Shown piece by piece: positions 1 through 64,000 of a stretch of 64,000 bases of DNA. The notes beneath the pieces are model-generated. The model saw nothing but the letters and a program-made list of their open reading frames with translations. It searched no databases and was not told the origin of the DNA. A program made the position numbers and the translations under genes. Numbering within the stretch: the first letter of the stretch is position 1; the number at the start of each line of letters is the position of its first letter. This DNA comes from a virus (lineage: Duplodnaviria > Heunggongvirae > Uroviricota > Caudoviricetes): the IMG/VR virus record IMGVR_UViG_2563366840_000011, positions 12,067 to 76,066 of that record; one strand, written 5' to 3'.

Positions 1-229
1 GCCAGGGCAGACCACCGGGGTGGCTGTGGACCAGCGCCACAATCTCACCCTGCATTTCTGCCTTCAGCCAGTCTTCCGGCGACATACGGAAATACGCCTC
101 CGGCTCACCGGAGATATTCACGCAGGGGAAATATCTTTCCCCCTCCGGCGTGCTTACCACGAAGCCGCACGACTCCGCTGGCGCACATCGCCGGGCGTGC
201 GCCAGAATCGCTGATTCTGTCTGTGTCAT
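1..229 (-). CDS. K: Minor tail protein K, 5' part (3' end beyond window start)
   Basis: Minus-strand translation from ATG at 227-229 reads MTQTESAILAHARRCAPAESCGFVVSTPEGERYF..., lambda gpK-like; directly downstream of L. Alternative internal start near 88. Confidence 0.85.
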   Translation of the reverse strand, partial: MTQTESAILAHARRCAPAESCGFVVSTPEGERYFPCVNISGEPEAYFRMSPEDWLKAEMQGEIVALVHSHPGGLPW

Positions 230-234
230 GGGAT

Positions 235-933
235 TTACTGCGAAAGTTTGTTAATGGAAAGGAAGCCGCCAAAGTTGCCGACGTTATTGCGGAACTTACA
301 ACCGCTCAGGCATTTGCTGCATTTATCCTTCGTGATATCGGACGTTGGCTGGTCATATTCATCCGCGACAGCCGGACCGCTATAACCGCACTCGTCACCG
401 CGATAGGTCCAGGTGCAGGTGTTGGCCAGCATGATACGTCCCGGAAAAACAGCGCCATCCGTTTCCGTCGGCGTGGACAGTACAAAAGAGGCACTCACCG
501 CGCTCAGTTCGCTGCACTGCTCAATGCGCCAGCGGCTGATCACCTCCTGCTCCGGATCGGCGCCACTGTTTCCGTTGACGAAGTTCACCGCATCCAGAAA
601 ACGGGCGTAAACCTTACGCCGGACCACCGTTCCACCGACCAGACTCTGCAGATCTTCCGCCATCCCGGTGACCATACCGTACAGGTTAGAAACCGTCAGT
701 GTGGGGCGCGTACTGGTGCCTTTGCCATTCAGTTCAAAACCACTCCCCTGAATGGGATACGGCTGATACTGTCGCCCCTGCCAGGTGACCGGCTCACCTT
801 TTTCGTTCTGCTCATTACAGAAAAAATAACGTTCTCCACCGACCTCTGTCAGGTCGATTTCCCAGAGCACCACGCTGGCCGACTGCTCCGCACGGGTGCA
901 TTCATTCAGTGTTTCCTGCCGGATATCCTGCAT
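235..933 (-). CDS. L: Tail tip protein L
   Basis: 232-aa ORF MQDIRQETLNECTRAEQSASVVLWEIDL... essentially identical to lambda gpL as recalled; M-L-K gene order. Confidence 0.95.
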   Translation of the reverse strand: MQDIRQETLNECTRAEQSASVVLWEIDLTEVGGERYFFCNEQNEKGEPVTWQGRQYQPYPIQGSGFELNGKGTSTRPTLTVSNLYGMVTGMAEDLQSLVGGTVVRRKVYARFLDAVNFVNGNSGADPEQEVISRWRIEQCSELSAVSASFVLSTPTETDGAVFPGRIMLANTCTWTYRGDECGYSGPAVADEYDQPTSDITKDKCSKCLSGCKFRNNVGNFGGFLSINKLSQ

Positions 934-1262
934 CAGTTCACCACCTGTTCAAACTCTGCGCTGAACTCAACACGCAGCATACTGACCCGCGACGACCATT
1001 TTGCGCAGGTCACCTTTATCTGCCGCCACTCATAAGGCGGCGTCCACAGAAAGGCTTTCCAGCCCCCGTGCTCAGCCAGAAACGACTCCAGCGCCGTGGC
1101 CTCCCAACGGGGAACAGAAAGCGTCACGCTGTACGTTTTCAGGTCGGCATTCAGCCCGGCAGGCGCTCGCTGGGAATAGCCATCACCAAAGCGCACTTTC
1201 CTGACGGAAGGGGCCGAAGCCACATCCATACCGGGTTTCACTTTCCAGCGGAAGGTCTTCAT
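933..1262 (-). CDS. M: Tail tip protein M
   Basis: 109-aa ORF MKTFRWKVKPGMDVASAPSVRKVRFGDGYSQ... matches lambda gpM; ATGA overlap with L. Confidence 0.95.
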   Translation of the reverse strand: MKTFRWKVKPGMDVASAPSVRKVRFGDGYSQRAPAGLNADLKTYSVTLSVPRWEATALESFLAEHGGWKAFLWTPPYEWRQIKVTCAKWSSRVSMLRVEFSAEFEQVVN

Positions 1263-3838
1263 CGTCCACCTCCGGAGAACAGACCACCATCGCGCATCTG
1301 TGCCTGAATTTCATCACGGGCACCCTTGCGGGCCATGTCATACACTGCCTTCATCATCTGTGGACCTGGCAGACCATTCGTACCGTCGTTCTGAATCACC
1401 ACGTGATTGTTCTGATTAAAATTAATGCCTTCAGCCCGCCGCATCTGCGCCGGACTTCCGGCACCGCCCACATAACCACCTTCCGCATAGCCCCGCATCA
1501 GGCGGTACAGGTTGCCGACACCAATTCGGCTGGTTGCCTCCTTCGTGAAGACAAATTCACCACGGTGAACAATCCCCGCTGGCTCATATTTGCCGCCGGT
1601 TCCCGTAAATCCTCCGGTTGCAAAATGGAATTTCGCCGCAGCGGCCTGAATGGCTGTACCGCCTGATGCGGATGCGCCGCCACCAACAGCCCCGCCAATG
1701 GCGCTACCGATACTCCCGACAATCCCCACCATTGCCTGCTTAAGCAGAATTTCTGTCATCATGGACAGCACGGAACGGGTGAAGCTGCGCCAGTTCTGCT
1801 CACTGCCGGTCAGCATCGCCGCCATATTCTGCGCAATACCATCAAAGGTCTGCGTGGCTGCACTTTTAACCTGCGACATACTGTCCGTGGCGCTCTCTTC
1901 CCACTCACTCCAGCCGGACCTGAGGCCTGCCATCCAGCTCCCGCGAAGCTGGTCTTCAGCCGCCCAGGTCTTTTTCTGCTCTGACATGACGTTATTCAGC
2001 GCCAGCGAATTATCGCCATACTGTTCCTTCAGGCGCTGTTCTGTGGCTTCCCGCGCTGCCTGCCGGTCAGTAAGCCCCCGGTTTTTCGCCTCAATGGCTG
2101 CCCGTTTTGCCCGTTGTTGCTGTGCGAACTTATCCGCCTGCTGCGCCAGCGCGTTCAGGCGCTCCTGATACGTAACCTTGTCGCCAAGTGCAGCCAGCTG
2201 GCGTTTGTACTCCAGCGTCTCATCTTTATGCGCCAGCAGGGATTTCTCCTGTGCGGACAGCTGGCGACGTTGCGCCGCCTCCTCCAGTACCGCGAACTGA
2301 CTCTCCGCCTTCCACAAATCCCGGCGCTGCTGGCTGATTTTCTCATTTGCTCCGGCATGCTTCTCCAGCGTCCGGAGTTCAGCCTGAAGCGTCAGCAGGG
2401 CAGCATGAGCACTGTCTTCCTGACGATCGCCCGCAGACACTTTCACGCCGGACTGTTTCGGCTTTTTCAGCGTCGCTTCATAATCCTTTTTCGCCGCCGC
2501 CATCAGCGTGTTGTAATCTGCCTGCAGGATTTTCCCGTCTTTCAGTGCCTTGTTCAGTTCTTCCTGACGGGCGGTATATTTCTCCAGCGGCGTCTGCAGG
2601 CGTTCGTAAGCCTTCTGCGCCTCTTCGGTATATTTCAGCCGTGATGCCTCAGACTCGGCCCAGTCCTTTGCTGCCATCTCTCTGGCCTTTTCAAGATCGG
2701 CCTGCAACGTGGCGGCTGAAAGCCCAAGTTGCGCATTCGCTCTGTCCTCCCATGCTCCCCGGAGATTGGCAAGAAATGCTGAGGTTTTACCGCGCCGGTG
2801 GCTTCGGCTCTGATACCACTGCCATTTTTTGTCCGCCTCATCAAAAGCCTTTTCTGCTTTCTCCAGCATTCCCTGGGCAGTGTCCGGGCGACCAATATCC
2901 AGCACCGAATCCCACATGGATTTGAATGCCCGTGCTGTCCTGTCTGCCCAGGTCTCCAGCGTGCCCATGTTCTCTTTCAGGCGGCGGGTCTGGTCATCAA
3001 ACCCTTTCGTTGCGGCCTCGTTCGCCGCCTGCAATGCCCCGGCTTCATCTCCGGAACGCTGCAACTGAGCAACATACGCAATCTGCTCCGCCGTCACGTT
3101 ATGGAACTGACGTGCCATCGCTGTCAGTCCCGACGTCGGGTCTGTGGTCAGCTTCCCGAAGGCTTCAGCGACCTTGTCCACCTCCACGCCGGATGCAGAG
3201 GAGAAACGCGCCACACTCTGGCTGATCGCCTCAAACTGCTCACCACCACGCACACCGGCATTCACCAGCGCCGTCAGTGACTCGCTGGTCTGGTTAAACG
3301 TCAGCCCTGCCGCCTGCCCGGCTCTGGACAGGGCCAGAATACGATCTGCCGTCAGTCCCGCCTGATTGCCGGAAAGGACCAGCGTTTTGTTGAAATCGGA
3401 CAGGGTTGAGTTGCCCTGATACCAGGCATACGCCAGCGCACCGGTCGCCACCGCCAGCGAGGTGGCCCCCACCATCGGCAGGGTGATCGCACCGGCAAGC
3501 CCCCTGAACATGGGGATCATCCCGCCGAAGGAGTCCTTAACCTGACCACCCTGTTGCAGCAGGATCAGCCACGGACTTTGCCCGCCTGCAAGCTGCGTGG
3601 CCACGTCGGTGAACTGTGCAGGCAGCATACGCATGGCGGCTTTATACTGCCCGACGGAAATCCCCGCTTTCTGTGCAGCCAGCGCCTGTCGGCTCAGCGA
3701 CTGTTCAACGACTGCCGCTGTTTTTTTCGCATCAGTTTCCGTACCGGAAAAATGACGCCTGACTCTGGCCATCTGCTCGTCAAATCTGGCCGCATCCAGA
3801 CTTAAATCAACGACCAGATCGCCTACCGGTTCAGCCAT
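1259..3838 (-). CDS. H: Tail tape measure protein H
   Basis: 859-aa ORF MAEPVGDLVVDLSLDAARFDEQMARVRRHF... lambda gpH-like, Ala/Gly-rich C-terminus; between T and M. Confidence 0.95.
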   Translation of the reverse strand: MAEPVGDLVVDLSLDAARFDEQMARVRRHFSGTETDAKKTAAVVEQSLSRQALAAQKAGISVGQYKAAMRMLPAQFTDVATQLAGGQSPWLILLQQGGQVKDSFGGMIPMFRGLAGAITLPMVGATSLAVATGALAYAWYQGNSTLSDFNKTLVLSGNQAGLTADRILALSRAGQAAGLTFNQTSESLTALVNAGVRGGEQFEAISQSVARFSSASGVEVDKVAEAFGKLTTDPTSGLTAMARQFHNVTAEQIAYVAQLQRSGDEAGALQAANEAATKGFDDQTRRLKENMGTLETWADRTARAFKSMWDSVLDIGRPDTAQGMLEKAEKAFDEADKKWQWYQSRSHRRGKTSAFLANLRGAWEDRANAQLGLSAATLQADLEKAREMAAKDWAESEASRLKYTEEAQKAYERLQTPLEKYTARQEELNKALKDGKILQADYNTLMAAAKKDYEATLKKPKQSGVKVSAGDRQEDSAHAALLTLQAELRTLEKHAGANEKISQQRRDLWKAESQFAVLEEAAQRRQLSAQEKSLLAHKDETLEYKRQLAALGDKVTYQERLNALAQQADKFAQQQRAKRAAIEAKNRGLTDRQAAREATEQRLKEQYGDNSLALNNVMSEQKKTWAAEDQLRGSWMAGLRSGWSEWEESATDSMSQVKSAATQTFDGIAQNMAAMLTGSEQNWRSFTRSVLSMMTEILLKQAMVGIVGSIGSAIGGAVGGGASASGGTAIQAAAAKFHFATGGFTGTGGKYEPAGIVHRGEFVFTKEATSRIGVGNLYRLMRGYAEGGYVGGAGSPAQMRRAEGINFNQNNHVVIQNDGTNGLPGPQMMKAVYDMARKGARDEIQAQMRDGGLFSGGGR

Positions 3839-4669
3839 ACCGGACTCCTCCTGCGATCCCTTCTGATACTGTCATCAGCATTACGTCATCCTCCGTCATG
3901 TCCGCCACATCCGGGGAAGCGGGGATAACTTCATTCCCGTCCGGGCCAAAACGAACGCCTCCGGCAAGCCCTGCCGCTTTCTGCATCAGCACATCATCTT
4001 CAGGCTCTTCGTCAGCCTCGCGCCGGTTCAGCAGACTGAAATCCAGCGGATGCATATCCGGATCGCTGAAAAACAGGCTGAGCACGGTGTACGTCAGCCC
4101 GGAAAAGTGCATATCCAGCAGAACATCATGAAAATAATGGGTACTGTAAAAGCGGTGCCAGTCGGCATACTCCGTGGATGACATCCCGGCAAGCATGGCA
4201 CGCCAGTCGGGTCGCCCCATCTCGCGCGCCAGTTTCAGGGCAAAACTCAGCTCACCGTCGAACACTTTCCCGCAGAAACAGGCTCTGCAGGCCCGGCATC
4301 CTCTGCCTGTTCAGGGGCATCATTCACCACAAACTCATACATACCGGACAGCCGGTACACCACGTTTTCAGCATGAGAAATTGCCTCTGTAGGCCAGGTG
4401 GTAAGCACTTCCTGCTCAATCTGTTTAACGGCTTCATTCATGGAAGGCATCTGCGTCTTCTGCGGATGGTTATGCCACAGGGACATCGCCACCACACAAG
4501 CACCGGTTCTGATGGCGTCTTCCACAGTAAACTTCCGGTTGCTGTCTGACTCCGCCTGTTCTGCCTGCCGTTTCATCAGGGCGAGATGCTCAATACGCTG
4601 CAGGGCTGACAGTTCAGAAAGCGTGACGGTCACACCGTTATGTTCAAATGATTCGGTTTTCAGGAACAT
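3831..4669 (-). CDS. T: Tail assembly chaperone G-T fusion (programmed -1 frameshift product)
   Basis: T reading frame (3831-4265) is -1 relative to G and opens at the G GGA AAG heptamer; T ORF ...FDGELSFALKLAREMGRPDWRAMLAG lambda gpT-like. Confidence 0.9.
4247..4669 (-). CDS. G: Tail assembly chaperone G
   Basis: 140-aa ORF MFLKTESFEHNGVTVTLSELSALQRIEHLALMKRQ... matches lambda gpG; ends just after the GGGAAAG slippery site. Confidence 0.95.
   Translation of the reverse strand: MFLKTESFEHNGVTVTLSELSALQRIEHLALMKRQAEQAESDSNRKFTVEDAIRTGACVVAMSLWHNHPQKTQMPSMNEAVKQIEQEVLTTWPTEAISHAENVVYRLSGMYEFVVNDAPEQAEDAGPAEPVSAGKCSTVS
4265..4271 (-). promoter_or_regulatory. -1 ribosomal frameshift slippery heptamer GGGAAAG (G to G-T)
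   Basis: Minus-strand sequence G GGA AAG is in frame with G codons ...A G K C S T V S stop; the -1 frame continues into T. Confidence 0.9.
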
Positions 4670-4684
4670 CGCTGACTCTCCGGA

Positions 4685-5425
4685 TTAACTGGCGGTGACG
4701 TTGATTTCTGCAACCGCAGCAAGTTCACCATTACCGGATACGACCGGAATGTTGACCTTGCCTGCAGCAACACCTTTCACGGTGATGGTCATACCACTGA
4801 CCGACACGGTGGCTTTTGTTTTATCCGCTGACACCGCACGGAAGCTCTTGTCGGTTGCGCCTTCCGGCTGGAATGCCACGGTCAGCGTGGTGCTCTGCCC
4901 TTTCACCACCGAGGTGCTGGCAGGCGTCACGGTCATGCCGGTTGCCGCTGTGACCGTGCTGTGATCTTCTGCCATCGACGGACGGCCCACATTGGTGACC
5001 TTCACCGTGCGGGTGATCACTTCCTTCGCCGTCACCGCCTTACCGATACTGCTGACCCAGCCGCGGAACACATCGACCGTGCCATTCGGGAAGCGGATTT
5101 TATAGGCTCGGGTATCCCCTTCATTAAACCACGCCAGCAGCGCCTGCTGCCCCTGCTCTCCGGGCATCCACGCCAGCGTGAAGCTGGTATCTCCGGCAGA
5201 TTTCTGCCCCTGCCCGGTCGCAGTCCAGTCCGCATCTTCATCATCGAGATAGCTGTCGTCATAGGACTCAGCGGTCAGTTCGCCGGGCGTCAGGTCTTTA
5301 ACTTTAGCCAGACGCGACCAGTCAACGTCTGAAAGCGGGTTCGCATAAGGGTCACCGTTCCCCTTATAAACCCACAGTGTGGTCCCGGCCCCTTTCACCG
5401 GCATTACTGGATTTGGTACAGGCAT
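4685..5425 (-). CDS. V: Major tail protein V
   Basis: [36 protein letters not shown]... lambda gpV-like, 246 aa from ATG at 5425; ORF track extends 10 codons upstream to 5455. Confidence 0.93.
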
Positions 5426-5432
5426 AGCGTCC

Positions 5433-5828
5433 TCACATTTCATAGGTAATGACATAAGTCAGATCGGCTGAACTCCACAGGCCCGCATCATCGTCGCGCC
5501 GGTAGTCATAGCCGCTGGCCACCATACTGGTGATCAAATCTGACAGTGCCGGGATATCGCTCATCACCGGATAAATCCGGGACTCCATCCACGAATCCAG
5601 CTCTGAATCCGGCACCTGAGCAGGCAGGAAAACTTCAATATGCAGCTCCGCCTGCCAGGTATCGCTGTCCAGCTCTTCGCCCGTGTATTCAGCGCCGGTG
5701 AGATAAACGGCAATTGCCGGAAAATCCGCCTCATCAAAAACAGCGGGGCGACCATCAAAAAGCGTCGCCCCGGTGTCATGCTTCTCCAGTGCATCCAGTA
5801 CGGCTGCACGGAGTTCAGTATGTTTCAT
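5433..5828 (-). CDS. U: Tail terminator protein U
   Basis: 131-aa [51 protein letters not shown]... lambda gpU-like. Confidence 0.95.
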
Positions 5829-6403
5829 CGCTTTATTACCATTCTCAGTTGATGCTGCAGCGCATAGCCCAGCTCTTTCGGAAGACGTTCACGCCGTATC
5901 CGTTCAATATTCTGTTTAAACGCCGTGGTAAGCGGCACCGCCATCGGGATTTTCACCACATCAATGGGGTAACGGTTTTTCCCGGCCACACGCTGCATGA
6001 CATGCCACCGGCCATTTTTCAGTTGCTGAATAAACGCGCCGGGAATACGACGGTTTCCCACCACAAGCACGCTGCCGCCACCTTTCAGGGATGAACGCTG
6101 CCCCTTTTTACGACGTCTGCGGCGGGAAAGGACAACCCGCGCGTTACCCAGCTTGATTACGGGCAAATCCCCCCGGTTAACCCTGATTCTGGCCTGCGGA
6201 TTTTTGACCGTGGCCCTTTTCAGCCTGGCCCTTTCCTTTACCAGTTTCCGGCGTACCTTTGTCTCACGGGCAACCTGTGACGCAGACTGCGATATCGCGG
6301 ATGACGCAACGCGGTTAATGGCCATTGCGGCGGCACCAGGCACCGCCGTTTTGCTGATACGGCTGAGGTTTTCAACGGCCTGCTCAAGACCTTTTATGGC
6401 CAT
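5825..6403 (-). CDS. Z: Tail completion protein Z
   Basis: 192-aa ORF MAIKGLEQAVENLSRISKTAVPGAAAMAINRVASS... lambda gpZ-like. Confidence 0.95.
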   Translation of the reverse strand: MAIKGLEQAVENLSRISKTAVPGAAAMAINRVASSAISQSASQVARETKVRRKLVKERARLKRATVKNPQARIRVNRGDLPVIKLGNARVVLSRRRRRKKGQRSSLKGGGSVLVVGNRRIPGAFIQQLKNGRWHVMQRVAGKNRYPIDVVKIPMAVPLTTAFKQNIERIRRERLPKELGYALQHQLRMVIKR

Positions 6404-6414
6404 ACATCCCCCTT

Positions 6415-6768
6415 TCAGCGGCGACGGTTAACGGCAGGCGGCACGCCACGCCCAAGCCAGAGATGACAGCTTCCGCCATCATCCGGCGAAATCCGGTCCA
6501 CCCAGAAGTTTTCCTCGCCGATGGTCAGTGTGTCTCCACGCCGCAGCTGCCGCACATCATCAGTCCGGACAAACAGGGACGGGCTGGAGCCTTCAACGCG
6601 CACCCCCTGTCCGGCATAGCTGATATTTTCAGGGTCATCAAAAACACCACGTATCACAGCACCGGACAGCTCACCGGATGTCATGGTGGCTGACGTTCCC
6701 ATGTACCCGCGTATCGTTTCATCGGCGCGGGCAATGGCAGCATCGAACAGGTTATCGGAATCAGCCAC
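6415..6768 (-). CDS. FII: Head-tail joining protein FII
   Basis: 117-aa ORF MADSDNLFDAAIARADETIRGYMGTSATMTSGELSGAVIRGVF... lambda gpFII-like. Confidence 0.95.
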   Translation of the reverse strand: MADSDNLFDAAIARADETIRGYMGTSATMTSGELSGAVIRGVFDDPENISYAGQGVRVEGSSPSLFVRTDDVRQLRRGDTLTIGEENFWVDRISPDDGGSCHLWLGRGVPPAVNRRR

Positions 6769-6779
6769 AGCGCCTCCCG

Positions 6780-7175
6780 TTATTGCATTCTGGCCAGGCC
6801 ATGTTCTGTCATTTCGGCTGCCACACCGGCAGAGACACGAAACGCCGTTCCCGGCAGCACAAATGCCACAGGCTCATCCCGCGTGGCGTGAAGTGCATCA
6901 GTATGCAGCGTCACCAGTGCCACGACCGTGACCAGAGCAGCCGTATCAATCACGGTATCCGGCTGCGCTGATACCACCTCATTTTCATGTCCGGTCAGCG
7001 CATTTTCCGGGCTGACAGATGTGTCCTGACCGGCAGCGTCATCCGTGTCATCAAGCTCCTCTTCCAGCTCTGCCACACGGAGCACCAGTTCTTCTTTCGT
7101 CCCCGTCAGGCTGACATCACGGTTCAGTTGCTCACCCAGCACCTGAAGACGGGCAATCAGTTCATCTTTCGTCAT
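6780..7175 (-). CDS. FI: DNA packaging protein FI
   Basis: MTKDELIARLQVLGEQLNRDVSLTGTKEEL... lambda gpFI-like from internal ATG at 7175; ORF track extends to 7214. Confidence 0.9.
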   Translation of the reverse strand: MTKDELIARLQVLGEQLNRDVSLTGTKEELVLRVAELEEELDDTDDAAGQDTSVSPENALTGHENEVVSAQPDTVIDTAALVTVVALVTLHTDALHATRDEPVAFVLPGTAFRVSAGVAAEMTEHGLARMQ

Positions 7176-7216
7176 GGACTCCTCTACAGAGAGAAAATGG
7201 CCCCGAAGGGCCATGA

Positions 7217-8242
7217 TTACGCCAGTTGTACGGACACGAACGCATCAGGATCAGCCAGCAGCATCAGCGGTGCTGACTGAATCATGGTGAACTCACGCGC
7301 CGGATCGCCGGTGGTCACCCAGTTTTTCGGGTAGCGGGCAGAGGCGTTAATACCTTCGCGCTGTGCGTCCGCATCCTGAATGCAGCCATAGGTGCGCAGA
7401 CCGCGTGCCTGAGTGTTCCCCAGCACCATCGTGTTGTCCGGCAGGAAGTTCTTTTTGACGTCGTTTTCCACGTACTGTCCGGAATACACGACGATCGCCG
7501 TATCGCCATACATCCCCTTATAGGACACCGCTTCGCCCAGGTCTTTTACCGCTGTCTCCAGCTCGGAATTAGAGCCGCGACGGGTATCCAGCTTCTCCTT
7601 GACGGCTTTGAAGGAACGGAACAGCGCCCAGCCTTTCGGATCAAACACGATGATATTCACCACGCCGCTGGCGTTCAGCGCATAGGCTTCGATATCGTCG
7701 GTCGGGTCATACGTGGACTTGTCACGCTTGCTCCACTCCGTACCACCGGACTGTGTGATGTTGTTCGCCGCACTGCGGCCCATATCCACCTCAACCGGAT
7801 CGAAGGCTTCACCGGTCATGGTGTATTTGCCCTTAAGCACAGCAGAAACTGCCTGCATCTCTTCGACCTGAGCAATGGCCAGCTCTTCGTCTCGCATGTT
7901 CTGCATGATGATGCGACGGCGGCGGTAAGCCGGGTCCGCCAGATTCTGCGGATCTTCATCCGGCAGGCGACGCAGGGTCATCTGCGGATTCACCTCATGC
8001 TTGGGTTTGACATATCCCGGCGTAAATTCAGAGGTGGAGCCGCCACGGGAACGGATAACCTCACCGGAAACAATCGGCGAAACGTACAGCGCCATGTTTA
8101 CCAGTCCCGGAATTTGTGAGAGATAGACTTTCTCCGTGGTGAAGGGATAGCTCTCACGGAAAAAGAGACGCAGAAACAGCGGATCAAACTTAAATTTCTG
8201 CTCATTTGCCGCCAGCAGCTGGGCGGTTGTGTACATCGACAT
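7217..8242 (-). CDS. E: Major capsid protein E
   Basis: MSMYTTAQLLAANEQKFKFDPLFLRLFFRESYPFTTEKVYL... lambda gpE-like, 341 aa from ATG at 8242; ORF track starts 9 codons upstream. Confidence 0.95.
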   Translation of the reverse strand: MSMYTTAQLLAANEQKFKFDPLFLRLFFRESYPFTTEKVYLSQIPGLVNMALYVSPIVSGEVIRSRGGSTSEFTPGYVKPKHEVNPQMTLRRLPDEDPQNLADPAYRRRRIIMQNMRDEELAIAQVEEMQAVSAVLKGKYTMTGEAFDPVEVDMGRSAANNITQSGGTEWSKRDKSTYDPTDDIEAYALNASGVVNIIVFDPKGWALFRSFKAVKEKLDTRRGSNSELETAVKDLGEAVSYKGMYGDTAIVVYSGQYVENDVKKNFLPDNTMVLGNTQARGLRTYGCIQDADAQREGINASARYPKNWVTTGDPAREFTMIQSAPLMLLADPDAFVSVQLA

Positions 8243-8297
8243 AAAAAAATCCCGTAAAAAAAGCCGCACAGGCGGCCTTTAGTGATGAAGGGTAAAG

Positions 8298-8630
8298 TTA
8301 AACGATGCTGATTGCCGTTCCGGCAAACGCGGTCCGTTTTTTCGTCTCGTCGCTGGCAGCCTCCGGCCAGAGCACATCCTCATAACGGAACGTGCCGGAC
8401 TTGTAGAACGTCAGCGTGGTGCTGGTCTGGTCAGCATCAACCGCCAGAATGCCAACGGCAGTACCGTCGGTGGTGCCATCCCACGCAACCAGCTTACGGG
8501 TGGAGGTGTCCAGCATCAGCGGGGTCATTGCAGGCGCTTTCGCACTCAATCCGCCGGGCGCGGTTGCCGTATGAGCCGGGTCACTGTTGCCCAGCGGCTG
8601 GTAATGGGTAAAGGTTTCTTTGCTCGTCAT
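8298..8630 (-). CDS. D: Head decoration protein D
   Basis: [40 protein letters not shown]... lambda gpD-like, 110 aa from ATG at 8630. Confidence 0.95.
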
Positions 8631-8639
8631 AAACATCCC

Positions 8640-9245
8640 TTACACTGGTGTGTTCAGCAAATCGTTAACGGCATCAGATGCCGGGTTACCTGCAGCCAGC
8701 GGTGCCGGTGCCCCCTGCATCAGACGATCCAGCGCAGTGTCACTGCGCGCCTGTGCACTCTGTGGTGCAGCTGCCAGAATGCGGCGGGCCGTTTCCACGG
8801 TCATACCGGGGGTTTCTGCCAGCACGCGGGCCTGTTCTTCGCGTCCGTGAGCCTCCTCACAGTTGAGGATCCCCATAATGCGGCTGTTTTCTGCCGCAAC
8901 CGCAGCGGTGATCTGCGCGTTCACGTCCGGCTGCGCCGCGCTGGCGTTTTCGCCCTCCGTCGCTGGCACCACGTCAGTAACGTCAGCCTGCGAAGCAGTG
9001 GCTGAAACAGTTGTTGATTGAGTCTCTTTGGTCATTCGCCCTCCTGAGAGACGGGATTTACGTGCATCCAGTGCATCACGCATAACGGTGATCGCATCGG
9101 TGCTGTTGACAAGTTCATCAGCCAGTCCGGCATCAATGGCCTCCTGACCGCTGTACACTGCAGCCTCGGTATCCAGCACAGCCTGCACGGACAGGCCGGT
9201 ATATGCCGACACCTTCTGTGCAAACATCCGGCGGGTTGCATCCAT
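8640..9245 (-). CDS. Nu3: Scaffolding protein Nu3 (in-frame internal start within C)
   Basis: In-frame ATG at 9243-9245 giving MDATRRMFAQKVSAYTGL... to the C stop; corresponds to the lambda Nu3 arrangement. Confidence 0.75.
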   Translation of the reverse strand: MDATRRMFAQKVSAYTGLSVQAVLDTEAAVYSGQEAIDAGLADELVNSTDAITVMRDALDARKSRLSGGRMTKETQSTTVSATASQADVTDVVPATEGENASAAQPDVNAQITAAVAAENSRIMGILNCEEAHGREEQARVLAETPGMTVETARRILAAAPQSAQARSDTALDRLMQGAPAPLAAGNPASDAVNDLLNTPV

Positions 9246-9939
9246 CCGGGACTGCAGTGTCTCCCGGACATCATCCGGTAGATGGCTGTAGGGGTTGCCA
9301 TCCACCTTATGGCTGCCGCTGTAAATCAGCGTGATTTCCACGCCCTGTTTCTCCAGTGCAGCGCCGTAATTACTGTGAGCCATCATGACGCCGATGGAGC
9401 CTGTCCGGGCGGTCTGCGTGACCAGACGCCGGGAGGCGGCACTGGCAAGCAGCTGACCTGCGCTGCAGTTCATGTCATTGGCCAGCGCCCATACCGGCTT
9501 TATGTCACGCACACGGGCGATGATGTCAGCGCAGTCAAATGCCCCCGCCACCATCCCGCCGGGCGTGTCCATATCGAGCAGAATGCCGTCCACCATCGGA
9601 TCGCTGGCAGCCTGTTGCAGACGGGCGATAATGCCGTTGTAACCGGTCATCCCCGAGTACGGCTGCAGCGCCCGCGTCCGGCTGACCAGCGTGCCGGACA
9701 CCGGCAGCACGGCGATGCCGTTCATGACCTGATAACTGCGGGCCTGTCGTGGTCCGTCATCATCACCGGATAATGCCAGCGTCGCGAGTGCCTCCTGGGC
9801 AGTCAGGCTGTCGCCGGACACCGCATCCGTCAGGCGGCTGATCTCAAGCTGGCCTGCAAGCGCACAAAAGAAAACCCGCGCATAGGCGGGTTCAAGCATC
9901 AGCGGCTCATTAAAAGCCATGCTGGCAATATGCGGGAGA

Positions 9940-9959
<20 letters not shown>
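8640..9959 (-). CDS. C: Head maturation protease / minor capsid protein C
   Basis: GTG start at 9959 (reverse complement of cac 9957-9959) then TAELRNLPHIASMAFNEPLMLEPAYARVFF... lambda gpC-like, 439 aa. Confidence 0.93.
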
Positions 9960-13640
<3,681 letters not shown>

Positions 13641-13666
<26 letters not shown>

Positions 13667-14186
13667 TCAGCAACCCCGGTATCAGTTCATCCAGCGCGGC
13701 TGCTTTGTTCATGGCTTTGATGATATCCCGTTTCAGGAAATCAACATGTCGGTTTTCCAGTTCCGGAAAACGCCGCTGCACCGACAGGGGGATCCCGTCG
13801 AGAATACTGGCAATTTCACCTGCGATCCGCGACAGCACGAAAGTACAGAATGCGGTTTCCACCACTTCAGCGGAGTCTCTGGCATTTTTCAGCTCCTGTG
13901 CGTCGGCCTGCGCACGCGTAAGTCGATGGCGTTCGTACTCAATAGTCCCTGGCTGGAGATCTGTCTCGCTGGCCTGCCGCAGTTCTTCAACTTCCCGGCG
14001 CAGCTTTTCGTTCTCAATTTCAGCATCCCTTTCGGCATACCATCTTATAACGGCGGCAGAGTCATAAAGCACCTCATTACCCTTGCCACCGCCTCGCAGA
14101 ACGGGCATTCCCTGTTCCTGCCAGTTCTGAATGGTACGGATACTCGCACCGAAAATGTCAGCCAGCTGCTTTTTGTTGACTTCCAT
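13641..14186 (-). CDS. Nu1: Terminase small subunit Nu1
   Basis: 181-aa ORF MEVNKKQLADIFGASIRTIQNWQEQGMPVLRGGGKGNEVLYDSAAVIRWYAERD... lambda Nu1-like, full length. Confidence 0.95.
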
Positions 14187-14199
14187 TGTTCATTCCACG

Positions 14200-14400
14200 G
14201 CCAAAAACAGAGAAAGGAAACGACAGAGGCCCAAAAGCTCGTTTTCAGCACCTGTCGTTTCCTTTCTTTTCAGGGGGTATTTTAAATAAAAACATTAAGT
14301 TACGACGAAGAAGAACGGAAATGCCTTAAACCGGAAAATTTTCATAAATAGCGAAAACCCGCGAGGTCGCCGCCCCGTAACCTGTCGGATCGCCGGAAAG
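14200..14400. other. cos site (cosB/cosN region); 12-nt cohesive-end sequence at about 14364-14375
   Basis: Plus strand reads ...gcgaaaacccgcgaggtcgccgccccgtaacctgtcggatc..., containing the reverse complement of the lambda cohesive end GGGCGGCGACCT; immediately upstream of Nu1. Confidence 0.85.
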
Positions 14401-14574
14401 GACCCGCAAAATGATAATAATTATCATCTGCATGTCACAACGTGCATCTACGCCATCAAACCACGTCAAATAATCAATTATGACGCAGATATCGTATTAA
14501 TTGATCTGCATCAACTTAACGTAAAAACAACTTCAGACAATACAAATCAGCGACACTGAATACGGGACAACCTC

Positions 14575-14808
14575 ATGTCAACGAAGAACAGAACCCGCAG
14601 AACAACAACCCGCAACATCCGCTTTCCTAACCAAATGATTGAACAAATTAACATCGCTCTTGAGCAAAAAGGGTCCGGGAATTTCTCAGCCTGGGTCATT
14701 GAAGCCTGCCGCCGGAGACTGTGCTCAGAAAAAAGAGTTTCTTCTGAAGCAAACAAAGAAAAGAGTGACATTACTGAATTGCTCAGAAAACAGGTCAGAC
14801 CAGATTGA
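14575..14808 (+). CDS. ynfO: YnfO/YlcI-like small prophage protein
   Basis: 77-aa ORF MSTKNRTRRTTTRNIRFPNQMIEQINIALEQKGSGNFSAWVIEACRRRL...; size and position next to cos match the Qin-type gene as recalled. Confidence 0.6.
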   Translation: MSTKNRTRRTTTRNIRFPNQMIEQINIALEQKGSGNFSAWVIEACRRRLCSEKRVSSEANKEKSDITELLRKQVRPD

Positions 14809-14865
14809 AGCAATTTAGATAATCGTGCAGACTACGCCCCCTCATATCACATGGAAGGTTTATCT

Positions 14866-15276
14866 ATGGATCAGGTAGTCATTTTTAAACAAATATTTGA
14901 TAAAGTTCGAAACGATTTAAACTATCAATGGTTTTATTCTGAGCTAAAACGTCACAATGTCTCACATTACATTTACTATTTAGCCACAGAGAATGTTCAT
15001 ATTGTATTAAAAAATGATAATACAGTGTTATTAAAGGGCCTAAAAAACATTGTGTCTGTCAAATTTTCAAAGGATAGGCATCTTATAGAAACGACCTCTA
15101 ATAAGCTGAAATCCAGAGAGATCACATTTCAGGAATACAGAAGAAACCTTGCTAAAGCAGGAGTTTTTCGGTGGGTTACAAATATCCACGAACAAAAAAG
15201 ATATTACTATACCTTTGATAATTCATTACTATTTACTGAAAGCATCCAGAAAACTACACAGATCTTACCACGCTAA
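14866..15276 (+). CDS. ydfO: YdfO/YbcV-like prophage protein
   Basis: ATG at 14866 giving [39 protein letters not shown]... (136 aa); AT-rich, opposite strand to the phage late genes. Confidence 0.65.
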
Positions 15277-15427
15277 ACCATAACGTCCGGCTTCTCTCAC
15301 TCCTGAGCCGGACTGCATTGGTTTAATAAAAACCATCAACAATTGTGATTTAGATATTCGGAACCATTCAAATATAACAAAACCCCGTAAAAACGAGGTT
15401 TATGGATAAATTTTATTATTGAATACA

Positions 15428-15601
15428 TCAGATTAAATTAATCTTGACATCATAGCTTTCAAGACCCGTCATTTTTTCCCGTGCGGTAAACTGAATACTG
15501 GTAACTTCTTTCCCGGTCTTTTTCTTAAGTTCAATAATTTTTTTTGTTATATATTCAGAAATATCTGCTTCTGCTTTTGTTTTTAAGTTTTCAATATTCA
15601 T
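15428..15601 (-). CDS. gnsB: GnsA/GnsB-family small protein
   Basis: Minus-strand ORF below the 60-aa track cutoff: MNIENLKTKAEADISEYITKKIIELKKKTGKEVTSIQFTAREKMTGLESYDVKINLI; Gns-family-like; alternative start one codon upstream at 15604. Confidence 0.6.
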   Translation of the reverse strand: MNIENLKTKAEADISEYITKKIIELKKKTGKEVTSIQFTAREKMTGLESYDVKINLI

Positions 15602-15772
15602 CATTTCCTCTTTTAGTCTGTTATGACTTTCCAGTTACACAGTAAGTCGATTATATGGTGCAAACGTGTAAAAGATAAGATGAAACATCGCAATAATCAA
15701 CATACGATAGTCTAAATTTTACACAAACAGACAAAGAAAATTTTCCTGAATTATCAATACAATAGCATCAAA

Positions 15773-16003
15773 TCAACTCAAGAGCCTTATTGCTGCTTCC
15801 AGAATTTCTTCTGAAGTAACATGTCGATCCGCGGCTACATAAATGACTTTATGATCTCCGGTCAGAGATGGAAACCCTGCGGCCATTACAGTAAGGTGTG
15901 TTTTTTCGCCATTTGGATATTCACGCATGATGGTGTTAACTCCAGTCATCGCTGGCACTACCACTGCAGGTTCAGAGTTAAAAAAAACTATGATTTTTTT
16001 CAT
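15773..16003 (-). CDS. Hypothetical small protein (start uncertain)
   Basis: ORF MKKIIVFFNSEPAVVVPAMTGVNTIMREYPNGEKTHLTVMAAGF...; ORF track extends to 16045, but a terminator hairpin at 16051-16069 favours the internal start. Confidence 0.4.
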   Translation of the reverse strand: MKKIIVFFNSEPAVVVPAMTGVNTIMREYPNGEKTHLTVMAAGFPSLTGDHKVIYVAADRHVTSEEILEAAIRLLS

Positions 16004-16039
16004 GATGTTACCGTAGTATGTGAGTATCCATCGAATAGA

Positions 16040-16069
16040 TACCAAGCAAAAAAGCTCCCGAAGGAGCCT
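16040..16069 (-). terminator. Rho-independent terminator downstream of cspI
   Basis: Hairpin gctcc-cgaa-ggagc at 16053-16066, followed on the minus strand by TTTTTTGC. Confidence 0.6.
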
Positions 16070-16274
16070 TCATTTTCACTTTTTTAAATCCAACGACAGA
16101 CGGCTGGCATTTAAGTATTGTGAAATATTATCAAATGTAATCATCATTGATTTACAAAAGATACATTTTGCCCCGAAAGGATTCATGTCAGAAACATCAA
16201 AAGATGATGTTCTATACTGGGAACCATGACAACACGGGCATCTAAAGTGAATATGGTTTGTAATATTGTCTACC

Positions 16275-16487
16275 TCAAAGCGCCACTACATGAACAGCGG
16301 CAGGACCTTTAGGTCCGTTCTCAATACCAAATTCAACTTCCTGATTCTCAGTTAATGTTTTGAAATCGTTGCTCTGAATTGCTGAGAAATGGACAAACAC
16401 ATCTTTGCTGCCATCTTTCGGCGTGATGAAACCAAAACCTTTTTCAGGGTTAAACCATTTCACTAAACCAGTCATTTTGTTAGACAT
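16275..16487 (-). CDS. cspI: Cold shock protein CspI-like
   Basis: 70-aa [73 protein letters not shown]; CspA-family fold, sequence as recalled for CspI; long AT-rich 5' region upstream. Confidence 0.9.
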
Positions 16488-16850
16488 AATTATTACCTTT
16501 TGAAGAAATTAGCCCTTGGGCAGAATGGTCCGAAAAAAAATATCAGAGAGAAAAACCAACAAGGAAATCTCAAGAGGTACAAATAATAAAATTATAACAA
16601 TGACTGCTTCAGATAAATTTGTAACAAACCAGAACACCATTAACGCATGATTAACCACCCATAGCAAGGATTACTTTTGTAAAGAAAAACACAGCAATGA
16701 AAGAATAGCTTTATTTATTAATAATAACGTGTCATTCTGATTAAGACCTTTTATCTTACCCTTAAGATTTCAGGAATTTTGGCTCATGGAAGAGTCCTTT
16801 TTATTTAAATTTTACATTCCGCGATGTAAATGTTCCGATTTAATATTACC

Positions 16851-17874
<1,024 letters not shown>

Positions 17875-17878
<4 letters not shown>

Positions 17879-18186
17879 ATATATTTATGATGAGGACGCT
17901 CGTGCTTATTGGCAGGATTTTCAATCTTAAAGGAGTACTGATGCTGCAGATAAGACTCAACTTTTTCTGACAATTTTTCTGCTACTTCCAGGAAGACTTG
18001 CCGGACGCTCCTTCTGGCTGCTGCCTCATAAAACTCCAGCGCAGCTCCTTCAACACGGTCCATGGCGACATCCAGGTCAAAAATTTCACCGTCAAAGCGT
18101 TCTTTGTCCTGTAAGGCTACAGTTACCGTAACTTTATTCTCAAAATTACGGACTCCTTTCACAACCAGTTCATAGTCTTGAGTCAT
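17875..18186 (-). CDS. ydfR: YdfR-like protein of unknown function inside the lysis cassette
   Basis: 103-aa ORF MTQDYELVVKGVRNFENKVTVTVALQDKERFDGEIFDL... between holin and endolysin. Confidence 0.6.
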
Positions 18187-18190
18187 TGGA

Positions 18191-18406
18191 TTACTCTCCT
18201 CTCGCAGCCTTACGCCTGTCTTCTTTAATCTTGAAATAAAGATTTGTCAGATACGTCAGCAGGCCAAAAACCAGGCTACCCAGCACACCGATTGCAGCCC
18301 ACTGTGACGGAGTTACTTTATCGAGTAACTGCAATGCCCAGAAACCAGCATTACCCGCCGATGTGCCATAGGCAACACCTGTTGTTAACTTATCCATTGA
18401 TTTCAT
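18191..18406 (-). CDS. essQ: Class II pinholin (phage 21 S-like) with dual-start motif
   Basis: ATG at 18406 gives [71 protein letters not shown] (71 aa), two TMDs, Met1/Met4 dual start; ORF track extends to 18481. Confidence 0.85.
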
Positions 18407-18625
18407 ATCCTCACCCCGATGTACACGGATGGTGCAATATGTTTGAAAAGATCGGAGTCTACGGGGTAGTTTTGACAGCACACGTTGTTCTCAACGGCGC
18501 TAAAAAAACATACACATTAAAAATGTGGGTAATTATTTTGAAAGAAAGTCATATATAAAATAATAATACGAGAAATGTTTTCATATTTAGTGTACTGTAT
18601 ACGGCCATTTATACAGGAAAAGCCT

Positions 18626-18796
18626 ATGTCAGAACGTAAAAACTCAAAATCACGCCGTAATTATCTCGTTAAATGTTCCTGCCCAAACTGCACCCAAGAG
18701 TCAGAACACAGTTTTTCAAGAGTACAAAAAGGTGCCCTTTTGATCTGCCCTCATTGCAACAAAGTATTCCAGACAAATCTTAAAGCTGTAGCCTGA
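18626..18796 (+). CDS. Hypothetical small zinc-ribbon protein (CxxC...CxxC)
   Basis: ATG at 18626 preceded by AGGAAAAG; MSERKNSKSRRNYLVKCSCPNCTQESEHSFSRVQKGALLICPHCNKVFQTNLKAVA; opposite strand to the late operon. Confidence 0.4.
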   Translation: MSERKNSKSRRNYLVKCSCPNCTQESEHSFSRVQKGALLICPHCNKVFQTNLKAVA

Positions 18797-18850
18797 TTGA
18801 TTTTATTAGTAACAAGTATTTTTTATATTTTAATAATATATTTAAAGCAG

Positions 18851-18880
18851 ATAATAAAAAACCCGCCTGAGCGGGTTTGA
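18851..18880 (-). terminator. Rho-independent terminator downstream of cspB
   Basis: Hairpin aacccgc-ctga-gcgggtt at about 18859-18878, followed on the minus strand by TTTTTTATT. Confidence 0.65.
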
Positions 18881-19159
18881 GATTGTGGTGCTTTTTGTGG
18901 GAGTCATCCACTTACGCACTTTGTTTTGCCATGCCAGCAGTTAGCTTCTGCTGTAAAACTATTCATGCAGCAAACCTGCACTTCACCACAATGGTTAGCA
19001 TACTTTTCCTGATTAAGATTTTGCCAAATATGCTAGCCATTGTTTCATGTATTGGACCTCCTTACTTTTTATTAAAGAGATCCAATATTCACTACTCTGT
19101 CCGTATCTCTACTCAGGCATCAGCCTTCTTCGTTATCGTATACAGACGAGCGATGAATT

Positions 19160-19375
19160 TTAATCAGTAATGATGACATTTGCTGCTGCAGGACCTTTAG
19201 CACCACTCTCTATAGAGAAGGTAACCTTTTGACCTTCAAATAAGGTTCGATAATTATCATTCTGAATCGCAGAAAAATGCACAAACACATCTTTACTACC
19301 ATCAACAGGAGAAATAAAGCCGAAACCTTTATCAGCGTTAAACCATTTTACTAAACCAGTCATTTTATTTGACAT
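19160..19375 (-). CDS. cspB: Cold shock protein CspB-like
   Basis: 71-aa [74 protein letters not shown]. Confidence 0.9.
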
Positions 19376-19675
19376 TCTACATTCCTTAACTTGAGCCTTT
19401 CGGCATAAATGGTTTGCATAACAGAAACGACTTCGTACTTAATTGGAGAGACTCAAAGAAGGAATAAGTGAATAACACCTGAAATGAGAACTGCTTTAGT
19501 AAACTACTTCGTATATCGTCTGTTCTTCAAACCGACGCAATCATTAACGCATAGTTGAACATATGAAGCAATGTTTATTTTAGACATCCAGCCATCTTCA
19601 ACCCCATCAAAAAACTATAGCTTTCTTCAGGAACGTGTGTATAGTGCGCCAAGTTATCAGTATTAAGGAATTTTT

Positions 19676-19888
19676 TTGTCCCGTAAAATGACAGGAATTG
19701 TCAAAACCTTTGACGGCAAAAGCGGCAAGGGTCTTATCACCCCATCCGATGGTCGTATCGATGTCCAGCTTCATGTTTCAGCGCTCAATCTCCGCGATGC
19801 AGAAGAAATTACCACCGGATTACGCGTGGAATTTTGCCGGATAAATGGTCTGCGTGGCCCTTCAGCTGCCAATGTTTACCTTTCATGA
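19676..19888 (+). CDS. cspF: Cold shock protein homolog CspF-like
   Basis: 70-aa [73 protein letters not shown]; divergent from cspB. Confidence 0.85.
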
Positions 19889-20164
19889 GCTATATTAAAG
19901 CTTTAATTTCAGGCCCCATCGGATCACACATGGAGAGTTTTTATGAATAACCCCGTCTGTCTTGATGACTGGTTGATTGGCTTTAAAAGCTTATGCTGTA
20001 CTTTGGCCGTAATAGCTCTGCTAATAATATAATAAGCAGACTCATTGTGTTTAGGGACATTGTACTGGAAGAAAACATTTTAAACATCAGGCAAATAACC
20101 AAGTCACCAGCTAAATAATAAGTTAACAGACATGAGTCCCGGGATGAGATTCAACATTACCATT

Positions 20165-20206
20165 GCCCCATTTAAAGCACAAAACCCGCTCATCAGCGGG
20201 TTTTCT
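20165..20206 (-). terminator. Candidate tR'-like terminator downstream of the late promoter (possibly bidirectional)
   Basis: Hairpin aacccgct-catc-agcgggtt at 20183-20206, followed on the minus strand by TTTTGTGCTTT; about 60 nt downstream of the candidate PR'. Confidence 0.5.
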
Positions 20207-20249
20207 ACTTTTTCTTAACGTCGGGTATACAAAGCCCATCGTTGAAAAA

Positions 20250-20278
20250 ATTTTATCCATATTTTTTGAAAAATGCAA
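20250..20278 (-). promoter_or_regulatory. Candidate PR'-like late promoter just downstream of Q
   Basis: Minus-strand TTGCAT, 17-bp spacer, TAAAAT, beginning about 30 nt after the Q stop codon. Confidence 0.5.
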
Positions 20279-20309
20279 ACATCATGTCGCCATCTTCAGC
20301 AAAAATCAT

Positions 20310-21062
20310 TTATCTCGTCACCTTCCTCAATTGCGCTTCCGCGTATGCTTCTTCCTGCCAGCACTTTGTTACCAGTTTACCAATGACGTCCGCATACCCC
20401 TTATACCACTGATAATCGGTCAGGTCTGGTACCAGCTTCTGGACATGACGTCGTGCCAGCGTGGTCGGTAAACGACTAAACCGGTTTCCATTACAACGCC
20501 CACAAATCTTATATACCGGTACGCCATGAAACCGGGTTCTTTTTTCATCCAGAACAATCCCTTTACCCTTACACCCTCTGCACGCTGTGCTGGCTTCGCC
20601 CTTACCATGGCAATGCTGACATAGTTCCTTCACCCATTCTTCCTTGATTACAGATTCCCCGCGTCTGTAGTGTTTCACCACTTCGCGCAATACATTATAA
20701 AATCCCGTACCTGAACAATGCTCACAGCGAGCCTTACTTGCCGCAGACCTGGAGTAATCAGCAAAGGCAAAACTCACGAGGTAAGGAATAATCTGTAACC
20801 GGATTTCTTCACTCAATTTGTTCAATGTCGGGTTATCCAGTGCCATCGCGTAATTTAGCAGGCCTTCAATCGCAAACTGAGGGTCCTGAACACCAACTTT
20901 TGCCAGAAATAAGGCCAACCCAAGTGGTGCTTTCGACTGCACCATCCCCTGCGCTGCCATTACATCCGTAATTGTTAAACAACCGGTGCCTGTCGCTGGA
21001 GCGTCATCGCTCAATTTTGGAGATTTTGGGGAGTAATATTTTGGTAAGGCTTCAAGGTTCAT
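20310..21062 (-). CDS. quuQ: Late antiterminator Q (Qin-type)
   Basis: From ATG at 21062: MNLEALPKYYSPKSPKLSDDAPATGTGCLTITDVMAAQGMV... (250 aa) with Cys-rich zinc-binding region; upstream of the lysis cassette. Confidence 0.85.
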   Translation of the reverse strand: MNLEALPKYYSPKSPKLSDDAPATGTGCLTITDVMAAQGMVQSKAPLGLALFLAKVGVQDPQFAIEGLLNYAMALDNPTLNKLSEEIRLQIIPYLVSFAFADYSRSAASKARCEHCSGTGFYNVLREVVKHYRRGESVIKEEWVKELCQHCHGKGEASTACRGCKGKGIVLDEKRTRFHGVPVYKICGRCNGNRFSRLPTTLARRHVQKLVPDLTDYQWYKGYADVIGKLVTKCWQEEAYAEAQLRKVTR

Positions 21063-21075
21063 GCTCGTTCTCCAC

Positions 21076-22125
21076 TTACGCCAGTACGCCAATTGCCAGC
21101 GCGCGATCGATAAAACGAAATATCAGCTCCAGTTGGGAGCCATACTTATCTTCAAATGCCACTGTATCCGTATGCAGCTCGTTGTGATGCTTTCTGCACA
21201 AAGGCAACACAAAGAGATCATGTGCTTTTGTTCCCATTCCGCCCTGCCCGTGACCAATCAGATGATGCGGATCGTCGGCTGGCATACCGCAGCAAGCACA
21301 CGGCTGTGTCTTAACCCAACGTGTGTATTTCTCCTTAACCCAGCGGCGACGTTTAGGCAGCTTCATGAAAGATTCCGGAGACTCTGGATCAACGGTGATG
21401 CTTACCACCGTCTTTTCCTGTGGTGATTTTTGTTGCTGGTGGGCGTAAGGCAACGGTGCAAGATTTTTTGTGCGTTGTTTCAATATGCTGGTGGCGGTCT
21501 GCTCTCCCGGTACGATGTCGCTTTCGCGGTACACCGAGCAGATTTTTTCCGCTGGTAATCCCAGCGAACGACGCGATACAGCCTCAGGTAGTGCATCCAC
21601 CACCTGATTGCAGACCGCCCACCAGGATAATTCAGCCAAAGATAATTCCCGCTCCTGCGTACCGCTTATTGCGTGACGGATGACGTCAATCACCCATGCT
21701 GTCAGATTTTGTTGAGCAAGCAGCTCCAGTGATTCCGATGTCTGGTCACGCAGTTGGTTGTCGCAGTGCCAGCACAACACCATTGCGCCGGTACCATAAC
21801 GGTGAATGACTGTTTCAGTGTGATGGTAATCGCCATTAGGCCACTGGCAGGATGTAACATGACGTAATAGCCAGTCGGACAATGCGCCAACGCCGCCAGC
21901 AGCACGAATCACCCGTTCGTTACTAAAAAACGGCAGCAATGTTTTGTCTTCCGCCAGCGGCTGGCGAACGGCAGGAACGACTCCGGATGGCAGATTACGC
22001 ATGCTTTTTGGTTCCGGTTCCACCAGCACTCGAGGATTATGAAATATCTGTATGGATTCACGGCCCGGCTTAAGGACCACCAGCCCAAGCTCAGGCACCA
22101 GAACAGGTCTAAGTAATACCCGCAC
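21076..22125 (-). CDS. ydfU: YdfU-like protein with C-terminal HNH-like Cys/His motif
   Basis: GTG at 22125 preceded by GGAGG; C-terminus ...QPCACCGMPADDPHHLIGHGQGGMGTKAHDLFVLPLCRKHHNELH; 349 aa from this start, ORF track extends to 22164. Confidence 0.7.
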   Translation of the reverse strand: MRVLLRPVLVPELGLVVLKPGRESIQIFHNPRVLVEPEPKSMRNLPSGVVPAVRQPLAEDKTLLPFFSNERVIRAAGGVGALSDWLLRHVTSCQWPNGDYHHTETVIHRYGTGAMVLCWHCDNQLRDQTSESLELLAQQNLTAWVIDVIRHAISGTQERELSLAELSWWAVCNQVVDALPEAVSRRSLGLPAEKICSVYRESDIVPGEQTATSILKQRTKNLAPLPYAHQQQKSPQEKTVVSITVDPESPESFMKLPKRRRWVKEKYTRWVKTQPCACCGMPADDPHHLIGHGQGGMGTKAHDLFVLPLCRKHHNELHTDTVAFEDKYGSQLELIFRFIDRALAIGVLA

Positions 22126-22126
22126 G

Positions 22127-22405
22127 TTACCTCCAGATCCGTTGCTGGAAAGTGCGGGACGCACGTGGTGGGCGTTCGGAATAAGGCAGCCTGACAGAGA
22201 TTATCCAGTGCCGATAGTCGAGACTGAGAGCTTTCTTAACCTCGAACCCGCGCCTGCGGTAAGAATGAATCAGCCATTCGGCCTGTTCTGCAGTGCATGG
22301 AGGGTGCTGGAACCATTCAGACTTGAATGCGTGAGAATACCGCCCGTGCGTGCAGGCAAGAACGGGCGAATTATCAGAATTGTAATATTTTGCGTTGCGT
22401 GCCAT
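22127..22405 (-). CDS. Hypothetical protein
   Basis: 92-aa ORF MARNAKYYNSDNSPVLACTHGRYSHAFKSEWFQHPPCTAEQAEWLIHSYRRRGFEV...; stop abuts the ydfU start. Confidence 0.45.
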   Translation of the reverse strand: MARNAKYYNSDNSPVLACTHGRYSHAFKSEWFQHPPCTAEQAEWLIHSYRRRGFEVKKALSLDYRHWIISVRLPYSERPPRASRTFQQRIWR

Positions 22406-22471
22406 CGGTTTTCTCCGGTGGCACGGTGTTACTCAGCGGGAGTTCAGCCCCGCGCAAGATTGTAGATGAGT

Positions 22472-22723
22472 TTATTCTTCTGAAAAAGCAGAAAAGCCAG
22501 CTTTTATTCCGATCTCTTTCAATGCCTGTAATGAAGTGACAAACTCACCTTCGCGCAAGATAAATCCGTCCGTGACCCGAGCATCCACAAAATTAATTAA
22601 CGCAGCCCCATTCTTTCGCAAACACATAATGCGGTAATGACTAACAAGATTTCCATTTTCAACGCACACAGCATAGAGGCCATCTTCACAAAAAATTTTA
22701 CGCAGTTCTTCGATGTTCATCAT
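22472..22723 (-). CDS. rem: Rem-like small protein (assignment by size and position only)
   Basis: 83-aa ORF MMNIEELRKIFCEDGLYAVCVENGNLVSHYRIMCLRKNGAALINFVDARV... between ydfU and hokD. Confidence 0.45.
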   Translation of the reverse strand: MMNIEELRKIFCEDGLYAVCVENGNLVSHYRIMCLRKNGAALINFVDARVTDGFILREGEFVTSLQALKEIGIKAGFSAFSEE

Positions 22724-22835
22724 CAGAATCCTTCCGGATAATTAGCTCTCCCCTTTAAGGGACCATCCCTCTTATCCCTGCGCGCTACTTAAGTATTTTT
22801 GATTCTATTCCGGCACCGTCCAGAACTTCAAACGC

Positions 22836-22871
22836 GTTGAAAATAAAAACAAAAACCCGCCGAAGCGGGTT
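22836..22871 (-). terminator. Rho-independent terminator of the relB-relE-hokD operon
   Basis: Hairpin aacccgc-cgaa-gcgggtt at 22854-22871, followed on the minus strand by TTTTTGTTTTTATTTT. Confidence 0.7.
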
Positions 22872-22939
22872 AAGTGCGGGTGCGTTGAGGATGCCTGCCA
22901 CATCAGAGGTGGCGAGGGATTTCTCCCCCGCCGGGTCTC

Positions 22940-23095
22940 TTACTCCTCAGGTTCGTAAGCTGTGAAGACAGCGACCTCCGTCTGGCCGGTTCGGATTCGT
23001 ACCTCGCAGAGGTCTTTCCTCGTTACCAGTGCCGTCACTATGACGGTTAAACAGATGACGATCAGGGCGATTAACATCGCCTTTTGCTGCTTCAT
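22940..23095 (-). CDS. hokD: Hok-family membrane toxin HokD (RelF)
   Basis: Minus-strand ORF missed by the 60-aa cutoff: MKQQKAMLIALIVICLTVIVTALVTRKDLCEVRIRTGQTEVAVFTAYEPEE (51 aa). Confidence 0.85.
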   Translation of the reverse strand: MKQQKAMLIALIVICLTVIVTALVTRKDLCEVRIRTGQTEVAVFTAYEPEE

Positions 23096-23166
23096 AGCCT
23101 GCTTCTCCTGTCAACGCAAAGCAGAAGTGTCACCTTCGGTGCGAAACAGAGATGTCATGCTTTGGT

Positions 23167-23454
23167 TCAGAGAATGCGTTTGACCGCCTCGCTATATACT
23201 TCCGAGCGTTCTCTTTTCCCAACAGAAATCACGAAAACGACAACTTTCTCGTCTATAACCTGGTATACAAGGCGATAGCCTGAAGACCGGAGCTTAATCT
23301 TGTAACAATCAGGCATACCACGGAGCTTGTTTGCTTCAATCCGGGGTGACTCAAGTACTTCAACCAGCTTCTTTTTCAACTGTTCACGTACCGTCGAGCC
23401 CAGCTTTCGCCATTCCTTTAGTGCCCGCTCGTCAAAATCCAGAAAATACGCCAT
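23167..23454 (-). CDS. relE: RelE mRNA interferase toxin
   Basis: 95-aa ORF MAYFLDFDERALKEWRKLGSTVREQLKKKLVEVLESPRIEANKLRGMPDCYKIKLRSSGYRLVYQVIDEKVVVFVISVGKRE... Confidence 0.93.
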   Translation of the reverse strand: MAYFLDFDERALKEWRKLGSTVREQLKKKLVEVLESPRIEANKLRGMPDCYKIKLRSSGYRLVYQVIDEKVVVFVISVGKRERSEVYSEAVKRIL

Positions 23455-23693
23455 CAGAGTTCATCCAGCGTCACACGTACTGGCTTAGGATTACGAAGCC
23501 GTTCTTTCACTATCTCCACAAGTTCAGCATCTTCATCACTCAGGAGTGTCTGTTTGAACGGCAAGCGTTCATTGTCAGCGATATACTCGAGCATGAGACG
23601 AAGCGCTTCAGAAGGAGTTACACCCATTTTTTCAAGCGCGGCGTAAGAACGCGCTTTAAGTTCATCGTCAATACGCAGGTTAATGCTACCCAT
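23454..23693 (-). CDS. relB: RelB antitoxin
   Basis: 79-aa ORF MGSINLRIDDELKARSYAALEKMGVTPSEALRLMLEYIADNERLPFKQTLLSDEDAELVEIVKERLRNPKPVRVTLDEL; one-base overlap with relE. Confidence 0.93.
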   Translation of the reverse strand: MGSINLRIDDELKARSYAALEKMGVTPSEALRLMLEYIADNERLPFKQTLLSDEDAELVEIVKERLRNPKPVRVTLDEL

Positions 23694-23699
23694 GTCTTA

Positions 23700-23735
23700 C
23701 ACCTCTTGTAATTACAAATGTCATTACAAGTATCG
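23700..23735 (-). promoter_or_regulatory. relBE promoter/operator (relO-like TTGTAAT repeats)
   Basis: Minus strand reads CTTGTAATGACATTTGTAATTACAAGAGGTGTAAGAC immediately before the relB ATG. Confidence 0.75.
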
Positions 23736-24023
23736 CACTACAACATGCTTAGGGCAAGTCACGAAGGAAGTCAGAAAGTAGTCGTAAGAACGGTGATCAC
23801 TGTCCGCTTTGTGCCAGGAGCAGCCATTGCTAAGTCCATCCTGTATTGTGCAGGTCAGCTCGTTTTTAAAGAGTCCGGCCATCATCTTACTGGTACAGAC
23901 ACCATATACTTTGTGACGGTCAGGCTACATATGCACAACTCAACTTATTCATCTATTTTTTGCTTTAGCATGTCAGTGTTGCTTTCTCGTCGGCGGGTGA
24001 GCGGTGACCTGACCTGTCGATAA
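23718..24023 (+). CDS. ydfV: YdfV-like hypothetical ORF (possibly non-coding)
   Basis: 101-aa ORF between relB and flxA; no recognisable motif; assignment by size and position only. Confidence 0.3.
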   Translation: MSLQVSHYNMLRASHEGSQKVVVRTVITVRFVPGAAIAKSILYCAGQLVFKESGHHLTGTDTIYFVTVRLHMHNSTYSSIFCFSMSVLLSRRRVSGDLTCR

Positions 24024-24225
24024 AGGAACGTAACACGTTTTATGCAACACCCGCATGCGGCAGAAAATTATTGCCGAACGTTTACCCCTGTCAACAAGCT
24101 TTACTTTCTGAGGCGCGCCAGCCCGCGAGGAAAACAATCTGAACATCAAACAATTAATGACACAAGAAATACGATTAAAGATTTTTTTGTGCATGCCGAT
24201 AGTGCTTTTTTAAAAGGAGAAATCT

Positions 24226-24558
24226 ATGTCTGTCACAATTCAGGGAAATACCTCAACCGTTATTTCAAACAACTCCGCCCCGGAAGGAACATCAGAAATA
24301 GCCAAAATCACAAGACAAATTCAGGTGCTGACTGAAAAGCTTGGGAAAATCTCATCGGAAGAGGGGATGACGACACAGCAGAAAAAAGAAATGGCTGCAT
24401 TGGTACAGAAGCAAATTGAAAGCCTCTGGGCTCAACTGGAGCAGTTGTTAAGGCAGCAGGCAGAGAAAAAGAATGAAGACGCGACAGTTCAGCCTGATAA
24501 AAAAGAAGAGAAAAAAGACGATACAAATACCGCTGGCACCATTGATATTTACGTCTAA
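24226..24558 (+). CDS. flxA: FlxA-like protein
   Basis: 110-aa ORF MSVTIQGNTSTVISNNSAPEGTSEIAKITRQIQVLTEKLGKISSEEGMTTQQKKEMAALVQKQIESLWAQLEQLLRQQAEKKNE... Confidence 0.85.
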   Translation: MSVTIQGNTSTVISNNSAPEGTSEIAKITRQIQVLTEKLGKISSEEGMTTQQKKEMAALVQKQIESLWAQLEQLLRQQAEKKNEDATVQPDKKEEKKDDTNTAGTIDIYV

Positions 24559-24572
24559 GTGACAGCCGTATT

Positions 24573-24599
24573 GTGGCCCTCATCGGGCCACTTTTCGCC
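24573..24599 (+). terminator. Rho-independent terminator downstream of flxA
   Basis: Hairpin gtggccc-tcatc-gggccac at 24573-24591, followed by TTTTCGCC. Confidence 0.65.
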
Positions 24600-24994
24600 A
24601 TCAGCCTTTTCTTTAAAGACATATTATCTTTGTATCATTTCTGATAGTTAACATTACAAGATATAAGTAATGGACGCACTCCCAATTAGTCTATTTAAAT
24701 CGCCACGAGTTTAACTGACAACCCATGATCAATTATGAATTGCAACTATTTCTGTAGTCACTTTTGTGGGGACAGTCCACAAAACTGCCAACTTCCGCTT
24801 CTTGCTCTTAGCGGACATTAGCATAGGCTATTTACCATAACGCCTCATTACGCGCACCGCCCAGACTGACTCAGCGCGTTTCTGGCATATCCCCGGTAAA
24901 ACAAGTAACAAACCACCCGAAAATGAACACCAGAAACGCGACTTAAGAATCTACCCTATGAATGGATATGCACTCAACCGAATCGATCTTGGTT

Positions 24995-26308
24995 TCAATC
25001 TTTTTTATCGGGATCAGGCTTCTTTTTAGGTAACTTCGGGGGCTTAACTTGCTGATGACTTTGCGTTCGGCGCGTAAGCCAGGGATGGTCAGCTTTAGGT
25101 TTAACATAGTATTTTGAGCGTAAATCAATACGGGCATTATCCACTCGTTCATGGACACTCTTTTCATCATCCAGTGGTATAGGCTCCGGGCCATCAACAT
25201 ACTTTTCCCAGCCCAGCGCTTTCCCGTCATACAGAACGTTAATTTCACCGTCAAAGTTCTCGCATACAGTAACAACCGAATGCCTAAGTCGATATCCCCG
25301 GCCCTCACTGCGTACCTGAAACGCACTGCTTTTGTACTGGAAAGTGAGATTTTTAGACAGAACGCGCTTCGCCTGTAGGCTGAAGATATAACCCAGTTCC
25401 TCTTCAGAATGGTGCACATCAAGATGAGCATTATCAGTAGTACGAGGCGACGTAGCGAACCGGTTGTTATAGGCTTCAATAAAGGTCGGCAACCATGCAT
25501 TTGCTGTTTCAATATCACTGATATTCTGAAGCCGCATTTCTTTGACCAGCCTGTCCTGTAGTGTCTGATTGGCGCGCTCTACCCGCCCTTTTGCCTGCGG
25601 GCTGTTGGCATGGATTGGCTCGATGCCCAGTGTCTTTATCGCACGAGTGAACTGGGTCAGCTCACCTTCCCGCTCTGGGTTATTTACCCTGAATATACTG
25701 TGTCTATCAGAGTAGAGAGCGAGCGGTACGCCATGATCATTAAGGTAACCCCGGAGGGTTTCCATGTAAGCCCGGGTTGTTTCAGCAGGCACAAAACGCA
25801 ACGCCATCAACGCACTGGTGGCATCATCAATGAAAACGATCAGTGTACATCTGGGGCCTCGATTTTCAAACCAGTCATGAGGTGAGCCATCAATCTGGAT
25901 CAGTTCACCGTAAGATGGTCGTCGCATGCGGCGTTGATATATACGGGCAATTTTACGACGGCGTTCACGCCATAACCCCTCTTCTATCATCCACTTTCTG
26001 AGAGTTTCAACGGATAAAGATAAACCGTGTATCTCGCGCAATTTTTCGCACGCAAACGTAGGTCCAAAATCAGCGTAACGGCCTTTGAGGAGTGAAATTA
26101 CTGTTGCTCTGAATTCAGTAGAAAAGGAATTATTAGGACGCTTTCCACGTCGGTGGGAAACCAGACCAGAAGGCCCTTCATTTCTATACCGTTGCACCAG
26201 ACGTTTAACCTGCCGAATAGAAATGCCAATGCGTGCCGCAGCTTGTTCCTGAATAATCTGAAGTCGATGGAGTTCCTTATGACTCATCGTAACAGTCTCT
26301 TTGATCAT
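24995..26308 (-). CDS. DDE (integrase-core type) transposase of an unclassified IS element
   Basis: 437-aa ORF with N-terminal HTH-like region, then IQIDGSPHDWF..., LYSDRHSIF..., ANSPQAKGRVERANQTLQ (DDE/rve-like); element ends not resolved. Confidence 0.65.
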   Translation of the reverse strand: MIKETVTMSHKELHRLQIIQEQAAARIGISIRQVKRLVQRYRNEGPSGLVSHRRGKRPNNSFSTEFRATVISLLKGRYADFGPTFACEKLREIHGLSLSVETLRKWMIEEGLWRERRRKIARIYQRRMRRPSYGELIQIDGSPHDWFENRGPRCTLIVFIDDATSALMALRFVPAETTRAYMETLRGYLNDHGVPLALYSDRHSIFRVNNPEREGELTQFTRAIKTLGIEPIHANSPQAKGRVERANQTLQDRLVKEMRLQNISDIETANAWLPTFIEAYNNRFATSPRTTDNAHLDVHHSEEELGYIFSLQAKRVLSKNLTFQYKSSAFQVRSEGRGYRLRHSVVTVCENFDGEINVLYDGKALGWEKYVDGPEPIPLDDEKSVHERVDNARIDLRSKYYVKPKADHPWLTRRTQSHQQVKPPKLPKKKPDPDKKD

Positions 26309-26949
26309 GAAAAATCCCCCAGAGAATTGTCTGGGGACATTTTAGAATGGTTCAAAGGGGACATTACAGCTTGGTGTTAACAATAGCCTGCTTCTCCGTG
26401 CCTTTCGGCACGTAAGAGGCTAACCTACATGTGTCTAGCATGAAATTGGCCTCAGATTAATGTTAAGCGTCTTGCAGGACGCGTAATGTTAACTGGGGCT
26501 TTTCTCTATCTGCCGTTGGTGTCCATGCCCGAGGCAGATAGCCTCAAGCACCCGCAGTCATTCTACTTAACTAAGATTTCCCCGCAAACCGTTTTTGTCC
26601 AGCACAGTAAATATCCAACTAAACCAATGGAGTTCGCTGTATTTACCGCCAGTATTCAATGCACATGACCGCCATGAACACCCCTAAAAAAAGGGCATTT
26701 ATATATCCAAATATTAATATCAAAACATCAACTTTTTCCATATACCTTGCTGTGAAGATGATGGGCATACATGATGCGAACAACCAGAACGCAACAAACA
26801 AAAACTGCAATGCGTTTTTCATTATTCCTCCTACAATCAATGTGCAATTACATTTAAACACACCTCAATTTGGCCGGACATATAAATATCTAAACCAGAA
26901 AAAATCACTTACATAGCGTTACAAACTCTTTAGTCTAAAGGTTCATCGT

Positions 26950-27750
26950 AAAACATTCCCCATACTTATCAGTCCGTTCCGCGCCAGGTAGCTCATTGCC
27001 TTATCTGGCAACCTGTAATCAGGTTTCCGCTTTTTCAGTTGGCTGGTCGTTTAACCGACATAGTTAATCCATTAATCTAGTTGCCGGATGTTGGTGGATT
27101 TTCGCGTTTTAGTTGTTCATAAAAGTGCACAGCTTTAACCAGTTCTTCTGATGTAACTGGGACTGGTGAGGCAGTGAATAAGGCCTGAATTTGATAGTTC
27201 GGCCTGTCGTTACAATCCTCTTTTTTCGGTACATATTTCCAGTCACCAGACCACTACTTCCCCTGAAAGTCCGTAACGCCTTTTTTCACGTAGCGATATC
27301 GCCATGCCACTGGTTTTGCTTGCCCCGCCGTTTCATGCCCTTCCTGATAATTAATCTCGCTCATTCATCGCCCCACTCATCACAATATGCTTCGACCGGA
27401 GTTTTTCCCGCTTCATAGTCATCACGCTAGGATTCGACATCAGCAGCACTTCCACCGCGTAACTCACCATAGTCCATTAATAGTTCATCCCGCTCTTCAA
27501 AACTGATGTTATATTTAGCTGAACAAAAATCAGCCACTTTGTTCTTCCTCATCGTCTTTTATTTCGTGGTATGAGTAATTGCAGTAGTTAAAGAAAATTT
27601 CTTATGCTCCGTCATGAATTTCCTCAGGTGTTGCGTCATCGTCCACTTCGAATACATCCTCAAAATCTCCACCAGCTATTCCCGTTTCAATAATAATTTT
27701 GAACTTTCGCATTTCACTACCGCCCTTTCGGGCGGCCTCCTGATGTTCTG
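26950..27750 (-). pseudogene. Chain of frameshifted/interrupted small ORFs (decayed phage accessory genes)
   Basis: Minus-strand segments such as MRKFKIIIETGIAGGDFEDVFEVDDDATPEEIHDGA, ...KYNISFEERDELLMDYGELRGGSAADVES, ...AKPVAWRYRYVKKGVTDFQGK | WSGDWKYVPKKEDCNDRPNYQIQ..., separated by stops and frame changes. Confidence 0.4.
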
Positions 27751-28127
27751 AGGGTGCAGAAATCCATCCGGTTAAGGATTAAATTTTATTTACAGAACTG
27801 AATTTAATTATTCAGATATACGTATCTGTAGCCTTACGAATCTACTCACTGGATGCCTCTTTCATAAAAATAATCCAGTGGGTTTTATCGTTTTTTCCCC
27901 TGTTCGTTGACAGATAACAGGTTTTCTGTCTGTCAGTGCCAGAATCTGGCTTACCGGTATTTGCGTTTCATTCCATTAAAAAATCAGAACGCCGTGCGGC
28001 CTCAACACCCGAAAGGCTTCTTTAAATCTCTGTCGCGAATCATCACGCCAGGCATCTTTATTCAGCCGTCCATATTTCTTTCCCATCCAGGCGTTATCAC
28101 CAACACTCTCAAGGTAATGACTCCAAC

Positions 28128-28631
28128 TTATTGATAGTGTTTTATGTTCAGATAATGCCCGATGACTTTGTCATGCAGCTCCACCGATTTTGAGAACGAC
28201 AGCGACTTCCGTCCCAGCCGTGCCAGGTGCTGCCTCAGATTCAGGTTATGCCGCTCAATTCGCTGCGTATATCGCTTGCTGATTACGTGCAGCCTTCCCT
28301 TCAGGCGGGATTCATACAGCGGCCAGCCATCCGTCATCCATATCACCACGTCAAAGGGTGACAGCAGGCTCATAAGACGCCCCAGCGTCGCCATAGTGCG
28401 TTCACCGAATATGTGCGCAACAACCGTCTTCCGGAGCCTGTCATACGCGTAAAACAGCCAGCGCTGGCGCGATTTAGCCCCGACATAGCCCCACTGTTCG
28501 TCCATTTCCGCGCAGACGATGACGTCACTGCCCGGCTGTATGCGCGAGGTTACCGACTGCGGCCTGAGTTTTTTAAATGGCGGAAAATCGTGTTGAGGCC
28601 AACGCCCATAATGCGGGCGGTTGCCCGGCAT
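28128..28631 (-). CDS. insB: IS1 transposase InsB
   Basis: 167-aa [67 protein letters not shown]... Confidence 0.95.
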
Positions 28632-28825
28632 CCAACGCCATTCATGGCCATATCAATGATTTTCTGGTGCGTACCGGGTTGAGAAGCGGTGTAAGTGAAC
28701 TGCAGTTGCCATGTTTTACGGCAGTGAAAGCAGAGATAGCGCTGATGTCCGGCGGTGCTTTTGCCGTTACGCACCACCCCGTCAGTAGCTGAACAGGAGG
28801 GACAGCTGATAGAAACAGAAGCCAC
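28550..28825 (-). CDS. insA: IS1 protein InsA
   Basis: 91-aa [54 protein letters not shown]...; A-run frameshift site at about 28559-28566. Confidence 0.95.
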
Positions 28826-28880
28826 TGGAGCACCTCAAAAACACCATCATACACTAAATCAGTAAGTTGGCAGCATCACC

Positions 28881-29221
28881 CCTTTTTCAGTGAAAATCTC
28901 GCCAAGCGGTGTCTGGCTGTTATTAATCGCCCAGTCAGCCCCGCTCTCTTTCGCTTTTTCCAGTCGTTCATCAATGCGATCGGCAACAATCACATTTTTA
29001 ACGTTATAGACGCCTTTTAATACCTGAACGATCGTCAGGCCGATTGGACCGGCACCATAAACCAGAACGGTATCATTTTCAGTCGGTTGACCATGTCCGG
29101 TTACGTTAGCCGCAATGGTAAAAGGTTCGATCATTACCGCATATTGATCGGCCACTGCTTCAGGAATTTTCCACGCATTTTTTGCCGGAACCACGGCATA
29201 TTCACTGAAACCACCGTCAGC
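28881..29221 (-). pseudogene. rspB: Internal fragment of rspB-like zinc-dependent alcohol dehydrogenase gene, cut by the Mu-like prophage upstream and IS1 downstream
   Basis: Minus-strand frame DGGFSEYAVVPAKNAWKIPEAVADQYAVMIEPFTIAANVTGHGQPTENDTVLVYGAGPIGL...EIFTEKG runs into the IS1 end; continues the reading frame of the fragment at 63661-64000. Confidence 0.8.
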
Positions 29222-29400
29222 TGTGGGGAGGTGATCGTTTCTGCACTGTGAAGAATCTAGGGAAAAATGCCGGGAAGGCCGATGAATAGAGAGATTGCGT
29301 GGATTCTGTGATTTTGCACTGCAAAAAATAAAATGAGAAAAAATAGCTATTTTTGCGTTTAATTCTGCACTCGAATGAAAGGCTTTAGATCCTTTTTAAA
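29222..29400 (+). repeat. Mu-like left end with repeated candidate transposase-binding motifs
   Basis: GTTTCTGCACTGTGAAG, TTTTGCACTGCAAAAAA and TTCTGCACTCGAATGAAAG within the first ~170 bp; the same TTTTGCACTG-type motif recurs inverted at the right end. Confidence 0.6.
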
Positions 29401-29484
29401 GACCGTTTAAGCATTTTTCGATGCCAAGCACTATACCGTATAGTAGGTTGGTATGTAAGAAGTTGGCTTCAAAATCCATTTCGC

Positions 29485-30054
29485 TTAACCGGCCTTCTTG
29501 TCGTGACTTGTTAGGCCCGCTTCGGCTGTCTGTTGATCAGCCTCAGATGACCCTTTTTTCAGTTGCTCATTCAGCCTAAGCAAACGCTCTTTGTCTTCTA
29601 AGGGGAGATTCATCAGACTCATATCAACATCCTTAACGCTAGCCACAAGACCTACCATGCTGCGAGCGCCTTCCTTAAAGCAGTACTCTAATATTTTTTT
29701 CTGATCATCTGGTTCTAGACTGTCGAAAATCATGTTCCACGCGCATTTAGCAGGGTCTGCATATCCTCTGTGCGCTTCATCAACAGCGATGATGCGATTC
29801 AAATTAGAATCAGCCTCATGCCCAAATGCCAGCCAGTCCAACGTGACATGCTCTTTCGCTGCGATGGCTTGCATGGCAATGAAGGATGGTTCTGTTCCCC
29901 TGCTAAGGTAGTTGTTCAATGTCGAGAATGATAACCCCCAATCTTTTGCCGCAGCCCTTACACTGCGAGTGCCTACGAGAGCTTTTAGTCTCTTGATAAA
30001 GTTTTCTTTTCTCTCTTCATCAAAAGCAAATTCGTTTGCTTTACGGTATCCCAT
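29485..30054 (-). CDS. Prophage repressor (Mu c analog, HTH)
   Basis: 189-aa ORF MGYRKANEFAFDEERKENFIKRLKALVGTRSVRAAAKDWGLSFSTLNNYLSRGTEPS... with HTH-like segment; divergent from ner-A-B. Confidence 0.7.
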   Translation of the reverse strand: MGYRKANEFAFDEERKENFIKRLKALVGTRSVRAAAKDWGLSFSTLNNYLSRGTEPSFIAMQAIAAKEHVTLDWLAFGHEADSNLNRIIAVDEAHRGYADPAKCAWNMIFDSLEPDDQKKILEYCFKEGARSMVGLVASVKDVDMSLMNLPLEDKERLLRLNEQLKKGSSEADQQTAEAGLTSHDKKAG

Positions 30055-30237
30055 TTTCTTTCCTGTTTAACATATTGATTATAAAAGAATTGATTTCAAT
30101 TAGATTCAATCAACCACAAAAAGACAAAAGAAAGAGGTCTTTTTTGCTTTACGTGGTGCAAATTTGGATCAATACTTATCCCAACGGATAACCCCTGCGG
30201 ATTATCCGCCCGGTTAACTTTTTAGGGTAATCGAAGT
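30055..30237. promoter_or_regulatory. Divergent promoter/operator region between repressor and ner
   Basis: AT-rich; repeated TTGATT/TGATTTCAAT/GATTCAATCA motifs and palindrome CGGATAACCCCTGCGGATTATCCG. Confidence 0.5.
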
Positions 30238-30465
30238 ATGGAAAGAAATGAAGTACAGCGTGACTGGCATCGCATTGATATTGTCGCCGAGCTGCACAAG
30301 CGTGGCGTCACTATGCGCGGCCTTTCCGCCAGCGCGGGACTAAAACCCGACACGCTGAAAAATGCGCTGGCACGCTCTTATCCAAAAGGAGAGCGCATTA
30401 TTGCAAATGCTCTCAATTTAGAACCCGCCAGTATCTGGCCAAGCCGTTACAACAAGGACCTGTGA
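30238..30465 (+). CDS. Ner-like DNA-binding protein
   Basis: 75-aa ORF MERNEVQRDWHRIDIVAELHKRGVTMRGLSASAGLKPDTLKNALARSYPKGERIIANALNLEPASIWPSRY; Mu Ner/Nlp-like pattern. Confidence 0.85.
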   Translation: MERNEVQRDWHRIDIVAELHKRGVTMRGLSASAGLKPDTLKNALARSYPKGERIIANALNLEPASIWPSRYNKDL

Positions 30466-30466
30466 C

Positions 30467-32524
30467 ATGTTCGTGACTGTTAACGAATTAGTTGGCGTCC
30501 CTGGATTGCCAACAACACAACAAGGACTGCGATACAGTCTTAAAAAAAGTGCAGGCAACTCCCCTGAACTGGTTCGCAAGCGTGCTGGCAGCAAAGCATT
30601 CGAGTACCACATCGACTGCCTTCCTGAACAGGCGCGTGAAATAGTCAAAGCCCGGCATTATCGGGAGGTGTTGAAACAGTCTGATTGCTCACCCGCTCCA
30701 GCGGCACCAAAGCGGGAAGTCACCACGACCCGTGATGAGCTGGCGTTATTACGGCAGTGCCCGGTATTGCTGGAGCGTGAAGTTTCCGACCTTACCGAAC
30801 GCCAGAAACAGATCGCCGATGCGCGTGCATTATTAGCCGCAGAGGTTGAGCGCCTTCGGGATATCGGTATGTCTCGCGCATCGGCGGTTGAGTTCATCGC
30901 CAAAGAGTCACGCAAGGGTTCACTCCCGGAGAACATCCAGGCTGCGGCTGATATTGCCAATGCCCGTAAAGGCTCCAGCCGCCGTGGCGTGGGGGAAAGA
31001 ACACTCCAGGAATGGCTGTCTGTTTACCTTTCAACCCGCCCTGGTATCGAACGCCTTGCTTTACTGGCCCCAGGCCATCTTAAAGCGCGTAAGCCTGAAC
31101 AGATTAAGTGGCTCCCTGATTTTCTTGCTCACTGGCGGAAACTCTCAGGCCCTTCCCTGGTTGATGCGTGGCGTTCATTCAAGACTGAATGGCAGGCTAT
31201 CTATGCGGGACAGCCAGCGATGCTCGCAGTCTGCCCGTCTTATGATGCCGTTCGCCGTGCGATGGAAAAGTTGCCCAAACGTGAACGCGCTCGCGGCCGT
31301 ATCAGCGGTTCAGCGGCTCTGGCCTTTGAGGTTTACCAGAAACGTGACTGGTCACAGATGCCTGTAAATGGTTGCTGGATTGCGGATGGTAAATCGCTGG
31401 ATATGAAAGTTGCTCATCCGGTCCATGGCCGCCCATTCACGCCCGAACTGACGCTGGTGATTGATGGACGAACCCGCTTCCTGGTGGGCTGGAGCCTGGC
31501 GCTCTCGGAGAACGTCATCGCCGTAGCGGATGCCTATCGCTACGCCATGAAATTCCACGGGAAACCTCTTTTTGTTTATTCGGATAACGGTGGCGGCGAA
31601 ACGAACAAAACGCTGGATGCTGATATCACCGGTATTTTCACCCGCATGGGGATTGATCACCCGACCAGTATTCCTGGCCGACCTCAGTCTCGCGGGATTA
31701 TCGAACGCCTGAACGCCGTAATACCGAGAGCGATCGCCAACAAATTTGATACTTACAACGGATTCGGGGCCGACCGTGAGCATGTCCGGATGACCGGTCG
31801 CGCCATCCAGTCAGCGATTAAGGCTCAGGAGAATGGCCGCGAGCTCACGAGCGTACAGCGTAATGCGCTGCGTAAACTGCCGTCATGGCAGATGCTGCTG
31901 GATACCATTGCCGAGGAAGTCGACAAATACAACAACCTGCATGAGCACAGCGAGTTACCGAAGCGTAATGGTGTTCATATGACGCCAGCACAGTACCGTC
32001 GCGAGGTCCTGGCCACTGAGGGTGACGAGATTGAATATCTGACGGATATCGAACTTCGTGAAGCCTTCATGCCGGAAATGTGCCGTACGGCCCAGAGAGG
32101 CTGGATTGACCTGATGAACAACCAGTATTTCAGCGCTGACCTGATACAGGTCGATGGTGAAGAGGTTCGTGTTGCCTATGACATTCACGACCCTGCCGCC
32201 GTCATCGTTCGCCGTATGGACGGTACTTATGTCTGCACCGCCATCTGGAACGGCAACAAGCGTGCCGCGCTGCCAACCAGCATGATGGATATCGCCGTTG
32301 AGAAACGCCGCCAACGTCGTCTGAAGCGCATTGACGAACAGCGAGAAGAGATTGAAGCAGAGGCGCGAGGACTGCTGCCAGAAAGCGATATGTACCCTGA
32401 TTTCGGCGCATTAATACCATCAGATGCCGAGCGTATTAATGATGACCGGGAACACGTGTTCCTGTTCGAGTCAGAGCGAGAAGAGTGGCTGAAAAGTCAG
32501 GGCAATAAAAAAGCGGCCTTCTGA
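30467..32524 (+). CDS. Mu-type DDE transposase (MuA-like)
   Basis: 685-aa ORF; DDE-core-like segments ...IADGKSLD..., ...VYSDNGGGETN..., ...GRPQSRGIIERLN...; directly follows ner. Confidence 0.9.
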   Translation: MFVTVNELVGVPGLPTTQQGLRYSLKKSAGNSPELVRKRAGSKAFEYHIDCLPEQAREIVKARHYREVLKQSDCSPAPAAPKREVTTTRDELALLRQCPVLLEREVSDLTERQKQIADARALLAAEVERLRDIGMSRASAVEFIAKESRKGSLPENIQAAADIANARKGSSRRGVGERTLQEWLSVYLSTRPGIERLALLAPGHLKARKPEQIKWLPDFLAHWRKLSGPSLVDAWRSFKTEWQAIYAGQPAMLAVCPSYDAVRRAMEKLPKRERARGRISGSAALAFEVYQKRDWSQMPVNGCWIADGKSLDMKVAHPVHGRPFTPELTLVIDGRTRFLVGWSLALSENVIAVADAYRYAMKFHGKPLFVYSDNGGGETNKTLDADITGIFTRMGIDHPTSIPGRPQSRGIIERLNAVIPRAIANKFDTYNGFGADREHVRMTGRAIQSAIKAQENGRELTSVQRNALRKLPSWQMLLDTIAEEVDKYNNLHEHSELPKRNGVHMTPAQYRREVLATEGDEIEYLTDIELREAFMPEMCRTAQRGWIDLMNNQYFSADLIQVDGEEVRVAYDIHDPAAVIVRRMDGTYVCTAIWNGNKRAALPTSMMDIAVEKRRQRRLKRIDEQREEIEAEARGLLPESDMYPDFGALIPSDAERINDDREHVFLFESEREEWLKSQGNKKAAF

Positions 32525-32569
32525 CTGGACATCACAGGCCGCTGATTTACTAAAACAGAGGAAGTAATT

Positions 32570-33463
32570 ATGTCAGCTAAAAATGAACTTGTCGAACTGA
32601 TGAAAGCAAAAGGTCTTAACCAGACGCAGGTCGCCCGCGCTATTGGTAAGAGCTCTGCCGTAATCAGCCAGTACCTGAATAATAAATACGACGGCGATAT
32701 TGCATCGCTGGAAAACGATATTCGTAGCTTTATCGATCGTCAGCATGAAAAAGAGCGCTCGGCACGTATCAGCGTCAAATTTGTTGATACCCCAACAACG
32801 CGCAAAGCCGTTGATGTTATACGCATGGCGCACGTCGAAGGTGATATCAACGTGCTTTACGGCGAAGCCGGTCTGGGCAAGACGATGATTTGCAAAGCCT
32901 ACGTCTCTAAATACCGGGATGCGTTGCTGATTGAGGCCGACCCTGGCTACACCGCACGCGTAATCCTGGAAGAACTCTGCAACCTGCTGGGGCTCAGTAC
33001 CCGCGGCAATATGCATGAACTTAGCGAAGCCTGCATCAACAAGCTGCGCGACTCCGGGCGCGTGCTGATTATTGATGAAGCTGAGAACCTCCCTCTGCGT
33101 GCGCTGGAATCTATCCGCCGCATTCATGACAAAACGGGGATCGGCATCGTCCTGGTTGGTATGCCTCGCCTGATTCTGAACCTCAAGGGCAAACGCGGTG
33201 AGCTCGTACAGCTCTATAGCCGTGTCGGTTTCGCCCTCAACCTCGGGCATAGCCTGCCGGGTGCTGATATTGACGTCATCGCCAGCAGCGTTCTCCCGGA
33301 TGGCCTGAATGAAGACCTGAGCAAAGCGCTGTTCAACGCATCAAAAGGTAATGCCCGCCGACTGTTCAAGCTACTGCGCGGTGCAGTTCGTACCAGTGCA
33401 ATGAATGATGTTCCGGTCAGCGGTCATATCGTCAATCAGATAGCCGAAATGCTGATCCATTAA
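32570..33463 (+). CDS. Transposition ATPase (MuB-like, AAA+)
   Basis: 297-aa ORF with N-terminal HTH-like region and Walker A GEAGLGKT, Walker B LIIDEAE. Confidence 0.88.
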   Translation: MSAKNELVELMKAKGLNQTQVARAIGKSSAVISQYLNNKYDGDIASLENDIRSFIDRQHEKERSARISVKFVDTPTTRKAVDVIRMAHVEGDINVLYGEAGLGKTMICKAYVSKYRDALLIEADPGYTARVILEELCNLLGLSTRGNMHELSEACINKLRDSGRVLIIDEAENLPLRALESIRRIHDKTGIGIVLVGMPRLILNLKGKRGELVQLYSRVGFALNLGHSLPGADIDVIASSVLPDGLNEDLSKALFNASKGNARRLFKLLRGAVRTSAMNDVPVSGHIVNQIAEMLIH

Positions 33464-33483
33464 TCCGGATTTAAGGGGGTTTT

Positions 33484-33762
33484 ATGCTGACTTTAACATC
33501 AGATAACACGCTGGTTTCAGCGCTGTATCGTACCGAAGCTGTTGTCGTTTCCCTCCAGGCTCGTGGCGTGGAAGTGAAAGGCATCGTGGTTCGGGAAGGT
33601 CAGCCGGTCATTCGTATTCAGCGCCATGCCATGTGTGATTACCTGCTCACCAGCGGTAAAGCCAGCTACATCGAATATGGCCAGGGGAAATCGGGTAAAT
33701 ACCGCCAGGGCCTTTTCATCCAGGACGGCTGTCGTGTCGTCTGGTCAGAATCTATTCATTGA
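33484..33762 (+). CDS. Hypothetical early protein
   Basis: 92-aa ORF directly after B; no recognised motif. Confidence 0.45.
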   Translation: MLTLTSDNTLVSALYRTEAVVVSLQARGVEVKGIVVREGQPVIRIQRHAMCDYLLTSGKASYIEYGQGKSGKYRQGLFIQDGCRVVWSESIH

Positions 33763-33774
33763 AGGAGAAAATAA

Positions 33775-33966
33775 GTGGCAAAAGTCGTAATCAGCATAAC
33801 CGATGCACCGCGCGGCATCAGTGTGGAGTGCCAGGTTTTTCCAGATGAAAAAGACAGTGAACTGACCCAGAAGGTCGCAGCCACTGTGGGGTATGGCCTG
33901 GCTGGCCATGTTAACGAAAAAATCCGTAATGCAATCCAGAAAAAGGGGAAGTCCAATGTCCACTGA
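33775..33966 (+). CDS. Hypothetical early protein
   Basis: 63-aa ORF MAKVVISITDAPRGISVECQVFPDEKDSELTQKVAATVGYGLAGHVNEKIRNAIQKKGKSNVH. Confidence 0.4.
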   Translation: MAKVVISITDAPRGISVECQVFPDEKDSELTQKVAATVGYGLAGHVNEKIRNAIQKKGKSNVH

Positions 33967-34606
33967 AAACACCATCAAACAATACACTACCACCCAGGCT
34001 CCAGAGGGATACTGGACTGATGCTCGCGGCGTTCTGACGCCAGTCAGTCTGATTAAAGAAATCGACCGCGATCGCGACCAGCTCGTTGGCGAACTTGTTG
34101 AGCAGGCGATTGTCGTTTCCTCTGCTCTGAGTGAGCTGAAATCACGCGCCTTTGCTGATATTCAGGCGTTTATCGACCTTTCGGCTGAAAAATACGGGGC
34201 CACCAAAGGCGGTAAAAAAGGTAATGTCACGCTCTACAGCTTTGATGGCCGTTTCAAAATCCAGCGAGCCATGCAGGACAGAATTGCCCTGGACGAGCGT
34301 ATACAGACTGCAAAGGCGCTTATTGATACCTGTCTTGCTGACTGGACAGAAGGTGCCCGCCCGGAGCTGAAGGCGCTGGTCAATGAGGCGTTTGATACTG
34401 ACAAAGAAGGCAATATCAATACCGGGCGCGTTCTGGCACTTCGTCGCCTGGAAATTGATGATGAACGCTGGCAGCAAGCCATGCAGGCAATCGGTGAAGC
34501 GGTGCAGGTCGTCGGTAGCCGTTCTTATATCCGCGTGTATGAACGTGTTGGTGACTCGGATGAATATCGTCCGATTGCTCTCGATATTGCCGGTGCGGGG
34601 GTGTGA
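33956..34606 (+). CDS. Hypothetical early protein (resembles a conserved Mu-like prophage family of unknown function)
   Basis: ATG at 33956 after AAAAGGGGAAG; MSTENTIKQYTTTQAPEGYWTDARGVLTPVSLIKEIDRDRDQLVGELVEQ... 216 aa. Confidence 0.55.
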   Translation: MSTENTIKQYTTTQAPEGYWTDARGVLTPVSLIKEIDRDRDQLVGELVEQAIVVSSALSELKSRAFADIQAFIDLSAEKYGATKGGKKGNVTLYSFDGRFKIQRAMQDRIALDERIQTAKALIDTCLADWTEGARPELKALVNEAFDTDKEGNINTGRVLALRRLEIDDERWQQAMQAIGEAVQVVGSRSYIRVYERVGDSDEYRPIALDIAGAGV

Positions 34607-34607
34607 T

Positions 34608-34841
34608 ATGTATGTTCTGGTAGATCGCACCCATGCCCGTAAACCATGCAGTCCATTTATGTCTTATGCAGTCAGCGCTGTACTTGCTGAGCAAGTTGGC
34701 GATTTTCATAACGCTGCAACAGCCTGGAAAACTGCATTCAGCCTGGCGAAAACAGAGGTCAATTCTATCTGGGCAATATCGCGAATGGAGTTCTGTCTTC
34801 ATGCGGCGAATCGTGGTTGGGGGATTCCGAATGAAAGCTAA
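34608..34841 (+). CDS. Hypothetical early protein
   Basis: ATG at 34608: MYVLVDRTHARKPCSPFMSYAVSAVLAEQVGDFHNAATAWKTAFSLAKTEVNS... Confidence 0.45.
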   Translation: MYVLVDRTHARKPCSPFMSYAVSAVLAEQVGDFHNAATAWKTAFSLAKTEVNSIWAISRMEFCLHAANRGWGIPNES

Positions 34842-35022
34842 AGAGTTCAATCTGCGATACCCGGTTGGCAGCGTCTTTATTTATCAGCCAAATCCGGTTT
34901 TACGTGGCGGTAAGGTCGTCAGCACCGTTGACCAGGCTCGTGACTGCCGCGATGTATCGGTAGTTGAAATAAATCAAGAACCTTATTTCGCCAATATTAA
35001 ATCGCTGATACCAGCTAGCTGA
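34831..35022 (+). CDS. Hypothetical early protein
   Basis: ATG at 34831: MKAKEFNLRYPVGSVFIYQPNPVLRGGKVVSTVDQARDCRDVSVVEINQEPYFANIKSLIPAS. Confidence 0.4.
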   Translation: MKAKEFNLRYPVGSVFIYQPNPVLRGGKVVSTVDQARDCRDVSVVEINQEPYFANIKSLIPAS

Positions 35023-35102
35023 AATAACTTTTAATTAAACCTGTTTTAAATATGGCGTAAACCCGCCGGGGCTGGCTTACGCCTGAATTAAGGAGTTCTG
35101 TA

Positions 35103-35825
35103 ATGGAAAATAAAGAGAAATATCTCCAGCGTATTAAAAAACTGCTGGCAATGGCGCGTAATAACTCCAGCGCTGAAGAAGCAGCACTCGCGCTGAGCCG
35201 CGCCCAGCGCCTGATGGAAACCCACAAACTGACTGAAGCCGATGCGGCGATGATGGATATCAACGAGGCATCCACTCAGAAAGCCCCATCACATGCTGAA
35301 AAGATGCCTGAATATATGGCGCTACTGGCTCATATGATAGCGCTGGCATTCGGGGTTAAGTTCTATACCACCCACGGTCATGAGCGCTGGGATGCTCCAG
35401 CAAAACGCACCATCACCTATTACGGACCGGACGAACGTCCGCAGGTTGCAGCTTATTCCTTCGAGGTTCTTGGCAAGCAGCTGGCGAAGGCCCGTCGTGA
35501 ATACACCGCCACGTTGCGTAAAAATATCAAACCCGCCACCAAGGTGGCTCGTGCCGATACGTTCTGCTCTGCCTGGGTGAATGGTGCCTATGCCGTTATC
35601 AGTGACTTTGCCGTCACTGAGGCCGAAGAGACTCTCATGGAGAGCTATCGCAGCAAAAAACTGAGTCAGGGCATGAAGAAACTGGAGCCTCGTAAACCGG
35701 GAAAAGCCAGCGGCACCGATGATGCAGCTAATCAGGGTTATCGGGCTGGCCGCAATGCGCAGTTACATCATGCTGTGACGGGGTCTTCAAATGCTGTAGC
35801 TCGAATTGAAGGGGGACCTCAATGA
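35103..35825 (+). CDS. Early protein of unknown function (N-terminal region resembles DUF2786-type domain)
   Basis: 240-aa ORF MENKEKYLQRIKKLLAMARNNSSAEEAALALSRAQRLMETHKLTEADAAMMD... Confidence 0.5.
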   Translation: MENKEKYLQRIKKLLAMARNNSSAEEAALALSRAQRLMETHKLTEADAAMMDINEASTQKAPSHAEKMPEYMALLAHMIALAFGVKFYTTHGHERWDAPAKRTITYYGPDERPQVAAYSFEVLGKQLAKARREYTATLRKNIKPATKVARADTFCSAWVNGAYAVISDFAVTEAEETLMESYRSKKLSQGMKKLEPRKPGKASGTDDAANQGYRAGRNAQLHHAVTGSSNAVARIEGGPQ

Positions 35826-36325
35826 GAGATATCACCGCACTGGCGCAACACCTAAGAGTGTATGCCGAAGAATTCAGTTATCCGGTTCTATCTCCTGATG
35901 ATTGCAAAACGCTGGTAGATGCGCTGGAAGCAGGACAACCACACCACAACGGCCTGATGCAGCTCTCTAATGAACTGGTGATGGCTAAGCAGAGAATCGC
36001 AGAACTGGAGTCCGGCACAGCCACCGCGTCGCAGAGCGATTACTTTGCCTCTCTGGTAGCAATGGCTCGTGTTTCAGCAGAAAAAGCGATGCGGAAGTTC
36101 CCTCAGCCGAACTACGTGCTTCTTAAGGTTGCGGAGGAAGCTGGCGAGGTCGTGCAGGCCGGGGTCCATTACGCAGAGAAACGGATGGAGTGGCAGCAGG
36201 TAGAGGGCGAGATTGTCCAGCTGTTGGCAATGCTGATTCGCCTGGTGACGGAGGGCGACCAGATTAATGGCATCACTCCTCCGGCCGATGGCATCCAGGT
36301 TATCGAAGGGGATAATTATGACTGA
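35822..36325 (+). CDS. Candidate MazG-like nucleotide pyrophosphohydrolase-domain protein
   Basis: 167-aa ORF; C-terminal half ...NYVLLKVAEEAGEVVQAGVHYAEKRMEWQQVEGEIVQLLAMLIRL shows an EExGE ... E-x-E pattern resembling MazG/HisE-type motifs (second motif divergent). Confidence 0.4.
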   Translation: MRDITALAQHLRVYAEEFSYPVLSPDDCKTLVDALEAGQPHHNGLMQLSNELVMAKQRIAELESGTATASQSDYFASLVAMARVSAEKAMRKFPQPNYVLLKVAEEAGEVVQAGVHYAEKRMEWQQVEGEIVQLLAMLIRLVTEGDQINGITPPADGIQVIEGDNYD

Positions 36326-36683
36326 ACAACAGCGCAAGCCGGTGGTATTCATCGCCGGGCCGATGACCGGGTATCAGGATTATAACCGGGCAGAGTTCGA
36401 CGCTGAGGCTAGTGTCCTGTCCGATCGAGGCTTCACCGTACTAAATCCGGCGATACTTCCAGATGGCCTTGAGCACCAGCAATATCTGGCAATTACGCTG
36501 GCGATGCTGGAGCAGGCTGATGCGGTATTCCTGCTGAACGGGTGGGAAAAGAGTACCGGCGCTACCAGGGAGTTTGATCGTGCCTGTGAACTAGGGCTGC
36601 TGTTCCTTTACCAGGACTGGGAAAGCGTGTCTGTTGCGATCCACCGTAAGCGTCACCCATTAACGGAGGTGAGTTATGCATAG
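36318..36683 (+). CDS. Candidate nucleoside 2-deoxyribosyltransferase-like (Rossmann-like) protein
   Basis: ATG at 36318: MTEQQRKPVVFIAGPMTGYQDYNRAEFDAEASVLSDRGFTVLNPAILPDG...ADAVFLLNGWEKSTGATREFDRACELGL; VFIAGP start and late conserved Glu resemble NDT/Rcl-like fold proteins. Confidence 0.45.
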   Translation: MTEQQRKPVVFIAGPMTGYQDYNRAEFDAEASVLSDRGFTVLNPAILPDGLEHQQYLAITLAMLEQADAVFLLNGWEKSTGATREFDRACELGLLFLYQDWESVSVAIHRKRHPLTEVSYA

Positions 36684-36891
36684 CGTAACGGGTTGCCAGT
36701 TTCAGGACAACGGAAACCGCCGAATCTGGTTCTTCCGCGATAACAGCCAGGTTGTCGAGTTGTTGGCGGTGCCACTTAAGCTGCGGTTCAACTATTACGA
36801 CGCGAACAACCGTACAGTTCGCAATAAGGGTACTCAGGCTGATATGAAAAAGGCGATTGAATCTTTCAAGAAACTTCGGGGGATAAAGTGA
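36676..36891 (+). CDS. Hypothetical early protein
   Basis: 71-aa ORF MHSVTGCQFQDNGNRRIWFFRDNSQVVELLAVPLKLRFNYYDANNRTVRNKGTQADMKKAIESFKKLRGIK. Confidence 0.4.
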   Translation: MHSVTGCQFQDNGNRRIWFFRDNSQVVELLAVPLKLRFNYYDANNRTVRNKGTQADMKKAIESFKKLRGIK

Positions 36892-37109
36892 TGGATATAG
36901 CTTTAGTCCTAATATTTCTGGCGATGTATTTAACACTTGGCTGGTGTTGGGTATGCATCCTTGTCCGATTAGTGGGATTAGCTAATTTATCCCGACAGAA
37001 TTGCTGGTTTGCCTTTCTCTTATGGCCTTTGAGCATTATCGCGACCGATGCGAATCTGGAGGAAAACGATGGGACATCTCCTGAGAAATCTGACAGCAAA
37101 GACCTTTAA
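36888..37109 (+). CDS. Hypothetical small membrane protein
   Basis: 73-aa ORF MMDIALVLIFLAMYLTLGWCWVCILVRLVGLANLSRQNCWFAFLLWPLSIIATDANLEENDG... with two hydrophobic segments. Confidence 0.4.
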   Translation: MMDIALVLIFLAMYLTLGWCWVCILVRLVGLANLSRQNCWFAFLLWPLSIIATDANLEENDGTSPEKSDSKDL

Positions 37110-37278
37110 CCAGCGCTTCCCCGTTGACTCACAGTTCCATTATTACCTGATACCTGGTGTATCGGAGCGGGAAACTGTAATAACCCGCCCGGCAGCCTGG
37201 CATATGCGCAATGGTCGTCTGGTTGTCAGGGTCGAAGGGAAAATCGGTGGTATATCAGTCAGCAAAATGAAACCTTGA
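37069..37278 (+). CDS. Hypothetical early protein
   Basis: ATG at 37069, 8 nt after GGAGG: MGHLLRNLTAKTFNQRFPVDSQFHYYLIPGVSERETVITRPAAWHMRNGRLVVRVEGKIGGISVSKMKP. Confidence 0.45.
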   Translation: MGHLLRNLTAKTFNQRFPVDSQFHYYLIPGVSERETVITRPAAWHMRNGRLVVRVEGKIGGISVSKMKP

Positions 37279-37293
37279 AAGTAAGTCATTACA

Positions 37294-37317
37294 GCAGGCA
37301 CTTCATAAAGTGCCTGC
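37294..37317 (+). promoter_or_regulatory. Perfect 8-bp inverted repeat upstream of gemA/mor (candidate regulatory site or terminator-like hairpin)
   Basis: GCAGGCAC-ttcataaa-GTGCCTGC between the last early ORF and the gemA-like gene. Confidence 0.35.
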
Positions 37318-37345
37318 GATAATGACAACCAACAGGAGAAATATT

Positions 37346-37822
37346 ATGTCCACGCCAGCAAAACGAGGCCTTATAGGGGCAATTAAAGCCGGTCAGGCAT
37401 ATCTGGGGTGGGATGAGGTAACCTACCGTAGTGTTCTGTCTCGCTTATGCAACGGTAAAACATCATCCACTAAATGCACCCTCGACGAGCTGCAGGCTGT
37501 CAGGGAATATATGCATGACAAGGGTTTTCCTCGCTACTCAGCAAAACACGGTCGACGCCCAAAGGTTGCCAATACGCGCGAGTCAATTCTTTCTAAAATT
37601 AACGCATTACTTGCAGATGCAAAACGTCCGTGGAATTATGCCGAGAAAATGTGCGATCATATGTTTCACGTCAAATACATCGAGTGGTTGACGACTGAAC
37701 AGTTAACCAAACTCATGCAGGCTCTCAGCATTGATGCGAGTCGGCGAAAAAAGCGGGAGCGTAATAATGAATCTGGAACAGGTAACGGAGCTGCTGCCAT
37801 CAGCAGTGATTCAAATAGCTGA
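37346..37822 (+). CDS. GemA-like (Mu gp16-like) protein
   Basis: ATG at 37346 after AGGAG: MSTPAKRGLIGAIKAGQAYLGWDEVTYRSVLSRL..., the L-I-x-x-I-K...LGWDE-x-TYR pattern seen in GemA-family proteins; directly precedes mor. Confidence 0.6.
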   Translation: MSTPAKRGLIGAIKAGQAYLGWDEVTYRSVLSRLCNGKTSSTKCTLDELQAVREYMHDKGFPRYSAKHGRRPKVANTRESILSKINALLADAKRPWNYAEKMCDHMFHVKYIEWLTTEQLTKLMQALSIDASRRKKRERNNESGTGNGAAAISSDSNS

Positions 37823-38201
37823 CCTGATAGGCTTCCCGGCGACCGAGCAGCTTCTTTCTGCTTTTGGTGGCACCACGTTCCCGATAGGTAAAGGCCTCCG
37901 CGCTATGGGGGCCAGCCGCGCAGCCCTCCTGCGCAATACTATCGGCGATGATAAAACCCAATTACTCATCAAGAATTTCGGCGGAGAAGTTCTCTATTTA
38001 CCCCGCTGTGATCGTGCCCTTCGTGAATTACGCAACCGCCGCTTTCTCGCCGAGTTCGCCGAAGTGCGTGAACAAGGTTCATCCTCTCTTATGGCCATGA
38101 CCTTTCTTTGCCCTAAGTATGGATTTAGTGATCGCTTTGCGTGGGAACTTCTTGCACAGCAGAAAAACAAAGGTTGTAACAGTCAAGGAAAATTATTCTA
38201 A
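37767..38201 (+). CDS. Mor/C-family transcriptional activator
   Basis: ATG at 37767: MNLEQVTELLPSAVIQIADLIGFPATEQLLSAFGGTTFPIGKGL...LYLPRCDRALRELRNRRFLAEF...YGFSDRFAWELL (C-terminal HTH-like); between gemA and the late region. Confidence 0.7.
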   Translation: MNLEQVTELLPSAVIQIADLIGFPATEQLLSAFGGTTFPIGKGLRAMGASRAALLRNTIGDDKTQLLIKNFGGEVLYLPRCDRALRELRNRRFLAEFAEVREQGSSSLMAMTFLCPKYGFSDRFAWELLAQQKNKGCNSQGKLF

Positions 38202-38707
38202 TGCGCAATACAATGAGATATATGGCATTTTTCTTGGTGGTATTTAGTACTACTGTAGTGGCAAAAACAGTACCCAATACAAAAGCAGTTGAAACTTATA
38301 AAAATCAACTTGAGGAAACTAAGAGAATATTTAATGAAACGCAGAGCACTTTAATGGGTGCAACTGCTGTTTTTGATATGTACAAGAGTCTGGGATATCT
38401 TACACCTGAAGTTGTTGCAGTGAGTCGTCATTTCCTCCTCCTTGATGAGGATGCGAAAAAATTGTATGGGGAGAATCTTCTTTTAAACCCTACACCTTTT
38501 AGCTCTTGTGCTACGTTACCAGCAGCAGCTTACTCATATTGGATGGCAAGGCTATCTTCATTAAAAACTGATAATGTTAAGGCTGTGAATGCGCAGGGTG
38601 AATCATACATAAAACAGGGTAAGGAATGTAAATTTGCAATTAACAACCCACCTCCCTCGCATATTGAAGAAAGTGATTATGTAGAGATAATTGATGTTAC
38701 TCAATAA
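38201..38707 (+). CDS. AT-rich moron: predicted secreted/periplasmic protein of unknown function
   Basis: 168-aa ORF MRNTMRYMAFFLVVFSTTVVA|KTVPNTK... with a signal-peptide-like N-terminus and 2 Cys; codon usage visibly more AT-rich than flanking genes. Confidence 0.55.
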   Translation: MRNTMRYMAFFLVVFSTTVVAKTVPNTKAVETYKNQLEETKRIFNETQSTLMGATAVFDMYKSLGYLTPEVVAVSRHFLLLDEDAKKLYGENLLLNPTPFSSCATLPAAAYSYWMARLSSLKTDNVKAVNAQGESYIKQGKECKFAINNPPPSHIEESDYVEIIDVTQ

Positions 38708-38708
38708 A

Positions 38709-38726
38709 CCACTGAACCCCTTCACC
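38709..38726 (+). promoter_or_regulatory. Conserved late box, copy 1 (upstream of endolysin), candidate late promoter/activator site
   Basis: CCACTGAACCCCTTCACC, then GATTAT, then inverted repeat cgccatcc/ggatggcg (38758-38783) covering the SD region before ATG 38786. Confidence 0.5.
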
Positions 38727-38785
38727 TGATTATTCACCTAACCTGATGAAATACTGACGCCATCCCTTTTTAACCGGATGGCGTT

Positions 38786-39430
38786 ATGCTTTTAACACTC
38801 CCACAATTTCAGCGAGCCGCAGGCCTTTCGCCAGTAATGGCGCAACGCTGGTTTGAACCATTCAGTAAAGCCACCGCTGAATTCGAAATTAATACACCCG
38901 CCCGACTTGCCGCCTTTATTGCTCAAACCGGCCATGAGAGCGCGGGTTTCAGTCGGCTCAGTGAAAATCTCTATTACTCAGATGCTGAGCGCGTGGCGCG
39001 TATTTTCCGCAGCGACTTCGATCTCAATAAGAATCGTATTATCGATCCGAGCGAGGTTGAATTTGCCCGCCGCTATACCCGTAACCCTGAAAAAATGGCC
39101 AATTATGTTTACGCAAATCAGGGGGGTAACGGTAATGAAGCATCAGGCGATGGCTGGCGCTTTCGCGGACGTGGCCTGATTCAGATTACCCTGCGCAATA
39201 ATTACCGCCTTTGCGGTAAGGCGCTGGGCCTCGATCTCATCGCGGATCCCGATTTGTTACTGGAGTATCTCAACGCAGCCCGCAGCGCTGCCTGGTACTG
39301 GAAGGCAAATGGCTGCAACGAGCTGGCTGACAAAGGCAATTTTCTGGCCGTAACCCGGCGTATCAACCCTCCGGCTGAAGGTCAGGCTGACCGCGTGGCG
39401 CGGCTGAATGTCGCTAAGGCGGCGCTATGA
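38786..39430 (+). CDS. Endolysin, glycoside hydrolase family 19 (chitinase-like) type
   Basis: 214-aa ORF ...ARLAAFIAQTGHESAGFSRLSENLYYS...GRGLIQITLRNNYRLCGKALGLDL...: GH19-lysin-like motifs; followed by membrane proteins and spanins. Confidence 0.75.
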   Translation: MLLTLPQFQRAAGLSPVMAQRWFEPFSKATAEFEINTPARLAAFIAQTGHESAGFSRLSENLYYSDAERVARIFRSDFDLNKNRIIDPSEVEFARRYTRNPEKMANYVYANQGGNGNEASGDGWRFRGRGLIQITLRNNYRLCGKALGLDLIADPDLLLEYLNAARSAAWYWKANGCNELADKGNFLAVTRRINPPAEGQADRVARLNVAKAAL

Positions 39431-39690
39431 AAATATCTCTGCGCGATCTGGTGACGAACCCGGCCACCGGTCGTCTCTCTACGTCAGACACCATCGTTTT
39501 TCTGGCCTTCCTGGTCAGTTCCTTCGTACTGGTCTGGCTCACCGTTACCCGCCCCGAAACTCCTGGTGAGCTGTATCTCACCTATCTGGGCGCGTGGGTG
39601 GCTCAGAGTCAGGCATCAAAACATATGTCCATCAAACGAGCCAGAGAGGTGCGCGATGTGGGAAGCAGCCCAGAAAATCCTGAGGGTTAG
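39427..39690 (+). CDS. Small single-TMD membrane protein (candidate holin or lysis accessory)
   Basis: 87-aa ORF with TMD IVFLAFLVSSFVLVWLTV; directly after the endolysin. Confidence 0.45.
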   Translation: MKISLRDLVTNPATGRLSTSDTIVFLAFLVSSFVLVWLTVTRPETPGELYLTYLGAWVAQSQASKHMSIKRAREVRDVGSSPENPEG

Positions 39691-40288
39691 CTGGAAACCG
39701 CTGCTCGTCGTCGTGGTTCTGACAGGCAGCGGGATATGGTTCGGCACCTTCCTCACAGGCAACAAGCTGGACGCTCAGGCGCTGGCCTTCAGCCAGGAGA
39801 AGCAACGCCTGACTGATGGTTTCAGTGAAAAAGAACGGCAGTGGGATCAGGAGAGGCTCGGCGCTGCAAATCAGTATGCAGCTAACCTGAAGGCTGCACT
39901 TGATAAGCAGAACGCCTGGCAGCAGAAAGCGGATGCGCTGACCCGCGAGCTGGCTGAAAAGCAAAAGGCACATGACGAGACTGTTCGCGATCTTAAAAAG
40001 AGGCTTAAAGATGCACTTGATAAAGATGGTCCTGGTTATACCGGCATTGGCCCTGGCGGCCTGCAGCTCTTCCGTGAAGCCTTTGGCTACTCAGGATCCG
40101 AAAGCCTCCCCGCTGGTCAGCATCTGCCAGCCACCGCCAGCGGCGCTCCTGGTCATACCGGCCAGACCACAGGCACCGGTGGCGGACTCTCCCCCACTGG
40201 AATAGTGTCGTTTTCAGCGGAATACGGCGCATGGTGCCAGCTCATTGAGGGCAGGCTGCAGGCAATAAATGAGTATTACAGGAAGTGA
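39656..40288 (+). CDS. i-spanin (Rz-like)
   Basis: ATG at 39656 after GAGG: MWEAAQKILRVSWKPLLVVVVLTGSGIWFGTF... N-terminal TMD then coiled-coil-like region (...QERLGAANQYAANLKAALDKQNAWQQKADALTRELAEKQKAHDETVRDLKKRLKD). Confidence 0.7.
   Translation: MWEAAQKILRVSWKPLLVVVVLTGSGIWFGTFLTGNKLDAQALAFSQEKQRLTDGFSEKERQWDQERLGAANQYAANLKAALDKQNAWQQKADALTRELAEKQKAHDETVRDLKKRLKDALDKDGPGYTGIGPGGLQLFREAFGYSGSESLPAGQHLPATASGAPGHTGQTTGTGGGLSPTGIVSFSAEYGAWCQLIEGRLQAINEYYRK
40011..40205 (+). CDS. o-spanin (Rz1-like lipoprotein) embedded in the i-spanin +1 frame
   Basis: MHLIKMVLVIPALALAAC SSSVKPLATQDPKASPLVSICQPPPAALLVIPARPQAPVADSPPLE: lipobox LAAC, Pro-rich mature part; start could be 40026. Confidence 0.65.
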   Translation: MHLIKMVLVIPALALAACSSSVKPLATQDPKASPLVSICQPPPAALLVIPARPQAPVADSPPLE

Positions 40289-40539
40289 ACAACATCATGA
40301 CTCTTGATATGGCCTTTCAGATTGCGCTGGCGCTGGCTGCAACCTTCGGCACCATCTGGATACGCCGTCTGCAAAAAGACATTACCGACCTGGAAAAGGC
40401 GGTTGATCGCATCCGGGATGAATACCAGCGCCGTGAGGATGCGAAAAGTAACTACACCGCAATGATGGATGCGATGAGGGAGCTGCGAGCGGCTATCGAG
40501 CGCATTGATAACAAACTGGACAGGAAACAGGACAAATGA
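40285..40539 (+). CDS. Small membrane-anchored coiled-coil protein
   Basis: 84-aa ORF MNNIMTLDMAFQIALALAATFGTIWIRRLQKDITDLEKAVDRIRDEYQRREDAKS... Confidence 0.45.
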   Translation: MNNIMTLDMAFQIALALAATFGTIWIRRLQKDITDLEKAVDRIRDEYQRREDAKSNYTAMMDAMRELRAAIERIDNKLDRKQDK

Positions 40540-40820
40540 AAGCCAGACATAAGCGCAGAACCCGCCGCGCGACAATCAGCCAGAGCGAGCAGGAAACGCT
40601 GAGCCGGATTTCCGCTCAGCTCGAACGCCTGCAGCCCCCCGTCAGCCCGGACATTCTGGGCGGGATTAATGACAAGCTGAGCCGAATTGATGTTCGCCTC
40701 ACGACCATCAGCGACGATGCGGCTAGCCGTGGTGCGTCTGCCGGTGCGATTACGGGTGGAATTGCAGGCGGTGTCATCACTGTGGCGATTCTGCTCATTC
40801 GCGCAAAACTGGAGCTGTGA
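40536..40820 (+). CDS. Small protein with C-terminal TMD
   Basis: 94-aa ORF ...RGASAGAITGGIAGGVITVAILLIRAKLEL. Confidence 0.45.
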   Translation: MKARHKRRTRRATISQSEQETLSRISAQLERLQPPVSPDILGGINDKLSRIDVRLTTISDDAASRGASAGAITGGIAGGVITVAILLIRAKLEL

Positions 40821-40821
40821 T

Positions 40822-41322
40822 ATGGCGCATCCGCAGGAAACACGGGAAAAACTGCGACGATCTTATATCTTCGGCCAGATGTCGCTCGAAATCGCCTCCG
40901 CTCAGGCTGGCGTGGCATTTGCGACAGCTCGCCGCTGGAAGAAGGAAGCACAGGACGCAGGCGATGACTGGGACAAGTTACGCGCCGCTCACCTTATGGC
41001 CGGGAATGGTCTTGAGGAGATTGGCCGCGCCATTCTCACCGGGTTAATGACCCAGTATCAGACCACGCTGGAACTGCTGACAACCGAGTCTCAGCTCCCT
41101 CCGGGGGAACGCGTCGAGCTTCTGGCAAGCCTTGCCGATGCATTTAACAAAGCCGTCGCAGCAAACAAGAAAATACTGCCGGAGGTGAGTCAGCTGGCGG
41201 TGGCGCTGGATGTTATCCAGAAGCTCAGCGCATTTGTCGCCGAGCACTATCCGAAGCATCTGGCAGCGTTCGTGGAAATCCTTGAACCCTTCGGCAAGGA
41301 GATGGAGCAACACTATGGCTGA
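40822..41322 (+). CDS. Candidate terminase small subunit (Mu gp27-like, N-terminal HTH)
   Basis: ATG at 40822: MAHPQETREKLRRSYIFGQMSLEIASAQAGVAFATARRWKKEAQDAGDDWDK...; precedes the terminase large subunit. Confidence 0.6.
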   Translation: MAHPQETREKLRRSYIFGQMSLEIASAQAGVAFATARRWKKEAQDAGDDWDKLRAAHLMAGNGLEEIGRAILTGLMTQYQTTLELLTTESQLPPGERVELLASLADAFNKAVAANKKILPEVSQLAVALDVIQKLSAFVAEHYPKHLAAFVEILEPFGKEMEQHYG

Positions 41323-41521
41323 CCAGTTAATCCGGGTTAACAGTGAAAACTATGTGATGGCCAGTGACGTGCTGGGTGTCCGGTTCGCGGGCGGCAGAAA
41401 CGTAACCGTCGCGACGTCGACAGGCTGCTACAGCCTCGATGTTGATCGAGATAAAACCGGCATCGAGTCGATGAACCGCTTCATCAGCGAGGTTAATAAA
41501 GCCCTCCGCAATCATCATTAA
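41315..41521 (+). CDS. Hypothetical protein
   Basis: ATG at 41315: MADQLIRVNSENYVMASDVLGVRFAGGRNVTVATSTGCYSLDVDRDKTGIESMNRFISEVNKALRNHH. Confidence 0.45.
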   Translation: MADQLIRVNSENYVMASDVLGVRFAGGRNVTVATSTGCYSLDVDRDKTGIESMNRFISEVNKALRNHH

Positions 41522-41545
41522 CAGGCTGTTAAGGGCAAATTAATC

Positions 41546-43195
41546 ATGGCCAGAACTAAGTTATCCAGCAAAGATTTTCTTGCCGAACTGGCGGAACTTT
41601 CCGCCAGTCTTCGTCGCACCATTGAAGCCGAAGATGTGGGCTTTGACCCCTCCGCAGCTGCAATTGCTGAGCGTCGCGGCCTCGTTGCTGACCCTGTAAC
41701 GGGGTTTGAATACTTTGTGCAGCATTATTTTCCGCACTATGTCCGCCATGCCGCCCGCAGTGAGCTGCATAACTATCTCTATAAGCGTCTGCCTGAAATC
41801 ATCCAGGCCACGGGGAGCCAGAACGATGCAATAGCGGCTCCCCGTGGTGAAGCCAAATCCACCATCGTGAGTCAGCTTTTTGTCATCTGGTGCATTGTGC
41901 TGGCGCTCAAGCATTACCCGGTCATCATTATGGACTCCATCGACCAGGCCTATCCGATGCTGGAGGCGATAAAGGCGGAACTGCAGTTTAACCCCCGTCT
42001 GCTGATGGACTTTCCTGAAGCGACGGGCGGTGGCCGCGTCTGGCAGGCCGGGACAATTCTCACCCGCAACGACATTAAGGTGCAGGTCGCCGGTAGTGGT
42101 AAAAAGTTGCGTGGCCTGCGCCATGGCCCGTATCGTCCAGACCTGGCTGTGCTCGATGATATCGAGAACGACGAGCTGGTGCGTAACCCTGAGCAGCGTG
42201 ACAAGCTCGATAACTGGCTCAAAAAAACCGTCCTGCCGCTCGGTGGTGCGGGGGCCAAGTTCGATGTGGTGTATATCGGGACAATCCTGCACTACGATTC
42301 CGTGCTTTCCCGCACCCTTAAAAATCCGCTATGGACGCGGGCCCGGTTCAAAGCGCTCATCAGCTGGCCGCACAATATGTCGCTGTGGGATAAATGGGAA
42401 GAGATCCTGCGCAACAACGATGAAGATGGTCAGGTTCTGGCGCAGGCATATTACCGTGAGCATCAGGCTGAGATGGATGAAGGAGCTGTTGTTTCATGGG
42501 CTGCGCGTCCGCTTTATGCATTGATGCTCATCCGCGCCCGTGATGGCCACAGTACCTTTGATGCGGAATATCAGAACGATCCCGTCAGCGGCGAAGATGC
42601 GCCATTTACCGGCTGCATTAACTTCTGGGTCAACCGCCTTAACGAGTGGCGCTTCTATGGCGCATGTGACCCCAGCCTGGGTAAACACGGTAACAGCCGC
42701 GACCCTTCCGCATTACTGGTCGGTGGCTTCAACCGCTTCACCGGCATTCTGGATGTGGTCGAAGCGCGTATCCGTAAGCGTGTGCCGGACAAAATTATCT
42801 CTGACGTTATCGAGCTGCAGCGGGAATATAACTGTCTGGTCTGGGCGGTCGAGTCCGTCCAGTTCCAGGAGTTCCTGCGCACCGAACTGGTGAAGCGCTC
42901 CGCTGCGATGGGTATCCCCGTTCCTGCCAGGGCCGTCACGCCTTCGGTTGATAAGCTCCTGCGCATTGAGTCACTGCAGCCACATATGGCCAACGGCCTG
43001 ATACGGCTGCACCCTTCCCAGACCACACTTATCGACCAGCTCCGGCATTTCCCCAAAGCTGACCATGATGACGGGCCAGATGCCCTGCATATGCTCTGGA
43101 TGCTGGCCGTTTCCGGCGCTGGTAATTTTGAATTTAAAGCTGTTCCCCGTCGTGGCCATAGCGGAGACAGGTTCGGTCCTTCAGGAGGATTTTGA
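41546..43195 (+). CDS. Terminase large subunit (Mu gp28-like)
   Basis: 549-aa ORF; ATPase-like N-terminal region (...APRGEAKSTIVSQLF..., ...LAVLDDIEND...) and nuclease-like C-terminal region; Mu-like late gene order. Confidence 0.85.
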   Translation: MARTKLSSKDFLAELAELSASLRRTIEAEDVGFDPSAAAIAERRGLVADPVTGFEYFVQHYFPHYVRHAARSELHNYLYKRLPEIIQATGSQNDAIAAPRGEAKSTIVSQLFVIWCIVLALKHYPVIIMDSIDQAYPMLEAIKAELQFNPRLLMDFPEATGGGRVWQAGTILTRNDIKVQVAGSGKKLRGLRHGPYRPDLAVLDDIENDELVRNPEQRDKLDNWLKKTVLPLGGAGAKFDVVYIGTILHYDSVLSRTLKNPLWTRARFKALISWPHNMSLWDKWEEILRNNDEDGQVLAQAYYREHQAEMDEGAVVSWAARPLYALMLIRARDGHSTFDAEYQNDPVSGEDAPFTGCINFWVNRLNEWRFYGACDPSLGKHGNSRDPSALLVGGFNRFTGILDVVEARIRKRVPDKIISDVIELQREYNCLVWAVESVQFQEFLRTELVKRSAAMGIPVPARAVTPSVDKLLRIESLQPHMANGLIRLHPSQTTLIDQLRHFPKADHDDGPDALHMLWMLAVSGAGNFEFKAVPRRGHSGDRFGPSGGF

Positions 43196-43197
43196 TA

Positions 43198-44766
43198 ATG
43201 GTTCAGATTCTTGACCAGTATGGTCGCCCGCTTAATAAAGAGGTGCTTAAAGCCCCCCAGACCTCCCGCACGTTCGAGCTTCAGCGCGACTGGCCAACTC
43301 ACCCCTCGCGGGGTATGACCATTGCCCGTCTTCCTCGTTTGCTTGAAGCGGCTGAGCGCGGCGATCTGGCGGCTCAGGCTGACCTCTTCGAAGATATGGT
43401 TGAGCGGGACGGGCATATTTTTTCCGAAATGGCCAAGCGCAAGAATGCGCTGCTTACTCTGGACTGGAGCATCGAGCCACCGCCGAACGCGACGGCGGAA
43501 GAAAAGCAGATCGCCGCGATGGTGGCCAGCTGGTTCGCTGACCTTCAGGAAATGGAAGATATTACCCTGAACGCGGCGGAAGCTATCGGGCATGGTTTTT
43601 CTGCTCAGGAGATTGAAAAGTGGGAACTTGACGGCAATCTGTGGTTGCCCGTCAAAATCAAACTGCGTCCGCATCGCTGGTTCTGTACCACGCCGGAAGC
43701 CGGGGACGAGGTGCGTCTTAACACCGGCACGCTGGGTGGAGAAGAGCTCTGGCCGTTTGGCTGGCTGGTGCATACGCACAACGCCAAGTCAGGTTATATC
43801 GCGCAGTCAGGGTTATACCGCGTGCTGGTCTGGCCGTATCTGTTTAAAAACTACAGCGTGCGCGATCTCGCTGAGTTCCTTGAAATCTACGGACTGCCGC
43901 CGCGTATCGGGTCGTATATGTCCGGGGCCAGCCAGGATGAGCAGGATAAACTCATGGAAGCGCTGGTCAGTATCGGTCATAACGCATCGGGGATTATTCC
44001 TGACAACACCAAAATCGAATTTAAGGATGCCGCCGAGGGGCAGTCTGATCCTTTCATGGCGATGATTAACTGGTGCGAGCGTACCGAATCAAAGGTCATT
44101 CTCGGCGGCACGCTGACGTCACAGGCGGACGGTAAGTCCTCAACAAACGCCCTTGGTAATGTGCATAACGAAGTCCGTCACGATCTCCTGACCGCTGATG
44201 CCCGACAGCTGGAAGGGTTTTATCGAGGCTTCATTCGTATGTTACTGGCCATTAATGGTTATAACGTCAGCCCGCGCCGTCAGCCGCGTCTGGTATTTGA
44301 TACCCGCGAGCTGGAGAGCATTGAAACCTTTGCCAATGGTGTTTCCGCACTGGTACGCGCCGGGATGGACACTATTCCGACCTCATGGATACACAAAAAG
44401 GTCGGGATTCCGGTACCAAAAGATAACGAAGCTGTGCTGACGCCGCCTGCTGCACCCTCTCCGGTGGGGCTGAGCACCACGCCGGTATTCCGCCATTTCA
44501 CGGCACTCAGCACCACGGGTGAGGTTATTGACCCTGCGCAGGATGCGCTGGACAGCGCCACATCGCCAGGGGAGAGCATCGCGGTGGCCATGGATAAGCT
44601 GATTGCGCCGCTGGTCTCGGCTCTGAGCAAGGGGCAAAGCCCTGATGAGGCACTGGATATCATTGCTGCGAGTTATCCTCAGCTGGATGATGCGCAGCTG
44701 CAACAGCTGATAAAGCAGGCGCTTTTTGTCAGCGAGGTCTGGGGGCGACTCAATGCCGAAAGCTGA
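43198..44766 (+). CDS. Portal protein (Mu gp29-like)
   Basis: ATG at 43198, 9 nt after AGGAGG: MVQILDQYGRPLNKEVLKAPQTSRTFELQRDWPTHPSRGMTIARLPRLLEAAERGDL...; about 520 aa; follows terminase. Confidence 0.85.
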   Translation: MVQILDQYGRPLNKEVLKAPQTSRTFELQRDWPTHPSRGMTIARLPRLLEAAERGDLAAQADLFEDMVERDGHIFSEMAKRKNALLTLDWSIEPPPNATAEEKQIAAMVASWFADLQEMEDITLNAAEAIGHGFSAQEIEKWELDGNLWLPVKIKLRPHRWFCTTPEAGDEVRLNTGTLGGEELWPFGWLVHTHNAKSGYIAQSGLYRVLVWPYLFKNYSVRDLAEFLEIYGLPPRIGSYMSGASQDEQDKLMEALVSIGHNASGIIPDNTKIEFKDAAEGQSDPFMAMINWCERTESKVILGGTLTSQADGKSSTNALGNVHNEVRHDLLTADARQLEGFYRGFIRMLLAINGYNVSPRRQPRLVFDTRELESIETFANGVSALVRAGMDTIPTSWIHKKVGIPVPKDNEAVLTPPAAPSPVGLSTTPVFRHFTALSTTGEVIDPAQDALDSATSPGESIAVAMDKLIAPLVSALSKGQSPDEALDIIAASYPQLDDAQLQQLIKQALFVSEVWGRLNAES

Positions 44767-46012
44767 TGTTGATCTGGGGTACGCCATCGGGTTAAAGCCC
44801 GAAGAAGCGATAGCCTACTTTGAGTCGAAGGGCTACACCACCGGCTTTAACTGGCACGATGTTGAAGCCCGCGCCCACGCCACCAGTTTCACCGTGGCGG
44901 GCGTCCTTAAACAGGATGTGCTTGAGGATATTCATCAATCGCTGCGCGAGCATATTGTTAACGGCGGCACGCTCCGGGACTTCGAACGGCAGATTACCCC
45001 AACGTTGATCCGTAAGGGCTGGCTTGCTGACCGTGCCAGGCTGGTCGCCGATGAAGATGGTGTACTGGAGGGTAAACAACTTACGCCACGCCGTCTGCGC
45101 ACCATCTTTGAAACCAATATGCAGGCGGCGTATGGTGCCGGTCGCTATGCGGAGCAGATGGCCAACGCGGAGTTTCGCCCCATATGGGAACGCGTGGCCG
45201 TCATGGATATGCACACCCGGCCACTCCACGCCAGGCTCAATGGTTTCACTGCCCGCTATGACGATCCTGTGTGGCAGTTCATGTACCCGCCTGACGGATA
45301 CCACTGCCGGTGCCGCATTCGCGCCAGAACCCAGGCGGATGCTGACCGCATGGGGATTGAGGTCAAATCGTGGGAGCAGGACATTGTCACGGTACAACAG
45401 GCATGGGGACCAAAAGAAACCCGTGACGTTAAGGCGTTACGCTTCAACGGCGAGCTTTACACGCCTGATGCCGGATTCGGGCACAATCCGGGTCAGGGCT
45501 GGCTCTCTTCTCTCGGACAGCGCCTTATGAATAAATCTGCAACCACCACGCCCCGGATTGCCTCTCAGGCCATCCATGAAACACTGTCTGAACCTGCAGT
45601 GCTGGATGCCGTCAGTGATGATGTGCGTCGCTGGGTCGACACCGTCAGCGTGCGGCAGAAGACCCGTGGCGACCTGAGGCGCGTTGGCGGTATCCAGCCT
45701 GAGCTGCTGAATCGCCTCGAAGAGCGTGGTGTTAACGGTGCGATCACATTAAGCATTCACGAAGAGGATGTCCGGCTGGCTCCGGGCCCGATGTGGTCAG
45801 AGCTTCCCGTTCTGCTACGTCAGCCAGCGGGTGTCTGGCTTGATGATGATGCTCTGGTGTGGCTCCTCTCCGGGCAGAACGGTATCCGCGCGGTGCGTGG
45901 TGTGCAGTCTGACAATGGCTGGCGTCTGTCGCTGATGAACGCCGGTGCCACCGTCACTCCTGGTGATGTGTTATCTGAACGCGCGACGCAGCTGCTGGAG
46001 CTGAAATCATGA
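44753..46012 (+). CDS. Head morphogenesis protein (Mu F-like)
   Basis: ATG at 44753: MPKADVDLGYAIGLKPEEAIAYFESKGYTTGFNWHDVEARAHATSFTVAGVLKQDVLEDIHQSL...; overlaps the portal stop. Confidence 0.8.
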   Translation: MPKADVDLGYAIGLKPEEAIAYFESKGYTTGFNWHDVEARAHATSFTVAGVLKQDVLEDIHQSLREHIVNGGTLRDFERQITPTLIRKGWLADRARLVADEDGVLEGKQLTPRRLRTIFETNMQAAYGAGRYAEQMANAEFRPIWERVAVMDMHTRPLHARLNGFTARYDDPVWQFMYPPDGYHCRCRIRARTQADADRMGIEVKSWEQDIVTVQQAWGPKETRDVKALRFNGELYTPDAGFGHNPGQGWLSSLGQRLMNKSATTTPRIASQAIHETLSEPAVLDAVSDDVRRWVDTVSVRQKTRGDLRRVGGIQPELLNRLEERGVNGAITLSIHEEDVRLAPGPMWSELPVLLRQPAGVWLDDDALVWLLSGQNGIRAVRGVQSDNGWRLSLMNAGATVTPGDVLSERATQLLELKS

Positions 46013-46551
46013 GTTACGCCATCAGGTATGACATTGGTGACTTTGAGCGTTCACTCGGTGAACTCATTAAAAAGCTGGAAAACCGCGCCCCCCTGATGCG
46101 CGAGATGGCCGCTGCCATGGGCGATGCCGTCGAAGAAAATTTCGCGCAACAGGGTCGCCCCGCATGGATGGGCTGGAGCCCGGCATACGCCCGTCAGCGC
46201 CGGGGCGGTAAAATTCTCCAGAAGAGCGGTCGACTGGCGGCAAGTATCACCCAGTACAGCACGAATGATGAGGCGACGGTCGGGACCAATGTGAAATACG
46301 CCCGCATCCACCAGGAAGGCGGGGAAATCAGCATTCCGGCCCGCAGTCAGAAAGCCTGGTACCGCCAGAAAAAGGATGGTTCAGTGGGTAACCGGTTCGT
46401 TAAAAAATCCCGCTCCAACTTTGAGCAGTGGAACACTATCGGGGCGTATAAAATTAGGATGCCCGCGCGTCCTTTCCTGCATCTCACCGAAGATGACGTG
46501 GAGAAGATGGAGAATACGGCTGAGCAGTATCTGAAACATATTTTAGACTGA
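46009..46551 (+). CDS. Virion morphogenesis protein (Mu G-like)
   Basis: 180-aa ORF MSYAIRYDIGDFERSLGELIKKLENRAPLMREMAAAMGDAVEENFAQQGRPAW... Confidence 0.7.
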   Translation: MSYAIRYDIGDFERSLGELIKKLENRAPLMREMAAAMGDAVEENFAQQGRPAWMGWSPAYARQRRGGKILQKSGRLAASITQYSTNDEATVGTNVKYARIHQEGGEISIPARSQKAWYRQKKDGSVGNRFVKKSRSNFEQWNTIGAYKIRMPARPFLHLTEDDVEKMENTAEQYLKHILD

Positions 46552-46864
46552 GGGCAAATTCGTCCTGTAACGCGCTGTGACGCGTTCAGTCTGATTGTGC
46601 TAGAGTGATTCGCCAAAGAGGTGTTCAGACGTTTTTAAAAGCGGTTTAAAAAGGCCTGGGCTCATAAATGCATTACGGGAGCGGGCAACTGGACACATTC
46701 AAAGCTTTCCTTGATTATTTCACCCCGCAGCAGTGGGTCTTCATTGGCATCTTAGGGGGCTGGTTATAAAGGTTGCTGAGTGGTTCACTGACCGATACTT
46801 TGCCCGCAGGCGTCAGTCTGCTAAACCCGATAAGCCGACAACCAAAGCGATCCTCAGCGATAAT

Positions 46865-46882
46865 CCACTGAACCTCTTCATC
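46865..46882 (+). promoter_or_regulatory. Conserved late box, copy 2 (upstream of protease/scaffold gene), candidate late promoter/activator site
   Basis: CCACTGAACCTCTTCATC, then inverted repeat tggtgccg/cggcacca (46898-46919) abutting ATG 46919; lies in a 370-bp intergenic gap. Confidence 0.5.
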
Positions 46883-46918
46883 TGAACCTCCCCGCAGTGG
46901 TGCCGTATCGTCGGCACC

Positions 46919-48034
46919 ATGAAAAAGACACTCATCGCTTCACTCACCCAGGAAATTAACACCGCTACTCCCGGTGTCATTCAGCTCTTTCCGGCTGGTG
47001 AATTCCGCGCCAGTGATGGTCGCCCGACCGAATGCGCCGCCTGGCTGATGACGCGGGAAATTGCAGAGCGCCTTATTGCCGCTGCTGATGCCCGCGCCAC
47101 CCCCTATGTCCTTGACTACGAACACCAGACCCTTCGGGCCGCTAAAAACGGTCTGCCTGCGCCTGCAGCTGCATTCTTCAAAAAGCTGGAGTGGCGGGAC
47201 GGCGAGGGTTTGTTCGCCATCGATGTCGAGTGGACAGCCGCTGCGGCTGCAATGGTCGAGGCGAAAGAGTATCGCTTTATTTCCCCCGTATTTTCTTACG
47301 ACAAAACCGGTCAGGTGCTGGAGTTGCTTAACGCCGCGCTGACCAATACACCAGCGGTGGACGGGATGGAGGAAGTGTTACTTGCTGCCGCCTCCCTGAT
47401 GGCCGCGCATTTAACCACAGAGGGTCAGACCGAAATGGATGAAGAATTTCTCAATGAGCTACTGAGCAACCTGCGCTGGATGCTCAATCTGCCAACCGCC
47501 TCAACGAAAGAAGAGATTATGGCTGAGCTGCAAAAAATCATCACCATGATTTCCAATGGCCAGGGGACTGCAGCGGCGTCGGTCAGTCTGCTGGATATCC
47601 TGAACCAGAACGCGCAGAGCATCGCCGACCTGTCAGCGAAACTCGACACGCCTGACCCGGCTAAGTGGGTTTCGGTGGAGGTCATGCATTCAGCCGTTCA
47701 GCAGGCAACAGAGCGTGCAGGTGCGGGTAATACCGCCGCACTCGCCACGCAACAGGCTGAAGCGTTGATTACGGTTGCCCTCGGCGACGGTCGTCTGCTT
47801 CCGGCACAGCAGGCATGGGCTGCGTCACTGGCGAAATCCGATCCGGCCAGTCTTACCGCCTTTATCGAAAAAGCGCCAAAGATTGCCGCACTGACGACCA
47901 GTCAGACTCAGGGGCAACCGCCTGCAGGCCTTCCGTCACACCCGTCACAGGGTGCTGAAGATGATGCGATTGACCCGGCCATCTGCTCCATGATGGGCAA
48001 TGACCCGGAAAGCGTCGCGAAATACCTCAAATAA
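46919..48034 (+). CDS. Head protease/scaffold protein (Mu I-like)
   Basis: 371-aa ORF MKKTLIASLTQEINTATPGVIQLFPAGEFRASDGRPTECAAWLMTREIAERL... Confidence 0.8.
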   Translation: MKKTLIASLTQEINTATPGVIQLFPAGEFRASDGRPTECAAWLMTREIAERLIAAADARATPYVLDYEHQTLRAAKNGLPAPAAAFFKKLEWRDGEGLFAIDVEWTAAAAAMVEAKEYRFISPVFSYDKTGQVLELLNAALTNTPAVDGMEEVLLAAASLMAAHLTTEGQTEMDEEFLNELLSNLRWMLNLPTASTKEEIMAELQKIITMISNGQGTAAASVSLLDILNQNAQSIADLSAKLDTPDPAKWVSVEVMHSAVQQATERAGAGNTAALATQQAEALITVALGDGRLLPAQQAWAASLAKSDPASLTAFIEKAPKIAALTTSQTQGQPPAGLPSHPSQGAEDDAIDPAICSMMGNDPESVAKYLK

Positions 48035-48045
48035 AGGAGAGCGAA

Positions 48046-48438
48046 ATGGATCGTCATACCCCTTATCGCGACGGCCAGCTGTTTGCCGTCCCGGTTGCGG
48101 CAGCCACTGAACTCTTTGGCGGCCACATTATTGCGGCCAACGCAGCGGGTTTTGCTGTACCAGGCAGCGCCACTGCAGCCAATACCACCCTCGGCATCTG
48201 TGATGGCTGGGTGGATAACTCTGCAGGTGCAGCCGGTGATGCAAGCGTGCTGGTTCGCCGTGGTAAAGCCTGGTTCCTGGCCAACAGCACTGCTGACGCG
48301 GTCACGCAGACGCAGATTGGCAAAGATTGCTACGTGGTGGACAGCCAGACAGTGGCTAAAACCAGTGATACCAACGCCCGCCCGGTCGCCGGAAAAGTGC
48401 TGGGTCTTGAGAATGATGGCGTCTGGGTTCTGATTTAA
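48046..48438 (+). CDS. Hypothetical head-region protein
   Basis: 130-aa ORF after ATG preceded by GGAGAG; Ala/Gly-rich; between protease and major capsid genes. Confidence 0.5.
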   Translation: MDRHTPYRDGQLFAVPVAAATELFGGHIIAANAAGFAVPGSATAANTTLGICDGWVDNSAGAAGDASVLVRRGKAWFLANSTADAVTQTQIGKDCYVVDSQTVAKTSDTNARPVAGKVLGLENDGVWVLI

Positions 48439-48451
48439 TAAGGAGAGAACC

Positions 48452-49360
48452 GTGTTAATTAACGTAAAAAATGTGCGTCAGATTTTCATTAATCTGAAAG
48501 CGACCTTCCAGAACGCCTTTGATCAGACACCGTCCGACTGGCAGAAGATTGCGATGGTGGTACCGTCGACCGGGAAAGAGAACGACTACAGCTGGCTGAG
48601 CCGTTTCCCGAAAATGCGTGAGTGGATTGGCGACAAGGTTATTAAAGCGTTCGCCGCGTTCAACTACACCATTCGCAATAAAGACTGGGAAGCGACGGTT
48701 GAAGTTGAGCGTAACGATATCGAAGACGATCAGATTATGGGCTATGCCCTGCAGGCTAAAGGTGCGGGCCAGTCCGCTGCCGAACTGCCAGCCGATATCG
48801 TCTTTGCACTCCTGAACAACGGCTTCACCAACCTTTGCTACGATGGTCAGCCCTTCTTTGATACCGACCACCTTTCCGGTGGCAAGTCGGTCTCTAACAA
48901 AGGCACGAAAAAGCTTGCCGTCACCTCGCTTGCCGCAGCAAAAGCAAGTTACGGCGCTGCACGAACCGCCATGCGCAGCCTGAAGGATGATGAAGGCGCA
49001 TCCCTGAAAATTCGCCCGACCATCCTGGTTGTACCTCCGGCTCTTGAAGATGATGCCAACTACCTGATGACGGCTGACCGCTTCCCGGACAATACGCCAA
49101 ACCCTTACAAGGGGACGGCTGAGGTTATGGTTGTCCCTGAGCTGACGTCTGATACCGCCTGGTTCCTTCTGGATAACACCAAACCCGTGAAGCCCCTGAT
49201 TTACCAGGAGCGTAAGAAACCAGTCTTTGTTGAGCAGACCGACTACAACTCTGACAACGTGATGATGCGTAAGAAGTTTCTCTTCGGTGCTGAAGCACGT
49301 GCAAACGGTGGCTACGGCTTCTGGCAGATGGCGTATGGCTCTACCGGGGAGGACGCATAA
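48452..49360 (+). CDS. Major capsid protein (Mu T-like)
   Basis: GTG start after AGGAG; 302-aa ORF MLINVKNVRQIFINLKATFQNAFDQTPSDWQKIAMVVPSTGKENDYSWLSRFPKMREW... Confidence 0.85.
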   Translation: MLINVKNVRQIFINLKATFQNAFDQTPSDWQKIAMVVPSTGKENDYSWLSRFPKMREWIGDKVIKAFAAFNYTIRNKDWEATVEVERNDIEDDQIMGYALQAKGAGQSAAELPADIVFALLNNGFTNLCYDGQPFFDTDHLSGGKSVSNKGTKKLAVTSLAAAKASYGAARTAMRSLKDDEGASLKIRPTILVVPPALEDDANYLMTADRFPDNTPNPYKGTAEVMVVPELTSDTAWFLLDNTKPVKPLIYQERKKPVFVEQTDYNSDNVMMRKKFLFGAEARANGGYGFWQMAYGSTGEDA

Positions 49361-49767
49361 TGCCGATTCAAATCACTGCCCGCCGTAACGGTTTTCGCCG
49401 TCTCGGCATCGCCCACAGCGCGAATACTGTCACCTGGCCGGATGACCAGTTCAGCGACAGCGAACTCCAGATTCTGGAAAACGATCCCAATCTGATTGTG
49501 GTCCGCCTGCAGGATGTGCCTGAAATCTCAGGAGGTGATGATGCTGTTTCCGCCCTGATCGCTGAGCGTGACGGCCTTAAGGTACGCATCAGCGAACTGG
49601 AGGCGACGGTTCTGCAGCTCAATCAGGATGGTGATGCACTTAAGCAGCAGCTAACCAGTGCAAACAGCACCATCGCAGAACTGGAAACTGAACGCAATGC
49701 ACTGCGTCAGGAGCTGGATTCGCTGAAGGCCGGTTCGCAAACCCCGGACAAAAAGGCGAAGGGGTAA
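49360..49767 (+). CDS. Hypothetical head-region protein (coiled-coil C-terminus)
   Basis: 135-aa ORF MPIQITARRNGFRRLGIAHSANTVTWPDDQF... with heptad-like C-terminal segment. Confidence 0.5.
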   Translation: MPIQITARRNGFRRLGIAHSANTVTWPDDQFSDSELQILENDPNLIVVRLQDVPEISGGDDAVSALIAERDGLKVRISELEATVLQLNQDGDALKQQLTSANSTIAELETERNALRQELDSLKAGSQTPDKKAKG

Positions 49768-49770
49768 GCC

Positions 49771-50199
49771 ATGTACGCGAACCGTGAGGACATGGTCAGG
49801 GCGTTTGGTGAGCGTGAGTGCGTGTCGCTCACCGACCGCAGCTATACCGGGCAGATTGACGATGATGTGCTGAACGGCGCACTCATTCAGGCCAGCGCTG
49901 AAATCGACGGTTATCTCTGCGGTCGCTATCCGGTGCCCTGGGCTGATGAGCCCCGTGTTCTCGTCGGTCGCTGCTGCAACATCGCCCGCTACCTTCTGTG
50001 CGGCTCTGAGACCCAGATGACAGATGAAATCCGCGAGCGGTATGAAGACACCGTTCGTTACCTGGAAAAAGTTGCATCCGGGCGAATCAATCTGGGCCGC
50101 ACGACGACGGGGGACGTGGTGAAAAGCGGAACCGGTGCGCGGATGGTGTCTGGTGGTCGCGTCTTCGGGCGTGACCAGACTGGCGGAGGAAGTTTCTGA
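49771..50199 (+). CDS. Mu gp36-like head-tail connector protein
   Basis: 142-aa ORF MYANREDMVRAFGERECVSLTDRSYTGQIDDDVLNGALIQASAEIDGYLCGRYPVPW... Confidence 0.65.
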   Translation: MYANREDMVRAFGERECVSLTDRSYTGQIDDDVLNGALIQASAEIDGYLCGRYPVPWADEPRVLVGRCCNIARYLLCGSETQMTDEIRERYEDTVRYLEKVASGRINLGRTTTGDVVKSGTGARMVSGGRVFGRDQTGGGSF

Positions 50200-50858
50200 T
50201 GGTGATTACGGATATCGAAAAAGCCATCGTGGAGCGCCTTCGTAAAGGTATGGGGCGTATGGTGAAGAACGTGCGCTCCTACGGCGGCGAGCTGGACGGC
50301 GAACCTGCGGAGGTGCTGCGCCAGCTCCCTTCGGTCTGGGTGACCTTCGGCGGGGTACAAAAAACCGAGCCGTACAGCACAGCCCGGCAACGGTTTGTCA
50401 CCCACGGTCGCTTTGTCGTGGTGGTTGGCGAGCGCAGCCTGCGCAGTGAAGAAGCGGCCCGAATGGGGGGGCCGCATGTGCAGGAGGTGGGGACGTATAT
50501 TCTGGTCGCCGCCGTTCGTCGTCTGCTGTCGGGTCAGGATATGGCCGATACGGGTATCAAAATCGACCCGCTCAGCCCTGGTCGCGTGCGCACGCTCTTC
50601 AACACCCAGATAGAGTCTCAGGCATTTTCCGTTTTTGCCTGTGAGTTCGACACAAAGTGGATTGAGTCGGCGCTGGAGAACGGGCGTTACCCGCTCACGG
50701 CTGCGCCGGAAGACCATGCTGACCATATGTTCCGGATTTATGGCGGTGCCACTACCGACGATGACCCGGCATGGCTGAGAACCCGACTCAGTTACGATCT
50801 TAAGCAGCCTGATAAAGACAATGCAGCAGAGGACATTATCAGTCATGAGCAAAATTAA
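50199..50858 (+). CDS. Mu gp37-like protein
   Basis: 219-aa ORF MVITDIEKAIVERLRKGMGRMVKNVRSYGGELDGEPAEVLRQLPSVWVTFGG... Confidence 0.65.
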   Translation: MVITDIEKAIVERLRKGMGRMVKNVRSYGGELDGEPAEVLRQLPSVWVTFGGVQKTEPYSTARQRFVTHGRFVVVVGERSLRSEEAARMGGPHVQEVGTYILVAAVRRLLSGQDMADTGIKIDPLSPGRVRTLFNTQIESQAFSVFACEFDTKWIESALENGRYPLTAAPEDHADHMFRIYGGATTDDDPAWLRTRLSYDLKQPDKDNAAEDIISHEQN

Positions 50859-51066
50859 AGTAAAAGCCGCCAGAGGGTTGAGCGTGCCGCGCGAAGATAA
50901 TGCGCGCCGCTACATTACTGATGCGGAACCAATTGAGGTGGAGAACACCGCTTATTACCAGCGTCAGGTAATGGCCGGTGATCTGATTATTGTTACCAGC
51001 AGTGACAAGAACACCAAAAGCAAAAGCAGCGAGCCCAGCGCGGAGGTGAACGGTGAGCAGTCCTAA
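50845..51066 (+). CDS. Mu gp38-like small protein
   Basis: ATG at 50845: MSKIKVKAARGLSVPREDNARRYITDAEPIEVENTAYYQRQVMAGDLIIVTSSDKNTKSKSS... Confidence 0.55.
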   Translation: MSKIKVKAARGLSVPREDNARRYITDAEPIEVENTAYYQRQVMAGDLIIVTSSDKNTKSKSSEPSAEVNGEQS

Positions 51067-52471
51067 TATCAGCTTTGACACTATCGGTACGAACCGCAAG
51101 CCGGGTCAGTATATTGAGTTCAACACCCGCCTGGCCGTTCGTACCCTGCCAGGTAACACCCAGAAGGTGCTGATGATTGCGCCAATGCTGGCCTCCGGTT
51201 TGTCTGCACCGCTTGTCATTCAGTCTGTTTTCTCTGATGAAGAAGCTGCGACGTACTTTGGCCGTGGCTCGCTGGCGCATCTGATGGCCACAGCGGCCAT
51301 CGGTGCCTACCCCTATCTGCAGCTGCAGATCGTCGGGGTCAGCGATGCGGCCACTGCAACAGCCGCGACGGGCAAAATCGCCCTGACCGGCACAGCATCT
51401 TCCGGCGGGAAGCTGAGCGTGACCATTAATGGTACCCGTATTGATGTCGGTATTTCGGCAGCAGATACGGCGGAGACCATTGCGGCAGCGCTGACGGAAC
51501 TGATTACCCAGAAAGACGGGTTGCCAGTGACGGCAACAGCAAACGCGGGGGAAGTGACCCTGACCTGCCGCCATAAAGGGGCGGTTGGTAACGACATTAT
51601 TGTCTCTTCCGGCGTAACGGCAGCGGGTATCACAGCGGCGACCACCACGCTTGCAGGCGGCAATGTTGATCCGGATATTACGCCAGCGCTGGCAGCGGCG
51701 TTCTCAGCAGGTCATAACATTGTTGTTTGTCCGTTCTCCACCCAGGAGGCGATGACGGCGCTGCGTAACCATCTGACAAACGTCAGCAATGCGATGGAAC
51801 AGCGCGGCGCAATCGGTGTGGGTGGGTGGCGCAAGTCGCTTTCCACCGGCATTGCACTGGCAGCTTCACTTAATGACGGACGTATCACGCTGGGCTGGCA
51901 TAGCGGTTCGGTAAAAACACCGGCGCAGATCGCCGCTGCCTATGCTGCTGTTATCGCCAGTGAAGAGGACCCGGCACGCCCGCTGAACACCCTTGCGATG
52001 AGCACGCTGGACGTGACTGCAGTAGAGAGTCAGCCAGGGCGAACTGAGCAGGAGAACGCCCTGCGGAATGGTCTTACGCCGTTTGAGATTGGCCCCGGTG
52101 ACAAAGTGCAAATCGTTCGCGCGATCAGCACCTACACCAAAAACGCCCAGGGCGTGGATGATGTGGCGCTGCTGGATATCACCACCATCCGAACGCTGGA
52201 CTATGTGCGCAAGGCCTGCCGTGAACGCATCGCTCTGCGATTCCCGCGCGACAAGCTCAGCTCAAGAACACCTCCGAAGGTGCGCAGTGAACTGCTTGAT
52301 GTGCTTTACAAGCTGGAGGAGCTGGAGATTGTCGAGGAGGTGGATGCCAACAAAAACGGACTTATTGTAGAGCGCGATCTGCAGGATGTTAACCAGCTGA
52401 ACGGTCGCATCCCTGCGGATGTTGTGAATGGCCTGCACGTCTTTGCCGGTCGAATTGATTTGCTGCTCTGA
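51053..52471 (+). CDS. Tail sheath protein (Mu L-like)
   Basis: GTG start after GGAGG; 472-aa ORF MSSPNISFDTIGTNRKPGQYIEFNTRLAVRTLPGNTQKVLMIAPMLASG... Confidence 0.85.
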   Translation: MSSPNISFDTIGTNRKPGQYIEFNTRLAVRTLPGNTQKVLMIAPMLASGLSAPLVIQSVFSDEEAATYFGRGSLAHLMATAAIGAYPYLQLQIVGVSDAATATAATGKIALTGTASSGGKLSVTINGTRIDVGISAADTAETIAAALTELITQKDGLPVTATANAGEVTLTCRHKGAVGNDIIVSSGVTAAGITAATTTLAGGNVDPDITPALAAAFSAGHNIVVCPFSTQEAMTALRNHLTNVSNAMEQRGAIGVGGWRKSLSTGIALAASLNDGRITLGWHSGSVKTPAQIAAAYAAVIASEEDPARPLNTLAMSTLDVTAVESQPGRTEQENALRNGLTPFEIGPGDKVQIVRAISTYTKNAQGVDDVALLDITTIRTLDYVRKACRERIALRFPRDKLSSRTPPKVRSELLDVLYKLEELEIVEEVDANKNGLIVERDLQDVNQLNGRIPADVVNGLHVFAGRIDLLL

Positions 52472-52484
52472 GGAGTAAACCATA

Positions 52485-52859
52485 ATGGCCCTTGAAGAAT
52501 ATGTTGGCGCGATCGTCATGGAAGTCGACGGCCAGGAAATTGAAGTGACTGACCTCAAGGAAGATGTGACCACTGGACGCAAGCTGGTTAAGACGATGAA
52601 CAAAACGGGACGTGCCAAAGGTTTTTCCCGTGGCATCGAAGAGATCCAGCTGACCGTTACGGTAGTTATCCCGGAATCCGGCGACCTGAACTGGGGCGGT
52701 ATTGAAGGTGCGAAAATCACCCAGTATCCACTTAACAGCAGCGGTAAACGTGTTTCTTACCTGGACTGTTTCAGCACTCAGGTCGGGGCTCAGTATACCG
52801 TCGACAACGAAGCGAAGCGCGATATCACCATGAATGCGCTTCGTCGGGTGGAGGAATAA
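52485..52859 (+). CDS. Tail tube protein (Mu M-like)
   Basis: 124-aa ORF MALEEYVGAIVMEVDGQEIEVTDLKEDVTTGRKLVKTMNKTGRAKGFSRGIEEIQ... Confidence 0.8.
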   Translation: MALEEYVGAIVMEVDGQEIEVTDLKEDVTTGRKLVKTMNKTGRAKGFSRGIEEIQLTVTVVIPESGDLNWGGIEGAKITQYPLNSSGKRVSYLDCFSTQVGAQYTVDNEAKRDITMNALRRVEE

Positions 52860-53252
52860 ATGGAAAAGCAGCAACTTTTATATGGCGTTAAATGCGGTGA
52901 TAAAGTCCATTTTGACTTTGCCGTCAGGCTGCCTGTGGTGAGCGATACCATTGAAGCGCTGCGGGCAACCGATGAAGCCTGCGGCACTACCGAAGGCGCA
53001 GCCGCAAACATGTATTACCGTGTTGCGGTAATGGCGTGTGCGATTACTGCCCTCGGAGATGTGCCAAAGGAAGAAATCACGGCGGAGCTGCTCCTTAACG
53101 AGCTGAATGATGATGATTTCGATCTCATCGATGCTCAGATTGAAGCCATTAAAAAAAAGCGGATGGATTTGAACAAAAGCTCACCGGCTACCGAACCCTC
53201 GTCCTCGCCCTCGGACGATACGGGATCAGTGAACAACAAATCGGAAGCATGA
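52860..53252 (+). CDS. Tail assembly chaperone (short, in-frame product)
   Basis: 130-aa ORF immediately upstream of the tape measure gene; acidic C-terminal region. Confidence 0.7.
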   Translation: MEKQQLLYGVKCGDKVHFDFAVRLPVVSDTIEALRATDEACGTTEGAAANMYYRVAVMACAITALGDVPKEEITAELLLNELNDDDFDLIDAQIEAIKKKRMDLNKSSPATEPSSSPSDDTGSVNNKSEA

Positions 53253-53386
53253 CCCGAACGGAACTCGACGGCTACACCGAAGCGCTTGCCCGGTTACATG
53301 GAAAGAAAACCGGGCAAACCACCACCCGCACAACCCGCACTGTCAAATCGCAACGCCGGAAGAAAGTCGGCAAACGGAGATAGTCC
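52860..53386 (+). CDS. Tail assembly chaperone, predicted -1 frameshift extended product
   Basis: The -1 frame is open from the A AAA AAG heptamer (53153-53159) to TAG at 53384-53386, adding ...ADGFEQKLTGYRTLVLALGRYGISEQQIGSMTRTELDGYTEALARLHGKKTGQ... and ending 1 nt before the tape measure start. Confidence 0.6.
53153..53159 (+). promoter_or_regulatory. Candidate -1 ribosomal frameshift slippery heptamer A AAA AAG
   Basis: In-frame codons AAA AAG (K K) within an 8-A run inside the chaperone gene; the -1 frame has no stop for 227 nt. Confidence 0.6.
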
Positions 53387-55528
53387 ATGGCGCGTAACTT
53401 ACAACTGGCGCTGCAGCTGCTTGCCCGTGATACCGGCTCCAAAGTGCTTAAACAGGCACTGCAGGGCATCAGCCGGGATACCAAAGCGGCGCAAAAAACC
53501 GATGATGAGCTGGCGAAATCCCGTCAGCAGAACTCGACCACAGCGATTCGTGCCTCCCGTTCTCTGATTGAGGAATACCGTCGCGCCAGTTCGGCGCGAG
53601 CAACTCTTGGCATTCGCTCAGAGCGCGAAATACAGCGCGAAATACAGCAGACCATGGCGGCCTATAATCGCCTTACCCGCACAGGTATGCTGTCCGCAAA
53701 TGAGCAGAACCGGGCTTTCAGGGCCATGACTGACAGGGTCAAAGCGCTGCGAACTGAGCTTGGCGGCGTCAATGACTCAATGACGCGCATGCAGCGATTC
53801 CGTGCTGCAGGTTCAACCGTGGCAGCAGTAGCCGGTGGGTTAACTGCTGCGGGTATGATTATAAAAGACCCGGTTCAGCGTCAGATGGCTTACGAACGGC
53901 GTAATGCTGAGATTGCAAATACCGCTTATAACAATCTCTCCGCACCAGACCGTATTAAGAAAATACCTGAGATCAATAATGCAATCCGTGGGGCTGTACG
54001 TTATGGCGGTGGAACGCCAGAGGCCGCACAGGAAACCATTAATTCACTTTTCGCAGGTGGTCTTGATGATAAAACGGCATTAAAAATATTGCCTAATATT
54101 ACTCGTTACGCTACTGCTTCAGGCGCAAATCCGAATGACCTTGCGCGTATTGCTATTGGTGCAATTAAGAACTTTGATATAAAGGCTGAGGATTTACCAG
54201 CGGTATTTGATAAAACCATCAGGTCTGGTGAGAACGGTAAATATGAACTCGCTGATATGGCTGGCTCATTACCATTAACCATGACAAAAGCAAACTCTGT
54301 AGGTATGTCAGGGTTAAAAGATTTGGATGTCATTCTCGCGATGTTACAGGCTAACGCTGAAACAGCAGGTGATAATAGCGCTGCATCAACAAACGTTAAT
54401 AACTTGCTTGATAAATACACCAGTGCTGACACTCAGAATGCGTTAAAAAATAAAAGATTCAGGACTAAAGACGGGAGGATGCTTGCCTATGCTGATTATA
54501 TGGCTGACCAGCGACTTTCAGGAGTGAATACTTCTGATGCATTCACTAATGCTGTATCAGGTATTGTTTCAGCAGACCCACGAGTTAAGAAATTACGGGC
54601 TCAGGCTACCAAATTCAAAGGGACGGACAAGGAGAAAGACATTCTTGCCTCACTGGATATTATTGTTTCCTCCATTACGTCAAAAATAGTTGCTGACCAG
54701 CAGGCCAGTACTGCACTAAAAACAAGCATAATGAAAAAAGACTTCATTAAGGAGCAAATTTCAGGAACACGTGATTCTGTCGGTGCTGGTGCAGCCTCAT
54801 ATGAGGTTATGTCGTCAACAAATGATTTTAAGTCACAACAATTTGAGTCAGAGAAAATGTTTTCTGAACAGGACGCAATGAAACCTGTTGCCGATTTATA
54901 CGGTGATTTGACGTCAAAACTCACCGATTACGCTAAAGAATATCCTGAGCTAACCACGGCTATTTCTGGTGCCACTACTGGCATTAAAGCCATGACAGCG
55001 GCTGCGGTAGCTTTTGCCGGGCTCAACTTTCTGACGGGCGGTGGAATAAAAATGCCAGGCTCTCCTGGAGGTGGAGTGCCACCTGCAGGAGGATCTGCTC
55101 TGGGGCGTGCATGGTCCGTTATTCGTGGCGGAGCTGGCAAGATATTAGCTCCACTGGCTCTTTATCAGGGTATGCAGGATGCCCCACTCGTTCACGTTGA
55201 GCGAGGTGATTCAAATGCACGTTCGCGCCTTAAGGTTGACAATTATTCAAGTCAATCAGAGCGAATGTTGGATGCTGTTAAAGCCCGCCCAGGATTGCTG
55301 GATGCCGTGGATGAGATCAAATCATGGTGGAGTTCTCCGGCCACAGTGGGGCAAAACACACCAGCCACAACAGGCGTACCGTCTTATCTGTTGCCTCAGC
55401 AGCAACAAAAGCCTCAGCCAGTAAACATCACAACTAAAGTCATGCTCGATGAGCGTCAGATTGCCGAGGCCGTCAATCAGTATAATGGCGATCAATCCGT
55501 TCGCGGCTCAACAGGAGGTCCACAGTGA
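53387..55528 (+). CDS. Tail tape measure protein
   Basis: 713-aa ORF after the chaperone genes; central region more AT-rich; C-terminus Gly-rich. Confidence 0.85.
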   Translation: MARNLQLALQLLARDTGSKVLKQALQGISRDTKAAQKTDDELAKSRQQNSTTAIRASRSLIEEYRRASSARATLGIRSEREIQREIQQTMAAYNRLTRTGMLSANEQNRAFRAMTDRVKALRTELGGVNDSMTRMQRFRAAGSTVAAVAGGLTAAGMIIKDPVQRQMAYERRNAEIANTAYNNLSAPDRIKKIPEINNAIRGAVRYGGGTPEAAQETINSLFAGGLDDKTALKILPNITRYATASGANPNDLARIAIGAIKNFDIKAEDLPAVFDKTIRSGENGKYELADMAGSLPLTMTKANSVGMSGLKDLDVILAMLQANAETAGDNSAASTNVNNLLDKYTSADTQNALKNKRFRTKDGRMLAYADYMADQRLSGVNTSDAFTNAVSGIVSADPRVKKLRAQATKFKGTDKEKDILASLDIIVSSITSKIVADQQASTALKTSIMKKDFIKEQISGTRDSVGAGAASYEVMSSTNDFKSQQFESEKMFSEQDAMKPVADLYGDLTSKLTDYAKEYPELTTAISGATTGIKAMTAAAVAFAGLNFLTGGGIKMPGSPGGGVPPAGGSALGRAWSVIRGGAGKILAPLALYQGMQDAPLVHVERGDSNARSRLKVDNYSSQSERMLDAVKARPGLLDAVDEIKSWWSSPATVGQNTPATTGVPSYLLPQQQQKPQPVNITTKVMLDERQIAEAVNQYNGDQSVRGSTGGPQ

Positions 55529-56856
55529 GCTGGGAAGATTCATTACAGGATGCCTCATTCAGGGGCGTCCGCTTCGATGTGGTTAATACCCGTGACAGCG
55601 CCAGCCGCGACATTGCGACGTATGAGTATCCCTATGTCGACGGTGGTGATGTTGATGACCTTGGCCGCAAGCCTCGTAACCTGAGAATGACGGTCCTTTT
55701 CTGGGGTGACGATTACGATGTGCGACTCCAGGCGTTTCTGGCCGCGCTGGATACACGCGGCAGCGCGGAGTTAATACACCCGGTTTTCGGCTCCATGACG
55801 GGCATGCAGTGCATTGAGTATCAGGCATCGCATGAAGCGGAGAACGTTGATTACTGCGTTGTCGAAGTGGTCTTTATCCAGGGGGGACTTAATCTGCCTT
55901 TCTTTGGCAGCGACTTCCCGCTGTCGAAAGCCGATATCATTTTCAACCAGGCGCAATCCGCTCTGGAGAAAGCCCAGACAGCCATCGACAATATTCTCTC
56001 GCCTCTGCGTACAGCGAAAAAGTGGATGAAGAAAGCGAAATCGCTGGCAACAACGACGCTGAATATGGTGACCATGCTTAAGGGGGAACTGACAGGATTT
56101 GTCAGTACCACCTCGGATTTTGTTAATTATCCGAAAGCGTTCATGAATGATCTGCAGAGTGCGCTGAGCCTGACGTCGCTTCAGTCCAAATCAAGTGTCA
56201 GTAATAACCCAGGAAGCTATTCACAGTCCTCAGACGTTTCCGGTACAGCGGGCATCGTGATGGCCGACTGGAAGAATGGCCGTAACAATCTGCAGGAGGT
56301 GGCCGCATTACCTCAGCAAATCGTGACCGGGCAAAAGACGGTTGCTGTTGCTGTTCCGGCAGGCTCATCAACCTCGGATATTACTGAGGTGGTAACGGCG
56401 GTAAAAATCCAGGTTGCAATCCAGCTGGCGCTTGATGCTTCCGACATACTCAGTGACAGCAGCATCAGCGATATTCTGTCTCCAGTCGATATTGAGCAGA
56501 TCACCAACGATACCAGGACGGCCATTCAGACGGCAATCGACCAGACGCGGGACACCTTTGCTGCCGATACGCAAAACGTGAGCGCCGGTGAAACACCGGC
56601 TGGCGTGACATGGCAACCCGTGGTTGAAAGCCTCAAGGATATCGCCCTGACCGTTCAGGAGCTGGGCGCAGCGGTTATTACCAGCAGACCGCCACTGACG
56701 ACGCGAGTGATATTGGCCGACACCAACCTGCATTTGCTGGCCCATCTGTGGTACGAGGACTACACCCGCGCCACCGAGTTGTTGCGTCTCAATCCGACAC
56801 TACGTAATCCTAACAACATCAAAGCCGGTGACGTTCTGAATGCCTACTCAAGATAA
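55525..56856 (+). CDS. DNA circularisation protein (Mu N-like)
   Basis: GTG start after AGGAGG; 443-aa ORF MSWEDSLQDASFRGVRFDVVNTRDSASRDIATYEYPYVDGGDVDDLGRKPRNLRMTVLFWG... Confidence 0.8.
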   Translation: MSWEDSLQDASFRGVRFDVVNTRDSASRDIATYEYPYVDGGDVDDLGRKPRNLRMTVLFWGDDYDVRLQAFLAALDTRGSAELIHPVFGSMTGMQCIEYQASHEAENVDYCVVEVVFIQGGLNLPFFGSDFPLSKADIIFNQAQSALEKAQTAIDNILSPLRTAKKWMKKAKSLATTTLNMVTMLKGELTGFVSTTSDFVNYPKAFMNDLQSALSLTSLQSKSSVSNNPGSYSQSSDVSGTAGIVMADWKNGRNNLQEVAALPQQIVTGQKTVAVAVPAGSSTSDITEVVTAVKIQVAIQLALDASDILSDSSISDILSPVDIEQITNDTRTAIQTAIDQTRDTFAADTQNVSAGETPAGVTWQPVVESLKDIALTVQELGAAVITSRPPLTTRVILADTNLHLLAHLWYEDYTRATELLRLNPTLRNPNNIKAGDVLNAYSR

Positions 56857-58057
56857 AGATTCGCAGAATACAGTGAGCCTGGTTATTGATGGCAAAATCC
56901 ACAGTGCATGGAGCCGCTATCAGATTGACTCCGATTTTCTTATCCCCTCCGATGCCTGGAGTGTAACGCTTGGGCTGCCTGATGGTATTTTCCCTCCGGC
57001 CATTAAACGTGGTGTGCCGGTGCTGGTCAGGGTGGGTAATGATGTTGTCATGTCCGGTCGGGTGGATGTGGTTCAGCGCCGGGTATCCCGTCAGCAGGTT
57101 TCTTTATCTCTTTCCGGTCGCGATGGTGCAGCCGTGCTTGTTGACTGCGCTTCACCCGTTTTTACCTCCCGCCAGCTCAGTCTTGAAGAGGTGATCGCCC
57201 AGGTTGTCAGACCGCTGGGGATAACGAACATCCGCATCGAGGCTGAATCATCCCTGCGTAATGACAAGGTCAGCGTGGAGCCCGGAGAACGTGCGTGGGA
57301 TACCCTTGAGCGTGCAGCTGCTGCACGCGGGTTATGGCCATGGTTTGAGCCAGATGGCACGCTGGTAATTGGAGGGCCGGATTACACAAAAGACCCTGTA
57401 GCCACGCTTGTTCTGAATCGTGACGGTCGGGGAAATAATGTCCTCGATCTCAGTGACCGGTCATCCATTACCGGTGCGTTCTCTGAACTGACAATGCTGG
57501 CACAGGGACACGGCCAGGGGAAAAAGTCAGGAAGACTGGAAGTTATTGACGTTGATGATCAGAGCGCTGAGGCTGAAGACGATGATGATGCCGACGCAAT
57601 TTATGACAGCACCGGCTCTGCAGAGAATGGCTTTCATGGCTTACGTAGTACCGTTCGCGACAGTACCGTACCTTTCTATCGTCCGCAGATTATGGTTGCT
57701 GGTGATGCTGATAATCAGGCGCAGGTTGATTATCGCGCGAGAAAGGCCATGGCTGACGCCCGTCTGAACGGGTTTGATCTGACAGTAATTGTTAAAGGCC
57801 ATCGCATGGAGAACGGTCAGTTATGGCAACCGGGCCAGCGTATTCGTGTCCGAAGCGAGCCGCATGGCATTGATGACATTTACTTCCTCATGGGAAGAGA
57901 GTTTTCAGGTGGTCGTCCAGACAACACCATTACCACCCTGCGGCTCAAAGAGGATGGAATATGGATACCGGATGCTTATCCGAAAAAACGCAAATCACGT
58001 AAGCGTCGCGCCAAAGTAAATAAAGAGCTGGAGATTATCGATGTGGAACAAAATTGA
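56840..58057 (+). CDS. Tail/baseplate hub protein (Mu P-like)
   Basis: 405-aa ORF MPTQDKDSQNTVSLVIDGKIHSAWSRYQIDSDFLIPSDAWSVTLGLPDG... Confidence 0.8.
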   Translation: MPTQDKDSQNTVSLVIDGKIHSAWSRYQIDSDFLIPSDAWSVTLGLPDGIFPPAIKRGVPVLVRVGNDVVMSGRVDVVQRRVSRQQVSLSLSGRDGAAVLVDCASPVFTSRQLSLEEVIAQVVRPLGITNIRIEAESSLRNDKVSVEPGERAWDTLERAAAARGLWPWFEPDGTLVIGGPDYTKDPVATLVLNRDGRGNNVLDLSDRSSITGAFSELTMLAQGHGQGKKSGRLEVIDVDDQSAEAEDDDDADAIYDSTGSAENGFHGLRSTVRDSTVPFYRPQIMVAGDADNQAQVDYRARKAMADARLNGFDLTVIVKGHRMENGQLWQPGQRIRVRSEPHGIDDIYFLMGREFSGGRPDNTITTLRLKEDGIWIPDAYPKKRKSRKRRAKVNKELEIIDVEQN

Positions 58058-58646
58058 CTCTCGTATTAACACGGCGTTAAACCGTATCAGAAAGGCCTTC
58101 AGGGGCGTTTTAATAAGGGTTAACAGCGGCGGTGATATTCAGACCATTCAGGGTAAAGGTCTGGCCACTGAGTCTCTGCAGGATGTGGAGATGTTTCAGC
58201 AGTACGGTTTTACATCCAACCCGCCCAGGGGGACTAAAGCCATTGTGCTCCCGCTTAACGGGCGCACCAGTCATAGCGTGGTGATTGCCACGGAACACGC
58301 TGCATACAGGCTAAAGAGCCTGAAAAGTGGTGAGCTTGCCATTTATTCGGATGAAGGAAGCAACATTATTCTGAAGCGCGGAAAAATAATTGAAGTAAAC
58401 TGCGATGAATATATAGTTAATACTAAAAAGCACACGGTGAATACCGAACAACATATTGTTAATACCAAAACGTATAAAACCACAGCCTCAGAGCGGGCAG
58501 ATTTTGATACACCATTGCTGAAAGGCAGTAATGAAGTCGCTGACGGCAAGTCTACGCTGAACACCATGCGTGAGACTTATGACGGTCACGACCACGACCA
58601 CGGCGGTGATGCAGGCACAACGCAGAAACCTAATCAGCAAATGTAA
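58041..58646 (+). CDS. Baseplate spike/assembly protein (Mu gp45-like) with short tandem peptide repeats
   Basis: 201-aa ORF; repeats YIVNTKKHTVNTEQHIVNTKTY; His/Asp-rich C-terminus GHDHDHGGD. Confidence 0.7.
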   Translation: MWNKIDSRINTALNRIRKAFRGVLIRVNSGGDIQTIQGKGLATESLQDVEMFQQYGFTSNPPRGTKAIVLPLNGRTSHSVVIATEHAAYRLKSLKSGELAIYSDEGSNIILKRGKIIEVNCDEYIVNTKKHTVNTEQHIVNTKTYKTTASERADFDTPLLKGSNEVADGKSTLNTMRETYDGHDHDHGGDAGTTQKPNQQM

Positions 58647-58682
58647 TTTGTGGTAACGTAAGTTCTCCTTCAAAAGCAATAC

Positions 58683-58700
58683 CCACTGAACCCCTTCACC
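58683..58700 (+). promoter_or_regulatory. Conserved late box, copy 3 (upstream of gp46-like baseplate gene), candidate late promoter/activator site
   Basis: CCACTGAACCCCTTCACC, immediately followed by GATAAT, then 10-bp perfect inverted repeat TTCCATGCCG/CGGCATGGAA (58713-58741) containing the first ATG. Confidence 0.55.
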
Positions 58701-58735
58701 GATAATTTAAATTTCCATGCCGGTAGTATTACGGC

Positions 58736-59086
58736 ATGGAAATGTTGATTGATCCAACGACCGGCGATTATACCGGCGACAGCTCAGACTCTTTAGCGAA
58801 TGCCGTCTACTTACGGCTGATGACGCCCCTTGGCTCATGGTGGGCTGATCCAACTCTGGGCTCTCTTTTGCATACACTCCGCCGCGAAAAGGATGTGTCT
58901 CGCGTTCAACAACTCGCGGTGCAGTATTCGCGGCAGGCCCTGCAACCGATTATTGACGACGGTCGCGCCCAGTCCATTTCCGTTACTGCAGAGCACTGGC
59001 AAAAAGGCTGGATGCTGCTTCATATCACCGTCACGTCTGCGAGCGGAACGCCGCAGACCTGGAAATATCCGGTTAAGGTCAGCTGA
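58736..59086 (+). CDS. Baseplate protein (Mu gp46-like)
   Basis: 116-aa ORF MEMLIDPTTGDYTGDSSDSLANAVYLRLMTPLGSWWADPTLGSLLHTL...; translation may start at the second ATG (58742). Confidence 0.7.
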   Translation: MEMLIDPTTGDYTGDSSDSLANAVYLRLMTPLGSWWADPTLGSLLHTLRREKDVSRVQQLAVQYSRQALQPIIDDGRAQSISVTAEHWQKGWMLLHITVTSASGTPQTWKYPVKVS

Positions 59087-60153
59087 TGCCATTCATTACC
59101 AAAAATGCCGCGCAAATACGCACTGACATTCTGCGGGATATCAAAAATCTCCTGCAGTTGTCAGATGATACGCTGGGCCCGGACAGCGACTGGTACATCC
59201 GGGCATCGAGTGTAGCCAGTGTTGCCGAGGGGCTTTATCAGCATCAGGGATGGATAGTCCGTCAGATCTTTCCGGATACTGCTGATTCGGAATTCCTCTA
59301 TCTGCACGCCCGTTTACGTGGTTTAAGCAAAAAAGCAGCCAATAGCGCCTCCGGGCCTGCCACGTTTACCGGCGAACCAGGAGCGGTGGCCGCTGCCGGT
59401 CTTGTGTTCAAACGCGACAGTGTTTCGTGGACAACAACCGAAGATATTATTGTCGGGTCAGATGGAAAATCATCGGTAAACGCAGTGTCTTCTCTGGCCG
59501 GAACCACTGGTAACACCACTTCCGTCACATCGGCCACACTGACCACAACACCTGATGGGTTTGACAGCACAGTGACAGTAGGCCTGATGACTGGCGGAAC
59601 AGATGAGGAAACGGATGCAGAGCTGCTTGCTCGTCTGCTTGAAATCATCCGCCGACCTCCTGCAGGCGGCAATAAATATGATTACAAACGCTGGGCGCTT
59701 GAGGTATCAGGCGTATCCGCCGCATATGTTTACCCTTTGCGGCGGGGGCCGGGTACCGTTGATGTTGTGATCACGTCTGCAGGTGGGCTGCCATCTCAGG
59801 ATGTGATCGACAGGGTGCAGGCTCACATTGACGATGTCCGGCCTGTTACAGCAAAAAACACGCTGGTGCTCATGCCTGTCATCCGTACATTTGACGTCCT
59901 CGTGAAGGTATCACTGGAGGGCATCACCCTCGCAGCAGCCAAACAGGCTGTCGCCGGAACGCTGGAGGACGATGACTCGCGCCGAGAGCCTGGAGTGGCT
60001 TTTATTCGCAGCCAGGCGGGGACATTGATTTCTCTAATTCCGGGTATTACCGACTATGACATCGTTACACCATCGGCAAATATTCAACCGATAATCGATG
60101 CCACGAAAGTCGAATGGCTCAGATTAGGAAACGTTGAGGTAGAGCTGCTATGA
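59086..60153 (+). CDS. Baseplate J-like protein (Mu gp47-like)
   Basis: 355-aa ORF MPFITKNAAQIRTDILRDIKNLLQLSDDTLGPDSDWYIRASSVASVAEGLYQHQGW... Confidence 0.8.
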   Translation: MPFITKNAAQIRTDILRDIKNLLQLSDDTLGPDSDWYIRASSVASVAEGLYQHQGWIVRQIFPDTADSEFLYLHARLRGLSKKAANSASGPATFTGEPGAVAAAGLVFKRDSVSWTTTEDIIVGSDGKSSVNAVSSLAGTTGNTTSVTSATLTTTPDGFDSTVTVGLMTGGTDEETDAELLARLLEIIRRPPAGGNKYDYKRWALEVSGVSAAYVYPLRRGPGTVDVVITSAGGLPSQDVIDRVQAHIDDVRPVTAKNTLVLMPVIRTFDVLVKVSLEGITLAAAKQAVAGTLEDDDSRREPGVAFIRSQAGTLISLIPGITDYDIVTPSANIQPIIDATKVEWLRLGNVEVELL

Positions 60154-60722
60154 GCTACTTCACGCTGTTAAATCGTCTGCTGCCACTTGTTTCGTACAGC
60201 CCGGGCCAGCCTCTGCTTGATGCATCATTGCGATCTGAATCAGGTGTTTTTGAGACTCTCGATGCGTCTGCAGGGCTTGTTGAAGGTGGAGTTACTCCAT
60301 TTTATGCACGCAGCCTTTTGTATGACTGGGAACGCGTCCTGGACCTTACTCCTGCTGAAGGTGCGACATACCAGCAACGCCAGCAGCGTGTACTGGCTAA
60401 ACTGGCTGAAGTCGGTGGTCTCAGTATTCCGTACTTTACTCAGTTGGCAAGCAACCTTGGCTACATCATCACAATTGATGAACCGCAACCTTTCAGGGCG
60501 GGAGTTGGCCGCGCCGGTGATCGCCTCTGGGTTGAAGACATTATCTGGGTCTGGCGCGTCAATATTCAGAACTCAGGAACTCAATCCTATCGCTTTCGCT
60601 CAGGCAGTTCAGCTGCAGGTGAGCGCCTGACAACGTTTGGTGATCCGATTATTGAAGACGTCTTCCGTGATCTCAAACCAGCCCATACATTTTGCTACTT
60701 CGCATATCAGGAGAATGAATAA
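60150..60722 (+). CDS. Tail/baseplate protein (Mu gp48-like)
   Basis: 190-aa [69 protein letters not shown]... Confidence 0.75.
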
Positions 60723-61366
60723 TGCGGCCCTTAATGCCACCGGTGCAGACGCCGGATAATCTTTTCCATGATGGTAATCCGCTCACAGGTGAGCTGGGGA
60801 CCATTGTTGATGCTGAGCATCTGAATAACGTGCAGGGAGCTGTCAGAGATGCGCAGTCGGAGCTTATTACTGTCCTGAACGCTGCCGGTATTAATGTTGA
60901 TCCTTCTAAACAAAACCAGTTATTAACAGCATTAAAAGCGCTGTTACTGAGTCGCTCAAATCCGTTTGGCGATATCAAATCGGATGGCACCGTGAAAACG
61001 GCTCTCGAAAATCTTGGTTTGGGAGAAGCGGCTAAAAGGAATGTAGGGACAGGGGCGAATCAGATACCTGATATGGGTAGCTTCACGCTTTCTGTTTCAG
61101 ATACTGGATATCAAAAATTACCATCAGGTTTTATTCTTCAGTGGGGCTCAATCGGCGCTCCAGGCATTGCACAGGATGTAGTAACCCATTTCCCGATTGC
61201 ATTTCCAAACAGATGTCTGCGTGTTTTGGTCTCACAAGACTACACACCAGATAGCGGGGCTGTTGGTTATATTGCCTGTGCAGGTTTTAGTCCCGACCCG
61301 GTTAAATTTATATCCAGAGCCAGTACTCCTGGCCTCGGCGCTTCATTTTTAGCGTTAGGCTGTTAA
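60722..61366 (+). CDS. Tail fibre protein (constant N-terminus plus currently expressed variable part)
   Basis: 214-aa [44 protein letters not shown]...; followed by fibre assembly gene; an alternative fibre C-terminus is encoded inverted downstream. Confidence 0.8.
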
Positions 61367-61387
61367 TTTAGCTATATGGAGTGAAAA

Positions 61388-61828
61388 ATGAATTACATAT
61401 ATTCCGCGACTACAAACTCTTTCTATCCGCTGGAGATGAAAGAGGATTACACTCAAGCTGACTCATGGCCAGATGATGCTGTTGAAGTTGATGAGCAAGT
61501 GTATATTGAGTTTTCCGGATTACCGCCGAAAGGAAAAATCCGTATCGCTGGAGAAAATGGTTTTCCTGCATGGTCTGAAATTCCACCACCAACATATGAG
61601 GAACAGATTGCTGCAGCCGAACTGGAAAAGCAGCAACTGATTAATCAGGCCAACGAATACATGAACAGTAAGCAATGGCCCGGTAAAGCCGCTATTGGTC
61701 GTCTGAATGGTGAGGAACTGGCGCAATATAATTTGTGGCTGGATTATCTGGATGCACTGGAGCTGGTTGATACTTCCGGTGCGCCAGATATTGAATGGCC
61801 TACGCCTCCGGCAGTTCAGGCCAGATGA
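61388..61828 (+). CDS. Tail fibre assembly protein (Mu U-like)
   Basis: 146-aa ORF MNYIYSATTNSFYPLEMKEDYTQADSWPDDAVEVDEQVYIEFSGLPPKGK... Confidence 0.8.
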   Translation: MNYIYSATTNSFYPLEMKEDYTQADSWPDDAVEVDEQVYIEFSGLPPKGKIRIAGENGFPAWSEIPPPTYEEQIAAAELEKQQLINQANEYMNSKQWPGKAAIGRLNGEELAQYNLWLDYLDALELVDTSGAPDIEWPTPPAVQAR

Positions 61829-62411
61829 CATCCGGCGCGGTGCTGGTATCTGTTGCCGTCACCGCGTCAATGTAATCCAGCACAGCGTTAAGGCGGGTTG
61901 TTTCTGCCTGCGTCAGTTTACGTCCGGCCTGCAATTTCAGCTGAATCAGACTGATGGAGGCCATTGCAGTATCAATCAGCGACTGGCGCTGTGCTTCTGC
62001 TGCATCTACTGCTGCGCCGTGCTGTGCCTCGGTATCCGTCACCCATTTCTCACCATCCCATTTATCGTATGGGGTTAACGGGGCGATAGTGGTTGTATTA
62101 TCAGGGTAATCACCCGGAGCTGTGATTTCTTTTGATTCCCCTGTTTCGGTGCTAAAAACGATTTCACCGCGATGGTCTGGCATATATTCCCATGATTTTA
62201 AATCTGCTGAACGGCAGATAGTATAACCAGCCTTATATGTACCAGGAGCATCTAAACAGGAATACGCCGGAATACCGACGCCGACAGCGAGATATTCAGT
62301 TGATGTAGAAATATATTCCCGCGTTTCTCCGTTGTAGTTGTAAACGGTAATAAAGCCAGCTTCCGTGGCAAATCCGTTTTCATCCAAAGTGATTTTTTTT
62401 GTGGTCATCAT
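61800..62411 (-). CDS. Alternative tail fibre assembly protein (U'-like), inverted orientation
   Basis: 203-aa minus-strand ORF MMTTKKITLDENGFATEAGFITVYNYNGETREYISTSTEYLAVG...; convergent with the plus-strand assembly gene. Confidence 0.75.
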   Translation of the reverse strand: MMTTKKITLDENGFATEAGFITVYNYNGETREYISTSTEYLAVGVGIPAYSCLDAPGTYKAGYTICRSADLKSWEYMPDHRGEIVFSTETGESKEITAPGDYPDNTTTIAPLTPYDKWDGEKWVTDTEAQHGAAVDAAEAQRQSLIDTAMASISLIQLKLQAGRKLTQAETTRLNAVLDYIDAVTATDTSTAPDVIWPELPEA

Positions 62412-62956
62412 GATGCCCTTACAATGTAGTTAAATGCAATGTTACGTGGTCGGTTTTCTTCCGCAGTTGGTACAACTCTGGCGGCGGAAAAACCTACGTC
62501 ATACCTATTACCGGGCGATGAGGTTGTTTGACCAGCGCCGCCTTCGTATACAGCATTAAATGGCCCTGTTACCCACTCGTCTGCTGTCCTCTGGCTTCCC
62601 GCAGTGGTCATAAGTCCCAAGAGCTTCCCTGATATGTCCCTTATAGCATCACCTTGTGCGGACAGCAGCGCTCGCCCTGAATCGACCCCACGCCCGTCAT
62701 CCCAGCCACGAATAAACTCACCACGTAAATCTGGCAATTTATTTGTCGGATAAACTTTTGCCAGTTCCGGATACTCTTCGGCAGAAAAAGGTGCACCATT
62801 GCATTTCAGCCAGCCTGTTGGCGGAGTGGCTGAAGGCCACGGAACAGGCACGCCAACGGGTAATGCCGAACCTTCTCCCAAACCAACCTTTTGTGGATTG
62901 AGATTTTTAATGTCAGCGAAGCTCTTCGTCAAAAGTGAAACTCTGATAACCTGGTT
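62408..62956 (-). CDS. Alternative tail fibre variable C-terminal segment (Sv'-like) lacking its own start
   Basis: Minus-strand frame open from the stop at 62957-62959: NQVIRVSLLTKSFADIKNLNPQKVGLGEGSALPVGVPVPWPSATPPTGWLKCNGAPFSAEEYPELAKVYP...; no ATG or SD at its 5' end. Confidence 0.65.
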   Translation of the reverse strand, partial: NQVIRVSLLTKSFADIKNLNPQKVGLGEGSALPVGVPVPWPSATPPTGWLKCNGAPFSAEEYPELAKVYPTNKLPDLRGEFIRGWDDGRGVDSGRALLSAQGDAIRDISGKLLGLMTTAGSQRTADEWVTGPFNAVYEGGAGQTTSSPGNRYDVGFSAARVVPTAEENRPRNIAFNYIVRAS

Positions 62957-62993
62957 CTACTGACGAACAGAAGGATAAGCAGGAGATCGCTTT

Positions 62994-63554
62994 ATGATTA
63001 TTGGGTATGCACGAGTATCAAGTAACCATCAGGACACCGAGCTTCAGATGCAGGCGCTCAGAGCTGCTGGCTGTAAGTTAATTTTTGAGGAAAAGGCTTC
63101 TGGCCGTAAGACGAACCGACCAATTTTGAAGAAAGTGGTTGAGATGCTTGAACCCGGTGACGAGCTGGTCATCTGGAAGCTGGATCGTATCGGTCGCAAT
63201 GTGCTGCACGCATTATTGACGTTTCAGAGCCTCGCAGAACGCAATGTTAACATCCGTTCTATTACTGATGGCGTTGACCTGAGTACCGCCAGTGGGCGCT
63301 ATAACTTCCGTAATATTCTCTCTGCGGCACAATATGAGTCTGATCTGAATAGTGAACGCACTTTGGCGGGGTTAGCGGTTGCCCGCGCTAAGGGGAGGAT
63401 TGGCGGACGTAAGCCTAAGTTCACTAATGAGCACTGGGATGCGTTTGAACGGGAAATTAAGTCCGGCTGCTCACATCGTGATATAGCTCTCAAATATGGA
63501 GTCGGCCTGTCGACTCTCTACAAACGTTATCCGGCTCAGCAAGAGCATCAGTAA
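62994..63554 (+). CDS. gin: Serine DNA invertase (Gin/Pin/Hin family)
   Basis: 186-aa ORF MIIGYARVSSNHQDTELQMQALRAAGCKLIFEEKASGRKTNRPILKKVVEMLEPGDELVIWKLDRIGRN... resolvase-type catalytic domain plus C-terminal HTH; last gene before the right end. Confidence 0.9.
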   Translation: MIIGYARVSSNHQDTELQMQALRAAGCKLIFEEKASGRKTNRPILKKVVEMLEPGDELVIWKLDRIGRNVLHALLTFQSLAERNVNIRSITDGVDLSTASGRYNFRNILSAAQYESDLNSERTLAGLAVARAKGRIGGRKPKFTNEHWDAFEREIKSGCSHRDIALKYGVGLSTLYKRYPAQQEHQ

Positions 63555-63559
63555 ACACT

Positions 63560-63660
63560 CTTTGCGTTCATTTTTGCACTGTGCAGAATGTGTCTTTTTG
63601 GCACCTTCCGACAGTGCAAAATTTATCGCGTTTTTGTGCAAAAAAAATCGCCGCGCTACA
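63560..63660 (+). repeat. Mu-like right end with inverted copies of the terminal TTTTGCAC(T)G motif
   Basis: TTTTTGCACTGTGCAG, CAGTGCAAAAT and TTTTTGTGCAAAAAAAATCG within the last 100 bp; element ends ...CGCGCTACA. Confidence 0.6.
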
Positions 63661-64000
63661 CAGCGTGCACACCTAATACAGCCAGTGTCGTACAAACGTT
63701 CGGTTTACCTATAGAGCACGGATAGCAATGCCCACAGCTGACCACCGGATCGACAGCAACACGTTCACCGACTCTGGCGCTTTCCACGCCTTCACCCACT
63801 GCATCAATGACGCCAAAGAATTCATGACCAATGACGCGCGGATATTTCGCAAAAGGATTATGCCCACGATAAATATGGCTATCTGAACCACAAATTCCGG
63901 CAAGTTTCACTTTTACTCGTACTTCACCCGCTGACGGGGTGGGTATTTCACGTTCGACAATCGCCAGTTGATTCGGTTTTTCAATTAATATGCTTTTCAT
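63661..64000 (-). pseudogene. rspB: 5' fragment of rspB-like zinc-dependent alcohol dehydrogenase gene (codons 1 to ~113), interrupted by the Mu-like prophage
   Basis: Minus-strand ORF from ATG at 63998-64000: MKSILIEKPNQLAIVEREIPTPSAGEVRVKVKLAGICGSDSHIYRG...CSIGKPNVCTTLAVLGVHA, then V-stop from prophage-end sequence; frame continues at 29217 with DGGFSEYA... Confidence 0.8.

Follow-up and report, generated by a model that had tools for sequence, protein, structure and literature searches.

The closest described counterparts of the region considered here are the Qin prophage of Escherichia coli K-12, the right ends of phage lambda and of the DLP12 prophage, and the chromosomal cspG-ymcF-ymcE-gnsA locus. 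In Qin the genes lie in the order nohA-ynfO-ydfO-gnsB-ynfN-ynfR-ynfQ-cspI-rzpQ; the lambda and DLP12 right end consists of bor, lambdap78/ybcV, lambdap79/ybcW, ylcI and cos, where lambdap78 is the YdfO homologue and where, in lambda, the YlcI/YnfO ORF is present as an unannotated reading frame. Overlapping ybcW-ylcI transcripts have been detected. Two regulatory sites have been described near the ends of such prophages: an FNR site, bound both in ChIP-chip and in EMSA experiments and listed as 'nohA/ydfO' and 'nohB' (PMC1802558), and a 22.3-bit Fur site, confirmed by gel shift and listed under 'nohA' (PMC2189734). Both were credited to the packaging gene nohA, ynfO/ylcI not yet being listed as a gene (PMC1802558, PMC2189734); earlier transcriptome studies did not include nohA/ydfO among FNR-regulated genes, and the promoter activity of the region was low under the conditions tested (PMC1802558).

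The DNA analysed here (termed the window) is a 64,000-nucleotide stretch of a Caudoviricetes genome. Between positions 14200 and 16900 it is 99.3% identical to K-12 Qin over 2701 bp, with the same gene order and orientation, with 12 of the 18 differences falling between cos and ynfO, and with YnfO, YdfO, GnsB, YnfQ and CspI each 100% identical to their K-12 counterparts. Identity to the region is 100% in IAI1 and in many other genomes, and PhiR42_1, a deposited complete phage genome, carries the same cargo and is 99.1% identical over 22 kb. The interval is already-annotated right-end accessory cargo of a lambda-like E. coli prophage, and there is nothing new in the locus itself. It extends exactly from the ynfO start codon on the plus strand (14575) to the cspI start codon on the minus strand (16487), and is flanked by Nu1/nohA (13641-14186, minus strand) and by rzpQ, with which the lysis cassette begins (16851-17348, minus strand). 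With cos at 14364-14375 and rzpQ starting at 16851, the cargo lies between cos and the lysis genes, as the first-pass annotation of this DNA had proposed, and lambda carries bor, lambdap78 and its YlcI/YnfO ORF at the equivalent position. The same annotation was right that gnsB and cspI follow the direction of late transcription and that ynfO and ydfO run counter to it, and also that the region is AT-rich: GC content is 0.30-0.39 over 14600-16800, as against 0.53-0.60 in the head genes, a composition unlike that of the flanking phage genes. It had omitted ynfN, ynfR and ynfQ, all of them on the minus strand. The locus is also better known than it had implied, inasmuch as every gene has a K-12 name and the structure of YdfO has been solved.

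Our preferred reading, which we regard as probable, is that this right-end segment of a Qin/PhiR42_1-type phage consists of two independently recombining cassettes with host-wired lysogen promoters, one of which includes YnfO as a ribbon-helix-helix (RHH) regulator under FNR control. Both cassettes would be expressed in the lysogen from their own promoters, outside the late lytic programme. Signs of such independent expression are a terminator after gnsB, a hairpin after ydfO, a thermosensor leader on cspI, and the published data on FNR and Fur binding and on expression.

The minus-strand cassette comprises five genes. CspI (16275-16487), a cold-shock protein of 70 aa, matches the Pfam CSD model at 108.4 bits and is 79% identical to CspG. 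Its 5' UTR and coding region (16248-16633, minus strand) match the cspA-type mRNA thermoregulator, Rfam RF01766, over the full length of the model (positions 1-428) at 112.8 bits (gathering score 78), which identifies a CspA-family gene with its thermosensor and puts the transcript start near 16633. There follow ynfQ (16076-16264), whose annotated start is the non-AUG codon ATT and which encodes a YmcF-like CxxC protein of 62 aa (Pfam PF23641, 109.9 bits; 66% identical to YmcF); ynfR (16008-16073), encoding 21 aa; and ynfN (15773-16003), encoding 76 aa in intact form, for which searches of Pfam and of the PDB gave no match. In K-12 a 1-bp deletion in an A-run of ynfN leaves a product of 51 aa. 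The last gene, gnsB (15428-15601), encodes a 57-aa member of the GnsA/GnsB family (Pfam PF08178, 120.2 bits, cut-off 27; PDB 4XO2, GnsA, E 5.4e-20; 65% identical to GnsA), and is followed at 15380-15401 on the same strand by an intrinsic terminator, a 9-bp stem and then UUUUGUUAUAUUU. PADLOC returned a single match in the region, that of a generic CSD model to CspI.

This cassette and the chromosomal cspG-ymcF-ymcE-gnsA locus are paralogous, and the cassette would constitute a cold-shock module copied from a stock shared with that locus. Its cspA-type leader would raise expression in the cold, CspI would act as an RNA chaperone, GnsB would raise the content of unsaturated fatty acids, and the intrinsic terminator would end the unit. 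The thermosensor and terminator come from the present analysis; for cold induction and the lipid effect this account draws on the literature. SPA-tagged YnfR increases strongly after cold shock (PMC6001520); cspI, ynfQ and ynfN respond together, with induction of 6.5-, 5.9- and 5.8-fold respectively, and their dependence on LexA and SspA matches as well; and plasmids bearing GnsA or GnsB relieve low-temperature growth defects, with unsaturated fatty acid levels being restored by gnsA expression. A lipid effect of GnsB as well is attributed, by a paper citing it, to an earlier study.

The control region of the plus-strand cassette lies between cos and ynfO. The cohesive end of cosN, GGGCGGCGACCT, is matched exactly, and just once in the window, at 14364-14375 on the minus strand, where the packaged genome has its right end; its flanks can be aligned with the lambda right end. 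Between cos and the FNR box lies a Fur box (14412-14426), a perfect 7-1-7 palindrome, TGATAAT-A-ATTATCA, which is unique in the 64 kb even when up to 2 mismatches are allowed. It overlaps the -10 element of a promoter-like site on the minus strand that scores 10/12 and reads towards cos and nohA (-35 GTGACA, 14438-14433; -10 TATCAT, 14416-14411). The nohA start is 233 bp away from the centre of the box (14419), the same distance as for the published 'nohA' site (PMC2189734). This promoter of the shared control region would be repressed by Fur and directed oppositely to ynfO, across cos.

A perfect FNR box, TTGAT-CTGC-ATCAA, occupies 14501-14514 (centre 14507.5); it is identical to the published bound site, occurs once in the window where 0.09 occurrences are expected, and is likewise found in lambda, DLP12, K-12 Qin, IAI1 and PhiR42_1. 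Whereas the presence and uniqueness of the two boxes are observed here, their occupancy by FNR and Fur is taken from the published experiments. A consensus scan called no plus-strand promoter at ynfO. Inspection of the sequence, combined with the spacing from the FNR box, predicts a -10 element GACAAT at 14536-14541 on the plus strand, from which transcription would start near 14548-14549; the resulting 5' UTR, some 26 nt long, would contain GGGA at 14564-14567. Relative to this predicted start the FNR box is centred at about -41.5, which is the position of FNR in class II FNR promoters. The most likely promoter of ynfO is hence a class II, FNR-dependent one, which implies that the gene is induced in anaerobiosis. 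Both ynfO and ydfO read outward from cos, counter to late transcription.

The first gene of this cassette, ynfO (14575-14808, plus strand), encodes a 77-aa member of the YlcI/YnfO (DUF3950) family, matching Pfam PF13132 at 75.6 bits (cut-off 25) and NCBIfam NF041551 at 36.6 (cut-off 30). Its first 50 residues are invariant, and residues 51-77 form a mosaic, hypervariable tail, which would be whatever sequence lies beyond a recombination joint. In the Stx phage BP-4795 the DNA match to ynfO begins precisely at the ATG; 16 of the 25 differences from the window fall at codon position 3 (11 codons being synonymous and 7 non-synonymous), and the predicted DNA-reading residues are identical. The match from the ATG and the third-position bias mark YnfO as a real protein. 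The family, as sampled by a representative search, reaches down to about 35% identity with its conserved motif kept. Distant DUF3950 relatives, whose loci were searched with two subfamily alignments, are solitary genes in reverse orientation, placed between primases and AlpA or antirepressor genes, on satellite-like contigs. (The list of homologues is confined to close relatives, many of them on contigs of about 3.5 kb; some of these bear the labels of unrelated organisms and are probably lambda control DNA.) One database protein, P0122 (233 aa), which appears to fuse YnfO to YdfO, is an artefact of a gene caller reading an in-frame TGA as Trp.

Residues of about 13 to 50 of YnfO most likely form an RHH DNA-binding domain, a prediction for which the evidence is moderate. 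The two best matches of the family profile in the PDB are both RHH proteins and are in register, though marginal (CdbA, E 0.028; a CopG-family protein, E 0.031); alignment by hhalign with a bona fide CopG/RHH_1 alignment gave E 1.6e-4 and a probability of 50.6% over 44 columns spanning the strand, helix A and helix B; and Pfam RHH_6 matched weakly in 2 of 30 family members. YnfO alone matched no RHH model in Pfam, PDB searches with the single sequence or a narrow profile returned only noise, and a Foldseek search of the PDB with the YnfO model returned zero matches. That AlphaFold2 monomer model (pLDDT 66) has helices at 19-32 and 34-54 after an extended N-terminus; its lack of a strand is expected of a monomer modelled without its dimer partner. 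As we see it, YnfO would be a small regulator bound to DNA through this N-terminal RHH domain, and the FNR box at -41.5 would activate its gene anaerobically; the fold, the activation by FNR and a regulatory link from YnfO to ydfO are what we infer here. Host genes are candidate targets, as are ydfO/ybcV and the Fur-regulated promoter that reads through cos towards the terminase genes. The more specific proposal, that YnfO/YlcI, including the unannotated copy in lambda, is an FNR-activated RHH transcription factor made by prophages in anaerobiosis, is offered tentatively, as a rather unlikely possibility. A search for an operator common to the window and BP-4795 found no shared palindrome and no shared word of at least 10 nt.

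Downstream, after a gap of 57 nt, lies ydfO (14866-15276, plus strand), which encodes 136 aa of the DUF1398 family (Pfam PF07166, 157.5 bits, cut-off 22). YdfO is identical to PDB 2HH8 at 140 of 141 residues. GGAAGG precedes the RefSeq start (14866) by 6 nt, and the ORF is open from 14851, where the PDB construct starts. An upstream block of about 75 bp accompanies DUF1398 genes in Qin, DLP12 and lambda; its left edge is a palindrome, GGTCAGACC (14793-14801), within the last codons of ynfO, and it is at GGTCAGACC that homology with the regions upstream of ybcV in lambda and DLP12 begins. A PdhR SELEX motif, AAcaGGTcagACCAgaT, has been reported at this palindrome (PMC7660256). A 9-bp hairpin at 15285-15313 on the plus strand (-17.9 kcal/mol, z -4.76), with no U-tract directly following, is possibly a weak terminator or a 3' stabiliser. 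In the preferred reading ydfO brings its own upstream sequence and is induced by stress: it rose 116-fold (by qPCR) upon ionic-liquid shock and responds to DicC induction. Overexpression of YdfO is said to increase oxidative-stress resistance by PMC4077768, citing Wang et al. 2010, in whose main text ydfO is not mentioned, so that the claim could not be traced. The label 'head protein' in PHROG and 'envelope protein' in some records appear to be inherited names and have no support. The literature found states no function for YdfO or YnfO, in agreement with the first-pass annotation, which had called their functions unknown.

That annotation had also placed the region at a moron hotspot beside cos, and comparison with other lambdoid phages bears this out. 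Several phages share the head genes, cos, ynfO and ydfO with the window and then break off at about 15296-15315, a breakpoint with which the hairpin after ydfO coincides; divergence immediately past ydfO is the mosaic behaviour expected of morons. The presence or absence of blocks among similar phages reveals breakpoints directly past ydfO and at ynfO codon 50, with bor replacing the csp cassette in lambda; on this evidence the two cassettes, cspI to gnsB on the minus strand and ynfO-ydfO on the plus strand, are exchanged independently. From cos to codon 50 of ynfO the DNA is near-identical among lambda-type phages, a block of 350 bp being about 96% conserved together with cos. A ynfO-ydfO query matched over at least part of its length in 3919 of 5426 complete E. 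coli genomes (72%), and was covered to at least 80% in one place in 2675 of the 5426. The plus-strand ORFs are therefore conserved in related prophages, and their expression has been published, so that the outcome that would have spoken against their being cargo (ORFs neither expressed nor conserved) is not what is found.

Several other explanations were weighed against this reading. That ynfO and ydfO might be functionless, decaying remnants conserved by hitch-hiking with cos is very improbable: low promoter activity in the conditions tested (PMC1802558) would fit it, as would the near-identity of the DNA from cos to codon 50, which makes protein-level selection hard to see, but the Stx-phage homology that sets in at the start codon amid unrelated surroundings, most changes being at third positions, speaks against decay, as do the strong inducibility of ydfO, the persistence of a conserved motif down to about 35% identity, and a YdfO that is intact, at 71-100% identity, across hundreds of variants. 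Less far-fetched, yet still improbable, is a type II toxin-antitoxin pair, in which the tail of an RHH antitoxin would neutralise a DUF1398 toxin so as to stabilise the prophage or abort infection. The layout resembles that of a toxin-antitoxin operon (an RHH-like N-terminus with a variable tail, followed on that strand by a gene for a protein of some 136 aa), and the neighbouring gnsB is filed by Pfam and RefSeq under a toxin-antitoxin toxin family. The two genes, however, are not obligately linked: in lambda and DLP12 they are separated by ybcW, which lies on the other strand, in Stx phages ynfO occurs by itself, and many genomes have a lone DUF1398 gene or a lone ylcI. Moreover, the gap is 57 nt and ydfO has its own upstream block; the tail switches at a recombination joint and does not co-vary with YdfO (in PhiR49_1_star YnfO is 97% and YdfO 75% identical); and neither protein has a PADLOC match, nor YdfO a toxin match in Pfam or NCBIfam.

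An uncatalogued anti-phage or superinfection-exclusion function of the plus-strand genes is just as improbable as a toxin-antitoxin pair. Such functions often occur at moron hotspots, an orientation against the late operon suits expression in a lysogen, and DUF3950 relatives are found in phage satellites, elements that frequently bear defence cargo; yet in satellites the DUF3950 gene sits in the regulatory region rather than the cargo region, no enzymatic or sensor domain was detected and PADLOC matched neither protein, and wiring to FNR and Fur suggests host physiology instead of infection sensing. We give the same low credence to the view that YnfO binds beside cos and modulates terminase gene expression or the use of cos. 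Consistent with it, lambda-type phages invariably have ynfO as the first gene in from their right end, in the 350 bp whose conservation, together with cos, is about 96%; BP-4795 has an HNH-TerS-TerL module that is unrelated, and there too ynfO is directly upstream of, and divergent from, the packaging genes; the Fur-controlled promoter reads across cos; and a database protein, P0350, apparently fuses DUF3950 to a Terminase_2 N-terminus. P0350, however, is a lone gene call from a metagenome, and another fusion of similar appearance turned out to be an artefact; distant family members lie between alpA and primase, far from packaging genes; and a candidate operator common to both phage types was not found.

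The value of this locus, which is K-12 Qin cargo on an intact phage, is as a pointer. Both ynfO and ydfO are among the most widespread uncharacterised E. coli prophage genes, and they also lie in lambda beside cos, near experimentally bound FNR and Fur sites. Reassigning the FNR site from nohA to a small putative RHH regulator opens an inexpensive and straightforward experimental route into two uncharacterised genes, and could explain how accessory genes of lambdoid prophages are tied to gut-relevant signals, namely anaerobiosis, iron and cold. Should YnfO/YlcI indeed be an FNR-activated RHH factor, the 'silent' right end of lambda would gain a regulatory role linked to oxygen and iron.

The locus can thus be set beside each of the systems that it resembles. 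Unlike K-12 Qin, the window prophage has full-length terminase and head genes, matching a deposited complete phage genome, and an intact ynfN of 76 aa in place of the frameshifted gene. Like lambda and DLP12, it has DUF1398 and DUF3950 genes that oppose late transcription, ylcI/ynfO as the last gene before cos, a control region with the same FNR and Fur boxes, and the same first 49 residues of YnfO/YlcI; it differs from the lambda-type elements in that these have, between the DUF1398 and DUF3950 genes, ybcW and a further FNR site, bor in place of the cold-shock cassette, and a YlcI of 64 aa whose tail differs from that of the 77-aa YnfO. With the chromosomal cspG-ymcF-ymcE-gnsA locus it shares a csp gene, a YmcF-like gene, a middle gene and a gns gene (79%, 66% and 65% identity for csp, YmcF-like and gns), together with a cspA-type leader; but the middle gene differs, YnfN being unrelated to YmcE (18%), ynfR is an addition, and gnsB stands 171 bp apart and may have its own promoter. 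In size, and in a predicted pattern of basic N-terminal strand, helix A, glycine turn and helix B, YnfO resembles the Arc/Mnt/CopG RHH repressors, at a level below Pfam thresholds; its NIRFPNQMIEQINIALEQKGSGNFSAWVIEACRRRL is comparable with the Arc sequence FNLRWPREVLDLVRKVAEENGRSVNSEIYQRVMESF. Finally, in P4-like and PICI satellites (members are also listed for Enterobacter PICIs) DUF3950 genes occupy a lone reverse slot between alpA or antirepressor genes and primase, whereas ynfO in the window lies beside cos in a full-size lambdoid phage.

The interval between cos and the lysis genes of this prophage consists of two cassettes, not one: ynfO and ydfO on the plus strand, and cspI-ynfQ-ynfR-ynfN-gnsB on the minus strand. 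The first-pass annotation, which had described 14575-16487 as AT-rich cargo partly opposed to the late operon, read this well-annotated and already known locus correctly. Its boundaries are exact: a 77-codon ORF on the plus strand opens with its ATG at 14575, and a 70-codon ORF on the minus strand with its ATG at 16487; the cargo lies between the single occurrence of the lambda cohesive-end sequence GGGCGGCGACCT (14364-14375, minus), near Nu1/nohA (13641-14186, minus), and the Rz-like rzpQ (16851-17348, minus), and its GC content is 0.30-0.39 as against 0.53-0.60 in the head genes. The four genes named there are present on the strands proposed, with Pfam matches for ynfO (14575-14808, plus; DUF3950, 75.6 bits), ydfO (ORF 14851-15276, plus; DUF1398, 157.5 bits), gnsB (15428-15604, minus; GnsA/GnsB, 120 bits) and cspI (16275-16487, minus; cold-shock domain, 108 bits); overlooked were ynfN, ynfR and ynfQ, annotated between gnsB and cspI. 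The additions made here are a clear view of where the mosaic pieces join, the re-assignment to ynfO, inferred from geometry, of an FNR site already published, a probable YnfO fold and role, and the recognition that K-12 ynfN is a 76-aa gene carrying a frameshift.

Several phages have head genes, cos, ynfO and ydfO in common with the window, and this similarity ends at about 15296-15315, just 3' of ydfO, at a stable hairpin; lambda carries bor in place of the cold-shock genes. From cos to about codon 50 of ynfO the DNA is about 96% identical to that of lambda, then diverges abruptly, and similarity to the region upstream of ybcV in lambda and DLP12 restarts at the palindrome GGTCAGACC (14793-14801), which lies within the last ynfO codons, some 75 bp upstream of the start of ydfO. 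These joints account for the hypervariable YnfO tail, which contrasts with near-invariance over residues 1-50. Between ybcV and ybcW, lambda-type elements contain another published FNR site, TGTTGATGATTTATGTCAAATATT (DLP12 about 4290-4310, and the lambda equivalent), just upstream of the block beginning at GGTCAGACC; the window lacks this site because its ynfO tail directly abuts that block. The window and K-12 Qin differ at 18 positions over 2.7 kb; 12 of these fall in the control region between cos and ynfO (14392-14567), where K-12 mostly has the lambda-like allele and the Fur and FNR cores are unchanged.

These cores are perfect consensus sequences, each unique in the 64-kb window, TGATAAT-A-ATTATCA (14412-14426) and TTGAT-CTGC-ATCAA (14501-14514; 0.09 expected by chance), and both likewise occur in lambda, DLP12, K-12 Qin, IAI1 and PhiR42_1. 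The former is the 'nohA' Fur site (22.3 bits, 233 bp from the nohA start), obtained earlier by in vivo selection and confirmed by gel shift (PMC2189734); the latter is an FNR site identified by ChIP-chip and EMSA at 'nohA/ydfO' and 'nohB', the flanking genes given in the FNR table (PMC1802558). Neither study lists ynfO or ylcI as the gene at these sites. The lacZ fusion of the FNR study, oriented towards nohA as read from its primers, showed little FNR effect (PMC1802558). The centre of the FNR box (14507.5) is 41.5 bp upstream of 14549, a GACAAT hexamer (14536-14541) is compatible with a -10 element, and the predicted 26-nt leader ends at the ynfO ATG. A spacing of -41.5 is the geometry of class II FNR-activated promoters; because box, -10 and leader match it, the FNR target would be ynfO and not nohA. 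The Fur box, in turn, overlaps the -10 of a promoter-like site directed towards cos (14411-14438, minus; score 10/12), from which transcription would cross cos and enter nohA and the terminase genes. This predicts iron-regulated transcription of packaging genes within the prophage, a consequence for the phage that the published account of Fur binding does not treat (PMC2189734).

The YnfO family is small (174 clusters at E <= 0.001 among 1.84 billion representatives), and its substitutions indicate that ynfO is under protein-level selection: in Stx phage BP-4795, DNA similarity begins exactly at the ynfO ATG in an otherwise unrelated context, and 16 of the 25 differences within the gene are at third codon positions. 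Across a 30-member alignment reaching down to about 35% identity, the motif T-x-K-x-I-R-F-P-x-x-L-I-E-x-I ... N-F-S-A-W-V-x-E-A-C is maintained. The top two PDB matches of the family profile are ribbon-helix-helix proteins, both in register (CdbA, E 0.028; a CopG-family protein, E 0.031); profile-profile comparison with a bona fide CopG/RHH_1 alignment yields E 1.6e-4 at a probability of 51%, the 44 aligned columns covering the strand and both helices; and the AlphaFold2 model has helices at residues 19-32 and 34-54. Pfam and Foldseek did not call this fold for YnfO. Taken together, these several weak, concordant lines, none decisive alone, make a ribbon-helix-helix domain likely. In BP-4795 (4959-5001) only 41 bp separate the start of the DUF3950 gene from the divergent HNH endonuclease gene at the head of the packaging module, so that the promoter of the DUF3950 gene must sit within HNH coding sequence. 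In the 120-aa database protein P0350, a DUF3950 N-terminus is followed by the N-terminal portion of a Terminase_2 small subunit (E 1.6e-11); this may be a genuine fusion or, like P0122 below, a read-through artefact.

YdfO matches NMR structure 2HH8 at 140 of 141 residues, and Pfam, PADLOC and further family-model searches returned no family match beyond DUF1398. A good Shine-Dalgarno sequence, GGAAGG, lies 6 nt upstream of the RefSeq start (14866). Induction of ydfO/ybcV in published data is strong but condition-dependent: ydfO rose 116-fold by qPCR after ionic-liquid shock (PMC4077768), ybcV is up in sabinene-adapted cells, and ydfO responds to DicC induction; the GGTCAGACC palindrome lies within a PdhR SELEX motif. 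The two genes are in the same reading frame (14806-14865), separated by a TGA stop and 14 sense codons before the first ATG of the ydfO ORF (14851), or 19 before the RefSeq start. An apparent YnfO-YdfO fusion, the 233-aa database protein P0122, was rejected as a gene-calling artefact, its DNA retaining the TGA, read as Trp.

That artefact is the sole 'fusion' that might speak for a toxin-antitoxin pair, against which it also counts that ybcW is inserted between the genes in lambda and DLP12, that singleton ynfO- or ydfO-type genes are common, and that ydfO carries its own upstream block. A defence function for the plus-strand genes has no PADLOC support, and the substitution pattern and breadth of conservation exclude their being junk ORFs. 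The position of the YnfO gene at two unrelated packaging modules suggests action on cos or packaging, a reading weakened by satellite contexts: in 28 satellite-like viral contigs a distant homologue stands alone on its strand, its neighbours being encoded on the other; of the neighbouring ORFs on one side, 19 across these contigs match AlpA, accompanied by antirepressor and integrase genes, and primase genes lie on the other side. A recent survey also places the family in Enterobacter PICIs. The genomic setting of YnfO relatives fits a regulator.

In the minus-strand cassette, a full-length Rfam match to the cspA thermoregulator (16248-16633; 112.8 bits against a gathering score of 78) places the cspI mRNA start near 16633, and an intrinsic terminator lies 3' of gnsB. 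Published data are consistent with a cold-responsive unit: YnfR increases strongly upon cold shock (PMC6001520); cspI, ynfQ and ynfN co-vary (6.5-, 5.9- and 5.8-fold) and agree in their dependence on LexA and SspA (PMC11228462); and plasmids for GnsA and GnsB rescue growth defects at low temperature, and gnsA expression restores unsaturated fatty acid levels (bioRxiv 10.1101/2024.03.27.586906, where Sugai et al. 2001 is cited for a lipid effect of both). The chromosomal cspG-ymcF-ymcE-gnsA locus encodes paralogous proteins (CspI/CspG 79%, YnfQ/YmcF 66%, GnsB/GnsA 65% identity), YnfN and YmcE being unrelated. Because K-12 has one A fewer in the A-run at 15973-15980 within ynfN, its 51-aa 'YnfN' is the tail of a frameshifted gene that is intact, at 76 aa, in the window; the window and K-12 forms have different PHROG assignments (3425 and 4911, respectively). 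A second accessory cluster (18575-19888), between the lysis genes and the Q-like antiterminator, holds ynfU (plus; a zinc-binding small protein), cspB (minus; with a second cspA thermoregulator at 19144-19536, 158.8 bits) and cspF (plus), so that the prophage has three csp genes.

The ynfO-ydfO query is matched at least in part in 3919 of 5426 complete E. coli genomes, and 2675 carry 80% or more of it at a single place; some genomes have up to 13 places. The homologue lists also hold dozens of ENA contigs of about 3.5 kb encoding YlcI-/YbcV-like proteins, and such proteins in records assigned to Staphylococcus aureus, Bacillus sp. and a spider; these most likely reflect lambda control-DNA contamination of public assemblies, given that phage records, too, include lambda fragments of 3.3-3.5 kb. 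The 2.7 kb around the locus matches E. coli IAI1 and many further genomes at 100% identity, and PhiR42_1, a deposited complete phage genome, is 99.1% identical over 22 kb, cargo included. The K-12 cryptic prophage Qin has the same gene order at 99.3% identity and identical YnfO, YdfO, GnsB, YnfQ and CspI proteins, whereas the window prophage, unlike Qin, has complete packaging and head genes. Lambda encodes a YdfO homologue, lambdap78 (79% identity), and an unannotated ORF that matches YnfO at 98% identity over its first 54 residues, both opposite to late transcription and the latter the last before cos; in DLP12 the equivalent pair is ybcV and ylcI.

Follow-up and report, generated by a model that had tools for sequence, protein, structure and literature searches.

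The small protein YnfU of Escherichia coli was discovered in 2019 by Ribo-RET, the ribosome profiling of stalled initiation complexes (Weaver et al., 10.1101/511675). In the same study SPA-tagged YnfU gave the highest level on western blots among the newly found small proteins, and the sequence was noted to hold two CPXC zinc knuckles and, on threading, to resemble the PA0128 zinc domain moderately (10.1101/511675). Translation of ynfU was detected independently by PIRT-Seq (PMC12350097). EcoCyc and RefSeq have listed the gene since 2019, and Pfam gives it a family of its own; later papers repeat no more than the phrase "possible metal binding", and our literature search found no functional study of ynfU (b4776). 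In the K-12 genome (NC_000913.3) it occupies 1640805..1640975, within the "cryptic prophage Qin", between essQ and cspB. The cold-shock genes of Qin, cspB, cspI, cspF and ynfN, are jointly up-regulated in long-term stationary phase (PMC7406224), and YnfR is cold-induced (PMC6001520).

Here we analyzed a 56-codon frame in a 64,000-nucleotide window, by which we mean the whole stretch at positions 12,067 to 76,066 of the IMG/VR virus record IMGVR_UViG_2563366840_000011. In lambdoid phages, "moron" cargo sits between Q and the lysis cassette, as stx does in Stx phages. The frame under study, ynfU, has the same slot as these morons, its own (predicted) promoter, at best a weak terminator and a proposed expression in the lysogen. 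The Qin cargo differs from stx-type morons in that it would be a cold-shock islet rather than a toxin, and in that ynfU is transcribed against the late operon. The archaeal ribosome-bound HVO_2753/aS21-like chains (9fhl_C, 7zhg_C, 6ydh) and the Methanosarcina acetivorans chain 9o17_AZ share with YnfU its size, two-knuckle ribbon, 18-residue spacing and basic character, as do L44e/eL42 and L37Ae, two zinc ribbons of the ribosome; chains of this group are its top Foldseek and profile neighbors. The YmcF/YnfQ proteins (PF23641), encoded at the cspG-cspH and cspI loci, are likewise about 60 residues long with four cysteines and adjoin csp genes. However, their motifs differ from those of YnfU (CPCCHG...CIFC) and no homology was detectable between the two families; a common origin was rejected at an hhalign probability of 1.9%.

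The ynfU frame and its family

The initial annotation described an orphan 56-residue frame with CxxC...CxxC spacing, lying on the opposite strand between a holin gene and cspB. Reading of the sequence placed the frame at exactly the coordinates given there, and both of its neighbors, essQ and cspB, are on the minus strand, with ynfU on the plus strand (Table 1). The frame is not an orphan. The 601 bases around it are 100% identical to E. coli K-12 Qin. Of 5426 complete E. coli genomes, 1653 contain this region, and the RefSeq name there for the exact frame is "ynfU: putative zinc-binding protein YnfU". Its 56-residue translation, MSERKNSKSRRNYLVKCSCPNCTQESEHSFSRVQKGALLICPHCNKVFQTNLKAVA, passes the curated cut-offs of both family models, scoring 107.3 bits against Pfam PF23499 "YnfU" (cut-off 27; model positions 1-49 of 49) and 79.4 bits against NCBIfam NF038384 "YnfU family zinc-binding protein" (cut-off 36). 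Since RefSeq annotates the exact frame and both models match it, and its translation had been published (10.1101/511675; PMC12350097), the ORF is neither orphan nor new. It is, with near certainty, ynfU (b4776; YP_010051186.1), encoding the translated 56-residue YnfU-family protein of the cryptic Qin prophage. Identical to K-12 ynfU in sequence and coordinates, it has the same CPxC...CPxC knuckles, SEHSF motif and basic N-terminus as the rest of the family, and YnfU is the type member of PF23499 and NF038384. In the published accounts that we found, neither the linkage of ynfU to csp genes nor its mostly non-prophage distribution, both described below, is mentioned.

Table 1. Positions of ynfU, its predicted signals and the features around it, numbered from the first nucleotide of the window.
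Feature	Position	Strand	Description
Second cold-shock set	~15430-16490		cspI, ynfQ, ynfR, ynfN and gnsB, beyond the lysis cassette
ynfQ copy	~16079-16264	-	YmcF-like
essQ	18191-18406	-	holin gene, neighbor of ynfU
Promoter candidate preferred by scan	18538-18567		TTGAAA-18-AATAAT, with a start near 18574; not conserved
Predicted ynfU promoter	18570..18598	+	-35-like GAGAAA 18570-18575, 17-nt spacer, -10 TACTGT 18593-18598
Predicted transcription start	near 18605	+	would give a short leader of ~20 nt
Shine-Dalgarno AGGAAAAG	18615..18622	+	AGGA core 7 nt before the ynfU ATG
ynfU (b4776) CDS	18626..18796	+	56 aa plus stop; ATG 18626-18628, TGA 18794-18796; from sequence, ORF list, RefSeq and family models
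G+C-rich hairpin AAACCCGC-CTGA-GCGGGTTT	18859..18878		62 nt after the ynfU stop, between convergent ynfU and cspB
Conserved four-helix RNA	18882-18992	-	cspB 3'UTR; ~110 nt between the hairpin and cspB
RF01766 cspA thermoregulator	19144-19536	-	158.8 bits, at cspB
cspB	19160-19375	-	cold-shock-domain gene, convergent with ynfU; travels with ynfU across genera
cspF	19676..19888	+	second cold-shock-domain gene of the recurrent arrangement ynfU -> <- cspB cspF ->

The cysteine motifs of YnfU are CPNC (residues 19-22) and CPHC (residues 41-44), with 18 residues between them, and the protein matches the family pattern CPxC - 18 residues - CPxC with S-E-H-S-F and R-V-Q-K-G between the knuckles. A fifth cysteine, C17, is not conserved in the family: Atlantibacter, one Citrobacter and all of the distant relatives have another residue there. 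Zinc is therefore probably bound by the remaining four, C19/C22 and C41/C44. Across the alignments, P20, C22, S29, L39 and C44 were invariant, and C19, S26, H28, R32, K35, C41, P42 and F48 were conserved in at least 90% of sequences. YnfU has 10 lysines and arginines against 3 glutamates, counted from the sequence, for a net charge of about +7; the conserved basic residues are R4, K5, R11, K16, R32 and K35. A longer, 73-residue form starting at ATG 18575, which appears in the ORF list and is annotated in phage HannyBb, was rejected because its extension is not conserved; the same holds for the upstream extensions that some annotators give.

A relative of ynfU was present in 86 species-representative genomes, of which we kept the best 80; every count out of 80 given here and below refers to these best 80 of 86. 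The frame was intact in all 80 loci, with lengths of 51-60 residues, and the aligned start was ATG in 78 of them. Mean entropies at codon positions 1, 2 and 3 were 0.59, 0.32 and 1.21 bits over 49 gap-free codons, and the median pairwise dN/dS was ~0.11. Thus, loss of the frame in related sequences was not seen, and ynfU is under purifying selection. The gene is also encoded by 240 IMG/VR viral contigs, the best 80 of them at identities of at least 98%. When 1.84 billion cluster representatives were searched exhaustively with an HMM, just 42 matches were obtained at E <= 0.001, mostly short YnfU-like proteins with a few large multi-repeat ones among them; the search tied YnfU to no larger characterized family. 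To judge by these matches, the family is confined to Enterobacterales. Within Enterobacteriaceae, members were found in Escherichia, Shigella, Citrobacter, Klebsiella, Raoultella, Enterobacter, Kosakonia, Kluyvera, Atlantibacter, Yokenella, Phytobacter, Leclercia, Cronobacter and Mangrovibacter, and rarely in Salmonella; named members outside that family are those of Hafnia and Erwinia. Some genera carry a second, divergent ynfU paralogue.

Transcription signals and genomic setting

A block of the form RAGCWAT - 17 nt - GTG TAnnGT lies upstream of ynfU and is conserved in ~70 distinct sequences drawn from more than 20 outer contexts. Its elements can be listed in order (an A-rich tract, RAGCWAT, ~17 nt, GTG-TAnnGT, CC-ATT..ATCAGGA and the ATG), and sequence farther away differs. 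RNAalifold placed 0 consensus pairs in the block across 70 sequences, and the E. coli ynfU leader, with a folding z of -0.83, is not unusually structured. On these grounds we rejected the idea that the block is a structured RNA leader or a thermosensor. Because the block has no consensus RNA structure, we consider it a DNA-level signal and read it as the family's own promoter (Table 1). A promoter scan prefers the other, non-conserved candidate listed in Table 1. By inspection, none of the Zur-, Fur-, sigma32-, sigma54- or sigma28-like motifs that we looked for in the block fits across genera. At the Shine-Dalgarno position CAGGA(A/G) is nearly invariant across genera, and the good ribosome-binding site proposed earlier is present, one base to the left of the position that had been implied. 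A search for a cspA-type thermoregulated 5'UTR found none upstream of ynfU, with Rfam RF01766 matching cspB alone.

The hairpin between ynfU and cspB is stable on both strands (-15.3 kcal/mol on the plus strand and -12.8 kcal/mol on the minus strand, z ~ -4). A terminator scan scores it on the minus strand alone, where its tail is UUUUUUAUUAU; on the ynfU strand the tail reads UUUGAGAUUG and just UUU follows. Since the U-tract is on the minus strand alone, the hairpin primarily serves cspB, for which it is a canonical intrinsic terminator; for ynfU it is at best weak and bidirectional. Thus, the initial annotation was right that a hairpin lies just downstream of the frame, but its orientation is that of a terminator for cspB, not ynfU.

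We then compared the surroundings of ynfU among the 80 species loci. Qin-type holin or lysozyme genes were near ynfU in just 7-10 of them, belonging to Escherichia, Shigella, some Citrobacter, Superficieibacter and Yokenella. In ~70 of the 80, ynfU lies amid housekeeping genes and away from any lysis gene. Flanking genes in these other settings encode a Cys/Met PLP enzyme, an ABC transporter ATPase, a response regulator, FliF, a DeoR regulator, an aldehyde dehydrogenase, RsmF, an EAL protein or a LysR regulator. Classed by the larger genes on either side, the outer contexts number more than 20. In 57 of the 80 loci, ynfU has a cold-shock-domain gene no more than 600 bp away; these are not 57 independent events, as linkage among related genomes is partly inherited synteny. 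The chance expectation of a csp gene so close to a random site is ~0.5% per locus, at ~9 csp genes per genome. As a rule, ynfU faces a convergent cspB-like gene, and a cspF-like gene comes next. Within 1.2 kb of ynfU, a YnfN-like gene of 75 codons occurs in 22 of the 80 loci, a YmcF-like Cys-rich gene (PF23641) in 15, and at least one gene of the cold-shock-domain, YnfN-like or YmcF-like kind in 63.

The linkage returns in some of the deeper branches. Hafnia has a cold-shock-domain gene ~830 bp downstream of ynfU, Mangrovibacter a divergent pair of cold-shock-domain and YmcF genes ~320 bp upstream, and Cronobacter such a pair ~1.9 kb away. A cold-shock neighbor is absent in Erwinia, where ynfU lies in a flagellar region, and at the second Citrobacter paralogue, which makes two of five distant lineages. 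Among the 80 loci, 17 have no cold-shock neighbor, Kosakonia and two Klebsiella loci included. YmcF-like genes thus recur beside ynfU, and the window holds its own copy, ynfQ, in the second cold-shock set beyond the lysis cassette (Table 1). The variety of outer contexts shows that the small cold-shock genes and ynfU move or persist together. Across Enterobacterales ynfU is mostly chromosomal, and the simplest reading of these comparisons is that it forms part of a small movable islet of cspB-, cspF-, ynfN- and ymcF-like genes.

Among phages, YnfU is encoded by 8 of 50,697 records. HannyBb, Tritos, 2H10 (two accessions), PhiR42_1 and PhiR63_1 encode proteins of 98-100% identity, and in the two that were inspected, HannyBb and PhiR42_1, ynfU is located between Q and the holin gene. 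In Klebsiella phage ST13-OXA48phi12.4, ynfU is divergent from the holin gene and has no csp gene beside it, and in phage PHB10 a ynfU-cspB-cspF trio adjoins the integrase and is remote from any holin. These arrangements are most simply explained if lambdoid Qin-like phages acquired the cold-shock islet as cargo between Q and the lysis genes. According to this model, an islet of cspB-like and cspF-like genes, ynfU, ynfN, ymcF and a structured RNA in the cspB 3'UTR would have been shuffled round Enterobacterales chromosomes, and Qin-like lambdoid phages would have captured it as cargo that benefits the lysogen. In the window, ynfU is moron cargo of the Qin lambdoid prophage, placed between the Q antiterminator gene and the holin gene; it would be read from its own promoter against the late lysis operon and expressed in the lysogen, not in the lytic program. 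As ynfU opposes the phage late operon, Q-dependent late transcription would be antisense to it, which fits a lysogen gene.

Fold and possible functions of YnfU

To assess the fold, we modeled YnfU with AF2. A model built on the 27-sequence YnfU alignment was unusable (pLDDT 57); with distant relatives added, the pLDDT was 75, with 80-86 in the core. In this second model, strands at residues 14-18, 25-29, 38-40 and 47-49 flank two knuckles, with a short helix at 30-35. The knuckles are at beta-hairpin turns and contribute four cysteines, the arrangement by which a zinc ribbon is recognized. As modeled, YnfU is a zinc ribbon whose basic N-terminal arm is disordered. Residues 14-49 would fold into the ribbon around a single zinc ion bound by C19/C22 and C41/C44, and residues 1-13 would form the disordered, strongly basic arm. 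The frame's conservation, purifying selection, family matches and AF2 topology all agree with the small zinc-ribbon protein gene that had been proposed from the sequence.

Searches for distant similarity returned ribosomal and other zinc ribbons. The top eleven Foldseek matches were nearly all archaeal ribosome-bound small zinc fingers, HVO_2753/aS21-like chains among them, and none was significant; 9o17_AZ matched at 33% identity over 36 columns with a probability of 0.96 and an E-value of 0.11. A profile search of PDB sequences listed Tim15/Hep1 (2e2z; E 0.01), L44e (0.03), 9o17_AZ (0.19) and PA0128 (0.5), again without significance. When the 27 family members were compared with Pfam, the matches beyond PF23499 were sub-threshold zinc-ribbon models alone. 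One of these was the N-terminal zinc ribbon of PhnA/YjdM (PF08274; PA0128, PDB 2akl), touched by 21 of the 27 members. Membership of YnfU in that family was rejected, with 22.4 bits against a cut-off of 30.8 and a 2akl profile E-value of 0.5; PhnA also has a C-terminal domain that YnfU lacks. Ribosomal chains dominate the small zinc ribbons in the PDB, and the fold matches of YnfU are generic zinc ribbons. The ribosomal matches of YnfU thus give a mild lean to RNA or ribosome binding.

Together with the linkage to csp genes and the conserved basic residues, these ribosomal zinc-finger neighbors lead to an RNA or ribosome reading of YnfU. We tentatively suggest that YnfU may be a zinc-stabilized, basic RNA- or ribosome-binding mini-protein that acts beside the Csp RNA chaperones in the cold or in long stationary phase. 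Its mostly non-prophage distribution, its linkage to csp, ynfN and ymcF genes and its own conserved promoter point to such roles and not to phage biology. Against a place in the cold-shock response stand the lack of a cspA-type 5'UTR, the lack of a conserved leader structure and the 17 of 80 loci that are unlinked. In the literature that we found, no experiment ties YnfU to cold, RNA or ribosomes, and the zinc-knuckle motif alone is given. A more specific version, in which YnfU is a dedicated RNA or ribosome partner of cold-shock-domain proteins within a horizontally mobile "cold-shock islet", is one we hold more loosely still. The best overall explanation joins the identity of the frame as ynfU, its carriage as prophage cargo and the RNA- or ribosome-binding mini-protein; we regard this combination as plausible, though short of probable. 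YnfU is among the better-expressed small proteins of E. coli, and its comparative context provides a concrete and cheap hypothesis on function.

Most of the newly found small proteins have been expected to bind larger proteins (Weaver et al., 10.1101/511675), and YnfU could bind and modulate one of these; in a specific form of this idea it would be a Hep1/Tim15-like zinc finger acting as escort to an Hsp70, for instance DnaK. The DNL zinc finger (Tim15/Zim17/Hep1, PF05180) is indeed the top PDB profile match, and its pattern between the knuckles is similar, YnfU and Tim15 having in common C-x2-C-x3-S-x-H-x2-S-[KR]..KG..L[IV]-CPxC. In addition, 7 of the 27 family members touch Pfam zf-DNL at E <= 0.1. 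However, all scores are under the curated thresholds, and YnfU was rejected as a member of PF05180 at 13.5 bits against a cut-off of 27. YnfU lacks the D-N-L motif, the helix that follows the second knuckle and the C-terminal extension, and there is no structural match; it ends 12 residues past C44, in a short, variable tail that is not conserved. Nor does any partner gene lie consistently adjacent to ynfU besides csp, ynfN and ymcF. We therefore consider a protein partner of this kind unlikely, and less likely than the RNA- or ribosome-binding mini-protein.

A role in the service of the phage fares worse. The initial annotation had hinted at a prophage regulator or anti-defense factor, and YnfU as such a regulator, or as an anti-defense or superinfection factor, would fit the moron slot between Q and the holin gene in Qin-like phages, the 240 IMG/VR contigs that encode it and the Klebsiella phage ST13-OXA48phi12.4, in which it is divergent from the holin gene and has no csp gene beside it. 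None of 5027 defense and candidate-defense models in PADLOC-DB matched YnfU at E <= 1, though, and PHROGs gave no significant match, the best being partial, at E 0.0023, to a family of unassigned function. Few phage records encode the protein, ynfU stands among housekeeping genes in most species loci, and strong purifying selection and the conserved promoter extend across these non-phage contexts. The hint thus found no support in these comparisons, and we judge a phage-serving factor improbable.

A role for YnfU in metal handling, whether as zinc buffer, sensor or chaperone, in place of macromolecule binding is very improbable. Four conserved cysteines with an invariant E27-H28 by the first knuckle, an annotation that says "zinc-binding" alone and the listing of ynfU as up-regulated with suf and enterobactin genes (preprint 10.64898/2026.08.03.742565) speak for such a role. 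A single structural Cys4 ribbon site is, by contrast, typical of scaffolding and not of buffering, no metal-homeostasis genes recur beside ynfU, and the sole conserved block upstream is promoter-like, with no conserved Zur- or Fur-box-like element on inspection. Finally, a chance or non-functional frame, with the signal coming from an antisense or non-coding transcript, as might be suspected of a short ORF that is antisense to a phage late transcript and lies in A+T-rich intergenic DNA of a cryptic prophage, is refuted by the dN/dS of 0.11, the third-position entropy excess, the 80 of 80 intact frames, the matches to curated family models and the experimental detection of the protein (10.1101/511675; PMC12350097).

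A structured RNA in the cspB 3'UTR

Analysis of the intergenic region also revealed a conserved four-helix RNA in the cspB 3'UTR (Table 1). In the alignment, 90.8% of cells were paired, compared to 21-60% when partners were slid, and in 19 cells both partners of a pair had changed, versus 5.8 +/- 1.9 after shuffling (0 of 500 shuffles reached the observed value). G-U pairs favor the minus strand, 27 to 7. We found no Rfam match to this RNA and no functional study of it in the literature, and it may be more novel than the ynfU finding. A small Cys-rich ORF downstream of cspB was rejected because its frames are broken by stops at differing places between genera. Phage records annotate hypothetical proteins over the region of the RNA, yet there is no consistent ORF there. 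A covariance model of the RNA matched in 27 of 94 sources searched, always on the cspB-sense strand, and the RNA adjoins a cspB-like gene where checked. In Yokenella, it stays with cspB even though cspB lies on the other side of ynfU.

A conserved structured RNA in the cspB 3'UTR

In the 3'UTR of cspB, about 110 nt form a conserved RNA structure, in which three hairpins are enclosed by an outer stem (GUGGUG/CACCAC). Pairing was kept in 90.8% of cells, compared with 21-60% in slid controls, and changes on both sides of a pair occurred in 19 cells, compared with 5.8 in shuffles (0/500). The G-U pairs favored the minus strand by 27 to 7. All matches to R1, a covariance model of the RNA, lay on the cspB-sense strand; they came from 27 of the 94 sources and, where checked, adjoined a cspB-like gene. 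The RNA had no match in Rfam. Phage records carry annotated "hypothetical protein" CDSs across the element, and no consistent ORF was found within it.

Immediately downstream of cspB we also noted an 11-codon ORF, MKQWLAYLAKS, preceded at a distance of 8 nt by TAAGGAGGT, a near-perfect Shine-Dalgarno sequence (GGAGG at ~19058-19062). This ORF may be nothing, since conservation of the stretch is limited to Escherichia/Shigella-type loci.

Features of the cspB and ynfU surroundings (window positions unless stated)
Feature	Position	Strand	Location
Structured RNA, ~110 nt	18882-18992	minus	cspB 3'UTR, between the 18859-18878 hairpin and cspB
11-codon ORF	19013-19048	minus	downstream of cspB
Second cold-shock gene set	~15430-16490	minus	beyond the lysis cassette from the ynfU-cspB side
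cspI	16275-16487	minus	second cold-shock set
ynfQ (YmcF-like)	~16079-16264	minus	second cold-shock set
ynfN ORF	15773-16045	minus	second cold-shock set
Inverted repeat (ynfU loci L046, L047, L052, L068, L070, L079)	~10-70 nt past the ynfU stop codon		ynfU 3' flank

Cold-shock genes across the lysis cassette

The second cold-shock gene set comprises cspI, the YmcF-like ynfQ, ynfR, ynfN and gnsB. The Qin lysis genes are thus bordered by cold-shock cargo on either side. In the window ynfN is a single intact frame; one K-12 RefSeq record gives it as frameshifted.

Variation at ynfU loci and in homologue annotation

The 600 bp covering essQ and ynfU are interrupted in several E. coli strains by an IS1 or IS200C insertion, which breaks the match in two (genomes H1-H6, for example NZ_CM176584.1 and NZ_CP063515.1). 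A long inverted repeat, TTGCCAAATGA and TCATTTGGCAA separated by 25-30 nt, lies in the ynfU 3' flank at Enterobacter, Kluyvera and Leclercia-type loci; it is less perfect in Klebsiella and Raoultella and absent from the window. This repeat might represent a terminator, operator or repeat element. Finally, YnfU homologues are sometimes misnamed in public annotation (proteins P0002, P0007 and P0010), for example as "Permease, cytosine/purine...". Another such label, "aspartate carbamoyltransferase regulatory subunit", probably stems from a resemblance between zinc domains.

Follow-up and report, generated by a model that had tools for sequence, protein, structure and literature searches.

A probable λ-type Q-dependent late switch downstream of quuQ in the Qin prophage of Escherichia coli K-12

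A Q cassette has been defined as a Q gene followed by the promoter pR′, a Q-binding element (QBE), a σ-dependent pause element, a terminator and the late genes; in λ the QBE sits between the −35 and −10 elements (PMC9388147). The λ pR′ pause element is a −10-like sequence, AACGAT, at +1 to +6, followed by a ‘discriminator-like’ GGG triplet, and pausing occurs at +16 (PMC4005639). Constitutive activity in lysogens is described for λ pR′, and antiterminated promoters have been suggested as a source of sRNAs (PMC7547250). In Stx phages the terminated pR′ transcript gives rise to StxS, an Hfq-binding sRNA that is made as a 258-nt precursor and converted by RNase E to 74 nt; both its Hfq binding and its targets have been demonstrated (PMC7547250). 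HnrS is a 66-nt multicopy prophage sRNA of EHEC (PMC13502914). The published work on NusA and RNA length concerns where Q engages, not the distance to the terminator (PMC4914094).

We analysed a 64-kb stretch of DNA (64,000 nt; the window) that corresponds to Qin, the cryptic prophage of E. coli K-12. Over 4001 nt at the site described here there is one mismatch to MG1655, and K-12 MG1655 positions are obtained by adding 1,622,179 to window positions. All of the cassette elements lie on the minus strand, which is the strand of quuQ/ydfT. The minus-strand gene order is relB–relE–hokD–rem–ydfU–quuQ (ydfT), then the promoter–terminator cassette; beyond it are ynfS and cspF (plus strand), cspB (minus), ynfU (plus) and the lysis genes essQ–ydfR–rrrQ–rzpQ (minus).

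The quuQ/ydfT gene (20310–21062, minus strand; RefSeq) encodes a 250-aa antiterminator of the λ-Q family, which is 41% identical to λ Q and matches Pfam PF03589 (E = 3.6e-54) and the Q-λ structure PDB 7UBM (E = 4.6e-36). Relative to λ Q, residues ∼114–160 of QuuQ are a 47-aa insertion in the zinc-ribbon arm; the QuuQ-type arm has four CxxC motifs and gives a match to the Pfam DnaJ CXXCXGXG family. The arm of λ Q touches QBE positions 11–13 and σ region 4. Because the insertion sits in this contacting arm, proteins of the QuuQ clade may recognise their site differently from λ Q. A Rho-dependent region is listed in the Rho-termination table of Adams et al. at K-12 1,643,015 on the plus strand (approximately window position 20836), antisense to ydfT, which implies antisense transcription over the Q gene.

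For comparison across relatives, we collected ∼380 loci with proteins of the Q-λ family (36–100% identity), drawing on IMG/VR and on a set with one genome per species. These reduced to 174–183 distinct promoter-to-terminator variants, with 44 variants in the QuuQ clade. Loci L112–L130, L143 and others have a λ-sized Q (207 aa) and come from assemblies labelled Oceanobacillus, Bradyrhizobium, Kitasatospora, Shewanella, Segatella and others. In the contigs of this type that were inspected (e.g. L112, from a Pseudomonas assembly), the downstream sequence is λ's own pR′/6S sequence, and these contigs are most likely λ DNA contamination of sequencing libraries. Contig L090, from a MAG labelled ‘Veillonella parvula’, has a 99% QuuQ match and looks like a mis-binned E. 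coli prophage.

Promoter, spacer and pause element

The stop codon of Q is at 20310 and the −35 element begins 32 nt downstream on the same strand. The promoter that an earlier note on this DNA had placed here, TTGCAT-17-TAAAAT, can be read directly at 20278–20250 on the minus strand. The −35 hexamer, TTGCAT (20273–20278), aligns with λ TTGACT and is 100% conserved in the 44 QuuQ-clade variants, while matching the consensus at three of six positions. The −10 hexamer, TAAAAT (20250–20255), is TAAGAT in most relatives. A consensus scanner called the same promoter in the adjacent register, as TTTGCA-18-TAAAAT, with a score of 9/12. The match and its conservation together predict a σ70 promoter directly downstream of Q, equivalent to pR′.

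Between the two hexamers is a 17-nt spacer, TTTTCAAAAAATATGGA (20256–20272, minus strand), a candidate QBE by its position, which is that of the λ QBE. The spacer is 77–100% conserved within the QuuQ clade. It differs between Q clades, yet a TT(C/G)...A-rich...TGG pattern is kept and is common to λ. Such clade-wise change is as expected for a site that is recognised by its cognate Q.

A 6-nt discriminator, TTTTTC, separates the −10 hexamer from AACGATGGG at 20243–20235. This 9-mer is the same as that of λ pR′ and has the same offset from the −10 hexamer. With transcription predicted to start at 20243, it would comprise a σ70-dependent pause element, AACGAT at +1 to +6 followed by GGG (20235–20243, minus strand), and by analogy with λ we infer σ70-dependent pausing near +16. 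The earlier note mentioned neither the minus strand nor the pause element, although no other part of the cassette is as diagnostic. In the QuuQ clade the element is 95–100% conserved. Across the family, 145 of 174 distinct variants contain AACGATGGG, which hardly changes even where Q identity is as low as 36%; the remaining variants are mostly altered at hexamer positions 3–4 (AATGAT or AACAAT). In locus L371 (IMG/VR UViG_2565956633_000004), a QuuQ-type promoter and spacer are joined exactly at AACGATGGG to the λ 6S body and tR′. Because this natural hybrid is fused so precisely, the pause element can evidently serve as a recombination joint.

The separate parts of the cassette are not rare in sequence. 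Promoter-like matches alone are not significant in a consensus scan of the window (12 found, 6.8 ± 2.5 expected), terminator-like strings alone number 8 against 3.9 expected, and the 9-mer alone occurs twice where 0.61 occurrences are expected. The other copy of the 9-mer, at 37065–37073 on the plus strand, lies in a GGAGG-N-ATG context, likely a gene start, with no promoter upstream, and was set aside as a chance match. In contrast, the composite motif TTG-N20-TANNNT-N6-AAYRAT occurs once in the 64 kb, against an expectation of 0.01. A regular-expression pattern based on the Qin promoter likewise picks up λ's own pR′.

Terminator, mapped RNA 3′ end and the edge of the module

The equivalent of tR′ is an intrinsic terminator at 20181–20204 on the minus strand, with a 10-bp stem and a GAUG loop. 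It was identified by scan and by folding, and the homologous hairpin is annotated in other phages. In the minus-strand reading the hairpin is AAAACCCGCU-GAUG-AGCGGGUUUU (20204–20181), followed by GUGCUUU. The minus-strand U-run is only four residues (UUUUGUGCUUU), and is five or more in 133 of 161 relatives. The consensus scanner also called the hairpin terminator-like on the plus strand (10 pairs, 5 GC, loop of 4), so that in sequence it is bidirectional.

The Term-seq data of Adams et al. (2021) for MG1655 contain an ‘orphan’ RNA 3′ end at 1,642,356 on the minus strand, which is window position 20177. The mapped RNA ends ...GCGGGUUUUGUGC-3′ at this position, 8 nt past the GCGGG of the stem. 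Supplementary file 1 of that study covers three conditions (LB OD 0.4, LB OD 2.0 and M63). The 3′ end appears three times in this three-condition table; two of the three entries have scores of 103,591 and 55,368, and the scores are comparable to or above that of the neighbouring hokD 3′ end. No plus-strand 3′ end at the hairpin is present in the same Term-seq list. Counted from the predicted start, the hairpin begins after 39 nt and the mapped RNA ends at +67; the spacing of ‘about 60 nt’ given in the earlier note for a hairpin and U-tract was therefore fair.

One of the three data sets has a second ‘orphan’ minus-strand 3′ end at window position 20009 (K-12 1,642,188), 168 nt past the terminator. 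An AT-rich hairpin antisense to ynfS is present there, and this end suggests either readthrough of a weak tR′ or processing. Taken together, the four-residue U-run and the 3′ end at 20009 suggest that termination is leaky.

In relatives, a terminator-like hairpin ends within 85 nt of +1 in 166 of 183 variants, compared with 20% at random positions in the same loci. By eye, these hairpins fall into at least 8 types with visibly unrelated sequences. It is therefore the presence of a terminator at this place that is conserved, not one sequence. The predicted RNA is ∼50–79 nt in 161 of the 174 distinct relatives, with a median of ∼60 nt; RNAs longer than 110 nt are predicted in only a handful of variants, λ among them. 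Versions of ∼60 nt also occur in the clade with the 207-aa λ-like Q (L124, L127 and L132). The earlier note had remarked that the Qin arrangement is much shorter than the λ 6S RNA, and this is correct (67 nt against about 194 nt). Since most relatives give similarly short RNAs, however, the Qin length is the family norm and no anomaly. With a promoter-to-terminator distance that is usually only 50–70 nt, it is the long 6S RNA of λ that is the exception.

Within the 44 QuuQ-clade variants, the −35 element, the spacer, the pause element through +16, a CGTT motif and the terminator stem are 80–100% conserved, and conservation of the cassette exceeds that of synonymous positions at the end of Q. 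Immediately after 20181, identity drops from 80–100% to 25–65%. The end points of matches define a mosaic (recombination) boundary at 20174–20181, where phage and prophage homology ends: 24 of 35 matches in the phage collection stop exactly at 20181 and three at 20174, and matches to E. coli prophages break at 20174/20181 too. From these end points, Q and the cassette form a mobile module with the terminator as its downstream edge. Two phages, mEp460 (an isolate) and PhiR42_1 (complete), have the same cassette upstream of their holin/lysozyme genes.

These data bear on an alternative in which only the terminator matters. The hairpin would end the ydfU–ydfT mRNA, and possibly the convergent cspF–ynfS transcript, the promoter would be a silent relic and the mapped 3′ end would come from upstream transcription. 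The symmetric hairpin with T-runs on both strands, the weak −35 hexamer and the cryptic state of Qin are all in keeping with this, and the 3′ end at 20177 could indeed come partly from ydfU–ydfT readthrough. Against it stand a promoter and pause element that are more conserved than the adjoining coding sequence and are kept in functional phages, and a K-12 −10 hexamer, TAAAAT, that is nearer to the consensus than the TAAGAT of the clade majority. The missing plus-strand 3′ end and the constitutive activity described for λ pR′ in lysogens (PMC7547250) also argue against this alternative. We therefore consider a terminator alone to be improbable.

The predicted 67-nt RNA

Transcription from the predicted start at 20243 to the mapped end at 20177 would give a 67-nt terminated pR′ RNA (20177–20243, minus strand; K-12 1,642,422–1,642,356), the Qin counterpart of λ 6S RNA. 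Its 5′ end is placed by analogy with λ and its 3′ end by Term-seq. The RNA folds at −26.2 kcal/mol (z = −5.55), and none of 200 shuffled sequences was as stable. In the minimum free energy structure, a 5′ stem-loop at 20217–20243 (minus strand) is predicted to sequester the RNA of the pause element: AACG and then UGGG pair with the CCCG and CGUU at +19 to +27 (AACG/CGUU and UGGG/CCCG). An A-rich single-stranded linker, AAGAAAAAGUAGAAAA, lies between this stem-loop and the terminator hairpin. The linker is the least conserved segment of the RNA (31–97% in the 44 QuuQ-clade variants).

The inverted repeat of the 5′ stem, AACG...CGTT with GGG/YYY, is present in nearly all cassettes of the Q-λ family, with a loop of 13 or 17 nt depending on the clade. 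In an alignment of 50 diverse relatives, pairing in register is seen in 94% of cells, compared with 30–53% when the partner is slid. The same 50 relatives gave no significant covariation in the stem (144/500 and 333/500 shuffles score at least as high as observed), and the 5′ side of the stem hardly varies among relatives. The predicted stem is compatible with these data but unproven, and a constraint at the level of the DNA is possible instead.

The selected product might be the 67-nt RNA itself, acting in trans in K-12 as an sRNA like StxS, and the cassette might have been kept in the cryptic prophage for that reason. In favour of this are the threefold appearance of the 3′ end with scores at or above the level of hokD, the stable fold with its A-rich single-stranded linker, and the precedent of StxS and of antiterminated promoters as a source of sRNAs (PMC7547250). 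The linker, however, being the least conserved part, offers no conserved seed, and the 3′ U-run is only four residues long. A 3′ run of this length is poor for Hfq binding. In addition, a permissive search of 18000–22000 found no Rfam family at the site (best hits of 15–18 bits against thresholds of 41–124); the cspB thermoregulator was the only element of the searched region to score credibly.

We also considered HnrS, which resembles the Qin RNA in its near-equal length, its origin in a prophage late region and its intrinsic terminator. This identity was rejected, as the 15-mer that is diagnostic of HnrS, the mazF 3′-end complement CCCAATCAGTACGTT, occurs neither in the window nor in any of the fetched loci.

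A trans-acting sRNA as the selected product is an improbable explanation of why the cassette persists, but it is compatible with the main explanation and does not exclude it. More broadly, it is unlikely that the 67-nt RNA has a function of its own, whether as an StxS-like trans regulator or through the 5′ stem-loop as an unrecognised functional part of Q-λ-type antitermination. If it had, the 5′ stem-loop might shield the 5′ end, or hold the RNA in place once it is threaded through the Q nozzle.

The possibility of a small protein gene is very remote. A 51-codon open reading frame does span 20123–20278 on the minus strand (4643–4798 in L390) and is recorded as a ‘hypothetical protein’ in phage PhiR42_1. 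Its TTG start, however, is inside the −35 hexamer, its frame crosses both the terminator hairpin and the mosaic boundary, and RefSeq K-12 has no such annotation; the gene call is almost certainly spurious. A chance pairing of promoter-like and terminator-like strings, which the abundance of consensus matches and the second copy of the 9-mer might suggest, is very improbable given the rarity of the composite motif, the position right after Q and the mapped 3′ end, and is effectively refuted by the comparative sequence data.

The proposed switch and described systems

The preferred explanation is that the block downstream of quuQ is the Q-dependent late switch of Qin, made up of pR′, a Q-binding spacer, a σ70-dependent pause element and tR′, and homologous to the switch of λ. 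We consider this highly probable. The resemblance to PR′/tR′ proposed in the earlier note is upheld by a λ-family Q, AACGATGGG at the λ spacing, a terminator, a mapped 3′ end and the co-inheritance of the block with Q in many phages.

By sequence identity with λ, σ70-RNA polymerase would start at A20243, and σ region 2 would re-bind the non-template AACGAT/GGG at +1 to +9, giving a pause near +16. Without Q, polymerase would escape and terminate at 20204–20181, producing the 67-nt RNA; its end at 20177 is mapped by Term-seq and its origin at this promoter is our inference. When present, QuuQ would bind the −35/−10 spacer and load onto the paused complex, probably together with NusA as for Q-λ. 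The Q-modified polymerase would then be resistant to termination and would pass tR′ and later terminators. Any expression or activity of QuuQ in the cryptic Qin is putative.

Readthrough from the cassette would be antisense over ynfS (19944–20033, plus strand) and cspF (19676–19888, plus strand). It would then run in the sense direction through cspB (19160–19375, minus strand), the first same-strand gene that a Q-modified polymerase would reach, to essQ–ydfR–rrrQ–rzpQ ∼1.7 kb on. The annotated essQ–ydfR–rrrQ lysis cassette occupies 17345–18406 (minus strand), ∼1.7 kb downstream of the terminator, and the downstream same-strand genes as a whole span 17345–19375 (minus strand). The late (lysis) genes essQ–ydfR–rrrQ–rzpQ are thus in the orientation of the cassette, and the csp genes in between are an extra feature. 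In PhiR42_1, a complete Qin-like phage of 48.7 kb, the same csp genes separate the terminator from S–ydfR–R–Rz, which argues that this arrangement is native to the lineage and not the result of decay in K-12.

Two other elements lie on this path. The cspA thermoregulator family (RF01766) matches 19144–19536 on the minus strand with 158.8 bits, covering the 5′ UTR and the first part of cspB, and is on the path of any Q-modified late transcript. Another strong terminator-like hairpin, AAACCCGCTCAGGCGGGTTT followed by TTTATT, is found at 18859–18878 (minus strand), 3′ of cspB. Because it precedes essQ, a Q-modified polymerase would need to pass this hairpin too.

The cassette is probably an unannotated, ordinary copy of the textbook λ-type Q/pR′/tR′ switch, and the textbook mechanism is unchanged by these findings. 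The cassette would provide a specific origin for an ‘orphan’ Term-seq 3′ end of K-12 and points to an unannotated transcript of ∼67 nt in the best-studied bacterium. The relatives also form a natural comparison set for λ Q, in which the pause element is near-invariant and the candidate Q-binding spacer depends on the clade.

Among the described systems, the cassettes of the Q21 and Q82 families (Pfam PF06530 and PF06323) share the regulatory logic and the genomic position of the Qin locus. Their Q proteins and QBE recognition are unrelated (PMC9388147), however, whereas the Qin locus belongs to the λ-Q family. StxS, the nearest functional precedent for an RNA from pR′ with a role of its own, is similar by description, as a short RNA that is terminated just 3′ of Q and comes from a late promoter that is described, or in Qin predicted, to be constitutive; it differs in its 258-nt precursor, which is processed to 74 nt, and in its demonstrated Hfq binding and targets.

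Homologous cassettes occur in SfV, mEp460, Ayreon, 2H10, PhiR42_1 and Stx2c-converting phages, with 82–100% identity to Qin over the DNA between the end of Q and the far side of the terminator. Among their records, those of SfV and Ayreon already label the hairpin ‘terminator’. The records of these homologous phages carry no annotation of the promoter or pause element, and past the hairpin their sequence is unrelated to that of Qin, as expected of a mosaic joint.

Another close system is the λ pR′–qut–tR′ region with its 6S RNA, in which qut comprises the QBE and the σ-dependent pause element. It has a homologous Q of the same Pfam family, a 17-nt spacer, a 6-nt discriminator and AACGATGGG at +1 to +9, and in both systems an intrinsic terminator precedes the lysis genes. 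The differences are that the terminated RNA is ∼194 nt in λ but 67 nt in Qin, that the Qin spacer (the candidate QBE) has a different sequence, that the Qin U-tract is weaker, and that the 47-aa insertion of QuuQ places two extra CxxC motifs in the arm that contacts DNA and σ. Finally, tR′ and the lysis genes of Qin are separated by ∼1.7 kb of csp genes and small open reading frames, some of them on the opposite strand.

Follow-up and report, generated by a model that had tools for sequence, protein, structure and literature searches.

Here we report that, in the relB-relE-hokD (relBEF) operon of a Qin-type lambdoid prophage of Escherichia coli, hokD is very probably the 3' part of a hok/mok/sok locus that was cut off by a 3.27-kb relBE-carrying transposon, and that it is now reached by read-through transcription from the relBE promoter, PrelBE. 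The operon occupies positions 22844-23757, on the minus strand, of the window, i.e., the whole 64-kb stretch of DNA that was analysed. In the proposed scenario, an IS1202-family (ISEsa1) transposon with relBE would have entered the stretch that separates the leader hairpin from the hok start codon, duplicating 15 bp of the target. The hok promoter, tac, the mok start, the Sok target and sok would thereby have been severed from hokD and left at the far end of the element, while transcription from PrelBE, under the control of RelB and RelE, would read through into hokD. The K-12 lineage would later have lost the left part of the element. Transposition as the origin of this arrangement is what we infer from the sequence comparisons described below; the features on which they rest are listed in Table 1.

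The operon is already known: it is one of the founding type II toxin-antitoxin loci, in a copy that is the same as that of K-12, and nothing about it is new in itself. E. coli K-12 MG1655 matches window positions 22700-23900 with 100% identity over the full length (1201 bp), as do many other strains, the matching records carry the gene annotations rem, hokD, relE, relB and ydfV, and at least 80% of this segment is present in 1162 of 5426 complete E. coli genomes. The agreement reflects homology with a locus already characterised rather than chance. A preliminary description of this DNA had proposed that a prophage carries here a relB-relE-hokD operon whose relO operator and terminator are intact, and the comparison upholds all of it: the locus is identical to that of K-12 Qin with Pfam matches for all three proteins, the relO half-sites agree letter for letter with those defined by mutagenesis and footprinting in K-12 (PMC2812701), and a GC-rich stem with a T run is found at the end of the operon. 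The promoter, relO, the overlapping relB and relE reading frames, hokD and the terminator are all intact, and neither the frameshift nor the promoter loss that was named as evidence against the proposal was found in relBE-hokD on comparison with K-12. The span given for the operon, 22836-23735, takes in the reading frames, relO and the -10 hexamer, but leaves out the -35 box, which lies 17-22 nt beyond its right-hand coordinate.

Table 1. Features of the relB-relE-hokD region and of the transposon, in window coordinates
Feature	Position	Strand	Basis or remark
Intrinsic terminator, AACCCGC-TTCG-GCGGGTT + T run	22844-22871	-	Same sequence in mEp460
fbi (fold-back inhibition) element ATCCTCAACGCACCC, hok 3' UTR	22878-22892	-	Complementary to tac GGGTGCTTGAGG of intact relatives
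hokD (relF), Hok-family membrane toxin, 51 aa	22940-23095	-	Pfam HOK_GEF PF01848, 83 bits, E=1e-23
TACG motif at Tyr47, TadA A-to-I editing site (A at 22956; Tyr to Cys)	22954-22957	-	Sequence read
Target duplication GGAGAAGCAGGCTAT, 15 bp, right copy	23094-23108	-	Includes hokD Shine-Dalgarno and AT of start codon
IS1202-family (ISEsa1-type) transposon, 3,274 bp: IRL (26356-26382), transposase, flxA, ydfV, relBE, IRR	23109-26382	-	
relE-hokD spacer	23109-23166	-	Part of transposon relBE arm; right inverted repeat is the last ~27 nt (23109-23135), ...GCGTTGACA
relE, ribosome-dependent mRNA interferase, 95 aa	23167-23454	-	Pfam ParE_toxin PF05016, 51 bits, E=2e-13
relB, RHH antitoxin and autorepressor, 79 aa	23454-23693	-	Pfam RelB PF04221, 112 bits, E=1e-32, residues 1-79
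relO operator TTGTAATGACATTTGTAATTACAA, half-sites TTGTAATGACAT + TTGTAATTACAA, 12 bp each	23706-23729	-	Repeat search and sequence read
Cargo gene ydfV	23718-24023	+	ORF and annotation
PrelBE -10 hexamer GATACT	23729-23734	-	Sequence read; overlaps first base of relO
PrelBE -35 hexamer TTGCCC	23752-23757	-	Sequence read; identical to K-12 promoter of PMC2812701
Cargo gene flxA	24226-24558	+	ORF and annotation
Transposase, 437 aa	24995-26308	-	NCBIfam ISNCY_2 NF033594, 456 bits vs cutoff 250
Target duplication GGAGAAGCAGGCTAT, left copy	26383-26397	-	Direct-repeat search
Orphan hok/sok 5' half: hok promoter, tac, mok start, Sok target, sok gene	26383-26575	-	Rfam and mEp460 comparison

The upstream part of the operon has the organisation of a RelBE system. 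The two promoter hexamers are separated by 17 nt, and the operator, made up of four [A/T]TGT[A/C]A hexads, overlaps the promoter. The antitoxin is encoded first and is 100% identical to K-12 RelB, the toxin has the RelE/ParE fold, and the relE start overlaps the relB stop in an ATGA at 23454. In K-12, the relBE sequence of which is identical, a sigma-70 promoter is overlapped by relO (PMC2812701); RelB dimers bind the four hexads and RelE acts as co-repressor with conditional cooperativity, so that transcription is repressed until loss of RelB, in amino acid starvation or upon toxin activation, derepresses the promoter. The antitoxin of this identical pair neutralises the toxin, and RelB turnover is Lon-dependent (PMC2812701, PMC3598666). 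Northern blots with relB, relE and relF probes show a single full-length mRNA and deletion of PrelBEF abolishes induction (PMC3598666), and neither a terminator nor a promoter has been reported between relE and hokD (PMC5120126).

The downstream part belongs to a hok locus. From 23109 downstream, the hokD DNA shares 99.4% identity with the hok locus of phage mEp460, the homology starting 14 nt before the ATG. The hok parts retained are the Shine-Dalgarno sequence (GGAG at 23105-23108, with 9-nt spacing to the start), the reading frame, fbi and the terminator, whose GC-rich 7-bp stem spans 22854-22871, the T run reaching 22844; judged by its sequence, this is the native terminator of the hok locus. 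hokD has no promoter of its own. The preliminary description had suggested searching the hokD 5' region for mok, sok and fold-back structures, and this search yielded no mok start, sok or tac. The Rfam sok model (RF01794) gave no match in 22000-24500 at E<=10, while as positive controls the intact hokD-type loci (P1-like plasmids, mEp460) and the orphan half scored 104-115 bits. Near hokD no mok start was found: the frame opens only at a TTG that lacks a Shine-Dalgarno sequence, and it has a TGA five codons upstream. Nor was there a tac partner for fbi within the operon transcript, where the sole match to the fbi complement is fbi itself and the leader-to-fbi complementarity, 8 bp, is no better than in shuffled controls.

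The missing control elements were found in the same window, 3.3 kb from hokD and separated from it by the transposon; both the severed sok/mok half and the element that accounts for the arrangement had been overlooked in the preliminary description. Rfam RF01794 matches this orphan half at 26382-26553 with 104.1 bits, the gathering score being 59, and the half is near-identical to the mEp460 leader as far as GGCTAT. That antisense control of hokD still persists, through an unrecognised promoter in cis or in trans from the orphan sok (at 26.4 kb) or other chromosomal sok genes, is very improbable. The sok region in the window is apparently complete, but the relBE-hokD transcript lacks a Sok target, and the two halves share the 15-bp duplication only, which lies upstream of the sok -35 box and therefore outside the Sok RNA. 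Next to hokD this -35 box was destroyed at the junction (CTCCTTGCCT became CTCCTGTCAA), and in K-12 the orphan half is wholly missing. A simple scan of 22400-24300 for promoter-like sites on the plus (antisense) strand found none, a result of little weight since the scan also misses PrelBE and would miss sub-consensus promoters such as the known one of sok. The reading that we favour is that hokD is governed by RelB/RelE-controlled read-through transcription rather than antisense RNA, and that it would lack Sok control because the relBE-carrying transposon landed exactly between the hok control region and the coding sequence.

The structure of the intervening DNA is that of a transposable element with relBE sitting just inside its right end. 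Its inverted ends start with TGT (TGTTAACACCAAGCTGTAATGTCCCCTT vs TGTCAACGCAAAGCAGAAGTGTCACCTT) and match at 20 of 27 bases after the shared first T, with 9 of 3000 shuffles as good. The junctions read ...TTTGCGTTGACA and TGTTAACACC..., and the 15-mer GGAGAAGCAGGCTAT occurs exactly twice in the window, at these two places. RefSeq names the transposase 'IS1202-like element ISEsa1 family transposase', and its length falls within the 400-500 aa of the single DDE transposases of the ISNCY/IS1202 type. At the right boundary lies the relE-hokD spacer, which is kept downstream of relE in more than 30 species and ends sharply at GTTGACA, with more than 10 unrelated contexts following it; an IncFII/IncR plasmid (L009) likewise has a remnant of the spacer upstream of its hok gene. 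The breakpoint as first read, with foreign DNA starting 14 nt upstream of the ATG and nothing more, was incomplete, the spacer belonging to the transposon arm. An integron attC site as the boundary of a cassette was rejected, since the sequences part after GTTGACA rather than inside G|TT and the core departs from GTTRRRY.

Elements of this kind occupy the same position in three further hok-family loci, all plasmid-borne, and each is flanked by a 15-16-bp duplication of its own. The four independent hok-family targets thus carry perfect duplications in one orientation (GGAGAAGCAGGCTAT, GGAGAAGAAGGCCAT, TGGAGGGGCTATGAT and GGAGAAAAAGGCTATG; 15, 15, 15 and 16 bp), which argues that the operon was built by transposition. 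Both ends with a duplication were found in 31 IMG/VR contigs. Full elements measure 3,274-5,938 bp, with flxA/ydfV, or cytochrome b and a CDF transporter, as cargo and relBE always present; on plasmids L090 and L091 the element likewise carries ydfV and flxA. In hok-family targets the insertion point is the Shine-Dalgarno-to-start region, 3' of the leader hairpin GCCGNAAGGCA; an insertion outside hok (L123) is flanked by a repeat of 6 bp only. We consider it likely, with somewhat less assurance than the origin of the Qin operon itself, that relBE is a fixed end-cargo of an ISEsa1-type transposon which inserts one-way 3' of the hok leader hairpin and before the start codon, exchanging in a single step Sok/mok control for the terminator-less, RelB/RelE-autoregulated promoter and so giving rise to relBE-hok operons.

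These duplications also bear on whether the relBE-hok junction could have arisen by illegitimate or homologous recombination with deletion, the repeated 15-mer being a recombination scar. The literature, which regards hokD as a hok locus disabled by a 'major genetic rearrangement', would fit such an event, and recombination between copies does happen, as seen from the hybrid flanks of L167 (pnd-type left, Qin-type right) and the inverted junction of L020. As the source of the junction itself it has scarcely any probability, however, given four hok alleles that each have their own perfect 15-16-bp duplication at the same position, in the same orientation and with the same TGT inverted ends, and given that this duplication length and these ends are the signature of an IS1202-family subgroup.

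The identity of the right end is complicated by ISEsa1 being described (ISfinder-type) as 1609 bp long with no detectable target duplication, and placed in a separate small 'no TSD' group (PMC10132070). Standalone 1.6-kb copies of the IS do exist (L168), so the end beside relE may be the genuine right end of the element or a second end that stands in for it. If relBE is indeed end-cargo, ISEsa1 would have been catalogued without a duplication because its functional right end lies beyond relE. Alternatively, relBE could be a self-moving, non-autonomous cassette of ~720 bp with short inverted repeats, its link to ISEsa1 in Qin being secondary. Many relBE arms are found without a transposase arm, and in these contexts the arm starts sharply near (GTCCGCTYC)TGGCACAAAGCGGAC and ends at GTTGACA; the left edge CAAAGCGGACAGTGATCACC aligns with the reverse-complemented right edge CAAAGCAGA-AGTG-TCACC (2 of 2000 shuffles as good). 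We nevertheless hold this alternative to be improbable, if less so than a recombination scar: the short unit showed no flanking target duplications, and its left edge does not begin with TGT and varies by context. The motif AATGTCCGCT...AAGCGGA, moreover, also ends the standalone 1.6-kb IS (24794-24818), so that the apparent left edge may be shared internal IS sequence. IncHI plasmids that had seemed free of the IS carry it 4 kb upstream, together with a 16-bp duplication.

A separate question is whether hokD does anything in its new setting or is a dead relic, a passenger on the relBE mRNA that is essentially never translated or is harmless unless edited, in which case the operon would be a plain relBE module. 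We regard this as a real if somewhat doubtful possibility. Reviews citing Pedersen & Gerdes 1999 list hokD as inactivated; canonical hok translation requires translation of mok, whose start is gone at hokD; and strong relBEF induction is tolerated by K-12 (PMC3598666). The hokD mRNA is edited at the conserved Tyr47 position in only ~6% of transcripts (PMC5630033, PMC12214031), and full toxicity of HokD may need such low-level conversion of Tyr47 to Cys too. On the other hand, more than 1000 genomes have the hokD reading frame, its Shine-Dalgarno sequence and the 9-nt spacing in intact and identical form, at least six different hok alleles have kept an open frame downstream of this relBE arm in different genera, expression of the HokD coding sequence is toxic, and of the stable fragments left once the toxin has cleaved the mRNA, the relF portion is the most abundant (PMC3598666).

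From promoter to terminator the K-12 Qin relBEF operon is identical and has the same gene order and the same neighbours rem, ydfV and flxA, but in K-12 no more than the final few dozen bases of the transposase gene remain and sok is missing, whereas phage PhiR42_1 resembles the prophage of the window in having a transposase arm that is complete and the orphan 5' half of hok/sok. With the hok/mok/sok loci (R1 parB; hokW-sokW of Stx phages; mEp460), hokD has in common the Hok reading frame, the Shine-Dalgarno sequence, the fbi-bearing 3' UTR and the terminator, and in mEp460 hok likewise lies upstream of rem; in the window, however, the hok promoter, tac, mok start, Sok target and sok are displaced by 3.3 kb and PrelBE transcribes the gene instead. 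The transposase family, TGT ends and 15-17-bp duplications of the ISTde1 subgroup of IS1202 match the element of the window, a placement made by these features. IS1202-family members are 1.3-2.0 kb long without cargo, whereas elements of the window type measure 3.3-5.9 kb with cargo; a few members with passenger genes are known (PMC10132070), and the present element would be classed as a transporter IS or a transposon. The ISAjo2/ISAba32 subgroup of the same family (PMC10132070) also inserts in a specific orientation, a set number of bases away from a short DNA feature that is conserved, but its targets are pdif/dif (XerC/D) sites with duplications of 5-6 bp, as opposed to the hok leader hairpin and 15-16 bp here.

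An integration of relBE into the ancestral hokD locus had already been stated by earlier authors. In our searches no literature linking ISEsa1 with relE or hok was found, and Pedersen & Gerdes 1999 and Ramisetty & Santhosh 2016 may cover part of the account; the transposon origin and the apparent hok-specific targeting are the only part that we did not find described. The value of the present analysis is explanatory: 'inactivated by a major rearrangement' becomes a defined event with ends, a 15-bp duplication and a severed sok half, which wild Qin-type prophages still carry. The comparison also points to a family of transposons that would repeatedly move the hok-family killer genes of plasmids and phages from RNA-antitoxin control to protein-antitoxin-controlled transcription. 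If true, this would affect the reading of relBEF deletion strains and of the plasmid-stability modules of IncF, IncI and IncH plasmids, and the ISfinder definition of ISEsa1 would be in need of revision.

Several further candidate elements around hokD were considered. The spacer sequence UGCGUUGA by the hokD Shine-Dalgarno is perfectly complementary to the fbi core and is paired with it in the minimum free energy fold, suggesting a re-created fold-back, but the energy of the spacer-to-3' UTR duplex in Qin is -27.1 vs -31.4 +/- 4.3 for dinucleotide shuffles (856 of 1000 as good), and other hok alleles behind the same spacer likewise do no better than shuffles. A 15-codon upstream reading frame that might couple relE to hokD (ATGACA...CGTTGA, 23112-23159) was unsupported: in diverged copies of the arm its ATG reads AGG, every difference from L009 is non-synonymous, and the local fold has z = -0.5. 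Sub-threshold Rfam matches to isrK, rsmX and P9 on the hok 3' UTR (25 bits vs a cutoff of 50) reflect resemblance to a terminator or hairpin and are found in mEp460 as well.

Across its full length, the stretch 22700-23900 matches E. coli K-12 MG1655 at 100% identity, as it does many further strains, and at least 80% of it is present in 1162 of 5426 complete E. coli genomes; the K-12 annotation of the matching stretch reads rem-hokD-relE-relB-ydfV, within the Qin prophage. Together with the open reading frames and Pfam matches (see table), this identity bears out the preliminary description of an intact relB-relE-hokD operon (relBEF, where relF is hokD) with relO operator and terminator, although its right-hand coordinate was too short, the -35 box lying about 20 nt further out. 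Scanning mutagenesis and hydroxyl-radical footprinting have mapped the relO half-sites (PMC2812701), and both are present here without any change. The operon is genuine, the preliminary interpretation of it was right, and it was known before.

Features of the relB-relE-hokD operon and of the orphan hok/mok/sok half
Feature	Position	Strand	Details
-35 box	23752-23757	minus	TTGCCC, upstream of relB
-10 box	23729-23734	minus	GATACT, 17 nt from -35 box
relO	23706-23729	minus	24-bp operator TTGTAATGACAT / TTGTAATTACAA
relB	23454-23693	minus	Pfam RelB, E=1e-32
relE	23167-23454	minus	ATGA overlap with relB; Pfam ParE/RelE toxin, E=2e-13
relE-hokD spacer		minus	71 nt
hokD	22940-23095	minus	Pfam Hok/Gef, E=1e-23
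TACG editing motif of hokD	22954-22957	minus
GC-rich hairpin and T run	22844-22871	minus
Orphan 5' half of hok/mok/sok	26383-26575	minus	hok promoter, tac, mok start, sok

The promoter is repressed by RelB dimers bound, with the help of RelE, to four [A/T]TGT[A/C]A hexads, to a degree set by the RelB:RelE ratio (PMC2812701). A single full-length transcript was seen with relB, relE and relF probes; it is induced by starvation and several toxins, its relF portion accumulates after cleavage, and it is no longer induced when PrelBEF is deleted (PMC3598666). Co-transcription of hokD with relBE has been explained by the horizontally acquired relBE unit having no terminator (PMC5120126). The expressed HokD coding sequence is toxic (bioRxiv 2025.08.07.668861), and hokD mRNA is detectably transcribed and approximately 6% A-to-I edited at TACG, changing Tyr47 to Cys (PMC5630033, PMC12214031). 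Reviews citing Pedersen and Gerdes (1999) regard hokD as the product of a rearrangement that stripped a hok locus of canonical components, and Ramisetty and co-workers described an ancestral hokD locus that received relBE from plasmids (PMC6379469).

The preliminary description had left open whether Sok regulates hokD, a question that we addressed via homology rather than motif. No Rfam match to sok was found in 22000-24500 at E<=10; with this model, intact hokD-type loci of P1-like phage-plasmids reach 112-114 bits, an IncFII hok/sok locus 106 bits and the hok locus in the lambdoid phage mEp460 115 bits. In BLAST searches against phages, similarity to intact hok loci starts at 23109, 14 nt 5' of the hokD ATG, and continues with 99.4% identity across hokD, its 3' UTR and the terminator into rem, with none upstream of 23109. 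The region 5' of hokD thus holds no hok promoter, tac, mok start, Sok target or Sok RNA with a -10 box, and the sok -35 box is replaced at the junction (CTCCTTGCCT to CTCCTGTCAA). Only the Shine-Dalgarno sequence, the ORF, the terminator and a partnerless fbi fold-back element (22878-22892, minus) are retained. The empty Rfam search and the end of homology at 23109 argue that hokD is not under Sok-type control. Two further ideas were discarded: a fold-back rebuilt through 8-bp spacer-fbi complementarity, which shuffled controls matched equally well, and a 15-codon upstream ORF ending at the hokD Shine-Dalgarno sequence, which lacks conservation. IsrK is a prophage-borne sRNA of Salmonella; the hok 3' UTR and terminator match its Rfam model at 25 bits, below the gathering score of 50, in both Qin (22850-22931, minus) and mEp460 (3179-3260), a resemblance that may reflect terminator likeness only.

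An Rfam scan of the whole window placed sok at 26382-26553 (minus, 104 bits), in an orphan 5' half of a hok/mok/sok locus. Starting at the hok promoter, this half is near-identical to the leader in mEp460 as far as ...GGAGAAGCAGGCTAT, where TGTTAACACCAAGCTGTAATGTCCCC breaks it; the cut falls precisely at the AT of the hok start codon. Its single change relative to mEp460, GGCAAGGAG to GGCACGGAG, turns the sok -35 box from TTGCCT into GTGCCT and also modifies the context of the hok Shine-Dalgarno sequence. The 15-mer GGAGAAGCAGGCTAT has exactly two copies in the 64-kb window, one at 26383-26397 and the other directly 5' of hokD at 23094-23108. The 3,274 bp between them (23109-26382) start with TGTTAAC and end with GTTGACA; past the first T, which both ends share, 20 of 27 positions agree between them as inverted repeats, a score reached by only 9 of 3000 shuffles. 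Adjoining the orphan half is a 437-aa transposase gene (24995-26308; NCBIfam ISNCY_2, 456 bits), named ISEsa1-family, IS1202-like in RefSeq. Published IS1202-family elements have TGT-starting inverted repeats and transposases of 400-500 aa, and the ISTde1 subgroup duplicates 15-17 bp; the TGT ends, transposase size and 15-bp duplication therefore give 23109-26382 the anatomy of this family, with flxA, ydfV and relBE as cargo and relBE reading outward just inside the right end. We infer from sequence alone that the element arrived by transposition.

The same unit occurs in three other hok-family loci, in one orientation and each time with a perfect duplication of the locus's own sequence: an Enterobacter IncF plasmid (L090; GGAGAAGAAGGCCAT, 15 bp), the pnd locus beside trbA of a Salmonella IncI plasmid (L091; TGGAGGGGCTATGAT, 15 bp) and K. 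pneumoniae pKpCol17ndm (L170; GGAGAAAAAGGCTATG, 16 bp). The last is a 5,938-bp variant in which cytochrome b, a CDF transporter and an ISVsa5 insertion replace flxA/ydfV. In IMG/VR, both ends and the Qin-type duplication were found on 31 prophage contigs. The element has inserted every time immediately 3' to the conserved hairpin of the leader, GCCGNAAGGCA. Among RelE loci surveyed across species representatives, the 58-nt stretch 3' of relE always ends in GTTGACA, and a hok ORF follows it directly in 13 of approximately 35 close loci, with at least six Hok alleles among the 13. The transposon appears to choose hok loci. Its mechanism and this apparent targeting, which rest on four independent duplications, may be the sole new part; a literature search of limited coverage found no report linking ISEsa1 with relE or hok.

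In K-12 the left inverted repeat and the sok half have been lost and the transposase gene is almost entirely gone, which presumably explains why K-12 by itself does not reveal the origin; the complete arrangement is found in phage PhiR42_1 (from ECOR13). Catalogued ISEsa1 measures 1609 bp, with its duplication entered as not found, and standalone 1.6-kb copies exist, so the relE-side end could be the element's true right end or a surrogate one. A hairpin motif, AATGTCCGCT-N9-AAGCGGA (24794-24818, minus), lies at the end point of the standalone copies, and a related mutated motif, AATGGCTGCT...AAGCGGAC (approximately 23821-23845, minus), at the left edge of the conserved relBE arm. The position of the flxA-ydfV segment between the two suggests cargo exchange at this motif.

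Experiments on the identical sequence show that PrelBE is autorepressed via relO and derepressed when RelB drops, and that its transcript passes through hokD to the hok terminator. HokD output would track relBE transcription, not Sok decay, and the rare Cys47 edit may be required for full HokD toxicity. The hok promoter and leader are now directed into the transposase gene, with one orientation shared by all four insertions, and Sok/mok might therefore influence transposase expression. The ydfV ORF (23718-24023, plus) has its start within relO, runs antisense to the region of the relBE promoter and is contained entirely in the transposon; Pfam gives no match for it, other genes fill its position in the IncH variant, and its standing as a real gene is doubtful.

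The only element copy found outside hok loci (L123) has flanks sharing a 6-bp repeat, CGCCTT, not 15-16 bp, and many relBE arms have no transposase arm nearby. In L020 (approximately 1855-1920) an inverted hok leader adjoins the relE-side end, the junction coinciding with the boundary of the duplication; L167 combines a pnd-type left with a Qin-type right flank, and L129 and L121 carry deletions from the right end into hokD. These four loci provide evidence of recombination between element copies or flanks. On an IncFII/IncR Klebsiella plasmid (L009, 1501-1722) the relBE arm is represented only by its final 62 nt (84% identity), placed immediately 5' of an intact hok ORF; a divergent GNAT/RHH-type pair occupies the place of relBE, and Rfam gives no sok match. 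Two P1-like phage-plasmids (L002 and L003, both 2332-2656; IncY and related, approximately 94-96 kb) carry intact hok/sok downstream of the kilA/repL region, with Hok 94-96% identical to HokD. RelE is 100% identical in Streptomyces sp. E11-3 (L022, a 535-bp scaffold that also bears the start of an IncHI2-type hok) and 93% identical in Chryseobacterium (L039); in these unrelated phyla the matches look like contamination rather than transfer. Elsewhere in the window, two cspA-type thermoregulator 5' UTRs (RF01766; 16248-16633 and 19144-19536, minus; 113 and 159 bits) belong to prophage cold-shock genes of the cspB/cspF region, as in K-12 Qin.
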